64,000 nt of DNA from Klebsormidium nitens. Lineage: Eukaryota > Plantae > Klebsormidiophyceae. Numbering within the stretch: position 1 is the stretch's first letter; every line of letters starts with the position of its first letter. This document shows positions 1 through 64,000 of this stretch, in pieces. The stretch is from contig DF237158.1 in the NCBI GenBank assembly GCA_000708835.1, forward strand, positions 62,001 through 126,000. The letters are read 5' to 3'. Below the pieces are notes generated by a model. It had not been told where the DNA came from. It searched no databases and saw nothing but the letters and a program-made list of their open reading frames with translations. The translations under genes and the position numbers were made by a program.

Positions 1-714
1 ATTTTGGGCGTGGCTGTCTGTCGTTCCTTTTCAAATTGCAGCTTTAACTGGCCGCCTGCTTCTGGTTGATTCTCTTGCGCTGCTTGGGCCACCTCGCCAT
101 CAGATTCTTGCCTGCTGTCATGCTTGTCCATGTGTGCAGGCTCCGACTCAGCGGCCGCCAGCAAGGCTGGCAGATCTTCCACAGCACTGATGGCTTCTTG
201 CCGCTTCATCCCTGGAGATGGACCTGGGACTGTCAGTTACGGACTTGACTGCAAACTTCGAGGTCAAAAAGTTAACATCGAAATATGAAAAGCAGCTCGA
301 AAGCGACAGCATCTGGTATCAACAGTGTTTTTCCTCTGGTCAAAGCGACGCAGCCATGTGACATTGCAGAGTAATTTTGAAGTACTGCCTAAAGACGCCC
401 CACCTTTGCACCAGATGAGCGTCTCCAGCGAGATGTCCCCTTTGGCCCACAACCCACGCAGTACCTCCCACGAGCACGGCCCAACCGGGCGGCCCCCCGT
501 CTCCTCGTTTCCATAGAAGAAGTGCAGCGTCTCAAAGTCCGCAGGGAGCGACACCAGGCTCGCTATGCCGACATCAGGGCCCAGTGGGCCCTCCATCCTT
601 TTCTTTTTCAAAGTGAAGCATAGGAGGTCGGCTTCCTTTTGCAATGGGCGATACTCCTCCTCCACTACACACTCGTTGCGGAAAGCGGCAATGATATGTT
701 GGCAGTAAGCTGAC
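1..714 (-). CDS. GYF_2 (DUF4339)-like domain protein, partial; runs off the left edge, 5' exons unresolved (possibly up to ~2400)
   Basis: Exon 714-404 (cag acceptor, GT donor) encodes ...FFYGNEETGGRPVGPCSWEVLRGLWAKGDISLETLIWCK, matching the GYF_2 pattern (aromatic-x..GP..l..L...G.I...T.iW). It splices in phase to exon 229-1 (VPGPSPGMKRQEAISAVEDLPALL...), which is open to the window edge. A likely upstream mini-exon near 930-952 (GNTYALLR) joins in phase. Confidence 0.6.
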
Positions 715-3158
715 CTGGCATCTTACAGTGGATCAATCAGTGAGTTGTACCTGAGATACCTGCATTCAGGAGCATTTTGCACAAATTTGAAGACGTGAGC
801 TTCCATCACTCGTTGAGTCTTTTTGTGTCAAACTTCAATGGTCCGTTTGATCAGCTGGCATGGTTGCAAGGAAATCATGCATTTCAAAAGTTCAGACTGT
901 GACTCCAATCAGTGTGAGGGCACCTCAGAAGCGCATACGTATTCCCCTGCTGGTCTTAGAATCATGTGATCAAGCTGCCTCGAACGTACAACGTCCCTTC
1001 CGACGGACCTGGACCGCTATATGTAGAACTGAGTAAGTCGCTTGCGCGCCAGGGTGCTGCCACTTATCAATGGCGCATGCATTCTCAAGTCCCACGTGCT
1101 TTGTCCCAGAAAGGTCATCCATGATTCAAACCTTTCAAGTTCTGTGACTTCAGCCAAGTCAAATCCATGGCCATCTACAACTTCCAACCCACATGGACTG
1201 CGCGCGAGCAACCTCGCAGCATCGGAACACCGTCAAGTAAATTCAGAAGTCAAATTTTCCACCGTCGATAAACCTTGACATCAAGCACCGGCGCGGCCGG
1301 GCGCTATCAAGGGCGGCGGCCGCCCGCCGAACCGGTCCGGCGGCGCGGGCCGGACCGCGCTGTGAGCACCCTCAGTCTTTGAGGAAGACAGCTAGGGGCA
1401 CGTATAGTCCGATGATGGTTACTCTCGGTAGTCATGTACATGGCCCAAAGGGCAGAGAAAAAGCGCACATACGGTATCTTAATGATCCAGTTACATGCAA
1501 TTGGATCAGCTAGTATAAGTGTGGCAAAACTTGAAAGCGCGGGAGCTGGAGGATCTAGGCGGCACTTTAAGTGAACGGGCGATAGCAAGTGCGCCCTCGA
1601 CCGAACCCGAGATGCAGTCGCCTGACGTGTGTGATGCAGGAATATATAAGCTTAACAACCTTTGTCGGGGAGGAACTGATCACATCATTGCGCCTACTGC
1701 TATACGCAGTTTGGGTATCACCAGATCTGAAACGTAGGTGCACACTTCAGCTCACTCACTACAGCATATATGCATGTGTCCATGAGAATGTGTCTGACGC
1801 TTCCCAGATTCATGAACTGATCGATGCAGCCATATCTGAAGCATGGATGGCAGCGAGGGGAGAAAGACCTCGTCGCGTTTTATCCTCAACGTAGCCGAAC
1901 TAAACGTACGATATTGACAAAGTTTGCATGCCGTCTCGATGCAGTATTGTGACGCATGAATGGTAAAAGCTAGCTTCTAACCTTTCCGCTCGTAATCTGT
2001 TCTTCCGAGTTATGCTTCTCGAGTACTTTCTGCACACTTGCACGGACTGCACCCAGTTTCCAGAAATGTCGACCTGCAAGGAGAACTGGTAAGAAATCAG
2101 ATAGACGCAACATGGCAAGGCATCCGCTGCGAAGAGTGCTTGCAACCACAAGTTGAGGTGGATGGCCGCCATCTGCTCCGAGCCGGTTGCTTCACAGGTG
2201 TCTGACAGAGGTCGTGACGCGGTCGTTAAGATTACATCCTCGACCAGCGATGACCCACCCACTGGATTGACTTACTTTTGACTTGCCCCGAAAACTTACT
2301 CCAAAGCTCCACCATGGGATCGATTCAAAGGCCCGCTTGATATTCTTTACGAGGATAGAATCAACGCTGTCCCAGTATGGATCGCACACGGCTGTTCAAA
2401 GGTTACAAATTACTCTACAGCAGACCAGTACTTTCGACCCATCTTCTGACTCTCCTGAGCCTACCATTTTCCAAAAAAGGTTCACAAGCGATCCGATCAA
2501 CTACAGTAGGCTAGTGTAGGGGACACGACGAGCCGGGTTGAGCGGCCATCAAAGATAATCTCAACGAATGTACTCCTGGTGTCTGGGCTTAGAGCTTCTA
2601 GCTCCCTAGTCTGACCCATCTGGAAAAGGTCTACCTTTCTCTTCAAATTGAGCGTGTCTTGTTTGAGGAAATTCTCTCAGAACTGCCTTATCTCGGCCGG
2701 CCCTAGAAACATCCTCGTATCAAGGTGCGGACCAAGTATATAAGTAGCAGCCGTCAATTTCGTCAACAAGAAGCGGTGGCTTACCTGAAGTGCGACGAGC
2801 AAAGGGCTGTCATACAGCTCGTGGCAGGCGCACGTCAGCCTTGCTCCCACCTGTAAAGCAGAACGTGGGTTGAAAATGTCACATAGAAGGCCGAGCTCTA
2901 CCGTCACGAAACAGCATGCACCAGACTTGGATCAAAGATGCCAAGAACCAGAAGTGGGTCCTTATGTCCAGCAGACAAACAGCCTGGGTCAAGCTTTGGC
3001 TCCGCATCTCTATTATCCATCCGCTTCTACGTTGTGCGAAATCCACCATAACTTCCGCAACATGTCGTCAGATAGACAGATTAGCCAATGACAGTGCTTA
3101 CATGCCCTCGCCGCTTGTCCCTGCTTGCCCTCCTCCGGATATTGCGGCACGCCCCTGG

Positions 3159-4627
3159 CTAGTTTGCCTTAGGTATCTGGTATGCAGCTTGCCCAATGAG
3201 CCAGCGCTCTGGCACGTGGGACATGGCCAGCACGACCGCCACGAGGGACAGCACAGCCAGGGCCGCCACCCACCAGGAGCGGCGCGGGATGCCGAACTCA
3301 AGCTCCTCCAACTCTGCCGAAGAGACGAAGGGTCAGGGCATAATCGCTTGGGCTAGAGAAGCACCCTCCTTATGTTAAAACCTCGTTCTAACCGCATTCG
3401 ATATAAGCAAGGCGTTCTGCACTGTTTCAACCAGAGCTGCAACTTGTAAATGATGTCCAACGGCAGATCCTCTGGCCGCATAACTGCAACTGAAGCACAC
3501 AAGTCATTTGAAGAAACGTCTGAAGCATGAGAGTGTGAGGCACACGTTAACTCTCAGCAATCGAATTGATGCACAAAAGCAAAGCATGCGGTCCCACCTA
3601 TGTTGAAGATTGCCGTTGTTGGGGGCTTGCGTCCGCCCACCACCAGCCCTAGAGGCTGTACTGTCACTAGGATCGCAGCCTGCACGGGTACGGCCCCGCG
3701 CTGCACCAGACACAGGGATCAAGGGTGATCGCAGCAGCAACCTGTACAGTAGCTTGCCGTTCTTTTTGGCTACCAAACAGACCAACTTACTGGTTCCAAT
3801 TGTTTTCAGCAGGAGAGTCCGCAGCCTTCCTGAGCTGGCAGCCAGTCTTTCTTGGAGCCGTCCGGAGTTCACAGGACACTCACCAGCGGCCTGCCCGAGT
3901 CATCCGTTGTAAATACCAGCTTCTCTGTGTCCAGGAGCCGCCTCCTGCCAGCCCTGGTATCTTCACGCTCCTCACCTACCAGTTCAATGTGATATGTTGC
4001 AGGAACCTGCGCACTTGGCAGAAAAGCATCAGTATAGTCAAGAGCACTTTGCGTTTAATCCTAATCACCGGTTATCGGCGGTGGTGATACTCTGAGCTTC
4101 ACAGCTGTCTGAACAATTCAATACTCAACCTGGCCATAAACATCCTAATGAGGAAAGTGCTTGCTAGTGCCCCCAGAACACCAACAATACCCGAAGATCA
4201 ACAGGGGCATCACAAACCTGGCAATGCGTTGTGAGGGACAAAGATGTGTGCGGCGCCCACCGTGCCTGGGAACGAAATCTTGACTTCGTAGCCCTGTTGC
4301 TTCTTCAAGCCCTTCAGCTCATACAGCGCTTGGCCCCCAGACATTGGCAGCTCCACCTGCTGCAGAGGCACGCCAGCTTCAAGGCTGCTCCTCGTATCAT
4401 ACTGCCTGCACACAGAAGCAGAAACGGCTGACCCCAATGGCGGTACTTATGAAAGACAAGAATTGCATGTTCTCAGAGCTCTGCATTGCGCGCTGCTGAC
4501 GAGTCGATGTCTTGAATCCCTCTCATCATAGAACTTCTTCTCACCTGTCTGGCTCAAGCACCTTTGCTAGAGCAAGGGAATTTGCAAGGAGGAGCAGGAG
4601 CCACGAAACTCTTTCGAGGGCGCCCAT
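3159..4627 (-). CDS. Small secretory-pathway membrane protein (195 aa; signal peptide + C-terminal TM), plant-conserved uncharacterised family resembling fungal Pga1
   Basis: Five GT-AG exons (4627-4545, 4405-4261, 4006-3884, 3679-3598, 3313-3159) sum to 588 nt in frame: MGALERVSWLLLLLANSLALAK...LYELKGLKKQQGYEVKISFPGTVPATYHIEL...RRLLDTEKLVF...AAILVTVQPLG...IFNIELEELEFGIPRRSWWVAALAVLSLVAVVLAM...*. The YEVKISxP and RRLLxTEKLxF motifs are recalled from plant proteins. The Pga1 link is from memory and unverified. Confidence 0.75.
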
Positions 4628-5010
4628 TAAAGCACAAGACTTCCAACTTGCGCAACCACAAGAACTTCCAACTTGGCGGGGAAAGGTCACATGCAGCATG
4701 CCTGCATAGGCCTGAGGTCGAAGAACCAGGAATGTTCAATCTTTCGAAAAATGCTTCAAATTGAAGGCAGGTTCGGCATATCCTGTGAATTAGCAGTGCA
4801 GACAACAACTGCCGTCTCCGGCCGTGGGAATACACGGCACTCTTGCTCCGTTCAAAGCAAGGGCGACGCTTTTATCGCCGTCAATAGTACCGGTTTCTTG
4901 GTGCTTGCAACCTACACAGCGGATATAAGAGACCGCAAATGCCCTCCATTTCCCTTTCTTAGGTTTAACAGCCAGGTGCGCTGCACCAGCAAACATGGCT
5001 GAGCTGGCCC

Positions 5011-5036
5011 CGGCCCTAGGCCTGGGCCTGGGCCCA
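5011..5036. promoter_or_regulatory. Cluster of site II-like motifs (TGGGCC x2, plus GGCCCA) in a divergent promoter
   Basis: cctgggcctgggcccatg at 5021-5038 lies between the head-to-head ATGs at 4627 (-) and 5285 (+). TGGGCY is the plant site II/TCP element. Function is inferred. Confidence 0.3.
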
Positions 5037-5284
5037 TGCATGATCGAGGGCCATGACACAGACAGACAACTTACCCTTGCGCAAAATTAGCAGCTGAAGT
5101 GGGCGTAAGAAAGAGACTTTCTACTCATTCTTGTCAGCTGGCGTCTGGTGCCAGCTCCTTCAATCGCTTAATTACGTGTTGCTCGCTACAAAATTTGCAA
5201 TTGGAGGACTGAGCAGCGAAGGTGGTGCATCACTGAGCTTCCAGACCGTTGCTCACCCTGTGCCGGTATCGCATTGTCACAAAG

Positions 5285-8200
5285 ATGACCTTGTCTCTTC
5301 AATTGCCAGATTGGAGCAGCACCACCTGGCTCACAGCCTTCATTGGTGTCATATCCGCCCTGCGGCTTACGTACTGGCAGTTTTTTGTGAAAGATAATGT
5401 GATAGCTGTGGAGAAGGCAAAGCAGGGCGTTCCCAGTGCGGCAGACAATGGCGGTGTCCCTGCTGGACCAAGGGGGTGGCCCTTGGTTGGGAATCTGCTG
5501 ACTCTGGGCCATGAGCCGCACCGGGCGCTGGCGGACCTTGCGCAAATGTGAGTCTGCGGGCTTCTCCATGTTGCGGAGGGCAGTCTTGCTGCCGACCCAC
5601 AACTGTTTGAGCTGGAGACAAATCATCTTGTCAGGGACATATAATGCTGCCTCGCTTCTAGAGGCAATTAGTTGGCAAGTGGTTAGCTTATCTGATTGCA
5701 ATTCTACTGACATCTGCTGGACTGTCTATCCCTTTGATCCTGTTCCGGTTTCTGCAGCTATGGGGACGTCCTTCAAGTGCAACTGGGGGCCTTTCCAACG
5801 CTGGTGGTGTCAAGCATGAGCCTTGCTAAAGAAGTCCTTGTGAAGCAGGTGAAGAGCAGGCAACATCAGATAGAAGCTTCCAATAAAACCTCATCTATAG
5901 TGCCTTGTTGTGTAGTGTTTGATTACTTGACTGGTGCTTAGTGTAGAGTTTTTGACAAGGAACCTCCATGGTGGCACAACTATTGAAAGGATGTTGCAAA
6001 CTCTGTGCACATGTGCTGATATGTTCCAAGGACAAAGGCAATCCAGCCTGACATTTTAAGAGAGTCTCGTATCTCCTGCCCAGTGTGCTGACACCTGTCA
6101 CTACCACCGCCTGGTCCAGGCTGCTCACTTTGGAGCTGCGGGAGAGCCCATTCGCATCGTGGAGCTTGGCCTTGGTTGGAACAGGCCCCAGCTGGCTGCT
6201 AAGCGCGGGGCAGCCAGAGCTTTAGTGCTCAGCCAGGCTCTCAGCGGGGCTTTCAAGAGCGCACAAACAGCAGGACTTGTCAGTAAAGCAATCCACGAGG
6301 TCTCCGAAGAGCTTGTGACCACAGTCAAGGAAGAGCTGGGGGATGCGGCAACAAACAATAAGTCCGGAAATCCTCAGATTACAGGACTGAGGAGCCTGCT
6401 GAGGCGCGCAGCACTCAATGTTTTGTTGAAAGTGGCATTTGGGGTGCGAATAGCGGGAGACAGCTGGCAGCAGGAGAGCGGCGGCCAGCCTGGGCAGCCG
6501 AGTGGGAGCGTGGCGATGCTGGAGGTGATTCTGAGCGAGATGTGGCAGCTGGTGAACAACCCCGTGCTGGCGGACCATGTGCCCCTCCTGCGGCTGGCGA
6601 CCGGCGCGCTGACCACGCGCTGCAGGTTCCTGGCCAGGCAGCGGGACTGCATACTACGCGACCTGGTGGGGGGGGCCAAGAAAGCACGAGAGCAGGCGAG
6701 TAGCGGGGATGGAAAGTTGGGGAAGAGTTTGAGGAGGGCAGAGTCTTTGCTGGACGCCCTTCTGGCGGGGCAGGAGACGAGCGGGCTGACGGATGGGGAG
6801 GTGGCGGATGTGCTGGCAGACTTCGTGCAAAGGGGCGTCCTGCCTGTGGCAGCGACGGTGGAGTGGGCCTTGGCCGAGCTGACGAGGAATCCGGAGGTGA
6901 GGGCCGCAGCGAGCAACGAACCTGCACTCCTTGACTCGATGCCAGCGCTGGTAGAAAAGCGACGGCGGCACTCTTGCTGTGGCTGCTGTAAGAAACCTGC
7001 TTTCTTGGAACACGTGTGCGTTCTTACTGCCTGGTCGCAGTACGTTCACCTTTCCATACCTTGCGAGGACATGCCATGTTACCCGTTCGAATTTGCGTCT
7101 TTCCCTCTTTTCCGCTAGCCAAGGTAGGTGTTTGATTCCGGACGAGCCTTCTCCTGGACAAGACAAGGGCACGGAGCGACACTCCCTGCATCCGTTGCTT
7201 TTTCGACTTTATTCAATGATGAGACTCGATGTACCTCTACTTATTCCAACATCGTTAAGAAATGTGTCAAAAGCGCTTTCCTTCCCTATACGCAGATACA
7301 GAAGAGGCTGAACCAAGAGCTGGAGGTTGAGGTCTTTGGCAAAGGAGGCGACGTGCCACGGCAAGCCTTGGCGCGAACGCCGCTGCTTAGTGCGATCATC
7401 CTGGTAAGCGTCTAAAGTTGACGCTCGAGGCTGGACCTCATCATTGACGCAGGTATAGACTGATCAAAGCTCGCAGGTTCCGCCTCTTGGAAGGACTGCG
7501 GAAGACAATCTACGTGCACAATTCGTGAGCGGCACGTCCACGACTGTCCACTGGACGTTGAAGCGTTCGTTCGACAGTTTGTAGGACTCCTTTTCTAGTG
7601 AAAGCAGATTATCAATCTTCAGTACCTCAGACTTCGAGGACTTCTGCAGGAGAACTTTCCGAAGCCGCTCAGATACCCCTGGACCCCTTGTTCGCAGGCC
7701 TTCCCCTCGCCAGCGCACATGCGTGATTTTACCCGCTTGTACCTTATGTGACGTCGTGTGGTGTGCTGTGCTGTCCAGGAGACTCTGCGCTTGCACCCCA
7801 CCCAGCCTCTCTCCCGCCCGCGTCGAGCCGCGGAGGATGTGCACATTGACGGCTACCGGGTGACAAAAAGACAGAACGTCGTCATCAACACGTGGGCCCT
7901 CGGCCGAGATGCACGGTATGCTGCAACATCCCCGCAAATCTGCTCTTCTGCCTTGGTTTTGACAATGAAGTTGACAATAGCTGGGGGCGCCTGACTGCAA
8001 AGAACACGAGCGTTCTCAGATCCACGAAAGCAGGGGTTCACCTTGGACCTGGTGCACGTCATTTGATGTGTCCCGTCAGGTGCTTATAATCTGACAGAGC
8101 CGCGATGTCCATCAGAGTGCGCCAACAGCCCCTGGTGCACACTGGGAAGCCCTGGCTTGCCAAATTGAGAGTAGTCGCTGCCGGCGTTTTCTGCTGACAT

Positions 8201-8501
8201 CACCAGCCATGTTGCTCTTGTTAGGTTGTTCCGGTCTGCCTCCGACTTCGTCCCGGAACGCTTTTCCCAAGGCGCCTTGTCGACTCTTTTAGACGCGAAA
8301 GACTTGTACTGGAGCTCCTTGCGGGTCGACGAAACGGACGTGTTGATAGACATAGCAGCCTACTTTCTTGGGGTCCTTGTCCGAGGTTTCGAATGGCTGC
8401 CTGGATTGATGCACGAATCGCGGCTGTCATTGCAAGAAAGTTCAGGGGTCGAGGTCTCCGAGTTGGTGTCAGCCGTTGCTCCCTGCGCAAAAATTCGGTA
8501 G
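5285..8501 (+). CDS. Cytochrome P450-fold protein (A-type/CYP71-clan-like, 550 aa) lacking the heme-thiolate Cys motif
   Basis: Six GT-AG exons (5285-5547, 5758-5848, 6120-6896, 7296-7403, 7779-7915, 8225-8501) total 1653 nt in frame. Present: N-terminal anchor, hinge PAGPRGWPLVGNL, YGDVLQVQLG, TVEWALAEL, ETLR, NTWALGRD, PERF, FEW. The I-helix reads RGVLP instead of AGxDT, and there is no FxxGxRxCxG. Confidence 0.9.
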
Positions 8502-9585
8502 CACTCATTATGCTTCCTACAGAAACTTGTACTACGGGTTGGGTTGCCTGTACAAGCGCAAAGGTCACATTCCTATTTGCGAATTGATTTACGCATTATG
8601 CTAAAATACATATGGTGCAACTAGTTGCCCCTGCCAACAACTGTCGAGTGATTCACTGTTCGAAAGAACTGTCACCTTCCCGTTCATTGATCAACGACTG
8701 TGCAGCAGCTGATCCGGTTCGGTTCGCATCACGATCGAGTCTGCATGCATCAAGGCTAGGCCGGTCAACAATCAATGGCGACAACCTTGGAAGTTTTTCT
8801 CAAAGCTTGCGCGCCATCATCGAAAACCAATCCAACGATCTATGAGCATTTAATCAATAAGCACGGACCCGGCAATTATACTTTTATAGCGTGCCATGCT
8901 GTTCATGAACAGATGATGCAGATGATATCCACATTGCCCCACCCGGGTATCTTTGCATGAACAATCCGCGAAATGAATGCCAGACGTGCATGCAGCCCGG
9001 TGACGATCTCGATCGAGCTACATGCAGCCTAGATCAAGGATCAGTAATGATTGAAATTAAGTGTCGAATCATCGAACAAGTTTCTACAGTGGAATTGGGA
9101 TACTGTTAATTCGGCTTACTTAATCATGGCACGTGAATTTATGACAAAACCACGATTTGATCAAAGAGAACATCAAAACATGTCAACACGTGGTGCTTCA
9201 AATCATTTAACGCTGATCGTGTCAGTGTCTTCTTCAAGCTTTGAACCTGCTCATGCACCGGGCATGCACAAGTCATTCAAATTTTGATATGGACTAAACA
9301 CTCCAGCATGCACTGATTTCCGGACCACCTGCTACAATAAAGTAAGAGTATAAACGCACTCCACTGCTATACATGCGCGGGCTTGACTCGAACCATTTTG
9401 CGTGCACGTTCGGAGTCTAACTATCGTACGCGGTACATCGATGTGAACGGGCTGAACATGTCGCTGGTGCAACGTTGCGCTTGATCTACCAACGTCAAAG
9501 ACCTTGCACTTTGAATCACGCGGCGTAGGGACGCGTTGGTTCACCGTTTCTCGTTTGTGCAGCCAATTCTTGTGTTCGCATGACT

Positions 9586-15715
<6,130 letters not shown>

Positions 15716-16447
15716 TGCTCTTCAAAGTCGCAATCAATGTTGCTCATCAACATAAAGCACAACAAATCCCCTGCTAGCATTGGAACGTTCAATTGAGGGG
15801 ATCCTCCACAAGGGCAGACGCAGCAGCACGAACATGGAGGGATTGGTAGCTTTGCCGAACAGCTTCCCTCCTCACTAGCTCATGTATATGCTCTAGATAG
15901 TCTGTCGAACGCCCATCACAAGCATCGGGGAGTCCTGTCCTCCAGAGCTTCCAAAATCCTGTGGCTGCGTCTAGTGCAAAACTCGTATAGAGCCTGTGCC
16001 AGCATGGCGTCCAGGGGCTTGTATACAGAGGCTATCCAGGCTGGTCTGCCGGTAACGTTGGGCCTTGTCTACCGTTACCGGCGTGCAGTCTCACACTCGG
16101 AGTCCTGGAAACCGTCCGATGGCCGGCAGAATCTAAACGGCCGCGTCAGCACGCACGGCCGGGCATCCTTCGGACGGCAAAGGACAACTCTCGAGAGATT
16201 CACGGCTTGCAACATAATGGCGACCCGCAAGTCTGCAGATGGTCTGGCAGAACGCTGCGAATGCTGCACTTTGAGAAGAAGTTGACGAAAGAGGAGCCTG
16301 GGCGGCAGGTTTTCCGAGTCCAGCACGAGGTAGAGAGACGTTCTTCAAAGCACGGCAAGAAAAGCGCCCAAGCCTGTGGAGGCTGCACCGGTTCTTCTCG
16401 CGAAAGGGGAGCTGTTACCTGGCCGTCACGAGCCTCTAGCTGGCACC

Positions 16448-18039
16448 ATGAGCTTGACCGCCCAGCTTGCCAACATAGGGGTCGTGGCTGCTGGCAGTGA
16501 GGATGACAAGCCTGTGAGGGGAGAATGGAGCAAGCGAGCCACGGACGCTCTTGTAGAGAGCTGGGGCAACAAGTTCCTGCAGCAAAACAGGGGCAACCTC
16601 ACAGATTTGCACTGGAAAGGTGAGTCCAAGTTCTGGGCAAGCATTCTTTCAAGCAGATCAGGTCTTTAAAGACGACATTGCCTTAGCTGAAAATAGTTGT
16701 CGGCTGTCCTTCCTGCAACTGCTGCAGGTCATCAGGGATTGTTCTTGGAAAGCTGCCGATGTGTCCTTGGGATTTGGCATGGGCACTTCTCATGCAGGCT
16801 TGCCATGTTGTCTTTCCTTTGCCTGGGGGTCTGTGACGGACTTAGTTGCATCATTCAGCTGCTATTGTGAGATGCTTCACCTACCCCTTTTGTATGCTTT
16901 GATTTTTTCTAAAAGGTTTACCCTTCTTGTTTGTTCAGAGATTGAAGAGGAGGTCAATGCTCAGTTAAACGAGGCGGAAAAGAAAACCGTCATCCAGTGT
17001 CAGAACAAGGTCGATGGGCTGAAGAAGAGGTGAGCAGATGCAGTGGGGGACAGCTCTCAGGTCTCTTTACGTGAGGGGTGTAAGGCCAGCCCTTAAGTTC
17101 ACTGGAGCAGCCTGAGTGGCATGGGCAAACAGCGGCATCACAGGTTGTATGGCTGCCCAGAGCCTGTTAAGCTTCTGTTTTGAAGAACTTACCTCATTGA
17201 ATGCTTGCTGTCAAATGTGGCTGTGCCTGAATTCGCTGCTCCTTGATAGATGTGACAGGGCTCTCAGTCCTCAAATGAATGCAGCCTAAAACATGGCTGC
17301 TCAAGGCACAAATATGGGGCAAGCTGCACTTAATATATTTTGTCATTCATTCAAGTCTTTGAATGCCACCATGCGCAGGTACAAGAAGGAGAAGGTCAAG
17401 CCGGGGGGCACGTACTGGAGCTACTATGACCGGCTGGGGGAGCTGATTGGGTCACAGCCGAAGCAGAGAGCCCCGGCGCCTCAGCATCCCCAGGGAGGGG
17501 CGGGGGGCAAGGTGGTAAACATGCACCACGCCCCCCACCAAAGGTCGTTCAGGGAGGAAACCGCAGCGCGTAAGTGCCATAGTAAATGGGACGTCATCTT
17601 CAAAGACGGGGGAGACTTCTTTCCATACAGCTCTCCAGGGCCGCAGCAAAGTTTGAAATGTTGAGTTTCACTTTGCCAGATTTGGACCGAGAGGGTCGGG
17701 GCACTCATGATTTGAGGGTCTAACAGTGTCATCTGTGTAGTGACGCATGCTAGCTAGCTTGATTGATTCTATTTGGTTTGACCATGACAGTACAGGAACT
17801 CAAGTGGTGGTTTCAGTCTATGATCCAAACTAACGCTTTCTCTCCATACAGTGCGGCATGGCCTGGACAACGTGGCGCAGGCTGTCAGGGAGTTTGCTGT
17901 TCTGTATGAGAGAGTAGAAGCTCAGAAAGCACAGGCCTTGGTCGAGCATGAAGAGAAGAGGCAGAACTTTGAGAGGGAGCTGGAGGCAATGAGGATGCAG
18001 GTGCGGCTGCACGCGCAGGCGCAGGGCTACCAGGACTGA
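16448..18039 (+). CDS. Trihelix (Myb/SANT-like) transcription factor, SIP1/ASIL clade
   Basis: Exons ~16448-16620, 16940-17030, 17379-17568, 17850-18039 join in phase: EWSKRATDALVESWGNKFLQQNRGNLTDLHWKEIEEEVN...KTVIQCQNKVDGLKKRYKKEK...WSYYDRLGELIG. The C-terminal coiled coil VAQAVREFAVLYERVEAQKAQALVEHEEKRQNFERELE is typical of the SIP1 clade. Confidence 0.88.
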
Positions 18040-20259
18040 GAGTAAGGTTCCTTGAAGCCTCTTCTACTTTACAAACTGGCTGAGTGCCAACAGCCTCTCT
18101 CTGCACATTGTCTGTAATATTCATTCTCTGGGCTCTTTTAATCTCTTGACGCACTTTATTTGATGCTGTCTCACAGGGTCGTTTGTGGTGTTGGAATCTA
18201 TCTGCGGTGTTTCTACATTGGAATAAAGATAAAGGAAGCGGTGAGAACTCGAGATGAAAGAAGCCGTCACCTGGGATAGTGCTTGACCCTTTCTAGGAAG
18301 CTAAATTCTGCACCCTTTTGTTTCGAACCCCAGGTGATATTTGATGTTGTTGGAGCCCAAGCTAGAGCGCTTCATGTGACCTTTTTCTGCAAAAAACTTG
18401 TCGTTCATCATGATGGGTACTATAACAAAACAACTACCTAGATAAGGGTCACTATTTGAGTATTCAAAATTAGCAAGTTAGTGGCCTTTGTCCGTGTACA
18501 AATATGTATTGAATTGGGCATCTTACGGAGACGTTGATCTCAATAAAGTCCCACGAGCCTTCGGGCGAAAGCAGGCAAGAAGGGTCATTCGTTCCTGTTG
18601 ACATTTGATGGCAAGTATTGGTGATAACAGTGGTCCCTCAGCTTAACTGGCTTGTTGCTTATTGTCACATTGTCACAACTAGAGTTCAAAATCTTTACAA
18701 GATCGAGCAATAGAACTAGATCTAATAATTGTATGTTTTCTCTTGATTGCCTCAACAAGGTCGCAGTTGTTTCTCCGCACATATGCAAGCGATATCACAT
18801 ATGCATTCGGTATATCCATACCGTGTAATCTGCTATCAAACATGAAGCAGACCTGTTGGAGCCAGTGGCCCCGGTCATAGTCCCATGAAAAAGTCCCGAA
18901 AGCTCATGCATGCAAGATCCCGAATGCTTCCATCTCACATGCTGTAATCTCCAACGTACAGACGAATCATTGTAACGGCCCCGCAATGGACGACATTGTA
19001 TGGCCCATGTCCAACCCGCGAGCCGGTCCTCAACGGGCCGCAACATGTACACTTTGTACGAGGCTTCGAAACCAAGGATTGGTTTTGAATGCCGATCGCG
19101 CGCGTATCAGTGGCCGGATGTCTTAGATCCTCAGCCTGACATGTGTATAGTATATTGAGAATCTTGCCATTGAATCTCGCGGAGCAGCGACCTCCGTTGG
19201 ATCGCGGAAGCTCCGCCTCATCCGATCGTCGAGCAGGCCAGCTGGATATTTCTTGGTCAGTGGGCTGCACAGAGGCTTAACAGCCTTAGCAGCTAGGAGG
19301 CCGTAAGAAGCTCGCAAATGGAGGATTAAGCTGTGCGCATAGTGTTGTGAGGCGCTGTTCCATTTTGAGTGAAGCTGTGTGGCTTTTGCGGAACGCCTGA
19401 AGGTCTACCTTCTTAGCCGCAACGATGTTCAAAATGTATTCATGTAGCTGGAGGTGCGGTAAAGGCAGCAATTGTGCAGCAATCTTGTCTGAAGTGCGGG
19501 AGTGCGGCAGCTGGCAGGACCGACACCGACATGTATAGGGTCATAGGGTTTGATAGCACGGTGTCCTGACGTTGTGCCTTCAAGACATCGTGGCCGTCGT
19601 GCCATATTCGCATCCAGCGCACCATGCTACCATAAGATGCAGACGACGGAGAACTTTGAATGATTGAATAGATATTGAAGTCACTTGCTTGAGAATCATC
19701 GTCTTCAGAAAGTTGCATGGGATTGCAGTAGAGATGTACCAGAAATGACAATTGCCCGGGAATGGTGTAATGGTGGCAAGTCCTTGAGGCGTCCTTTCAA
19801 TTAATCTTCTTCCTTCCTAGCTGTTTATACCACACGGCCATGATGCCCATAACGCGCCCATGACGCGCTTTGCCACGGCATGATCGTTAGCTGCTCAGTG
19901 GGGGATCGGAGCGTTGCCTTCAAAGGAGAAAACGGTGGAGTTCGCTGATGTTTAACATGCAACACACTGCTAGCTATGATACTATGAGATGGGTTTAAGT
20001 AAGTTGAGCCATTGTGAGCCTTTGGCATCATCTTGACATCGAGCGACTAAGCGAGCATCGAGCGATCGAGCTTCCGTCACAATAAAAGCATCAGCACACT
20101 GCCATGATGCGGCTACATGGCTTGAACACTGATGCAATTGAATGATAGTCTGATAGGTAAGTCGACTAGCCTTGAGGACAATGCTACAAATTACAATGGT
20201 TGTTGGAAATCTAATGTAAACCCATGCACATTTAAACATTTCGTCAATGATGCATGCAG

Positions 20260-20377
20260 CCTGGCAGACTTGGCTTTTTTTTTTTTTTTTTTGGGGGTTG
20301 ACCGTCTGGCACATGCAGCTCGTCAGGTGGAAACTGCAGACTAGTATACGCCTCAAGGGCAACCTGGCAGACTTGGC
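20260..20377 (-). mobile_element. Short poly(A)-tailed retro-insertion (5'-truncated LINE/SINE-like) with 15-bp target-site duplication
   Basis: cctggcagacttggc occurs at 20260-20274 and 20363-20377, flanking T18 (20275-20292; A18 on the minus strand) plus a ~70-bp body. Confidence 0.7.
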
Positions 20378-20469
20378 AGGTCCAAGGATACAGGCAGTTA
20401 CATTCTTACAGGCTACTTACAGCAGGCGGCTAAAGAGGGGCTAAAGGGGCTAAGTTCTAACGTTGGCAG

Positions 20470-21830
20470 CTACCGGTACGCCGATCTCGAGGTACGGTAT
20501 GGGCCGGGTGTCACATGCGTGCGCCCCGTCCGGTCGTGCGGCCGGGCATTAAAATCTATCTGATCGAGATCGGAGTTTTGACGTCATCGGGGTTTCCAGG
20601 TATCACGGAAATTTGATCAAGTCAATGCTGCGATAAACACGCACATCGTACGACGTTATGGAAATATGGATACGTTATGGGATACGGTTATAACTTATTC
20701 CTACGACACCATCATGGATCGATGGTCGACGGCTTCCAAGAAGTCGAACGGTGAAGCTATTGGTACAAAAGACACTACCGTACACGTAGGTACCTGGTAC
20801 AGTGGTACCTACGGTACTACCTACCTACTTACCGTACCTGTCCAGTGCTTTAATTGTATCGCTGCTCGCAGGTGCTAGGTGCCTACCGGTACTTGGATGT
20901 ACGTAGGTACAACGGGCAATGCCTACCGTACTGTTTCTGACGAATAAAAGCACCTACCGGTACCGTTGCTGCGGGTCGAGTCAACTCTCGACCCATGCTT
21001 CGCGACGCGGTACCTACCGTTATTAAGTACTGGGTCCTGGGTACCTTGCTCAATTGGATACCGTACGAAAGAGTGCCCGAGTCTGGTACCAGGTAGCTAC
21101 GCATCGGCCAAGATCGATTGTACAAGCCGGGGATCCCCCTCAAACATCTCCCGGTACGGTACGGGTACCTACCTAGGTATATGCAATCTTAATTGATGTA
21201 CCGCACGGTCCGCACCTAGCTGTAGGACTTAGGCTGCTGTCATGCTGGTGGTTCTTTTGCCCCTTTGCTAACCGATACCGGTACCGGTATTGTTATTAGG
21301 GTCGTACGCCCGGGAGGTTCAAAGTTGCCCGGCCATCTAATCGGCCCGCCAGATCTAGCCTGAGTTTCGCTGGAGTTTGATTTGAGTTCCGAAATCCGAC
21401 GTGGCACCGGCCAAACTCAGGCGAAACTCAGGCAGGAAACGACCCAAAATGCACTTTTGGGCAAACTCCGGTTAAACTCAACTCTGTTAGAAAAAGACCG
21501 GCAATTTAGGAACCTACCAAAGGGGCTGGGTGTATCGTGTCAGCCCTTGGGCCGGGATTCGGAAGGTAATGGGTACGTACCTTTGTCAGGCGGTCGTTTG
21601 CATACTAGGTACAAGTTGTGGTTGGTAGTACGGTACCTAGGTACCAAGAAATTGATTATCAAAATCCGGGCAATTCCAAGTTCCTGGGTCCTACAGCTGC
21701 GGCACTGTGTGCTCTCGGCCCTCGGGTCGTCGTCGGTAGTTTGAACAGTACGTACCTGGCTCCGTACGGTCCGTACTACCAAACCGTATCACCGGAATCT
21801 CGTTCTCAATTTCACTTGTACCGCCAACCC
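20470..21830. repeat. GTAC/TACC-rich low-complexity tract
   Basis: Manual count: about 27 GTAC in 20470-21310 and about 11 in 21570-21825, against roughly one per 256 bp by chance. No ORF with recognisable homology. Confidence 0.6.
21358..21433. repeat. 23-bp inverted repeat (20/23 match) with 30-nt spacer, built from AAACTC units
   Basis: gcctgagtttcgctggagtttga (21358-21380) pairs with ccaaactcaggcgaaactcaggc (21411-21433). Further AAACTC copies lie near 21463 and 21475. Confidence 0.7.
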
Positions 21831-22986
21831 GGTCAATAATGACTCCGAAAACCTCTTGGGTTCAGTTGGCAGAGCAACCGGCAGCTACAGCAGACCGCTC
21901 ACGACCCTGAATCGCCCCACGTGGAGGTCTGGGCAAGTGGTTGGGAGGGCGCAGGGAAGTTTTAGAAGTTTGCGGGCGAAGCTGCTTTTGACCGCTGGGG
22001 ACGAATACTGATTCTCGATTGCATGATTTTAAGAAACGCTCCCGAGGTTTTCTGCCCCACTGGGTTGAAAAGGAACGAGAAATATGTGCAAAATCCAAAT
22101 ATGAGCGTTGTGAGCCTCTCCTGCGACTCATGAACAGAAGGCGGTGTAATCGTGTAACGGTTGTCGGCTTCGAGAAACCCGGAGAGTATAAGCGAAACAT
22201 CGAAACGCATCTTTGTCAACTCGCGACCGTCGGATGCTGCTTCGGAAGACGGAAAGAGATTCAATTGGACGGCTGCATTTCGTTCGGAAGTTAGTGATGG
22301 GATCTTCGAGGCTACCGCGCGCGCTGCTTCTGCAGTCCGAAGTTCTCGCTGCAGTTTTAAAGGTGTATCGTATGCGCAAAGTGGACTCCGGATTGTAACA
22401 GGCGCAGTCTAGTACAGGCCGAAATCCGCATCATTCATCTGTGGCGCCGCTTTGACGTCTGGTCTGACAGACTGACAACCTTTCACGGCTTGTAAAGCAT
22501 GGCGGGTCAACGTCGTCTTCAGAGAAGTCGAGTTTGCTGCAATTCCTGCTTTGCGTGGATTCGTGCTTGGCGCCTGACAATCCGCCTCCGTAGCCTGTGG
22601 GGTCGCAACACATGGGGGGCAGCCATCATAGCAGCACTTTGCTATCATCCTTTGCCGCACGGAATGCTCTTTCACAAAAGGAAGGTGTTGGGGTCAGGCG
22701 TCCTTCAGGGCCCAGGGCGAGGTGGTAGAAGAAGTGATTGCTGCAAAAAGCACATCTTTGCAACACTTGTTGCAAATCACCGAGGTCGCATCAAAGTTGT
22801 GTTGAAAAATTTGCTGTCCTTATTCCGCTGGGGTTCAAGGAAGCAGGCATCTCGTGTCAGAGCCGGTTGCTTCAAGGAATAGTTGTTGTGTCCCAGTTTC
22901 GTTGGTAATCCTGTGAAGGTGGGCCATCGCAGTGTGGAGGGGTGGCAGCAGAGAGGAATCTGTGAGGCCGAGTGTAAGGCCAGGGA

Positions 22987-24879
22987 ATGAGGATGGCCGG
23001 GAATAGCGCTGGATCAGCATGTGCTGCATGCAAATTTCTTCGCAGGAAATGCACTGCACAGGTATGCATTCCTCCTAAAACTGGGAGCATAATCCTTTTA
23101 TGCTGGGGCTCCCAATTGCCCTTGAATGGGGGCAACTTTCGTCAGGAAATGTTGTCATTGTAACCTCCTTTGATTGGTGGTAGCACTGGCATCAGAAGTT
23201 GGCCTTCCCCGTACCTTGCATGACGATTGCCCTGTGTTTGTCTACCCTGCAAAAGTCTCCAAACATCTTCTCGTTTTCCTGCAGTGCTTGTTTGCTCCAT
23301 ATTTTCCCCCCGATCAACCACAGAAGTTCGCAAATGTCCACAAGGTAGGGTACAGACCTGGGACTCCTGATTGTTAGCGCCTTCTAGTGATCTTCTTCTG
23401 AGGAAGTGGTTGCTCAAAATAAAGCCCATTTTGATTGTGTGCATTGCAGAGAGGGCTCAATCTTTGGAAGACAGCATTAGCAACAATTCCATTGCACAAG
23501 AGGAGGTTGTATGCTATTACAACGATTACAGGTAGTTCCATAGGAAGGCGGTCCTGAAAAGCGACGCTTCAGTAGTCTCTGCCTTGCTGGGGTGCTGAAG
23601 AATTCCACTTGGAAACATGTGTTAAGGTCACCCGGACTGGGATCTACAATGCCATGATTTTGCTCCTCCCAAGACTTTTTGGTTCTCTGAACCATTCTGG
23701 CTCTGCATGGCTGTGTTTTGGCGGGGTGATTGCACTGTCCTCGAGTAGTTTACCACGTACCTCCATATAGTTTACTGCGTCAGCAGCTTTGACTAGGCAC
23801 TGAGCACAAGTTACCTCAAAATTTTGCAATGAAAACGTGCACTGCTCAACAGCACTCTGACGAAGCTGAACCAACGCCAAGATTGTAGCGGTGTCGATTC
23901 CGAGTCTTGCCGCTTCAGCGATCTTCTGTACGCGGGGTGTCTGTGGCGAAAGCACTTGCCTGGACCTATTGCGTAGGGTGCGCTGGCAGGGAGCTTGCTT
24001 GTCAAATCAGGTCCCTTGATCAAAGTTTCCTTTTTTATAGGCAGTTACGGTTGTAGAAACAAATCTTCTGTGTAGGTTAATCTGAAACCTCAATGCAAAA
24101 GATATTGTCCGTATATTCTAGGGAAGTACCAAAACTTTTTACACCACCCTGCAATCTTTCACTGTGGTTTCACCTTGACCTGAAGCACTGATTCATCGTG
24201 CTGGTCTGTTACTGGAAGAAGTCAATCATTTGGCTTTAGGAAGTGCTTTTGACCAAAATTTGGAGTCATTTCAATCTTTATTCAAGTAGAGAGACACGCT
24301 TATCTCTGTTGTGTTTTGTGTTGGGCGACCCTCCGGCCCCATCAGACAACCCGATAGTGAGCCTTTCAGAAGGACGTTGGCTTCTATGCAGCTTTATCGA
24401 CCTGTTTCGTGGCTCTGCTGCACAAATCTTGCTTCTGACATCTTTGAAACTCCGCTGTTCAATTCCGATGGGTCAGGCCCATACCTCGCTTGTTTTTTTT
24501 GCTGCAGATCTTTGGTGTGGCCAACATCACGAAGCTGCTGTCCGAACTGCCCCTCCATCAACGAGAAGACGCTGTCAACAGCCTGGCATACGAGGCTGAC
24601 GCGCGTGTCAAAGATCCCGTGTATGGCTGCGTTGGGGCCATATCAGTCCTTCAGCAGCAGGTTGCCCAGCTCTCTGCTGACCTCGCTATCGCCAACGCAG
24701 AGCTGGCCAGATACCAACAACGCGGCCCTGCGCAGGGGGGGCTACAACAACAAGCGGGGCCTTCGGATCCGCTTGCGTTTGCCACGCTGGCGGGAACCAT
24801 GGCTGCGCTTGGGGGCATGCAGGGGCAAGGGGGTTCAGTAGGACCACTCCAACGACCTCCACACGGACGGCAGAGCTGA
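22987..24879 (+). CDS. LBD: Class I LOB-domain (LBD/AS2-like) transcription factor, 168 aa
   Basis: Exons 22987-23061, 23285-23344, 24508-24879 (507 nt). C-block CAACKFLRRKCTAQC (CX2CX6CX3C), then LFAPYFPPDQPQKFANVHKIFGVANITKLL, GAS block NSLAYEADARVKDPVYGCVG, leucine zipper LQQQVAQLSADLAIANAEL, and a Gln/Gly/Pro-rich tail. An in-frame upstream TAA at 22975 supports the ATG. Confidence 0.95.
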
Positions 24880-27160
24880 TAGCAGGAGCAACCCTGAGGG
24901 ATACGGTGTTGATGAGCCACAGCAGCCCGCCATCCAAAGGGTTTCATCACTGTAGACTAGGCAGGAAGGGTAGCATAGGTGCTAATCTTTAGGTGGAGTC
25001 AGCAGCAGCCTAAAAGAACTTGCCAAGGCGGGGTTGTTTTCTGCTCCAGTCATGCATATATGTGGATATTATTCCACTCTTTGTATAAGAGGACGGCAAG
25101 CAGATGATCCGGTAGACATCCTATAAGCTTGATGGATCGAGCTGGGGCTGCAAGGGAGCGGGAATTGTTGGATCTCTGTACCCTGCGGTGAGTGTGCATA
25201 AGGACGACAATAGCTGCGACAGAGAGATAGAAGCAATGCTGGCTTTTCATGGCTTAGACGGACGTTCGTAACAGCTTTCATTAGCTTTGTCTGGTCCGGC
25301 CAAGTTATTTCTAGACTGAGATGAAGACGGGTACGAGCTTCAAGGCACAACAAACATCAGCTCGGTTCATAAATGGGGCCAGTTTGTTGGCGCAGATGGC
25401 AACGCAGAGAAGCTAAGTTCTCCATCAGAAGCATTGCAAGATTGGACTATGCTCGCTGGGTCTCTCTTTATTTGGATCTTTTGTGAGCGGGCAAACTGTA
25501 GTTTCAAGAGTAGCTATATCAATATTAAAGCAGGTAAAAATGATCTCGTTTTTGAGCACGTGATTCAGGCTCGACATTTCAGTTATTCCGTGCATCAGAT
25601 TGCATTTGATCATGCAAGCCATGCTGTACATCTGAAAGCGTTAGACCGGGGCTGCATCCCAGCGGAGATGATCAGCGAGCTCCCGCGTGCACTTACATAT
25701 CGACGGTTAATGCAACTGAATTTATTCTTTATGCAGCATCTATATTGGCCATGGTTGCAATCTCTGTGCTACACTCTAGTTGTCACTGGTCCATTGCTAA
25801 CTAGACTCCTTTGAAATCGACAGCATCTGGGTCAAGTAATCTGGCTAGCTGTGAGATACGTTTAACTTCGTACTCTGTAGATCTTTAATTTCACTGGGTA
25901 TACACGAACGAACAATTTTGATTGCTTCTAGGAAGGATTGACTAGCACATGGCGGCCGCCATGCAGGCTGCAATCTGGCCTACAGCTAAGTAGTCGACCG
26001 TCCACTCGAGTATAATAATGATGATATAGCTAGCCAAGTAGTCGACCGTCCACGAGTACTAACACAGATTAGGCTATAGATGTTATTGAGCAAGGTTAAC
26101 ACGTACGACCCGTCTGCATTTGTTTTACCAAAGCCACCTATTTGGTGCGCATGGTCCATGCCATGAGCTGGCCATGGAGCTGCTGCATTGAAGTAAATTC
26201 TATATATTTGTGATGTGTCGAGCCATGTGAAGGCGCAACCGTGTCGAATACTGGTATAGCCGGGCCCGCCTATTCAGTGCTTCGGTCGTTCAGAATCATT
26301 ATAAGCCGCTCCGCTCAAGCTATAGCTAGCTTACTAAGATGCATCAAACCTGCGCAGCATGCACCGACGGCGCCGCGCCGCGAGACAAAAACTGATATTC
26401 TACATGCAATCAAGCTGCATGATTGTGCTGTCACCACACGATGGAGATTGATTGCCACATACGACACATCATGCATGCTGAGTTCGTACTGCACTGGACG
26501 CAGCTTGCAATCAACTCATTATCGTAATTTAAAACAGGCAGCATGATCATTGACGTTTGCAGTGGGACTCAGTCTGATTAAGTATATAAACATACCAGTC
26601 ATCGCGCGGAGACAGATTTCATGGATTCCGCAGTCCGAGTCGAAGCATATGAGAAACGTACATGCGCATGCGCCGTCAGAATGGGCCGGAGCGATGCCTT
26701 CGCCTTCAATGACGCTTTCCACACCGCGCTCCAGGGTTGCATCGTTGGTCAACACCTCGGACGATTATTGGACCCTCGTTCTTATCTTTCGGAGCCTCTT
26801 TCTATGTAATTCTCGAATCCCGACTTGGAAGAGAAAGCCATGCACTGATGCATCTACCTATTCCAACGTCTTGGTATCGGATGGTCGGAGTGCAAGATTT
26901 GCCCGAATGCTTCCAGCTAGCTACACTAAAATTTTTAATAAGCATGATTGGAATGTGACAAACGAAAGTACAGCCAGAAGTCTGGCAGGCGTCCTTTTTA
27001 AAATGACAAAGTAGCTCACTTTTTAATCCACACAAAACGAGCGACCTTGACTACTGGACCTTCTCATGTGGACTTGACAGAGGACCAGGCTTGGTACAGA
27101 CTTCCAGTTCAGCATTATTCCCTGGTTGCTAGAAACATTCAATGCCTAAGAGCTGTTGCG

Positions 27161-28483
27161 CTACCGGGCCTCAAACTGGACGACTGCGCGACCAAGAGGA
27201 ATAGATCAGGCTTAGACAGAAGCCTGAATAACAGGTCAAACAATTGCCGCCAAGACCATGCTTGCGTTCAAAAAGACATGCTGGAAGACAAGCAGACGTG
27301 TGACAGGTAGTTCGTAAAGCCGCCACATCAGATAGCTTTTGTGAATCACAACAAGCATCCAGACATGGAGCAAACAAGGATTTGACTTACTTCTCTTGGT
27401 TCGCTTTTTGTACAGAATCCTGTAACCACATTCTCGGCACTGAATCACATCGCCAGGTTTTAGGGTGCTGTCTGCTCCACAATCTGTGCAGGAGACCAGA
27501 GCATAATGGGTGTGAGGACCCAAAAGAGGCTTCACAATTCTCTGGACTCACAAGCTCATTGGCATGCTGCCCCCTTTCGATGCAAGAACTAAGGAGAATG
27601 CGAAGTACCGGAGCTTTACCCCGAAAACTAATTGTCCAGGACTGGATCAGAGGCAGCAACTCGGCATGTGCAAAATGACAGCTTCTAAAGCACCCCAGCA
27701 ACAAATAGTTTGAAGCACTGGCATCCTCAAGTTTGCGTTTGCGTCTAACAAATCAAACTGCTGTACAGGACTGCAAAGATAAGACATGGTGGACCCAACA
27801 GCCCCAAAACCCGGAGTGTAAGCAAGGCTCAATGCCCCACCCCCCCTGAACTAACCGCCCGCTCCTCCAACTCCCACCAGCAACAATTGCAGAATTTTGA
27901 ATACAAGCACAAACGATAGTGGGGCACAGTGCTTAAATTCATAATCATACAACTCTCAGAACATTTCGAGAAGTAGCTGGAGTTCAAGCGAGTCCCTCCT
28001 GTCCAGCTGCAACCGGCCTGCCATGACAGCCTCTCTGCTGTAAACAAGGTGCCCTTAAGTCATCCAAGTGCAGAGCTGGGGACCCAGCTTTGCAGTCACA
28101 GCATACGACTCCAGTGTCAGACCCGGACCGTGCTAAGAGAGTTGCGTAGTTTGTGACAACTTTTGAAACGCATCTCATCAAAACAGTACTCCCTTGAAAC
28201 ATTTCCCAACGTACAACACCTTTGAGGCATGCTCAATCTAGATAGCAGGGCACAGCAGAAGGTCAACAAATCTTTTTTCAAGTATCATGAAAAGTCATTC
28301 AAGTGGAACTAGCGCGTCAGCATGTTCCAGCAATCGCAAGCAGCTTTTTCCAAAACACTGAAGATAAGTCATCCAGGAAGAATCACTGTAAGAGACAATC
28401 AGCAGCGTTTAAATTGTCCTACCTCCACACAAGTAGGTCACTGGCTCAGGTGCTGTTGGCTCCTGTGGGCGTCCAGGATCCAT
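27161..28483 (-). CDS. RPB12: RNA polymerase I/II/III common subunit RPB12 (RPABC4/NRPB12), 58 aa
   Basis: Exons 28483-28423, 27483-27391, 27183-27161 give [58 protein letters not shown], with the CxxC...CxxC zinc ribbon. Confidence 0.97.
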
Positions 28484-29350
28484 TCCCGCTCCCTGGGAAA
28501 AAGTGCGGCCGCAAATTGTCTGGTATGTCCAAGATGATGTTGCCGCGCAGCAACAAGATCGTGGTTGCTTCTGTCTCCTACAGGATTGTGGAAGCAAGGG
28601 ATCAAATTTACTGTTGCTGGGTTGAGAATTTAAAGTGTTGTCGCACGCCCTATTTGTTTCCTCGCCCTCTTCTAAACAGAAGAGACTCGTATACCACCTT
28701 GCCTTCTGGCCGCACACCACTTCGACTTTGCAGGTTGCCTTGTTTAATGACAGTCTGCCTGAGGCTACAGGTTACAGCAGCCTCGTGACCCGTCACTTGT
28801 GAAGGACGAGAAGCTGGGCACAGGCCGAGCATGGGAAAGGTATGCGGACACAACTCTGTTTGAGCAATGCGAGCATACCAACGTTTTCTTTACCGGCGCC
28901 GAGAACGGCGTTACCATTGGTGCTTTTGGCGGCCGTCCGGGGCTGCAGACACTATACTACGTATGTCGCCGCGTAGGACACGTTCCTCAACTGCATTTCA
29001 ACCGCTTGCGGTAACGGGGCCGGCAGCCAAACGGCGTAGGGCTGAGGGACTGGGTCCTCATGAATACTGCTGCATGCAGCCTGCAGGCTCCATCATTCAC
29101 ATCATGCACCCAGCCTCCTCGTTCTCACACCAGGCCGGTCGAGGGATGAAGAGGAGAGGAGCCCTGTCCAAGAGAGGCGTACTTACGAGCCGCAAGAGCA
29201 AGACGGCTTTTCCTCCAACAAGGGGAGGAAACAAGTTTGGACAACTAGATGTATTCCTCCAGCGGCAGAAGTAAAGAAAAGGAAACCTGTGTTGCACTAA
29301 CAATGTGAGAAGGACCGTTTACAGTCATTGTGCATTCAGTCTCATCAACC

Positions 29351-32300
29351 ATGGAAGTAACAGCAGGCAATTTTGAGTTGGTTATTCCGAGCATTGAAAG
29401 GGCAATCAGCAGATGCGATTTTGTAGCAATAGACTGCGAGTTTACGGGCCTGGACGTCAATGGGAGAAGGTGAGAAGTCATCTTGTAGCCCCAAGTCGGA
29501 AGCTAGTCGGCAGCTCAGGCGTCACTTATGTCCATGTATGTGTGTTGTCTTTCTGACCGTATCCTAGCGAGATGCCCAGCTTGGAATGCAGTCAATGAAG
29601 GATGCTGCGTAAGGAGAATCAATCGAGCTGGTCTTTTTGTGTTCAATCCCCTGCATCAATGCTTTTGAGTTCCTTCAGAACAAAGACGTTGCTAGGCGTG
29701 TTAGCTGGGCACTAGCTACAGCCTCATGTGCCATGGCAGATGCAGCTGACAACAAACTTTTATGTATGTGTCTTCTCCTTCCAGGAGAGAGGAATACTTC
29801 GATGATTTGGAACAAAGATATGCTCGTGTGCGTATGTCAGCGCAACACTTCCTTGTCATCCAGGTGATAAGTTCTGGCACTTCTTATAGTGAATTCTTGG
29901 AATCGTCACTGAGTGTTCACTGAGTGACTGGGCAGGAGCATAAGCAGCTCGCAATTGAACACTTGTGGTGCCAGCTTAAGTGTTGTGATTTACTCGATGT
30001 ATGGATCTCGTATTTGGCCAGTGATGCATCCCCTGATGCCTCTTTCTGAGTCTTGAGGGATTGTCAAAATCCGTGCTTACAAATCTATCCTGACTAGTTG
30101 CTCTGGTCTCATAGGTGGGGTTGTCGCTTTTTGAATGGTGTCCTTGTGAACAAACCTACCGGGCCAGCACATACAACTGCTACGTCTACCCCCGGCCCCA
30201 TGGGTCTTTTGACCTCCGGTTCACGTGCCAGGTGGGTGGGACTCTGGTGGTGGTTGACAGCTGGAGTCCGAATGCCATGCCTTTTGTAACCAAGTCCTAC
30301 CGATTCAGGGCAGTTTGTGCTTGCTGGAGTAGCCCTTTGTCCTCACAATACGTGTGCTCTGCAGGCCAGCTCTTTGGAGTTTCTCAGCAAGCACAACTTT
30401 GACTTCAACAAGTTCATCTACGAAGGTGAATATTCAATACCTGTGGCAGCTACGCGGTGTCTGAGTTGCTGTCTGTTAAGTTTGCGTTGGCTGACGATCT
30501 TTGCTGCAGTACACATGAAGCTCTGCCACATTAGGTCTGAATTCGAGCTTGGGTGGAGATAATGGTTCATGGCTTTCCTGGACGCAAGACGCTTGCTTGC
30601 CTGCAGGAAGCAGTTTTCTGTCTCGAGATTCCTTCCTGGAAGTGTATCGTCGAGCACCTTTTCCCACACAAGGCCCCTGTTCTGATGGGAGTGTCTAAGT
30701 ATTTCCATGCTGCAGGTGTCCCCTTCATTAACCTGTCAACTGCGGAGGAGATGTACGCCAAGCTCGAGCAGCAGGCGTCCGCGGCTGCCCAGGCCGCGAA
30801 CATTCCCAGCACGGGCGCAAGCGCGCCGGTCAACCGCGACATCCGGCAGGCACTCAGGTCCGAGGAGGACAAGCAGCGGCACCGCGACATCATCGACCGC
30901 GTCAGAGAATGGTTAGAGGGGGACAGCCCAGCAAAGGCCCGAGTAGATGAACGGGAAGACTCCCCCGAGGATGGAGTGGAGTCTGGTTCAAAGGGCCTGG
31001 CAAGTGACCAGGGGGAGGCGCCCAGTGGTGTAGCGCCTGGGGAGAGACAAGAGAGGGAAGAAGCGGGGGGGCAGGAGGAGGTGCCGGGGGGCAACGTGGA
31101 CGTCTTCGTGTTTGAGCCAATGAATTCATTCTGGCGCGCAGTGGTGTACCAGACGATGGAGAGGGAGTTCGGCAAAGGCCGCTTTCTGATCGAGAAGGTT
31201 CCGGTGAGCTACTGACTCCGCCTCAGACTTCGTCATATCCAGGGCTAAGGCCGGCAGTGCTTGCCCCATCCGTTGGATCTCTCTATGCACCGCATACGCC
31301 ACATCTCTCAGTCAATGCGCCACTGAGCGGTTCAACCAACGATGCCTTTAGCTCTGATGCTTGGATTGTTTGCTGTGCTAGAAGTCGACCAGCTTCGAAC
31401 AGCTTCCCTGCATCAAGTGTACAAGTTTCCGAACCTGCCCCGCACGCCCTTGGTGACCTTCTGTCTCCTGCCCTTCGCAGCAATCCTTCTCGAGCAACCT
31501 GGAGTCCCTGCGCCTGGTGCGCTCCAATCCCGAGGCCGTACTGGAGGCAGAGCGTGTGCGTGCGGCCGAGAAGCGCGCCCGCCTGGACCAGACGGTGGGG
31601 TTCAGCCGCGTGCTGCGGGCGCTGTCGGCGGCGCGCAAGCCGCTGGTGGGGCACAACATGCTGCTCGACCTCGCATACATCGTGCACCTCTTCGTGCAGC
31701 CGCTGCCGCCCGCCTTCGCCGACTTCCGCGACCTTGTGAGTTGCGAAGTCGACTGGAACAAACCGAGGATGCAGGCTTTGGTCCTGCTATGGACTCCTTT
31801 ATGTACGCACAGCCACTGTCCGCTTTTGCCGGAAGCTTTTTCTATCAGATTCTCTGCAAGTCTTCAGTTGAAGTTTATCTAGGACAAATCAATCTGTGTC
31901 CTGGTTTTTAAGGGCAGAGTCATCATAAAGTAGCTCGTAACTTTAGGGCCCTCCCTCCTTTAAGGGCAAAATGAGTCAGTAGCTCTTAAGATATTGAATT
32001 CTTTTAGAAAGCACCCCCGCTGGCTAACATTAACTCGAGTACCGACGGTTAGCAATCATGTTGGATCAAGGAGCAAACTCATCCCTCAACATGAATAAGC
32101 CACTGTCAGCACTCCCTCTTCAGTGTCCGCTGTCGAACTGCTTCCAGACTTCTGCTGACATCGTTTGTCCTGGATTTAGAAGGCGCGTGGCAGTGTATGA
32201 GAAGAACGCACGCATCTTGAACTTCAGCCTGCAGTCATGCAGGTGCCCTTTTCGAGATGGCTCGTTTTTTACATTTTGTCTCAATCGTATATCCCCGTCG

Positions 32301-34471
32301 GCCGAAAGCATCAAGACATCGTTTAACGGCCTCAAAAGCTAGTGGCAAACATCTGACACTTGGAGCACGATCCTCTGACCAACCAATTGCTGGCGATGCG
32401 CTTGTCCAGGTCGCCTCCTTCTTTTCCGGCGGCATCTTCGATACCAAGCACCTCGCCCTGCAAGTGCCCGACGCCTTTCCCCCATTCGCCGGCACCGCGC
32501 TGGAGGCAGTGTTCGCGGCCTTCAGGTCCAAGGTACAGCGTGGCCCGCGACCGGGCAGTGACGGGGATGAGACGTCAGAAGAAATGCCGGCAGCAGAAGA
32601 AATTGTGGATCAAGCGGCGCAACAGGTTTCGAAAGCGAGCCCGGGGGATGCGAGTGCGGAAGGCACCGTTGCTGTCCCCGGGGTAACGGTGCCGTGTGAC
32701 GGGTCAGCGTCGGCAGCCAGTGCGGGAGACGGGTTGGTGCAGCCCGAGGATGGTGGCCCCTACAGCCTGGCAGAGTCGCTCATTGAAGCCGTGGCGCCGC
32801 CACTCCTGTCTCAGAATCCGAGTAGCGCTGTGCATTTGATTGCCGATATCAACGACGTTGCCCTCAGAAGCGCCGTCCCTGCAACTTCGGAAGAAATGCA
32901 ACCGGCCGTGCCTTTGAGGCCGGTAGACGCGATGCCGTCGATCGAGCACGAGGCCGGCTTCACCCGGTACTTGGAGTCCGAGGACGGCCCCCCCGAGTAT
33001 GCGCACGAGGCTGGCTTCGACGCGTTCATGACCGGGGTGGCATTTGTGGGGCTGGCCAAAGTGCTCGAGGCGCGGCGGGAGAAGCCGGACCTCGTGGCGC
33101 AGCGCCTCTTCCGGCGTACCTCGGAGGGTCGGGGGCTGTTTGGGGGCAGGCCGCGGCACCGACAGGGGGGACCCCAGCGCCAGGGTGACACAGCAGGGCC
33201 TAGTCAGCCAGTCCTGACGAGCGTCAAGATCGGAAGCTCGGTGTCGACTCAAGCGGCGGTGTTGGCAGACGGAGCGGGGACGGCTGCTGGTCTCGCGGAT
33301 AGTGCGCCCACGGAAACGGGCTCGTCACTCAAGATGGCGGTCTCGACGACCGGTGCTTCCTTAAACGTCACCGCGCAAGCGCTCGTTCCCCCTGCCGAGC
33401 CCGCATCTGCTCCTGCTCCCTTGGACTCTGGACTCGGCTGTCTGACGGTTGACAGCGGACTTGTGCCGACGGTGCGCGGTCCAGCGGCAGAGGCGCAGAC
33501 CCGTGCTTCAGACCCTGAGGAGTCTCTGGTGGATGCGGGGGAGGCGGAGGCGGCAGGAGCGCGCGAGCTGCAAGAGCTGGTGGAGCGGACCAGCAGCAGC
33601 CCGGTCAGTTTGGAGGCCCTGCGGCAGTACTCGTACCGCATCAATCTGATGGGCAGCGACATGCCGCACCTGCCACTGCAGGGGCCGCTCATCATCCCCG
33701 AGCGCGGCCACCTGTTTCACATCAGCGGGTTTTCAGAGGAGACGCGCAGCCCCGAGATTGCAGGTACGCTAAGGTGGCAAGCGCTGGAAGTTGATAGAGC
33801 CGAGCGCGCAACAAACGCCCACTTTTGGCCGTTTCGCTGTTTGTTCCCAGCACGAGTTTGCCCCGGTTGATCGTGTATGTCGATCCGTCTACAGTAGTAT
33901 GCCTTCAGGTCTCAGGATTGTTGAGGTTGCGGCAAGAGGAACGTGATTCGACAGAGGGCACATCTTACCAGGTTTTTGTCAGAACATGAGAATCTTGCAT
34001 TTGTTGCGCACTCCGTCGCGTTTGTGACCTTGAGAACGGGGGCTGGGTACAAAGGCTCCGGTTCTTTGCTTGCCCTGTGCAGGTCGCTTTGCGGACTTGG
34101 GCCTCGGCGCCGTGGACATCACCTGGATCGACCGCAGCAGCGCGATTGTGGCACTGCGCAACCGGGCCCTGGCCGACACCGTCATTGACAGCATGCTCGG
34201 GTCGGGATGGGATGTGGACATCGCACGGTGGGCAGACTTCCGGTTGCAAGCACAGTGCGCCCTTCCAGAGCCACGTGGCAGGCGGAAAGATGATGGTGCA
34301 CATGCCCCTGGAGACGGCACAGCGCAAACTATCGAAGCTAGCCAGCCCAGAAAGGGGCGTAGATTGAATGGCGGTGAAAGGCAGGTTGAAGTGGTCGACG
34401 ACGAGGATGCGGAGCGCGATGGAAGGAGGGCCCAGAAAGCGCTTGCACGCAGGACATGCAGCATCTTATAG
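29351..34471 (+). CDS. PARN: Poly(A)-specific ribonuclease PARN (CAF1/DEDD family, R3H-like region, RRM-like C-terminus)
   Basis: MEVTAGNFELVIPSIERAISRCDFVAIDCEFTGL; ASSLEFLSKHNFDFNKFIYEG; MNSFWRAVVYQ; GFSRVLRALSAARKPLVGHNMLLDL; IFDTKHL; HEAGFDAFMTGVAF; RINLM. All four DEDD acidic residues are present. About 8 exons. Confidence 0.93.
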
Positions 34472-35190
34472 TTAATATATTGTACTGACCGTTGATCACG
34501 TTATTTTCGTGGAAGACAAGGTCGGGCTGCAAATGCTTGCCAGTGCATGTGATGTATCAGGGGGCTGCATGGGTTGCGAAGACACACCTGACATATGCGT
34601 AAGCGTGCTGGCAGCATCTAGTATTACGTCACGGATGCAAGTCTATAAATGTCTGAACTGTCAGCTAGAAAGGAGCTCACTCAAGTCATGGCCTGGGCCA
34701 GGGAAGTGAACTTACCTAGGTCACATAAGGTTTACCGTAGGACCTACCTTAGTACCTATTGCTCTATGCTTTCCGTAGGCCCCCAGGCTTCATGGTTCGC
34801 TGATACAGTGCCACATGTTTTCGTACCGACTGCACCAAAGTCGCATACCCGGTTCTTGAACTCCGGTTTTGACTGCCGTTTTGTCAAGTCGCTTCCGACT
34901 AGGTTAACTGTACAGGCATAGGTACCGGTATCAGAATTCTAGATGTGTACAAGGTTGTAGGTATGTATTAAGCACCGGCATTTGTGTCGTGCCGGCAATC
35001 GCGGCCGCCGGGCCAGGTGGGGACCGGTGTGTGCTGTGCAAGTCTACCGGTACCTAGCTAGCTGGAGGAACTTGCCTCCCTACGGTTAAACTCCCATCCA
35101 GGTCCTCGCCCTGCATTCATGAGTACTTCCGAGCTCCCAATGGTTTCTTTCGAGTAGGTACACGTGTGGCGTCTTCTTTGCTGCATTCCA

Positions 35191-38100
35191 ATGGCGTCCG
35201 TTGATGGAAGCACTTTGAAATCTTGTCTCCGGGCGGCACGTGAAGCAATCAGCAAGCGAGAGTTCAAAGATGCGATCAGAGAGGCACGTGCAGCTTTAAA
35301 GCATGACAAGCGCAGCTATGATGCACTTCTTTACATTGGAAAGGCCGCTTTCTCCTTGGAGGAGTATGCACAGGCTGACGTTGCGTACCGGAAAGCGATT
35401 GAAGTCAATGCCGCTGGTTTGCCAGCATGGCAGGTATGGTGTCGATGCATGTGCATCTACTTCTCGTGGGTCATCCTTCTATCTTGTCAACTCAGCTTCT
35501 TTGAAAGCCTTCCCCTCGCGTCAAGGTTCCGCAATGTCTACCAGCTTTGCAGCCCAATCTTCTACAGCATCACATGTCTCACGCCCGAGTTGCACTGCAA
35601 TATGCATTTGTTTCCTGTCAGCTTGCGTGCTTCATGCGCTCTGCTCCTTCAAATGTAGGCAATCTGTCTTACCACCTCTATGCTTTCTAAGTCTCTGCAC
35701 CACCAGCATCAGATCAGCTGCTTATTTCATCAGCCTTACAGACCCTCCTTTCCCCCCCCTTCTCCTCTGGGTCAGCCTGTGTCTTCCCTTGCTGATGTGC
35801 CAGGGCCTGGCCGAGCTGCACGGAAGCACCGGGGACCATGAGAAGCTGGCGGAGGCGTGCGCCCACCTGGTGGAAGGCTGGGCCGCAGCGGGGCAGGCAG
35901 ACAAGGTCAGCCATTTCCGCAGGAAGCTGGCGCAAGCACTGCTGGACCAGGGGAAGAGGGACGAGGCGCGCAGGCTGTGGAGGGAGGTCCTGACAGCTGC
36001 TAAGCAGGTATGGCATTGCACGCAGCCGCTCTCTAATTACTTCTATCGGAAGCATCTCTCCCAAGAGAGCCTACTGGACCTTCTCCCCAATTCTGATCTC
36101 CCTCATCCCGTTCATGTGCCACGGTAAAAGTCTCTACCAGTTGTTCTGAAAAGTGCACGAGTCCAAGAGGCGAGAAGGTTGGAGCCGCAGAGGGCCTTTG
36201 TAATACTGTCAAAGAGGGAAGCCATCATATTTGTCCCCGATACTGTTCAGTCTTGCAGTGGTGGCAACAATTCTGATAAGAGGAGGTGACAACTTCCTTG
36301 CAGGGCACTGAGGAGCGCACTGAGGCGCTCTGCGCCTTAGCTGAGCTTGAGATAGTGGAGCATGCAGAGTGGGTGGAGCGCGAGGTCCAGCAGCGGAGCA
36401 GCCGCCAGAAGAAGCTTGCCAAGCTGGCCGCCAAGTCAGGGCTTGCGGCGGAGGTAGGACCAGTGGACCTGGAAGCGATCAAGAGACAAGTTGAGGCTGA
36501 CAGCGCTCCAGGTCTGGACAAGATCCTGGAAGTCATTGTAGGGGAGACAGCCTCGACAGCGCAGTATGCCAAGTACCATGTGTTGAACCTGCAGAGGGCA
36601 CTGGCAAGGCTGCTGCAGGCACCGCCAGGTGGGCTGCTACATGACCCAGAGGTCGTCACTTGCTGTTTGCGAAATCCTCTGAGCTCACTGGCCTACTCCA
36701 ATCGTAGGCAGGGAGAATTATGTGGAAAAGGTAGTCGGAAGGGCAAACTTATGAGGATGACATGGTCTTCTGATGTGGACCATGTTTGAGTCGCAACAAG
36801 GCGGAAGATGATGACGAAAGCATCTTGCAGATCCACCGGACTGTGAAATATTCGGTTCCTGCTGTTGTTTTCTTTGGTTGTATCGAGTAGACTTGGCCAA
36901 TCTTCATTTCTCCACAGCCTACATCGTCTCTGTTTGCTCTGCAGGTAGCTTTGCAGAGCTCGAGAACCTTGTCCTGGCCCGCAGCCTACGCATGATTGCT
37001 GCCGGCACTTCGCTGGCGGAACCATTCCTGGTAGCGCTGGCCCTCTGCCAAGAAGATGCTGTTATGGACCTGCCCGCCTGGAAAGAGTTTGACCCTAACC
37101 AGACTCGCGAACAGCTAGCCAGGCGCCTGGGGCTCATGTTCGTGCATGCTTTTCCGAACCACGGCCTGGGCTGGATTGCAACGTCGGCAAACCTTTATGC
37201 CATCCAGCAAAGCAGGTACACATCTGTTCTTCTCAACTCTCCTTCGGTGTCCCAACGGCTCTGGTCTGATATTAGCCTGAGCGAGGTGGACCACTGGGCT
37301 GACTTTTTGACCCGATACGAAGGGGGTCAACAATGGAACAGCTCGCTGTTGCCTGTTGTCAACTTTCCTGATTTGTCTTGCTGATTTCAAGGAAAGTATC
37401 AGGTCTGCTGGACTTGTATGCTTGAGGTTTTCCCTCAAAATGTTGACTCTCGTTGACGTGTCGTCGACCGCAGCGCTTGGATAAATCGAAGCGAGTTGCT
37501 GTGTGGTTGCAGCCCGTCTCCAGACCTGGATGCCGTCAAAGCGCACTGCCAGCTCGGCCTCAGGCTGGACCCCGACTCGCCCCACGGGTGAGAACCTCTG
37601 TTAACCTCTCTCCCCACGGAGAGAGCGTTCTTGGATGAAACCTTTGCACTTGAAGGAGTAGCCTCTCGAACCCGAATCGTTCAAAGGGCATGAGGTGCCA
37701 TCTTAACTGCTTCTTTCCCTCAGTCGTTCTTTTGAACAATGGCCAACAGCGATCGGATCTTCGTTTCCCTTTACGCGACCCTGTCGTCAATGCCCATCTG
37801 TCGTCAATGACTTTCTGCAGGTGGCACGTTCTGGGGACGGTGCAGCTTGTCGAGGCGTCCGCCTCCGGGGCCCTCCAGTGCGTCCAGCGGGGCTTGGAAG
37901 CCGTGGCGAACCTGCGCGAGCGCTACGGGCTGCGCCTACGTCGTGCGGAGCTGCAGCTCCGGCTGCTGGAGAGCGCCGCGCTCGTCTCTGCCGGAAGGGC
38001 GGGCGACGCAGCGGAGCAGCTACAACTTGTAGAGGACGAGTGTGAGGTACAGCTGGAGGGGGCAGACCGGGACGAGGTGCGTCTGGCTGCCATTGAGGGG

Positions 38101-41100
38101 CAGGCACGGGCAGCGATGAGAGCAGCGGCAGAGGGGGCGCAGTTCGATCTGGCCCGGCTGGCGCTAGAGAGATTGCTGGCCGTGCAGCCGGATAACGCGT
38201 GGGCGTATGCACAGCTGGGGGATATCGCGCTGCGGGGCGATGACGCGGGGCCCGGCCTGGAGGAAGCACGCAGGAACTTCGAGAGAGCGGTCGAGCTGAA
38301 GCCCGAGGATGCCTCCTTCCACTTCAGCTTGGGGCAGGTGAGGCAGCTTTTTGGGACGTCTTCTGCTGTCAATTCTTGCCACAGCCAAACGTACTTTGGA
38401 AGGCTTCGAAGCATGAAAGCCGGGCTTACTTGTGAAACAGCAGTACCTCGTGTTTGAGGAAAATCTGTCGCATTGCTTCTGCTTCGAAACTTGTCGGACA
38501 GCCGGGCCCATTGCGTGAGTGCGCATGGTTCTCATGCTGCGCCTGGAAGCCCGTGTGATCCTCCTCTCCTCCAAGCCTCCCCGTTTGTCCGTGTCAGATC
38601 TACTGGCGGCTGGGCGGGCCGCTGAAGGAGGACCGCCAGTACGCGCATGCGCATTTCCTGGAGGCTGCGCGCCTCCAACCGGGCCTCGCTGGCGCGTTCA
38701 CGTTCCTGGGTCGCTACTACCGCGAGGTACAAGCCGACGATCTGCGTGCGCGCCGCTGCTTCCAGAAGGCCGTGCAGCTGGACCCGGACGACCAGCACGC
38801 GGGTAGGCCCCCAGCCGGCTGCCCATAGCCTTCCCTTTGAAAACGAAAGTTCTTCAAATAGGTTGTGCCTTCTTCCGCAGGGAGAGCTCTCAAGTACTTG
38901 GATAGGTATCTCGATGCCAAACACTTCTGGTCCTTGCTTGATTGTATCAAACAACATTTTCTCTCTGCCGCCAACGCTTCCGCCGCATGCGTGCCCGCCT
39001 CCGTGCAGGCACTGCTCTGGCCGACATGATGGCCGCCTCGGGCCAGCGCCGTGCGGAGGTGGCCATGTGCCGCGAGGCGTGCCAGCGCAGCCCGCGCGCG
39101 TACTGGGCGTGGCGGCGCGTGGGGTTCCTGGAGGCGCGGACTGGGCGGTGGCAGGAGGCGCTGGTCAATTTGCAGCACGCGCTGCGCGGGGACGCCAAGG
39201 ACGGGCCGGCCTGGGAGGCGCTCGCGCTGGCGTACCAGAGGCTGGGCAAGTTCACCGCGGCGCTCAAGGCGTACGGCCAGGCCGAGAAGCTGGCAACAGC
39301 GGAGGGCAGGGTGCCCGTCTTCACGCTGCTGCAGGTGAGGAGGCAGAGAACAAACGGGGCAGAACGGCGCAGGAATCCGAGGCTGCCGAGCTCGTTGAGG
39401 ATGCGGATTTTGCTTCCTCCCCTCGTGCAGGTCAACTTCTGTGGTCTCTCCTCTTCTAGATCAGCTTACAAGCTGTTTGAAACTCACAGGGTGCTGTCTG
39501 TTGCTTGCTTCCTGGGGGTGCAAGACGCCAGCCCAGTCTGAAAGTTGACTTCCATTCCATCCCCATCGACTCGCTGACCCGCGGTCCGCCATTTTGGCTC
39601 TGCCTGTGCAGGCTGCCAGCATCCAGCTGAGCCTCGCCAACTTCCGCAAGGCCAGCGACAAGTACGTGGCCGTGCTGCGGCGCGCGCCCACCCACGCGGC
39701 CGCGCTTGCTGGCCTGGCGTCCGCCTTGCTGGGCCAGGCGCGCCACTTCCAGCAGCAGGGCGCCGCGCAAGCTGCAGCGGACCTGCTGGTGGACGCGAGC
39801 AGGGCCGCGCAGCGGGGGGTCACCCTGCACGGGAACAGCCGCCCCCTCTGGAAGCTGCTGGGTGACATCGGCCTGGAGCTGGGCCTCGTGGCGCCCCCAC
39901 AAGAAGGCCACGTGTCCGAGGACGGCACGCCCTCAGCAGGCATGGCTCACGAGTTCCTGGGACGGCTGGAGGCTGCTCGCCGGGTGCGGCTCAGTGCTTT
40001 GCAGAAGAGCGCGCGTGCGTACCGGCACACCATCCACCTGAACCCGGGGGATGCCAGCGGCTGGGCGGACCTGGGCACGTGCCTCAATCACCGGGCGGAC
40101 TTTGCGCACCCAGCCAGCGAGGGAAAGCTGCGGCCGTTGCACTGGGGCTGGGGGACGGCGAAACTAGGAGCGGCGAGTGCTGTTGGAGCGCCGCTGGCGG
40201 ACCAGGGGCTGCTGCTCAGGTGAGAAGGCGATGGGCCGCAAGAGGGCAAGTGCTGGAAGAGCACGAGGCGAGGGGAAACTTCTTGGCCTTGTTCAACAAC
40301 TTGCTTCAAAGCTGGTTCGCTGAAGCTATTGAGTCGCAGAGACCAGTACTGTAATGTCGGCGAGGGATGTTTTCCGTTTTGCTACCCGCTTTCCTGTCTT
40401 CGATGCCCGCTGTTTTCGTTTGTGCCACGGCTTTCTGTTTCTCGTCATGCACTCGGCTTCGTCTGCGGCAGCAGCAGCTGGTTGTGCGCCAGCGCATTAA
40501 GGCCCGTTCGCCGTGTCCGTGCAGGACGCTGGCTGAGCGGCTGGTGCTTGGCGGGCTGGCCCTGGACCCGACAGCCGGGGGTGTGTGGGCGACGCTGGGC
40601 GCAGTGGCGCAGGAGCGGGCCCTCCAGCAGCACGCGCTCATCCGGGCACTGCACATCAACCCCAAACTCAGTGCGGCCTGGATCAACCTCGGGCAGGTTA
40701 GTGCGCAATTTTGAGCAGTCGTGCTGCTTCTGGGGGGGCGAGAGTTCTGGCGGCAAGAGGCTAAAAGGCAGACGTTCGTCGATTGAGTACGAGCGTGCAT
40801 TCTGAGAGCGCCAAAACGTGGTCGTCTCTGGATGCAGGAGAGCCTTGGCAACACTTTTGGCCCCTGCATTGCTTCTGGATGTTCGTCAGTTTTGAAAGCT
40901 GTGTCTGGCGAGGAAGTATCTTCTTTCCATCCTCGCTGAGGTCGTCGGCTTTCTCTTTGAAAATTCGACATGCCGCAAGGCAAGGCTGGTCATTGATCTT
41001 CGAGCACAGCACGATATGCATTCTAACGGGGACCACTTACGGCTGGCTATATCTCACTCGACCCGCAGCTGTACCTGGCAGAAGGCGACTTTGCGCTGGC

Positions 41101-44100
41101 CCGCGCCACGTTCGACCAGGCGCGCAGCTGCGACCCCGTGCTGGCGGTCCCCTGGGCCTCCATGGCGTGCATGGAAGCAGCGGAGGCGCGCGACGCCAAG
41201 CAGCGGGAGGAGGCGCGGTCCACCGCGCGCCACGCTGTGCAAATGGGTCCCACCGCCACGGGGCAGCTCGGGTACGCGACGCTCGCGGCGGGGCTGGGCC
41301 AGCTGGGCAGCCCCGAGGTGTACATCGCGCTGAGGCAGGCCACGCTGCAGCTGCCGGCGGTGGCGGCGGTGCACAACCTGCTGGGGCTCGCGTGCGAGGC
41401 GCGGGGGCTGCTGCCGCAGGCGGTGGCCAGCCTGGAGAACGCGCGCGCAGTGGGGGCAGCGCAAGGGGCGGGGAAAGAGGAGGAAGAGGGCGTGGCGTTC
41501 AACCTGGCGCGGGTCCTGGCCAGGGCGGGGCGGCATGCGGAGGCGGTGCAAGAGTACGAGAAGTTGCAGAATGCGGGTGAGGGACGGACAGCTTCGGCTG
41601 CAGCAATACTGCGCTTCATCTTGTGAGCATCCAGACAAAGTGAGAGCCGTTTGGTTTCTCAGAATGAGGCTCAGCATCTCGTCACTTTCTGATGATCGCT
41701 TGCGCACCTGGAAAGGCGCCTCTGCTCCAGCAACGTCGTCAACGTCCGCGAGAAGTATGGTTCGAAGCTTGTGGGCCCGTTGCTGAGAGGTGCGTTGCTT
41801 GGCTTTGCCGCAGGAGCGATGCTCCAGGAGTCGTCTGCGCCTGCATGGCGGCAGTACGGCGTGTCCCTCTGGCGCACCGGCCGTACCGACGCTGCGACCG
41901 CGGCGGTGCTGCAGGCCCTCCAGCTGGCACCGCCGCCGCTGCCTGACGAATCGCCTCCCAAGGCGCACACCGCAGCGCTATGCGCACTGGCGTGGATCCA
42001 GTACCAGGCAGCAGGGCCGGCCCAGGCGCTGCAGACGCTGCGGGAGAGCGTGCCCGAGTGCTGGCAGGACACGCAGGTGGGCACGCGGCAGGGGACGATG
42101 CAAGGCGCCTCAAAATGGACGCGACAATGACCTACTGCTGGTACAGTGCAAAAGCCTCCGCAACGAAGAGCGTTTCTGGCTGTCCAACTGGCCTTCATCT
42201 TGACTGTGCAGCTTGCCTTGCTAAAGGTTACGGTCGACGTCCACGAGCATCGGAGCATGTTTCTACTTTCCCCGCAGGTGGGCATGACGGCCCTGGCCCT
42301 GGCCACGCTGGCCCGCGACAACACGATGATCGCGTTCGCCATCAGCAAGTGCCCCGCCCTCTTTGAACACGGCTCCGCCCCCCGCAGCAACCAACTTCTC
42401 AGCTTAGCGCACAGGTGAGAGACGGCGAGATGTCCCAGGAAGACCCGACTATAGTGGTGGCTCTTGACGAAGAAACGAAGGGACGGTGCCAACTTGCAAG
42501 GACAATTATTAAGGAACTTTAGCCAAGGTCGCAGAATGTCTCTGGTGCATGCTGGGTTGACCGATGCTCTTACGTGAAGTGGTATCGAAGATGTTTGCAG
42601 ATGTCTCTGCCGTGCAGAAGTGTGGGATGACAGTAGAGCGAATTAGAAAATATCAACGGCGGCCAAAGTCCTACCCGATCGATGCGTCCCTCGAAGACAC
42701 GTCCTCTGATCGCTGCGCTTTTCGGAACAGAGTGGGATTCGAAGCTGTGCTGGATTCTTCTATGCAGGTTGCAGAAGAACCCTTCGCGCGCCCTCCTCCA
42801 CCTGCGCACGGCTCTCCACTCTTCCCCCGACAGTCTCCGCCTCCGTGCCGCTCTCTCCGAGGCTCTGCGCCTGGACCGTCGCCCCGAGCAGGCCCGCCAG
42901 GTGGTGCAGGGAGCGACGCGCCCAGCGGCGGGCGGGTGGGGAAACTCCGACTCGGTGGAGGAACTAGGGGCGTGTGTGCAGGAGGCTGCCGAGGGCCTCT
43001 TCGCCCTGGGCTGGGCAGCAGAGCGGAGCGAGCAGAACGAACAGTTGTTTCGCGACCTGCAGCGGTGGGTCAAGCTCGATCCGGCGGCCCCCGGTGGCCG
43101 GGCGGTGCTGGCGCTTGCGGCTGCGCTGCGGGCGCAGGGCGGGGAGGGGCCCCAGAGCGGGCGGTGGGAGGCGGTGCACAGGCTCTGCGGGACGGCGCTG
43201 GAGGCGGAGAGGAGAACGACGGAGAGCAACCGTGAGGGAGCCGATGGGGAAACCCGTGTGGCGCTCTTGAGGACGCTGGACGCGGAGGCGTTGTGGCGTT
43301 CGCGGGTGAGAGCGGAGCGCGAGAAGGGCCGGCAGCAAGCACGGCTCCTGCTGGAGGGGGCGCGCGGACAGGAGGAGGAAGGACGCGCGCGCTTGCACTT
43401 GGCGAGGAACCGGCGGACGGCGGGAGTGGAACTGGCGGGCGCGGTAGAGAGCGGGGGCAGCGTGCAAGAGCACCTCGCGCATGCAGCATCCCAGGTGGGG
43501 GCACACAGGCCGTGCCGCCGATCAGGAAGGTGGTTTGCGTCCGACGTCAGCCCTGCATTTGATACAGTTCATTGCTGCTGGTACAATGAGTCTTTCAGGG
43601 TGGCAGCGTATAATCCTCTCCTCGATTTGAGTGTTCAGTGTTAATTCATGCCTGTCTGAGCGGCATCAGCCTATTCGCAGGGGGCGAGCGGCCGCTACGG
43701 AGACGCGCTTCAAACGCTCGAAGCTGCAGAACACGTGGCCGTTCTGTCGGGGCCCGAGCAGCGCTGCTGGGCGACGGCCGTGCGCGTGGCGCGCGCTGAT
43801 GTGCTGCTCAAGAGCGGCGACGCCGAGTCTGCGGCAGCCGTAGCGACGGACGCCGTCGAAGAGGAGCCGGACAACCCGCTCCTGCTGCTGCTGCAGGGTG
43901 AGGCATTGCGTACGAGGCGGGGTCGACTGGTGCCCGCGAACCTGGAGCAATCCTGGTATTGCCATGTCGTCGGTGAAATCTAGGTGTCAAACCCCGAGTA
44001 ATTTATGCGGAAGTGCCCCGCCAATCGCTGAAGGAAGCTGTCTTTATTCTCTTATCAGGCGCGCTGCTGTCACTGGCGGCGGAGGGTGGTTCCGGCGCCG

Positions 44101-44671
44101 AGGCTGCAGCCGCTGCGCGACGCGCACTGTCGCGGGCGGTGCACCTGTTCAAGGGCGGCGGGCGGGGCAGCCCCTGGGCGCACTACCTGCTGGGCCAGGC
44201 GGAGCTGGCGGCCGGCGGCGGCAAAAAGGGCCGCGACAAGTGGGAGGCCGCCACGCTCACCGCCTGCCGCCAATGGCCTCACGGTAAGCTGCGAGCTTGA
44301 GTTAGAAAGTTGTGCAAGTCGTTCAGAGCATTTTGCGGTCTCAAGGAGGGTATCTTCTCCATGCTACAATGCCATTACGTCAAGTCCGACTGGATGTCAG
44401 TTCGTTCCAAGTGAAACGGCGCCAAACAAACGGCTCTGCTTCGACTGCTTGGATGCTCCTCACGTGAATGGCCTAACTGTGTGCAGAGGCCCCGCCGGCG
44501 GAGCTGCTGTTCCAGCTGGCGGAGCTGGCGGCCGCGTCGGAGCGCGTGGGCGGGGCCGGAGTGTGCCAGTACGCGGGCGCGGGGCCCCTGCTGGCCGCGG
44601 AGCAGTGGCGGCGCCGAGCGGTGCACGCGCACCCGGGCTTCAGCGCGTACTGGGCCAGCCTGCGGCACTGA
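35191..44671 (+). CDS. SKI3: Superkiller complex subunit SKI3/TTC37 (large TPR protein)
   Basis: The N-terminus LKSCLRAAREAISKREFKDAIREARAALKHDKRSYDALLYIGKAAFSLEEYAQADVAYRKAIEVNAAGLPAWQGL matches Ski3. Many TPR exons follow (AWAYAQLG; RCFQKAVQLDPDD; AYWAWRRVGFL; PAWEALALAYQRLGKFTAALKAYG; QHALIRALHINPKLSAAWINLG; AAVHNLLGLACEARG). The last exon ends SAYWASLRH* at 44671. A few internal junctions (36650-36950) are unresolved. Confidence 0.85.
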
Positions 44672-47261
44672 CGCGGGAGCCGCTATGGTGGACCAACTGG
44701 GGGCTGCGGTGGGCGCCAAAGTAAGGCAAACCTCTGACCTCTTGTAAACCCTGGTCAAGCGAAATGTAAATCGACTAGCCTCAATTCGATGTGCCAGTGT
44801 TCTTCCGGTGGTAGGCCTCGGCAGGTCCTTATCGTCCAAGTCCTTAATGCGTAGTCCATGATCCGCTTAAAGACGCAGTCCGGCTAGCTTAAGTTGTGTT
44901 GTGGAACCTTTGCGATCGAAAGGGTCCATTCCATAGGTTTATCACGCCTGCTCTTAGGGGCACTTCAGTAGGTTCCGCTGTTCGCCGGCTGGTCCTGACT
45001 AAGGCCAATCTGCTGCTGCTTCAACTCCTGCTCGTCAGCAATGACCTGCTTTTGGGTCCACAGGCTTTTTTCCGTCTCTCGCCTTTCACAGATTTTGACT
45101 TCCGTTTGATGACCCGTTTTCGTCGACCTTTCTGCAGTTTCTGATGGCCGAGCTCTTTGGAGCACGGACAGAGCAGCTTTGTGTTGGAAGGGAGGGTGGG
45201 AACTTACGAGATGAGGGGGGGAAGTCTGCACCTTTGGGGCGGGGAGAACGCAGGCCGTCGATTTTGGATACTTGTTCGAGCGAGATGCTCGAGGAGGTAC
45301 AACGCGCGAAGCGGAAACCCTTAGAGGCGCACAAGATTTCTTAGTTGACCACGGAAACGAGGGCGTCAACATTCAAAGCGATGGCGGCCTTATAATCGCG
45401 TTTGCGGGGTTTGAAAATGTGTCCGAAACGGACACGGCTGATGCGTAAGGGAGAGTCTGCATTTAGTGCGCGAAGGCGTGCCACATGGCAGCTTTGGAGC
45501 CGCCTTGAACCTCAAATGCTTCCTCGTGCCCATAAACGAGGACCGCTCTCTCGAAAATTTGCCAAATGCAACGCACGCGTGCCGACGATAGAGCCGATAA
45601 GTCCGCCTTTGTGATCTTGTTGTGGGATTGCGAGCATAGCTTAGCACGATGGCCGAGCAGGGACTCATTAACCGAGGGTTCGACGGTCCGGTCAGATAGA
45701 ACGCAGGTGGATGCTCAGACATGGACACAACAGTTCCAGACGGTCCCGTCGAAGAAGCATCAGAGAGGAGAAAAAAGGTCTAGTAAGTCAAAACAGAGCC
45801 GCAAGTTAAGATAGCGGAGACAGCAGAGACAGCCACGCACAAGAAAGCGACGGAAGGAAGAAAGTCGAATAGTGCTTGTTTGAAAGACTTCAGTTTGATG
45901 AATCAACGGGGTGCTTTTGCTGAGTCAGCTCTTCTTGATCAAGGTTTGTCTGTCGAGCAGGCAGCAGATTGTTAATTTCTTCCAACGAGGTTTGTGCATT
46001 TCGAACCAATGTGACGGTTCGATCAGATGCGTCACTCAAGCTGTCGAAGGATACAAATATACACCCTTAATTCCTTATCATGCTATGCATCCGTATCAAT
46101 GCATGTAGAAATGAACTTGAAAGTGTGAGTATGAGTCGAGTTCGCCATTGAAGGCTTGTCGATCGCTATTTCGATCCGGACGATTGAAAGTTGCATAAGC
46201 TGATGATGCATGCCGATGTCTGTCACTCAGACTGCAGACGCGATAAGTATGCATGCCGTACGTGAAAGGTCAAGTCCGGTCTGTCGCCTATTTCGCTATA
46301 TAAGGCAATCGAAACATCGGAAAATGATGCAAATGTGAACGGGATGAACTTGTAGCCAGTGTTCCTTGTCACGGAAGGTTACTCGGGTCAACTGGCAAGG
46401 TACCAAACTGTTTGAAAACAATTAGCTTCCGCATTGAAATTTCCTCACCATGCTTTCAGACGCTAACTACATTTAAAGCAACGCGACTGCTAACCCTCTC
46501 CATGCTCGTCGACCTTACCGTAGACTGTACCTAGCTCAAAAAGCTCTTGATAGTTGATTGCGTCCCGAGGAACGCGACTAATGATCGAGCCCCTTCCTGC
46601 AACCCACCGGTAAATGGTGGTCGCCAAACCCTCTTGAATAGAGGGATACTATTCTAACATATGCTCGTATACTGGCTTTTAAAGTCTGCGTGAAGCATTT
46701 CCTCTCGGTACGCTCTGGCCCCACAGCTATTACCAAGAAAATATACCTCTTACCTCTGAGGTTCCAAATTTCTTAATGTCGTCGACTCCTCAGTCACGCC
46801 TCTGAAAGCGACACAGCAAAAGCTCTCGTTGAGAACGAGCAGTCTTCTGTAAGGTACTACGTACTTCGTTCAATTTACCGACGGGTTGATAACTTCTCTA
46901 GACGCTATACTCCGGTATTGTCTTATGTTTTATCAAAGTTTCCTCTACGAGTGATATGAAGGCAAATGAAATCACAGTACCAGTCAATCACCACTGGGCG
47001 TGCCTTGGGGAACGGCTCGCTTGGAGGATTGAACTACCCCATGAAATCTGCAAGCACGTCGATGCGTCCGGCGTCAAGGCTATTCGTGTCAACGAGCAGA
47101 ATGAACGAATCGACCTTTCTCTCATCCGACAGTGTTTTGAGAAAGCTATGCCGAATTCAAGACAAAGGCTTGGAAGACATTGTCCCGAGATGCATTTGGA
47201 AACGTTGCTCAATATCAGCATATGCGCAAGCACAGAGAGGGACATAGAAAACCTGTTGGAC

Positions 47262-50200
47262 TCAAAGCTGCACCGAAGGCAGAAGGCAGAGTGGTTGCGA
47301 GAGCTTACGGCATGCGTTGTTGAACCATGCGCACGGCTTATTGCCATTCGTGCAGGCATTCTCATTGGGACAGTTGCAAGCGTTGCCACACCCCCCCTTG
47401 GGGTTGGTCGGCACGGGAGTGGGCGTGGCAACTGCGGGGGGAGACGACTTCGCAAGAGGAGGCGGGCTGGCAATCTGAACAGGGGGCGGGCTGGCAATCT
47501 GAACCGGGGGCGGGCTCGCAATCTGAACCGGGGGCGGGCTAGAAATCTGAACCGGGGGCGGGCTAGCATTTTGAACAGGGGGCGGGCTAGCAACCTCAAC
47601 AGGGGGCGGGCTAGCGATCTCGGCAGTCGGCGGGCTAGGGATGGCCACAGGCGGCGGGTTGGCGTTCTCCACAGGTGGCGGGTTAGCGTTAACCACCGGC
47701 GGAGGTTGGCTGTCCGCAGCAGCGGGAGGGGGGTTCACTGAAGCAGGTGGCGGGTTCGCTGCGATGGGGGGGGGGTTAGCGGCAGGGGGAGGGAGGGCAG
47801 AGGACGAGGGCGTGAGAGTCATGCCCAGGATGACCGGGTCGTGGTCGGAGCAGCGGTACATCGAGGTGGGGCTGGCCAGGCCGGTGGGGCTCTGCAGGAA
47901 AAGAGGGTTCGAATTGGAGCCCGAAATATAGATATGAGGAGAACCGAGTTCGTACCACCAGGCACAAGCAGAAGCAATTTCGTCGTTCAGTAATCCTATC
48001 TGATAGTCTGCTAGCGGACTAACATTCAAATTCAACGCCTGCTCAAGGATCTACAGCATCAAAGAGAATTGCATGCGTCTTCAAAGTCGGCGTCTTCAAA
48101 ACCGGCATTGATTGCACAGATTGAAGCACGCAATTTCTCATGGTCATGTCCCTTGTCGGCCATTCCCGCTGGCAGAAAAAAAGTTGCCAAGTACGAAGGC
48201 TGCGAAAAAAACACTTCAAGCGAGACGTTCAAAATCTCACGGCCTCCTTTGCTACTCAGGGAAGGGTAAAGAAAGCTCTAATCGCTAACGCCTTTATCGC
48301 TCACGTCGTAGTGCAGCACGATCGGCTCATCCGCGTTGATGTGGAACTCGGCGACGTCCTGGACCTGCGGCGCGAGAGCGGACGACGCGAGCGCGTGGTC
48401 GAGGTAGCCGCTCTCGCCACCGAAGACGTACGAGTAGGCCAATGGGCCGATCTTGGCGGCGATCATGTTCACGAAACCGCCCGCCTCGAAGGTCTTGATG
48501 GGGTCCTCCTTGGCGTACGCGTTCATGTCTCCCAGCAGCAGGAAGTCTGGGTCGTTACTGCCCGTGGGATCGCTGGCGAGCCACCTCACGATGGCGGCGG
48601 CGGCTCTCTGGCGCGTCAGGTTGCAGTTGCCCTGCACATGCAAAACCGTTGCAAAAGTGAGAGACATATACCCGTAGTCTGAGTACGAATATACCTTTCC
48701 CATCCACATATTTGACTTTGTAACCTGTTGGCCAGAGCGACCCTACGCGAGAAGCTCGTCAGCCTTTTGATGCTGAGTAGCGAGCTCCTATCAACCCCAC
48801 CGTAACTCCACGGAAAGACAAAGGGAACCATCAGATTCACCGGCTCTACAGCTCTTGAAAGAGCACAGGAGCTGCCTCTCGACTTCCAGGTATTTTGCGA
48901 CAACACTGAATTAGAATCCTTATTGATGCCGAAAGATCGGACGCCTTCATTTCGGACACCTCGACTGTTTTACCCGGAGCACGCGTCAGGCAGTGCGTTA
49001 CCTGTCCGTCCTTTTGGTCCGCGTCGCCGGAGCACGCGCTGCCCTTAGATTTGAGATGATTCGCAACCACGGTGATCTTGCCCCCCTGGTTGTCCGCAAA
49101 CGTCTGGGCCACGGACGGCCGCGTGTTGTCGGACGGGAAGGTCGGGTCCACGTTCTTGGTGATGGCACGTGCCGCTCCCACGGGAGTCACGGCGGAAACG
49201 CGGTACATCATACCCACCGTGATCGCATCGCCGCCGACGCACTGCCTGGCGCACTGCAGACGTAGAAAAGAGGTTATATTCAAGGGAGGGCTGTCTCTGC
49301 AAAATGATTGGCATCTGACCAAAGGTGAAAGACACCTGCCGGTGTCAGTAGTACGCAGTCAACGTCTGCCAAGTCGTGTCACTTGGCGGGCAATTTGACC
49401 GCAATAGTTTGAAAGAATCTATTTATTAGGCGTCGAATCCCGTATGTGATGAGTTGATGGTTTGCTGCTGCTTGAAGGAAGCGCCGAAGTGATTTTAAAC
49501 GGCAAGGTTTGAACATAAAACTACAATTCCCACGGTGGCATTTCTTAGAGGCGTGTAATCAGTCCAAAACCTTTCGCAGCATGTAAATAAAATGGCAGAG
49601 CTCACGTTGGGATCCGTGCTGATGATCGAGGGGCTGCCCCCGTCCGGCTGGTTAACCCTGATGAAGGCATACGTTCCAGCCCCCACCGCGTTGTTGACCG
49701 CATTGGTCAGAGTGGCGATAGCACTGCTCGGGCCGAAGCCGTTGTTCTGGAGCTCTTGGAACGCGTAGATGTCCCCGTTCAATGCGGTGATGGCCAACAC
49801 TTCTTTGGCGAGTTGCGTGTCGAATTGCTGTAAAGAGGACAACAGCAACTCGTTTCAGCTGCAGTTTGTGTGCTTCCTTCAGGGAGCTGAGATGGCGAGT
49901 GATGGTGGACATCAAAGTCAGTCGACGGAAAGCACAGGTACGGAGTCGACATTCGATTTTGGTAACAAATGAATTCTGGCACAAATGAGATCTGCTGACT
50001 TTGTGAGACGTCGATTCAGCTTTTCAGATTGTTCACAAACAAACTTTTGCTTTTGAGTATTGAGAAGCTCTGCTCGATCATGAAAACTCAGCTGGTATCT
50101 GAGAGGACTCAAGCTCTTCAATCTGCGAACGGATGAGTTAGCGAGGTTGCAGAAGGAACGGCTTCAAAAAGGATGCCAGACGTTGAGCATATGATGTAAG

Positions 50201-53200
50201 CCACATTACCTGCTGCGTCTTGGCACCGCGGCAGTCGGAGGAGCTGCACCCGTTGGCCTGCAGCTGCGTGAAGAAGTTCTCCAGGTTCATGCCCACCACT
50301 TTGAGGCTGCCCGCGACGGCAGGCCCGGCGGTCGGGCGCGGGTTGGTGCTGGGATCAAAGGTGAGCGCCGCAGAGGACGGGTTGCCAATCGGCTCCACCA
50401 AGTACCCGAAAGAGCTGCCGTAGGACAGGTCGCCATTCAGGGGGCCGGCCAGGGTGTAGCCAACACGGATAGTGTTGCTGTCCGACAGGCCGGGGTACGG
50501 GTACGGGGGCTTCAGCGGCGGGCTGGACCGCGAAGTCAAGCTCGACCCGTCGTCCACGAGAATGGCCTGCGCGTCGTTTGAGGCCGCAACGGCGTTGGCG
50601 GGAGCACCTGCAGGGAATGCCCAAGCACAGTTTATATTCGTTCTGGTCGCCCCCGTGACAGAAGAAATTGGATGCTTTTCGGGAGGTCGTCAACAGCAGC
50701 AACTCCAACCGAAAGAAAAAAAGAGATGCATCCGTGATGCATTCGTTCATTCTGTAACCCCACAATCAAGCCTATGAAAGAATCTCAAGTTCCTCGAAAC
50801 ACTGATGCGAGATGCGGCTCACAAAGAGGTCTGGTTGAACGAGCTGACCCGACCAGAGTGCATGGTAAGGAACGGCGTGACCAATCGACAACTTCGCAGG
50901 TCCAAGTACAAGACTGCAACTCGGAAAATCTGTTCAAAGAGTCACTCACCGGGATCGGCCACCTGCGTGGGCACATAGCGCCTGCCATTCACGGACAGTT
51001 CGATCTCCCCGTAGAAGTCGTCGTTGTAGTTATCCGTCACAGTGAGCGTCTGCAAAGCACGAGATCCTGTCAGGGCCGTTTATGAACGGATACTGTCTTC
51101 CTTTCCAGCACCTTGACAAGAGCAGTGCACGGGCACCGGACTCTTGCCTTGCCCAAAATCTGGTCAGAAATTGATACGGGATGCTGCCAACGAAGACCCT
51201 TCTCATTCGTTGCTCTGTCTAAGCGTCCGTCAGCTGCTGACGAGCTTAAGCGCTGTATCTCCAAATTAGATCCCTTGGTTCAGAATCATTCAGAATCATT
51301 CCCGATCTTAGGTTGTTGTTCGAGTTCTCGGCTGTTACTTTCACAGACAGAGACGTACTTAGAGGAAGTCCAAGAGATGAAAGGATTGATGCTTATGTCC
51401 AACTGCATCCAAACTCCCAACCTTTCCTCAACCGCTCACTCTTACTTAGTACCCCTAGCAAACAAAGATAAAAGACGAGACTCAGAAGATGCAACCTGCG
51501 AGAAAGAGCGGCAGCGCGACACGGGCGGCACATACCTGGGGGAAGTTGACCTGCATGCTCAGGTACTGGCGGAGGTCTGTCGGCAGCGTGACTGGCGAGA
51601 TGGTCGGGGGAGGATTCCCCGAGCTGCAGATGGTGAGTGCGGTCACGGCGTTCATCTCGGGCAGGCCGTTGTAGTTCACGATCGTGCCGGACACCTGGAT
51701 GTAGTCCCCGGGGGCAGTGGCCGGGAAGGTGGCACGGCTCGTGCCGACGAAGTAGACGAAGAGGCCGTTGGACGTGCCCGCGGTGATAGGGTCGGCTTGG
51801 GCCTGCAAGCACAAGAAACAGACACATTAAGTCAGGCATGCGGATTCGTTTTCCTTGCGGACAAAAGCGCCGACAAATACGAGCAGCCGGTTCTTGTTAA
51901 AGGTGAGTTCAAAGGACTGCTCTGAGCCTGCCAGAACCGCTTCAGAACGAAGCGGCAGCCGAAGGACGACCATATGACTGCCGGTGCAGCTCCAAAAACG
52001 GTCTTCAAAAGACCATTCAAACCAAGGGACGGCGAAAGAGTATCCAGCAGATTTGACAACTGAATACTTGTCTCGTAGCGGTCCATCTGAATTTAACGCC
52101 CTCTTTATTGAGAGGGATCTTTCAATATGCGTAACCAATCCCTACCAGACCCCATCCAAAGCGGCGAGTAATGTCCAACTACCCAAACACAAGAGTATTT
52201 CTTTGAACGGCACTCACGTCGGGCGTCTGAATGAAGATCCCGTTGAGGCGGTTAGCTTCGTCGAACTCCCCGGTGACAATCCCCGAGGTAACCACCTGCT
52301 TGTCAGCGATGGCCTGGGCCTGACCGTTCCCGTTGATGGCATAGATGGGCGTCTCTCCGGCAGAGCCGCAAGTGCCCGTGGCTCCTCCAGCCGGGGGAGG
52401 GCTGGAGACGGTCGTGTCAACAGGGGGAGGGTTGCTCGTGCTAAGGGCCGGGGGGGGGCTGGACACCGTGGAACCAACAGGAGTGGGGGGGGACGTGTTA
52501 CCTCCTGTTGGGGCAGTTCCGCGATAGCCTGCAAACAAGAGAGTAACTGATGAGTATTTTTTCTCTTGACTACTCACTTAGCCACTCAATGAAGGCCCCA
52601 CCACCACGTTATCAATCATGAACAGAAACTGTGCTTGAGGCAATTAAAGTGAGGGGTCGAAACGAGAATGACGAGAATCAGTGCACCCAATAGGATTCTT
52701 CTCGCACATGCTTTTGTGACCAACATGTAACCCGCAGATTGCTCCTGTTAAATGGGCATTGCATGGAACACCAAAACTCAGACTACACACATCAAGAAGA
52801 TGAACGGTGGTATCACCTGTTGATGTAAGGAGGCCATCCACCACAAGCTGGCTCGGGAGGTTCCCTGCGCCAATGATCCGCGGGCCTTCAGAGGAGGGGA
52901 CGGCCTGGCCTGCGTACGCTGGGCCAAACGAGTTGGCGGCAGGGCTGGACCACGTGGTGGAGCCCGTGCGCTGGACGGAATATCCCACGGGGGTGCTGCT
53001 CGTCTCGCGTGGGCTCACGGGCGTGCTGCCATGGACAAACGCAGAGAAACATTGCTAGGTGCAAAGTAGACATCATCCCTCAGAAATGAGTTCAGCGAAC
53101 CTTGTTACGAAACTACAGAAACCAGGAAAAACCCATACGAATGTGAAAACGACGAGCAAGTGTAGGATCACCAAGTCCTGGATCAAATTGTGGGGCCGTC

Positions 53201-55507
53201 TGTTGGAGCGACGGGGGAACAAAAACGAGCTGCAATGTCGCTTCTAATTGAAAAGATACGCGGTGTTGCCGACCAAAAGGATACCGAATGCGAAGCAGAA
53301 GTTGATCGAAGAGCCACTCACGATGTTTCGCCAGAGGCAGGGCCGGTGTTGGCGGATGCGGTCACGGTGAAGGTGTTTGACGTGCTCGACCACGAGATGA
53401 AGTCCAGCAGCTGACTCGCGGGGTCGGAGAGGGCCATCCCCGCCCCGCTGTTGGTCAGCCCGTCCACGGGGAAGACGACGACGATGGTGCCGGACTGCAA
53501 GATCGAGTCGAAAACAGATGTCAATTTGCTGAGACCAGATGTCGAGGAGGATACAAAAAATTGTCTCGAAGGTCTGGCACTCGGCTCTAAGAACAAAGAC
53601 CAGAATCTCGAAAGTACTTGAGTACAAGAAAGGCATTCACAACAGCTGACCCAGCCCGGGCATCTCACCGTGGTTGAGCCGGACGACCCATCTCCTCGCA
53701 GGATGGAGCCAGCCGGGAAAGTGAGGGTCGGCCCGCTGGGGAGGGGGCACACACTGGTGCTGCACAGCCCTCCCGCCCCCGCGTAGCGCGTCAGCTTGTA
53801 GCCAGTCACGTCAGTGCCTACAGGTCCGAAGATCTCAACCGCCTCGGCTGCAACAAAGAAACAAGCACGGTGAGTGCATGCACGATAAACTATGCTGACT
53901 GCCAACCAAGCCAAGCTGCTGGCTTCTACGCAAGAAAAAGCCCATGCAACGCTCCCGAGTCTCAGGCGTGCATCATTCCAGCGACTTTGATTTGGCAACG
54001 AGGGTTTCATTTGTCAAATCGTGGCCTCAAAACAGTGCCTTCCACAATCTCTCAACCCTCTTACACAGGTAACGGTACTCAGGACAATAGTTACAAGTGG
54101 GACACACAAGCAAGTTCCTGCCCTCCTCAACTCCATGCTGATGGCCCTAAGTCAAGCGGTGGGGCTGCAAAAATGGTCCTACACAGGCACTTCTCAGCCC
54201 TCCCAGAAAAGCAACGGACATCCATCGACTCTAGCTGTCAAGTGGATACCTCACCAACATCCGTGCCGTTATTATCCCAGTGAATCTCATCGAAAAAGAC
54301 AGCTGTCACTCCAGTCTGCGCAAGTGATCGGCGCTCTGGGAAAATTCTGTCGAGACAAGGACAGCAGGTGAGTTAGGCGGCCTTTTAGAGTGCAAGTCAG
54401 GCCTTGGATATCGCTGTCCTGAAGACATGTATGATTGACATTCCTGATTACTTGCTCAGGCATGAGTTGATGATCACCAAGGTTTTTCCCGGATCCCTTA
54501 CTAGTTGAGCGCTTTTGGGGAGCTGCATGGGAAAGCTGGTGCATGAAAGTCCTGACCCCGTTCTCATTGCAGTGCTTGGAGCTCAGAAGGAAGAGCCTTC
54601 CTTGGGAGCAGCCTGAGGAATACTCCCATCAACAAAGTAACAACTCCTCTATCATAGTTCCTTACAGGAAAGGAACTACAAGCAAAAATAGATGAACTCT
54701 TTGGACTGATATACTGAAAGGCTGATAATCGCTGATAAGTTGCAGAAGTGTGATAAACCACTCGTCTCTCAGAATGGTGATGAGCTCACAGCCTGCAACA
54801 GCAGCGACTTGCTACAAGCGAAGAATCCTATGTCTCTTAGAGGCATAGCGGGCAGCACACCAAATTGCTTGACAAGAGCCTGTTGTAGAGAATCTCAGCT
54901 TTTGAGCCTTTTACAAAGTTTCATAAAATTCTAGTATGATATAAGTTTTTGGCAACCAGGTAGTTTTGTTGCAAGTGTGAGATAGTGCACCCAGATTACC
55001 ACGAGTTGACTCTTTTGGCCAAACAGTACATGGAAGCACAAGTTGACTTTTATGGCCAAAAAGTAGCCAACTTACTCTTTGGTCAAACGATTCGTAAGCA
55101 CAGCAACGATCACCCTGACAGCCAATTTGATCTCCCTGACTCTAAACATTCTTCGAGTGCCTTTGTTCAGCTTTTAGCTGCTGTGATAGTGTCAACTCGT
55201 TTAGGCCAGCACTCTATCCTTGAACATGGCTACACTAATCAAAGCACAGCTTGTTCTACGGTGAAGTCACTGGAGTCGTAAGACCACAACACTTACAAGT
55301 GACAACAATCTGACCCCAATGTGGGGCATCTGTCCTTTTGCAGCCAATCTAGAGTAAACAAAGGGGTCAATTGAAGGAACCAGTCTGCGTCCAACGTTGA
55401 AGAAATCAAGTTGAGGCGTCTTACCTTGCATCAGCGCCGGGAAAAAGCGCAACAGCCAACAGCGCCATCAGCATGACGAGGGCAGGGAGCCGCCCAGGCG
55501 CCGCCAT
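47262..55507 (-). CDS. Secreted ExeM/NucH-family extracellular endonuclease (signal peptide, lamin-tail-like domain, Pro linker, OB-fold, EEP nuclease domain, Ser-Pro3 stalk, Cys-rich tail)
   Basis: About 14 phase-compatible GT-AG exons. Signal peptide MAAPGRLPALVMLMALLAVALFPGADAR; VFFDEIHWDNNGTDVAEAVEIFGP; TPIYAINGNG...VVTSGIVTG...GIFIQTPD...TSNGLFVY...GDYIQVSGTIVNYNGLPE; LTVTDNY...YGEIELS; ILVDDGS; LKVVGMNLENFF; FQELQNNG; VVANHLKSKGS; GNCNLTRQRAA; LLLGDMNAYAKEDPI; YSYVFGGESGYLDHAL; INADEP; YRCSDHDPVILG. Confidence 0.9.
47461..47700 (-). repeat. Coding tandem repeat, 24-nt unit x10 (SPPPVQIA / NPPPVxxA), extensin-like
   Basis: Unit ggcgggctggcaatctgaaccggg on the + strand, counted in register from 47461 to 47700. 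Copies at 47461-47556 are nearly identical; later ones diverge. Confidence 0.9.
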
Positions 55508-56784
55508 CTTTGTGGTGATCGAATTCGAGCTTTGAGCTGAACCGAAATGTCTGCAGACAATGGCCCAGACGCAGCTAAACAGATGCAGCCCTCCTTGTGT
55601 GGATGTTGCTGAAGTATGAGCTTGCTCAAGAGACTGCCTCCTGAAAGCAGCCGACACCCCTGATCGGGCCCTGATCAACCTTGCATAAGATTGTTGTACG
55701 AAATTGGAACAGATCTCAATGCAAAGTACCTACCACCGGTGGTCAATTGGAGCAAGGCTCGTTAGGGAGTAAAAAAGTGGGAACAGAGAGCGACAGACTG
55801 GCAGTGCTCTGCGGACTGGCTGAAGTGGATCACATCGACACGAAGTTCTGAATAAGCTGGAAATCAAAGCTGCCACATCGGCAGCAGTGCTTCAAGCTCG
55901 ATCAGATACACTGGAATCCTTTTATTTGTGCTGGCATATACCCGCTACAACAAGCTGTGCACACTGCAGACTCCAACTGGCAACAACTTGCTAAGATTCG
56001 ATGCCAGCCGGGCTGAGACAAAAGCGCACTGGAGCCAGTAGGCTAGCCGCTAGGCATGGGTACCGTATACTGCAACAGAGTGTACCTATGTTGAACAGAC
56101 TGTGCAGTCACCAGTGTGCCCCGGGGGCAGTCCGCAATCATTGATTTGCATGAGGGCAGTTAAAGATGCTTCGGTAAGCGGCAGGAGGTCCGAGGAATTA
56201 TTGACGCTCTTGCCACAATTTTCGGAAATAGCTAGGTGTTATTATTAATTAAAGTTCAAACTCGAACAACAAAATAAAATAGGAGCTCACGTGAACCTGC
56301 TTAACCCAACTCTTATTTGCCGGTCGCACCAAAATACCTACTGACCCTATTAACTCCTTTGTACTAACCCCACCCGTCCTAAAGCTATAACCTGAGCTTA
56401 TTTAAGTACCTACCTCGGAAAATCAGTACCAAAATCTGTCAATCTGAAGATCAATCTGCAACTGTTCAATAAAGAGCATCTTTGCGGCACCGGATCGGAT
56501 GCAATGATTACCGTGCCCGAAGGGCCATCATGCTGTCATGATGCGACCACGTGGCTCCGCCCGAGAACAGACACGTGTGAAAAACGATTCCCGAATCCTT
56601 CCCGAGCGAAGATTCGATCGGCGACTTCCTCATGAGTCATGACACGGTATACCAGTCCGGTCTCCCAGTCCGAAGCACCTCAGAGACGGGATACCGTACC
56701 TAGCTACCTAAGGTACTACTAGGGCCCTGGTCCTAGGCCCGTCTTGAAGCTTTAAAGGTGGTACAGGGGTGGTACGGTCTTACC

Positions 56785-56835
56785 TAGTTACCTTATGGTC
56801 TTAGTTACCTTATGGTCTTAGTTACCTTATGGCCT
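56785..56835. repeat. 17-bp tandem repeat x3
   Basis: tagttaccttatggtct, tagttaccttatggtct, tagttaccttatggcct. Confidence 0.85.
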
Positions 56836-57112
56836 TACCCGTGGTAGGCCTGTAGTGCCCCCTATACCCCTATGTTGACTTCTCTACAAGCCCGTGAACT
56901 ATCGAAGGCATGGGGCTATGGCGGGGCCGTAATTAACATGCATCGATTGAGAGGCATCACATTCTCCTGCACATGTGCCAATGTCAGACGGTGATCCTCT
57001 CAGGCACTGTCAGCGCAACCTTGGTGGCAGAGACGGCGGCTGGCCTCTTGCTCCAAGATAGTCGATCACCAACATGATGCAAAAGGACCTAGAAGAACAG
57101 CTCCTGATGATA

Positions 57113-57326
57113 CATGGGCATCGTGTCCTAACATGTGTGCAGGGGCGTCCGGAACTCCGAAAATAAAACCGGCCACCAGCCCCCCCCTACCCTCTCGATG
57201 CACAATTTTACCTAGGGGTAAAATTGCCCCTAGATGTTGCCCCCACCGGCCACCAGCCCCCCCCCAACGAGGGCCGATTTTCGGAGTTCCGGACGCCCTT
57301 GCACATATGTTCTGACACGATGCCAT
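57113..57326. mobile_element. MITE-like element (~215 bp) with ~50-bp terminal inverted repeats
   Basis: The left arm 57113-57164 (catgggcatcgtgtcctaacatgtgtgcaggggcgtccggaactccgaaaat) matches the reverse complement of 57277-57326 with about 5 differences. Inside are a direct repeat accggccaccagccccccc (twice) and a central perfect 10-bp stem caattttacc-tagg-ggtaaaattg. No coding capacity. Confidence 0.7.
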
Positions 57327-58378
57327 GGGCGATTGTATAAAACACCGGAATCCTATACTCACCACCTATTTTTCGGGGCTAAGGTCATGGGAAGGTCATA
57401 AGGTCACCTACAGAGAAACCTACGTACGGTCATCGTGTGCTGTTTGATTTGCGCTTGAAGCGATCGAAAGTACCGTAGGCCGGGACGGTGTACCCGGCCT
57501 CACCGGCCCTACGATTGTATAGCTGCTTCCGAGCAATGTAGCATCCGACCGGACGATCCGAGTCTTCTGTAGTCTGCAGTGGAATTGCGCGGGCGGATTG
57601 ATTGTAGCATTGTCGGACATTACCGTCGGGGTCCGCCATTGCAAAGTACGATATATACCTGGAGATACAGCATAAATACAATATATAAGCTCATGGGTGG
57701 CTATAAGCTTAAATAATTAACTAGGGCCGCGAATTCTTATCGATCGTGGTCGAGGTTGACTGCACATGGTACTGAAGGGATCGGAGGTTTTACAATGATA
57801 GAAACTCTCTATACATGGAAGAATTGTTTAGAGGGCCCCCCGCGGCGCGCCGCGTTATTTATAAGCTTTGCCATGAACACGGCTTGTGGTGTGGCCGGTC
57901 TTATAAGATTGTATTTGCTAGCGCATGTAAACATGGTACACCGTCGTGAATTATATACATATATGTTCCAGGATCGACGCTAGCATGAGCGGCTGTGGTT
58001 TTGATAATGGTGCGTATGCATTCGTCACAAGCGATGATCGAAAACAGAATAAACCCGGACCATATGTGGCTCTGACAGCTATACGAGGTTCACTTTTAAT
58101 GATCGAAATGACAAGCTGATAGTACTAACACCGTTGAACGGGTGTGATTGAGGACGGCATGATTCAATCACTTCGTGCCCCATTTTGACGGGGCCAGCCT
58201 CCCATTCCCGCCACTCAGAACTCACGAGCACTTGTCCGCAATTAGCAGTATGCAACGACCACTTTATGTCGATTGCGATACCCAAACTAATGAGCCTTTG
58301 TGAGGCAATTGGTTGCTTCGAAGCTCAACATGCCTGGCTGTGATGGGAGTGTCACGTTGTGAGAGTTGATATGGAGCG

Positions 58379-61300
58379 TCAATGTGAACCAGAGCGCGAT
58401 CCGGTGCTCATTGTCCCTGCACTGCTAGTACCCCCGGGTATACTGCTGGCTGCTTTTGCACGTTGCAATTGGCGGAGCCGGAACACGTCTCTTGGTGGAG
58501 GGCGGCTTTGATTGTTGGTGGAGTCTTCAAGGGCGGAGCCTGGGCATGCCAAGGACATAGCGGTTCCGAGCAACTCGATCTAAGAGCAGTCGGTGACACT
58601 GGGGCGAGGCATCCGATAAAGACTTTAAGCAACTGCCTGACACTTAGGCTTTGGCAGCATCATTGAGATCGAGACGTCGAACCTTATTTTGGGATCCCCG
58701 CGATCCTAAGCAGAAGCTCTGTTGGGTGCTGTGCAAACCGAAGCGCCAGCGACTTACCATGCGACTGGTTTGCTGTCGTCGTTCACATCAGAACGAGGAA
58801 ATTGTCACAGAAGCAGGCCAAAAGACAAGTCTAGCCCTGTTTTTGCCCTCACCTAGATCCGGCTGTTTCCGTTTCTGCCCTGGCGACGACACCCCGGCCG
58901 GCTGCGGCGGGGCCTCTGCCTCTCCGGGCTGGCGAGGCGGGCCCTCGGGGGGCGAGGAGAAGTCGGTGCTGAGAAGCGCGGCAATCACCATGTCCACGTC
59001 AGGGGCCGGCCCTGCAGCGACGCATACACGGCCTCAGGCCAGCCGCCTAGAAGAGCGCTGAGGACCAGAAAGAGTGTGCACCAGCAGAGGAGCGCACAGC
59101 TTGTTGTGCCCCCAGCAATTGAGCACCCCGCCTTGTGCTTGCAGGCAGCCCTGGATGCTGTCGGAGCGGCTACTCAAGCAAATCGAGGGTTGGAAAATCC
59201 ATGCGTTTTACGATCTGTCATGCGACTGCATCACTAACCAACACATAACACCCATGGCCACCCGCAACGGCGCAACTTTCGACAAACACAAAGAGCGTTT
59301 CGCTTCTGGCCGCAGATAATACGAGGTCACGTCAGGCGGGCGTGCGCTGACCGTGCAGTGGCGGGATTTGATGCAGGAAGTGGAGCACGAGGGGCGGCAG
59401 CTGCTGCACGAGCGCGTCGACCAGGAACTGCGGCACCGGGGCGGCCGGGGTCGACGACGGCCGGCTCACGAAGGAGGCGGTGGGGGGGAGGCCGGCCGGC
59501 AGCGGGGGAGGGGTGGAGCGGGCTGCGCGGAAAATGCCGGGTATCGAGCAACTGAAGGGTTTACGGTCGCCAACACCGCTTCCTAGGGCGTCCCCTAGGA
59601 AGTCAGAACACTTCATCTCGTGGTCAAATCATTCAGGAGCCGGGCAAGACAGACTCAAGCTGAACCACGAACAGCAAAACGTGATCCAAAACAGGGCCTG
59701 CACCATAGGGCCTGCACCATATTGGCTGTAGAACTTGATCAAGTTGTTGCGTTGTACAACCACTAGTCCTCCAGTCTGAGCCTCTCTTGAAACTAGATGC
59801 GAGAACACAGTCCTTTCCCCGCGCTGCGCAAGGATGCCCGGCCCCCAGCAGCATGTCCGGGAGACGTCGCGCAGTGGCTCACCTTCCGGCGGGGGCCCAG
59901 GTGGGGGCCGCGGGGGGGTCTTGCGGCGCCGGTGAGCGGCCAGCCCGTCGCCAGGCTGCTGGCGAGACGGCTGCGGCTGCCCGGTGGGCGTTTCCCGGGG
60001 GTTTAAGGGCGGGGACGGGCCCTCCCCTGCAAACCGCAGAAGAAGCAACGGCGGGCTCAAAGGTGGACATCAACGAGCTGACTCGAAGGAGCCCCACGAA
60101 AGCAGATGCCGGAGTTAGTGCTACAAGGCAGGCAGCGAGCGGGGAGGTTGCACGAGTGCCCGGCGTCGACTGCAAGCTCGGCGTGGCCCTGGAGAGCCAG
60201 TCTCGGGATGGGGCGAGAGAGCCACATACCCAGTCCTCCGTCCTGGTAGTCGGAGGCGGACGCGTGCGCTGCTGCCGAGTGTGGCAGTGGAGGCCCAACG
60301 CTCCCTGCACCGCCCAGGACACGACGTCAGGGGCTGACGCAAAACCATGTCCGTTCGACCGAGGGGTCTCCTAGCAAAGTGGAGGAGCTTAGGCAGGCTG
60401 AAGAGGAGGAAGAGGCATACGAATAGGAGGTGTAAGAGGATTGCCAGCTACTGACAAACGTGCAGAGCAAAGCTGCCTCTGCCTACACTGGGATTCCGCA
60501 AAAGAACACCAGGCAGCTAAGATGCTCACCAGGAAAGTTTAAAATCCAAACGCGACTTACCTCCGTTTTCGAACCGGCCACTACTGCTGGCCGGGAGAGG
60601 AGAATCTGATTTTGCTGCCTGCAAAAGCGAAGCCCCGCTGTTAGATGCATGGGTTGGTTCTACGGACGTTGCATCCTAGCAGCCGCACTAGTGACGAGGA
60701 TACTGCAAAAAATGCACATGGTCGTTCAGGATCAACTCTTGATCTTGTGGCACTGCTCCAGAACACAGACGATCCCGACAGCTCGCCGCAGCCGCCGGCT
60801 GCTCGTCTATGCGGTGGCCCTGTGCGGGGGCGGTGCTCGCCTGGTGCGGGTGCATGAGCGCGAGCTCGTGCGGCGCGGCGGGCCAGAGGTCCATGAAGCG
60901 GTACCGGCGGACCAGCGCCTCCAGGCCGTCCTCCGCGCGCTCACCCGCGGCCACAGCGGCCTCGCGGCGCCGCTTTTCTACCTTGAGCAGGCTGCTCAAG
61001 TCGCCGTACGTGGCCTCGAACTGCACGAAGCGGGCCCACACCTGCAAACGGATAAAGCCGGCTTTTGCTTTGAAGGGCGGCAATAATGAGGGAACCAAGC
61101 TCAGTAACAGACGACCACGTGAGCACAGCAGATGCTACAACGATGCAACGGCAGATTTGAAAGTCTGCTCTTCGACCCAGGCTTTGCAGGGGACTTACAA
61201 CCGTGCTCTCCCCCCAATTCCAAGCGTGCTCGCTGGTTCTCCTGTCCAGGCTGACAGCTATCTGAGATACTAGATTGGCTTTGCCTAAAGCGACAAGAGG

Positions 61301-64000
61301 GCACGCTCACCTTGGCGGATGCTGCAGGTGCTATGGCATTAAGTGCCCTTTCAAAGAGCACCCGGACGTTGGTATCGTCGTTCTGATGCTGCAGGAAGTC
61401 GATGTACCTGCCAATACACATACACTCGTCAACTGGTCACACGGACGAAGTTCGCCCACGATGAAGTCCATGCACGGGGAAAGGATTAGCACGTGACCAG
61501 ATTACAGGACTAGCAACAGCAGTCTGACAATTGAGCAAATGGAGCACGTGGAGGGCTGCCCGTAGCGGCCTAAAGAGCACTTTGCAACGAAACTGCTGGG
61601 ATTCGTGTTTATGAAATAAAAGGCTATGCAAAATGGGGTGTCTGTCTATGTAAAATGGGGTGTCTTTCTGTTTTCCGTAGCAATTTGAGTGGTGGAAAGT
61701 TCAGATTTGCGATTTTTTCGAGTAAAAGGCTATGCAAAACGTGGTGTCTATCTATGCAAAACGGGGGAACGGGAGGCCGCCCGGTAGTGGCGTGCAGGTG
61801 CTCACTGCAGGACGTATTCCGGTTCGTGGAGGTACTTCTTGAGGCCGTACTCGAAGATGTTCCTGGCGGTCTGCATGGCAAGCGCGCGCACAGGTCAGCC
61901 GCCAAGCGGGGGCGCAACCATGAGCAGGCAAGCCCAGGATTGCGCCAGTGGATTGCCCCAAGAACGGCAACTCCTTGCAAAACAGCGTGCGCTGGACGGA
62001 TGGCGCTGACTGGCCGGGTGGGGCGTGAAATGGCAAGCGGCACACGAGTAGCGGGCATGCGGTGCGTACTTTGGGGTCCTTGTTGGCGGCCAGCTCCAGC
62101 TTGGCGGAGGCGACGAAGACGTGGTGGGTGCACGCTGGCGACTTGGTGGCCGTCAGAAACACCTTGCGCGCGGCGGCCATGCCCTCCGTCCGCTGCACGA
62201 ACCGCATCAGCTGCACAGGAATGAAAGGCCCCGTAGGGCAAGCGCCTTTAGCCTCTTCCGTCGAATAGAGAGGGAGAACAGAAGTCGTCACACCGGGATG
62301 CGCTCCGGGAGGATCCTGCACATCACTCTTCTGGAACTTTTCTCCTACGGAAATAATTGCAATCTCCTCCCGTTGAGACTTGAAGCGACTGCAATAACAG
62401 AAGTCATAAGTTGGAGCAAAAGAGCTGCCTTTCTTTGCCACACCTGGATGTGCCCGAGCGCAGAGGCGGTCTCCTCCTTGTCTAGGAGGGAGCGGTAGAG
62501 TGCCTTGGCGGCGGGGCCGTTGCCGCGCAGCTCCTCCAGCTCAGCAAATGCGTAGTGCAGGGGCACGCTGGCAGGCAGGGCCCGCAGCGCGCGCTCGTAC
62601 ACGCGAGCGGCCGCCTCGGGGGAGTCGTGCTCCGCGGTCCACGCTGCGTACTCGAACCAGGGGTCCGCGTAGTGGTACAAGTAGAGCAGGCACTGCAGGG
62701 CGGCGGAAAAGGAGGGGGTGGGGCAGCAGCAGCGAGAATGAGAACAAGAGTGGCATAACAAATGAGGCGCCGCTTCCGGATATTGTTTGGCAAGTATAGC
62801 GTGAAGGAGGGCGGCTCAGTCGCCTGAAGGACAAGATAAGCCCGCGTGGGCAGAAAAGATTGAGGTCTTTGTAGTGAGAGCGGTAAGCGAAGAGGGTACC
62901 AGCAGCATACCTGTTCGTGGGCAAAAGTCACCCGCTTTGCCAAGGTCGTTGGGTTCAGCCGTTGCGGATTGGCCCTGTAATGGGATGGCAGGGACAAGGT
63001 GAGAGATCGTCTCCGATAATCCTTGTTTTCCTTTCGCACAACATGAATGGCAAGTCTGGAGCCCGCAAAGTCTCACGAGATCATCAAACAAAGCGCTGGG
63101 GATCGGCTCCCGCACGCTGTCCTCGGCATCCCTCCGCACCTTTCAAACGCGAGCAGCTGCTTCCAGGCCGCCAGCTGCTGGGCTTCCCGAGGCATGCCTC
63201 GCGGGGGCACGGCCAGGGCGGGGCGGGCTAGGCCGTCCGTCAGCGGCTTTCGCTCGCGCAGGGCGGCCTTGGCAGCGGCGTGCCGTGGCTGGAACTCGGC
63301 CAGCGTGACCTTGGCCTGTGCAAACAGCGGGGCGGTCAGGGCGGGGCTCTGCTATGAGCAACATGCTGCCACACGGACGGGCTGTGGGCTGCAAGACCAG
63401 GAGATGCGATGCAAAGGGTAGACGGGCACAAGTATCACTTGTAGGTGCACCTTTGTCAAAACCGACATAGGTAGATTCAACACGAATGGAGGTCGAGTCT
63501 AAGCAAGAGAGTCGGTGGTTATTTTGAAAAAAAAGGCACGCCTCAACACAGGTTCTAGAAGCGAGCTGCCACTACAAAAAGCTTGATTGTCTCACGCTTT
63601 GTTTGTTGGTCTCGTTCTCAAACGCCTCGTAATCACGCCAGAGCCCCTCCACCCCGTGCATGGGAATGACAACCGCTGCCTGGTAGACCGGACGCAGCAG
63701 CCCCGCAGTACGTGTCTCGTCCGAAGGCAGCGCCCCCGCCGTCTTCTTCACAAACGCGATGTACTGCTGCCACAAGGGTGCAGCTGACACGTCCTGCCCT
63801 GTACACGAGGAACAGGTGCAGGTAAAGCGGGGAGTGTCACATGTTCAACGCTCAGCTGCTTGTAGATGTCATCACATACAACAGCGCAGTTGTGCTGCTG
63901 GCCACTTGGCCGAGATTAACTTGCCGCGCGTTGAGACAAGCGGTGCAGGCCACGGCTTCATTGAAAGTCTCTGAACACTGTTAGGGCTGGTATTTGAAAG
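58379..64000 (-). CDS. CSTF77: Cleavage stimulation factor 77 kDa subunit (Suf/RNA14, HAT repeats), 5' part beyond the window
   Basis: LWQQYIAF...VVIPMHGVEGLWRDYEAFENETNKQ; NPQRL...KRVTFAHEQCLLYLYHYADPWFEYAAW; LMRFVQRTEGMAAARKVF; TARNIFEYGLKKYLHEPEYVL; YIDFLQHQNDDTNVRVLFERAL; VWARFVQFEATYGDL; LVRRYRFMDLWP; LPPLVLHFLHQIPPLHGPAPDVDMVIAALL; final PPPRDVFRLRQLQRAKA...SRSGSH* at 58379. Confidence 0.93.
61624..61773. repeat. Degenerate 22-bp repeat, two pairs, inside a CstF-77 intron
   Basis: ctatgcaaaatggggtgtctgt-like units start at 61624, 61646, 61730 and 61752. Each pair is preceded by taaaagg. Confidence 0.7.

What the first reader, a model, noticed from the sequence alone, without database searches (positions are those of the whole stretch)
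5285..8501. Intact full-length cytochrome P450 that has lost both the heme-ligating cysteine and the catalytic I-helix threonine
Seen in sequence: six canonical exons give an uninterrupted 550-aa ORF retaining the structural motifs (Pro hinge, ETLR, PERF, terminal FEW...R). The segment where PFGxGRRxCPG belongs reads LYWSSLRVDET (8304-8336); counting back from FEW places Val at the Cys position. The I-helix AGxDT reads RGVLP (6831-6845), and the C-helix WxxxR appears as LAAKR. Established knowledge: the Cys thiolate is essentially invariant in P450s, and the I-helix Thr is needed for O2 activation. Inference: concerted loss of the heme-chemistry residues with the fold, splice sites and frame kept is the pattern of a maintained pseudo-enzyme (scaffold, ligand sensor or dirigent-type partner) rather than a decaying pseudogene.
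Basis: partly seen in the sequence, partly recalled or inferred. Interest (0 to 1): 0.78.

Follow-up and report, generated by a model that had tools for sequence, protein, structure and literature searches.

The report
Conserved cysteine-less P450-fold protein in Klebsormidium
This alga makes, and has long kept under selection, a membrane-anchored protein with the full cytochrome P450 fold but without the cysteine, threonine and several arginine/tryptophan residues that hold and work the heme. It is therefore most likely a re-purposed, heme-free relative of P450 enzymes and not a dead gene.

Summary
Six GT..AG exons (5285-8501, + strand) encode a 550-aa protein identical to the annotated K. 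nitens protein P0001. The P450 fold is kept (Pfam PF00067; AF2 pTM 0.86; TM 0.86 to CYP76AH1 and C4H). ExxR, PERF, the N-terminal anchor and the Pro hinge are kept too.

The FxxGxRxCxG heme loop is replaced by KDLYWSSLRVDE, which has no Cys. The I-helix AGxDT reads RGVLP. The B-C-loop Arg and C-helix Trp that bind the heme propionates are also gone.

- **Transcripts:** contigs from four studies join all five introns exactly as modelled, with no differing letters. One carries a poly(A) tail. No alternative last exon was seen.
- **Orthologues:** copies in K. subtile and three other Klebsormidium-like sources have the same substitutions, intact frames and the same intron positions.
- **Selection:** dN/dS is 0.24 (0.18-0.32) and 0.18 (0.12-0.24). 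Exons show no indels, while introns are scrambled.

The replaced segments are among the best-conserved parts of the protein. An exhaustive search found no close relatives elsewhere; the next hits are canonical CYP71-clan P450s at 26-40% identity.

Best reading: a maintained heme-free P450-fold protein with a new, non-monooxygenase role. Heme held by a non-thiolate ligand is not excluded. Cys-less P450 homologues are known in bacteria and in fungal fusion proteins, so this is a new variant of a known kind.

The parts
4970..5284 (+). 5' UTR (transcript contigs start between about 4970 and 5074)
   Evidence: table 8: the contigs begin at 5045-5074, or run about 30 nt beyond 5000
5285..5547 (+). 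Exon 1 (CDS aa 1-88, phase 2). Holds the hydrophobic N-terminal anchor (aa ~15-35, 5327-5389) and the Pro hinge PAGPRGWPLVGN (5459-5494)
   Evidence: junction 5547/5758 seen in 4 runs
5758..5848 (+). Exon 2 (aa 88-118), beta-1 region; 100% identical in L001
   Evidence: Pfam p450 E=0.028
6120..6896 (+). Exon 3 (aa 119-377): B-C loop to I/J helices. Includes FGAAGEP (6129-6149), where the propionate-binding Arg is replaced, and the degenerate C-helix stretch (6207-6233)
   Evidence: (p450 E=6.5e-9)
6831..6845 (+). I-helix RGVLP in place of (A/G)Gx(D/E)T. RG[VA]LP in the four orthologue sequences that cover the I helix
7296..7403 (+). Exon 4 (aa 378-413), J/J' to K helix
7779..7915 (+). Exon 5 (aa 414-459, phase 2). 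ETLR (ExxR) at 7779-7790; beta1-4 'PR' is kept
   Evidence: (p450 E=1.6e-10)
8225..8501 (+). Exon 6 CDS (aa 459-550 plus stop). PERF at 8253-8264; replaced heme loop; L helix; FEW at 8388-8396
8298..8333 (+). KDLYWSSLRVDE (aa 484-495) where PFGxGRRxCPG belongs. It has no Cys and no Gly. The pattern KDLYWSS..VD is invariant in five lineages
8502..8710 (+). 3' UTR, up to the poly(A) addition site seen in one run
   Evidence: tables 7 and 8 (run X5: loose end of 25 A at 8710)

Best explanation
The gene encodes an expressed, ER-anchor-bearing protein that keeps the complete microsomal P450 fold. It descends from CYP71-clan-like P450s but no longer binds heme through a thiolate, and most likely does not bind heme at all.

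On the stem of a Klebsormidium-restricted lineage, several things changed. The Cys-pocket loop was replaced by a shorter Gly-less, Cys-less segment. The I-helix oxygen-activation motif became RG(V/A)LP. The propionate-binding Arg and Trp of the B-C loop and C helix were lost. After that the new sequence was frozen by purifying selection, and the replaced segments are among the most conserved parts.

I infer that the former heme and active-site core was rebuilt into a new, selected structural or ligand-binding feature. On that reading the protein works non-oxidatively at the ER membrane, as a binding, scaffolding or activating partner or a small-molecule binder. This is analogous to the heme-free P450-derived glycosyltransferase activators (EryCII/DesVIII) and the Cys-less P450-related domains of fungal PpoC and CcDOX1.

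Shown here: the gene model, expression, the fold, the residue losses, conservation and selection. Inferred: absence of heme and the non-catalytic role.
For: - **Gene model and transcripts:**
- **Fold:** Pfam p450 on exons 2, 3 and 5. PDB phmmer hits down to 8e-36, all ending before the heme loop. AF2 pLDDT 83.5, pTM 0.86. Foldseek TM 0.86 to CYP76AH1 and C4H.
- **Residue losses against 40 canonical relatives:** B-C-loop Arg, C-helix Trp, the I-helix A/G, D/E and T positions, and the PFGxGRRxC loop. R492, the only candidate for the loop Arg, is G in L002 and Q in L003, so it is not constrained.
- **No alternative thiolate:** the only Cys conserved in all four full-length orthologue sequences is C286.
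- **Selection:** omega 0.24 and 0.18 with CIs below 0.32. The I-helix segment has omega 0.05-0.12. Exons have no indels; introns are scrambled.
- **Conservation of the replaced parts:** the heme-loop block has 12/15 invariant positions and the I-helix blocks 11-12/15, against a mean of about 8/15.
- **Tree:** the clade is monophyletic (support 1.0). Its stem of 2.05 substitutions per site is the longest internal branch (median 0.15). The crown is short, at 0.23-0.79.
- **Precedents for heme-free P450 folds with non-catalytic roles:** PMC3391682, PMC11703216, PMC9579011.
Against: - No biochemical measurement of heme content exists.
- ExxR, PERF and the beta1-4 'PR' Arg are kept. These are usually said to stabilise the heme core, although EryCII also keeps the I, J, K, K' and L helices.
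- Invariant Ser489, Ser490, Asp494 and Tyr487 lie in or next to the loop before the L helix. Any of them could in principle be a non-thiolate axial ligand, as in bacterial ncCYPs.
- High conservation of the former active-site segments fits a new catalytic site as well as a binding site.
- No partner protein or ligand is identified. The conserved head-to-head neighbour gene has no recognisable family.
- No model coordinates were available, so I could not check whether Arg356 or the acidic VDE residues fill the heme cavity.
Confidence: 0.65

Rival explanations
1. It is still a hemoprotein, a eukaryotic 'non-canonical CYP'. A non-cysteine residue of the remodelled loop (Ser489/Ser490, Asp494 or Tyr487) ligates the iron, and the remodelled I helix supports a chemistry that needs no O2 activation, such as isomerase-, peroxidase- or P411-like reactions.
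For: Bacterial P450 homologues with Ser, Glu, Arg or other residues at the axial position exist, and one Ser-ligated member binds heme (PMC11703216). Y487, W488, S489, S490, V493 and D494 are invariant in all five lineages. The ERR triad (ExxR plus PERF) and the beta1-4 Arg are kept. The former active-site segments are under the strongest constraint.
Against: Three independent heme-contact elements are lost together: the B-C-loop Arg (40/40 in canonical), the C-helix Trp (38/40), and the loop Arg, which is unconstrained (G or Q in L002 and L003). The small A/G residue that packs on the distal heme face is an invariant Arg. All Gly residues that shape the Cys pocket are gone, and the loop is 3-5 residues shorter. 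The loop is modelled with low confidence (pLDDT ~65).
Confidence: 0.22
2. It is a transcribed unitary pseudogene that happens still to have an open frame.
For: The residues regarded as essential for P450 chemistry are missing. Isolated Cys-less P450 predictions in angiosperm genomes look like pseudogenes, for example P0112, P0129 and P0133.
Against: The frame is intact in all three genomic copies that span the whole gene (window, L001, L002), and in the three exons held by the partial contig L003. Exon lengths are identical or differ by multiples of three, and intron positions are conserved. Omega is 0.18-0.24 with tight CIs, even though synonymous sites are saturated against L002. There are no exon indels, while introns are scrambled. 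The 'lost' motifs are replaced by invariant new sequence.
Confidence: 0.02
3. It is an annotation or assembly artefact: the true mRNA uses another last exon or reading frame that supplies FxxGxRxCxG.
For: The +1 frame of exon 6 reads LELLAGRR, which resembles FELLPFGAGRR.
Against: Four independent transcript assemblies match the genome letter for letter and use only the modelled junctions. The alternative frame has no Cys after GRR, scores -1.3 bits against a heme-loop profile, and reads GCRQ in L002. The K. subtile transcript encodes the same Cys-less C-terminus.
Confidence: 0.02

Closest known systems
Plant CYP71-clan (A-type) microsomal P450s, e.g. CYP76AH1 (5YLW), CYP73A33 C4H (6VBY), CYP75 and CYP98; also animal CYP1A1
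   Same: These are the best sequence and fold matches (26-40% identity, E to 1e-56; TM 0.86). They share the N-terminal membrane anchor, the Pro hinge, ExxR, PERF and the FxW after the L helix.
   Different: The algal protein has no FxxGxRxCxG loop, no Cys, no I-helix acid-Thr pair, no B-C-loop Arg and no C-helix Trp. It sits on the longest internal branch of the tree.
PDGAF / EryCII-DesVIII-type P450-derived glycosyltransferase activators (bacteria; PMC3391682, PMC11703216)
   Same: A P450 fold kept without the axial Cys and without heme, with a non-catalytic partner role. In EryCII the I, J, K, K' and L helices are conserved while the C and C' helices are lost. Here too the C-helix region is the degenerate, poorly modelled part.
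   Different: Those proteins are soluble actinobacterial proteins of the bacterial P450 type, encoded beside their glycosyltransferase, with an extra N-terminal helix. The algal protein is ER-anchored, CYP71-clan-like, and has no identified partner. The loss of Cys is independent, with no close sequence relation: no EryCII-type chain appears among the 60 best PDB matches shown.
Bacterial non-canonical CYPs (ncCYPs; Nguy et al. 2024, PMC11703216)
   Same: Conserved families of P450 homologues with another residue, or none, at the axial position. Some families have no predicted ligand.
   Different: They were reported from bacteria only. At least the Ser-ligated member still binds heme. The algal protein has additionally lost propionate-binding residues and the small distal I-helix residue.
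P450-related C-terminal domains of fungal PpoC / CcDOX1/2 dioxygenases (PMC9579011)
   Same: Eukaryotic P450-derived modules that lost the Cys (and His) of the heme signature yet are retained. They appear to be needed for folding or stability of a partner domain.
   Different: Those are domains fused to a heme dioxygenase. This is a stand-alone protein with its own membrane anchor, in a streptophyte alga.

Membership tests
Cytochrome P450 superfamily (PF00067 fold) | Sequence and fold homology to P450s | tested here: met
   Pfam p450 on exons 2, 3 and 5. 127 PDB P450 sequences at E<=1e-3. AF2 model TM 0.86 to 5YLW and 6VBY.
Cytochrome P450 superfamily (PF00067 fold) | ExxR and PERF (ERR triad) | tested here: met
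   E414, R417, P469, E470, R471 and F472 are kept in Kn, K. subtile, L001 and L002. L003 reads PGRF.
Cytochrome P450 sensu stricto (heme-thiolate enzyme) | Axial Cys within FxxGxRxCxG | tested here: not met
   No Cys in aa 297-545. The loop columns are unmatched in any frame. The Cys column is a gap or non-Cys in both alignments. The same holds in five lineages.
Cytochrome P450 sensu stricto (heme-thiolate enzyme) | I-helix (A/G)Gx(D/E)T(T/S) for O2 activation | tested here: not met
   RG(V/A)LP in the four orthologue sequences that cover the I helix.
Cytochrome P450 sensu stricto (heme-thiolate enzyme) | Heme bound; 450-nm reduced-CO spectrum | not testable with these tools
   This needs purified protein. 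The residue evidence (B-C Arg, C-helix Trp and loop Arg lost or unconstrained) argues against it.
CYP71 clan | Groups with CYP71-clan families in phylogeny | tested here: inconclusive
   All named nearest hits are CYP71-clan members (CYP75, 76, 98, 71). The tree held only those hits and no other clans as outgroup, and the stem is very long.
PDGAF (EryCII/DesVIII) glycosyltransferase activators | Cys-less, heme-free P450 fold | tested here: inconclusive
   Cys-less is shown. Heme-free is inferred only.
PDGAF (EryCII/DesVIII) glycosyltransferase activators | Close sequence kinship to the actinobacterial family; encoded next to a partner glycosyltransferase | tested here: not met
   The nearest relatives are eukaryotic CYP71-clan P450s, and no EryCII-type chain is among the 60 best PDB matches shown. 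The conserved neighbour gene has no glycosyltransferase (or any other) Pfam match. The rest of the window was not scanned for glycosyltransferases.
Fungal DOX-P450-related fusions (PpoC type) | P450-related domain fused behind a heme dioxygenase domain | tested here: not met
   The transcript encodes only an N-terminal anchor plus one P450 fold, 550 aa.
Pseudogene | Disrupted frame, dN/dS near 1, loss in relatives | tested here: not met
   Frames are intact in every lineage. Omega is 0.18-0.24. There are no exon indels.

The most novel reading that the evidence does not exclude
A eukaryotic, ER-anchored P450-fold protein whose rebuilt core (invariant Arg356 on the I helix; invariant Tyr-Trp-Ser-Ser...Val-Asp in place of the Cys loop) forms a genuinely new active site. 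Either heme is held by a natural Ser, Asp or Tyr ligand, or another cofactor or ligand occupies the former heme cavity. This would be the first non-thiolate 'P450' enzyme outside bacteria.
Probability: 0.2. Interest if true: 0.85.

Novelty: new variant of a known kind. Interest (0 to 1): 0.62.

Why it matters
The axial cysteine is treated as obligatory for P450s. A recent survey found it in more than 99.5% of homologues and described the exceptions only in bacteria (PMC11703216).

Here is a stand-alone, membrane-anchored, plant-type P450 homologue in a streptophyte alga. It lost the cysteine, the oxygen-activation motif and the propionate-binding residues together. Yet it is transcribed and has been held under purifying selection long enough for synonymous sites to saturate. 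The replaced segments are the most conserved parts of the protein.

That makes it a clean natural test case for how a P450 fold is re-used once heme chemistry is abandoned. It is also a caution for annotation: it is labelled 'CYP1A1' in the public record, and it would be counted among the roughly 29 K. nitens P450s used to infer which oxidative pathways existed before land plants.

Tried and rejected
1. **Frameshift-fossil idea.** The +1 frame of exon 6 reads LELLAGRR, like the canonical FELLPFGAGRR. I built a profile of the PERF-to-FxW segment from 40 canonical relatives and scored all three frames of exon 6 in four loci. The alternative frame scores -1.3 bits, has no Cys, and becomes GCRQ in L002. 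It is a by-product of the conserved in-frame WSSLRVDE, so the idea is rejected as unsupported.

2. **Second P450 or donor copy in the window.** None was found.

3. **Fragment-based orthologue alignment for a profile (A1).** MAFFT misplaced the fragments, so I discarded it and used P0001 alone for the exhaustive search.

4. **Identity of the conserved head-to-head neighbour.** Its single exons gave no Pfam match, so it gives no functional lead.

5. **Literature searches for plant or algal Cys-less P450s, or for this gene.** I found only bacterial and fungal precedents, plus papers on another K. nitens CYP98-like gene, kfl00035_0080.

6. **Earlier notes of this scan.** None concerned this gene.

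7. **Model coordinates.** They are not exposed, so I could not check cavity filling or an Arg356-Asp494 contact.

8. **ESM Atlas look-alikes.** The search returned only ordinary P450 clusters.
Full report
**Observation**

The region 5285-8501 (+ strand) holds six exons with canonical GT..AG borders: 5285-5547, 5758-5848, 6120-6896, 7296-7403, 7779-7915 and 8225-8501. Together they give 1653 nt, which is 550 codons plus a stop. The translation is identical to a database protein annotated in Klebsormidium nitens as 'cytochrome P450 family 1 subfamily A polypeptide 1' (P0001).

RGVLP is aa 356-360 (6831-6845). LYWSSLRVDET is aa 486-496 (8304-8336). No other P450-like sequence lies in the window.

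**Is the heme machinery really missing?**

Four independent tests say the heme loop is gone.
- Pfam's p450 model matches exons 2, 3 and 5 but not exon 6, which normally carries the strongest signature.
- phmmer against all PDB sequences finds 127 P450s. The best is sugiol synthase CYP76AH3 at 8e-36, then CYP1A1 at 5e-35. In the alignments printed and in most of the 60 rows shown, the match ends at aa 473-488, just after PERF.
- I aligned the protein with 40 full-length canonical relatives, built a profile of the PERF-to-FxW segment, and scored all three frames of exon 6 in four loci. Only the PERF end and the L-helix end match, and only in the coding frame. Columns 16-40, the heme loop, are unmatched in every frame.
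- Two different alignments place SSLRVDE opposite PFGxGR and then delete RxCxG, or else delete PFG and the Cys column.

Either way there is no Cys, none of the loop glycines, and the loop is 3-5 residues shorter.

Column counts against the 40 canonical sequences:
- B-C-loop Arg: 40/40 in canonical, becomes A or M here.
- C-helix Trp: 38/40, becomes A or S.
- I-helix A/G: 38/40, becomes Arg.
- I-helix D/E: 35/40, becomes Leu.
- I-helix T/S: 37/40, becomes Pro.
- ExxR, the beta1-4 P-(H/R) and PERF are kept.

The only Cys conserved in all four full-length orthologue sequences is C286, in the G/H-helix region. The C-terminal C546 is not conserved. That stretch aligns ambiguously and is modelled with pLDDT below 50.

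**Fold**

An AlphaFold2 model built on 72 sequences has mean pLDDT 83.5 and pTM 0.86. It shows the P450 helix and sheet order. It also shows an N-terminal helix at 12-46, an unusual helix at 478-487, a short low-confidence loop at 488-492, and an L helix at 493-513. Foldseek puts CYP76AH1 (5YLW) and sorghum C4H (6VBY) on top, with target-normalised TM 0.86.

**Expression and gene model**

Runs from seven studies hold the stretch. About half of the sampled words are held, which equals the exonic share. I laid contigs from four runs of four studies on 5000-8900. Each has 1.4-2.1 kb contigs that skip exactly the five modelled introns. These contigs carry no differing letters and no indels, including across 8280-8340. 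One ends in a 25-A tail at 8710. Only low-depth fragments cover the introns.

The tool labels these runs 'RNA?' as a guess. However, GT..AG skipping and a poly(A) tail identify the contigs as transcript-derived. No alternative junction was reported.

**Relatives**

A word-based search and then an exhaustive HMMER scan of 1.84 billion representatives found 16,649 P450s, but only one close group. That group is:
- P0003, a complete 550-aa Trinity transcript of Klebsormidium subtile, 83% identical.
- L001, a Logan contig from SRR23617307, 82% identical.
- L003, from SRR23617210, holding exons 4-6 only.
- L002, a JGI metagenome contig, 61% identical.

I rebuilt the gene in L001 and L002. Both have six exons, the same phases, and canonical splice sites. 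Exon lengths are 263/91/777/108/137/277 in L001 and 266/91/768/108/137/274 in L002. Both have intact frames of 550 and 547 aa. The upstream, divergently oriented neighbour gene is conserved in both, which supports orthology.

RG(V/A)LP is present in the four sequences that cover the I helix. KDLYWSS..VD is present in all five lineages. No lineage has a Cys in the loop.

The next-best hits are canonical CYP71-clan P450s of land plants, at 26-40% identity. Among the 150 best, the few others without a recognisable motif are truncated, keep the Cys in a variant motif, or look like one-off pseudogenes.

**Selection**

Nei-Gojobori dN/dS values:
- K. nitens against L001: 0.24, with dS 0.42 and bootstrap 95% CI 0.18-0.32.
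- K. nitens against L002: 0.18, CI 0.12-0.24, with dS about 1.6, which is saturated.

Fisher p values are 8e-26 and lower. The I-helix segment has omega 0.05-0.12. Exons are 82-89% identical in nucleotides with zero indels over 1653 nt. Introns are 35-59% identical with many indels.

Among four full-length orthologues, the block LDAKDLYWSSLRVDE has 12/15 invariant positions and the I-helix blocks 11-12/15, against an average of 8/15.

In a maximum-likelihood tree with 40 canonical relatives, the four sequences form a clade with support 1.0. Its stem is 2.05 substitutions per site, the longest internal branch (median 0.15). Distances within the clade are only 0.23-0.79. So a long or fast stem was followed by a slow crown. 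One caveat applies: no nearer algal P450s were in the tree.

**Interpretation**

The pseudogene and artefact readings are excluded for practical purposes. The protein is a maintained P450-fold homologue that cannot be a heme-thiolate monooxygenase.

I judge complete loss of heme most likely, at about 0.65. Three separate propionate contacts are lost or unconstrained: the B-C Arg, the C-helix Trp, and the loop Arg, which is G or Q in L002 and L003. An invariant Arg replaces the small residue that packs on the distal heme face. The glycines that shape the Cys pocket are gone.

The former core is nonetheless the best-conserved part. That points to a rebuilt, selected feature and not to mere relaxation.

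By analogy with EryCII/DesVIII (PMC3391682; heme lost, C helices lost, I-L helices kept, acts as an allosteric partner) and the Cys-less P450-related domain of CcDOX1/PpoC (PMC9579011; apparently needed by the partner domain), the most economical mechanism is a non-oxidative binding or partner role at the ER membrane. This step is inference.

The main rival, at about 0.2, is a non-thiolate hemoprotein like the bacterial ncCYPs (PMC11703216). The invariant Ser489, Ser490, Asp494 or Tyr487 would be candidate ligands.

**Novelty**

Cys-less P450 homologues are documented in bacteria (PDGAFs and 20 ncCYP families) and as fused domains in fungi. I found no report of a stand-alone, anchor-bearing, plant-type example, nor of this gene. 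It is therefore a new variant of a known kind. On present sampling it is restricted to Klebsormidium-like algae.

Noticed in passing
window 3159-4404, minus strand (exons about 4258-4404, 3878-4009, 3596-3706, 3159-3329): A head-to-head neighbour gene, about 0.9 kb upstream of the P450-like start codon, is conserved in the same order and orientation in L001 and L002. It ends in a predicted C-terminal transmembrane segment (…RRSWWVAALAVLSLVAVVLAM…) and has conserved motifs GYEVKISFPG and RRLLDTEKLVF. Its single exons have no Pfam match. It may share a bidirectional promoter with the P450-like gene.
   Followed up: partly
window 8306-8326, +1 frame of exon 6: The alternative frame reads LELLAGRR, resembling the canonical heme-loop FELLPFGAGRR. 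It is not significant against a heme-loop profile (-1.3 bits) and not conserved in L002 (GCRQ). It is explained by the conserved in-frame WSSLRVDE.
   Followed up: yes
window 9544-10757: Further conserved coding-like blocks downstream of the gene are shared with L001 (8337-9641) but not with L002. They were not identified.
   Followed up: no
window 6807-6848 and 6840-6890 (aa 348-375): The I-helix stretch DVLADFVQRGVLPVAATVEWALAEL is identical in K. nitens, K. subtile and L001, and differs at 3 positions in L002. It is the slowest-evolving segment (omega 0.05-0.12) despite having lost the catalytic motif.
   Followed up: yes
window 6795-6860 region; aa 226-246 (window 6441-6503): The F-G-loop region is a Gly/Gln/Ser-rich, poorly conserved, low-pLDDT insert (AGDSWQQESGGQPGQPSGS). 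It sits where canonical P450s have substrate-recognition sites 2 and 3.
   Followed up: partly
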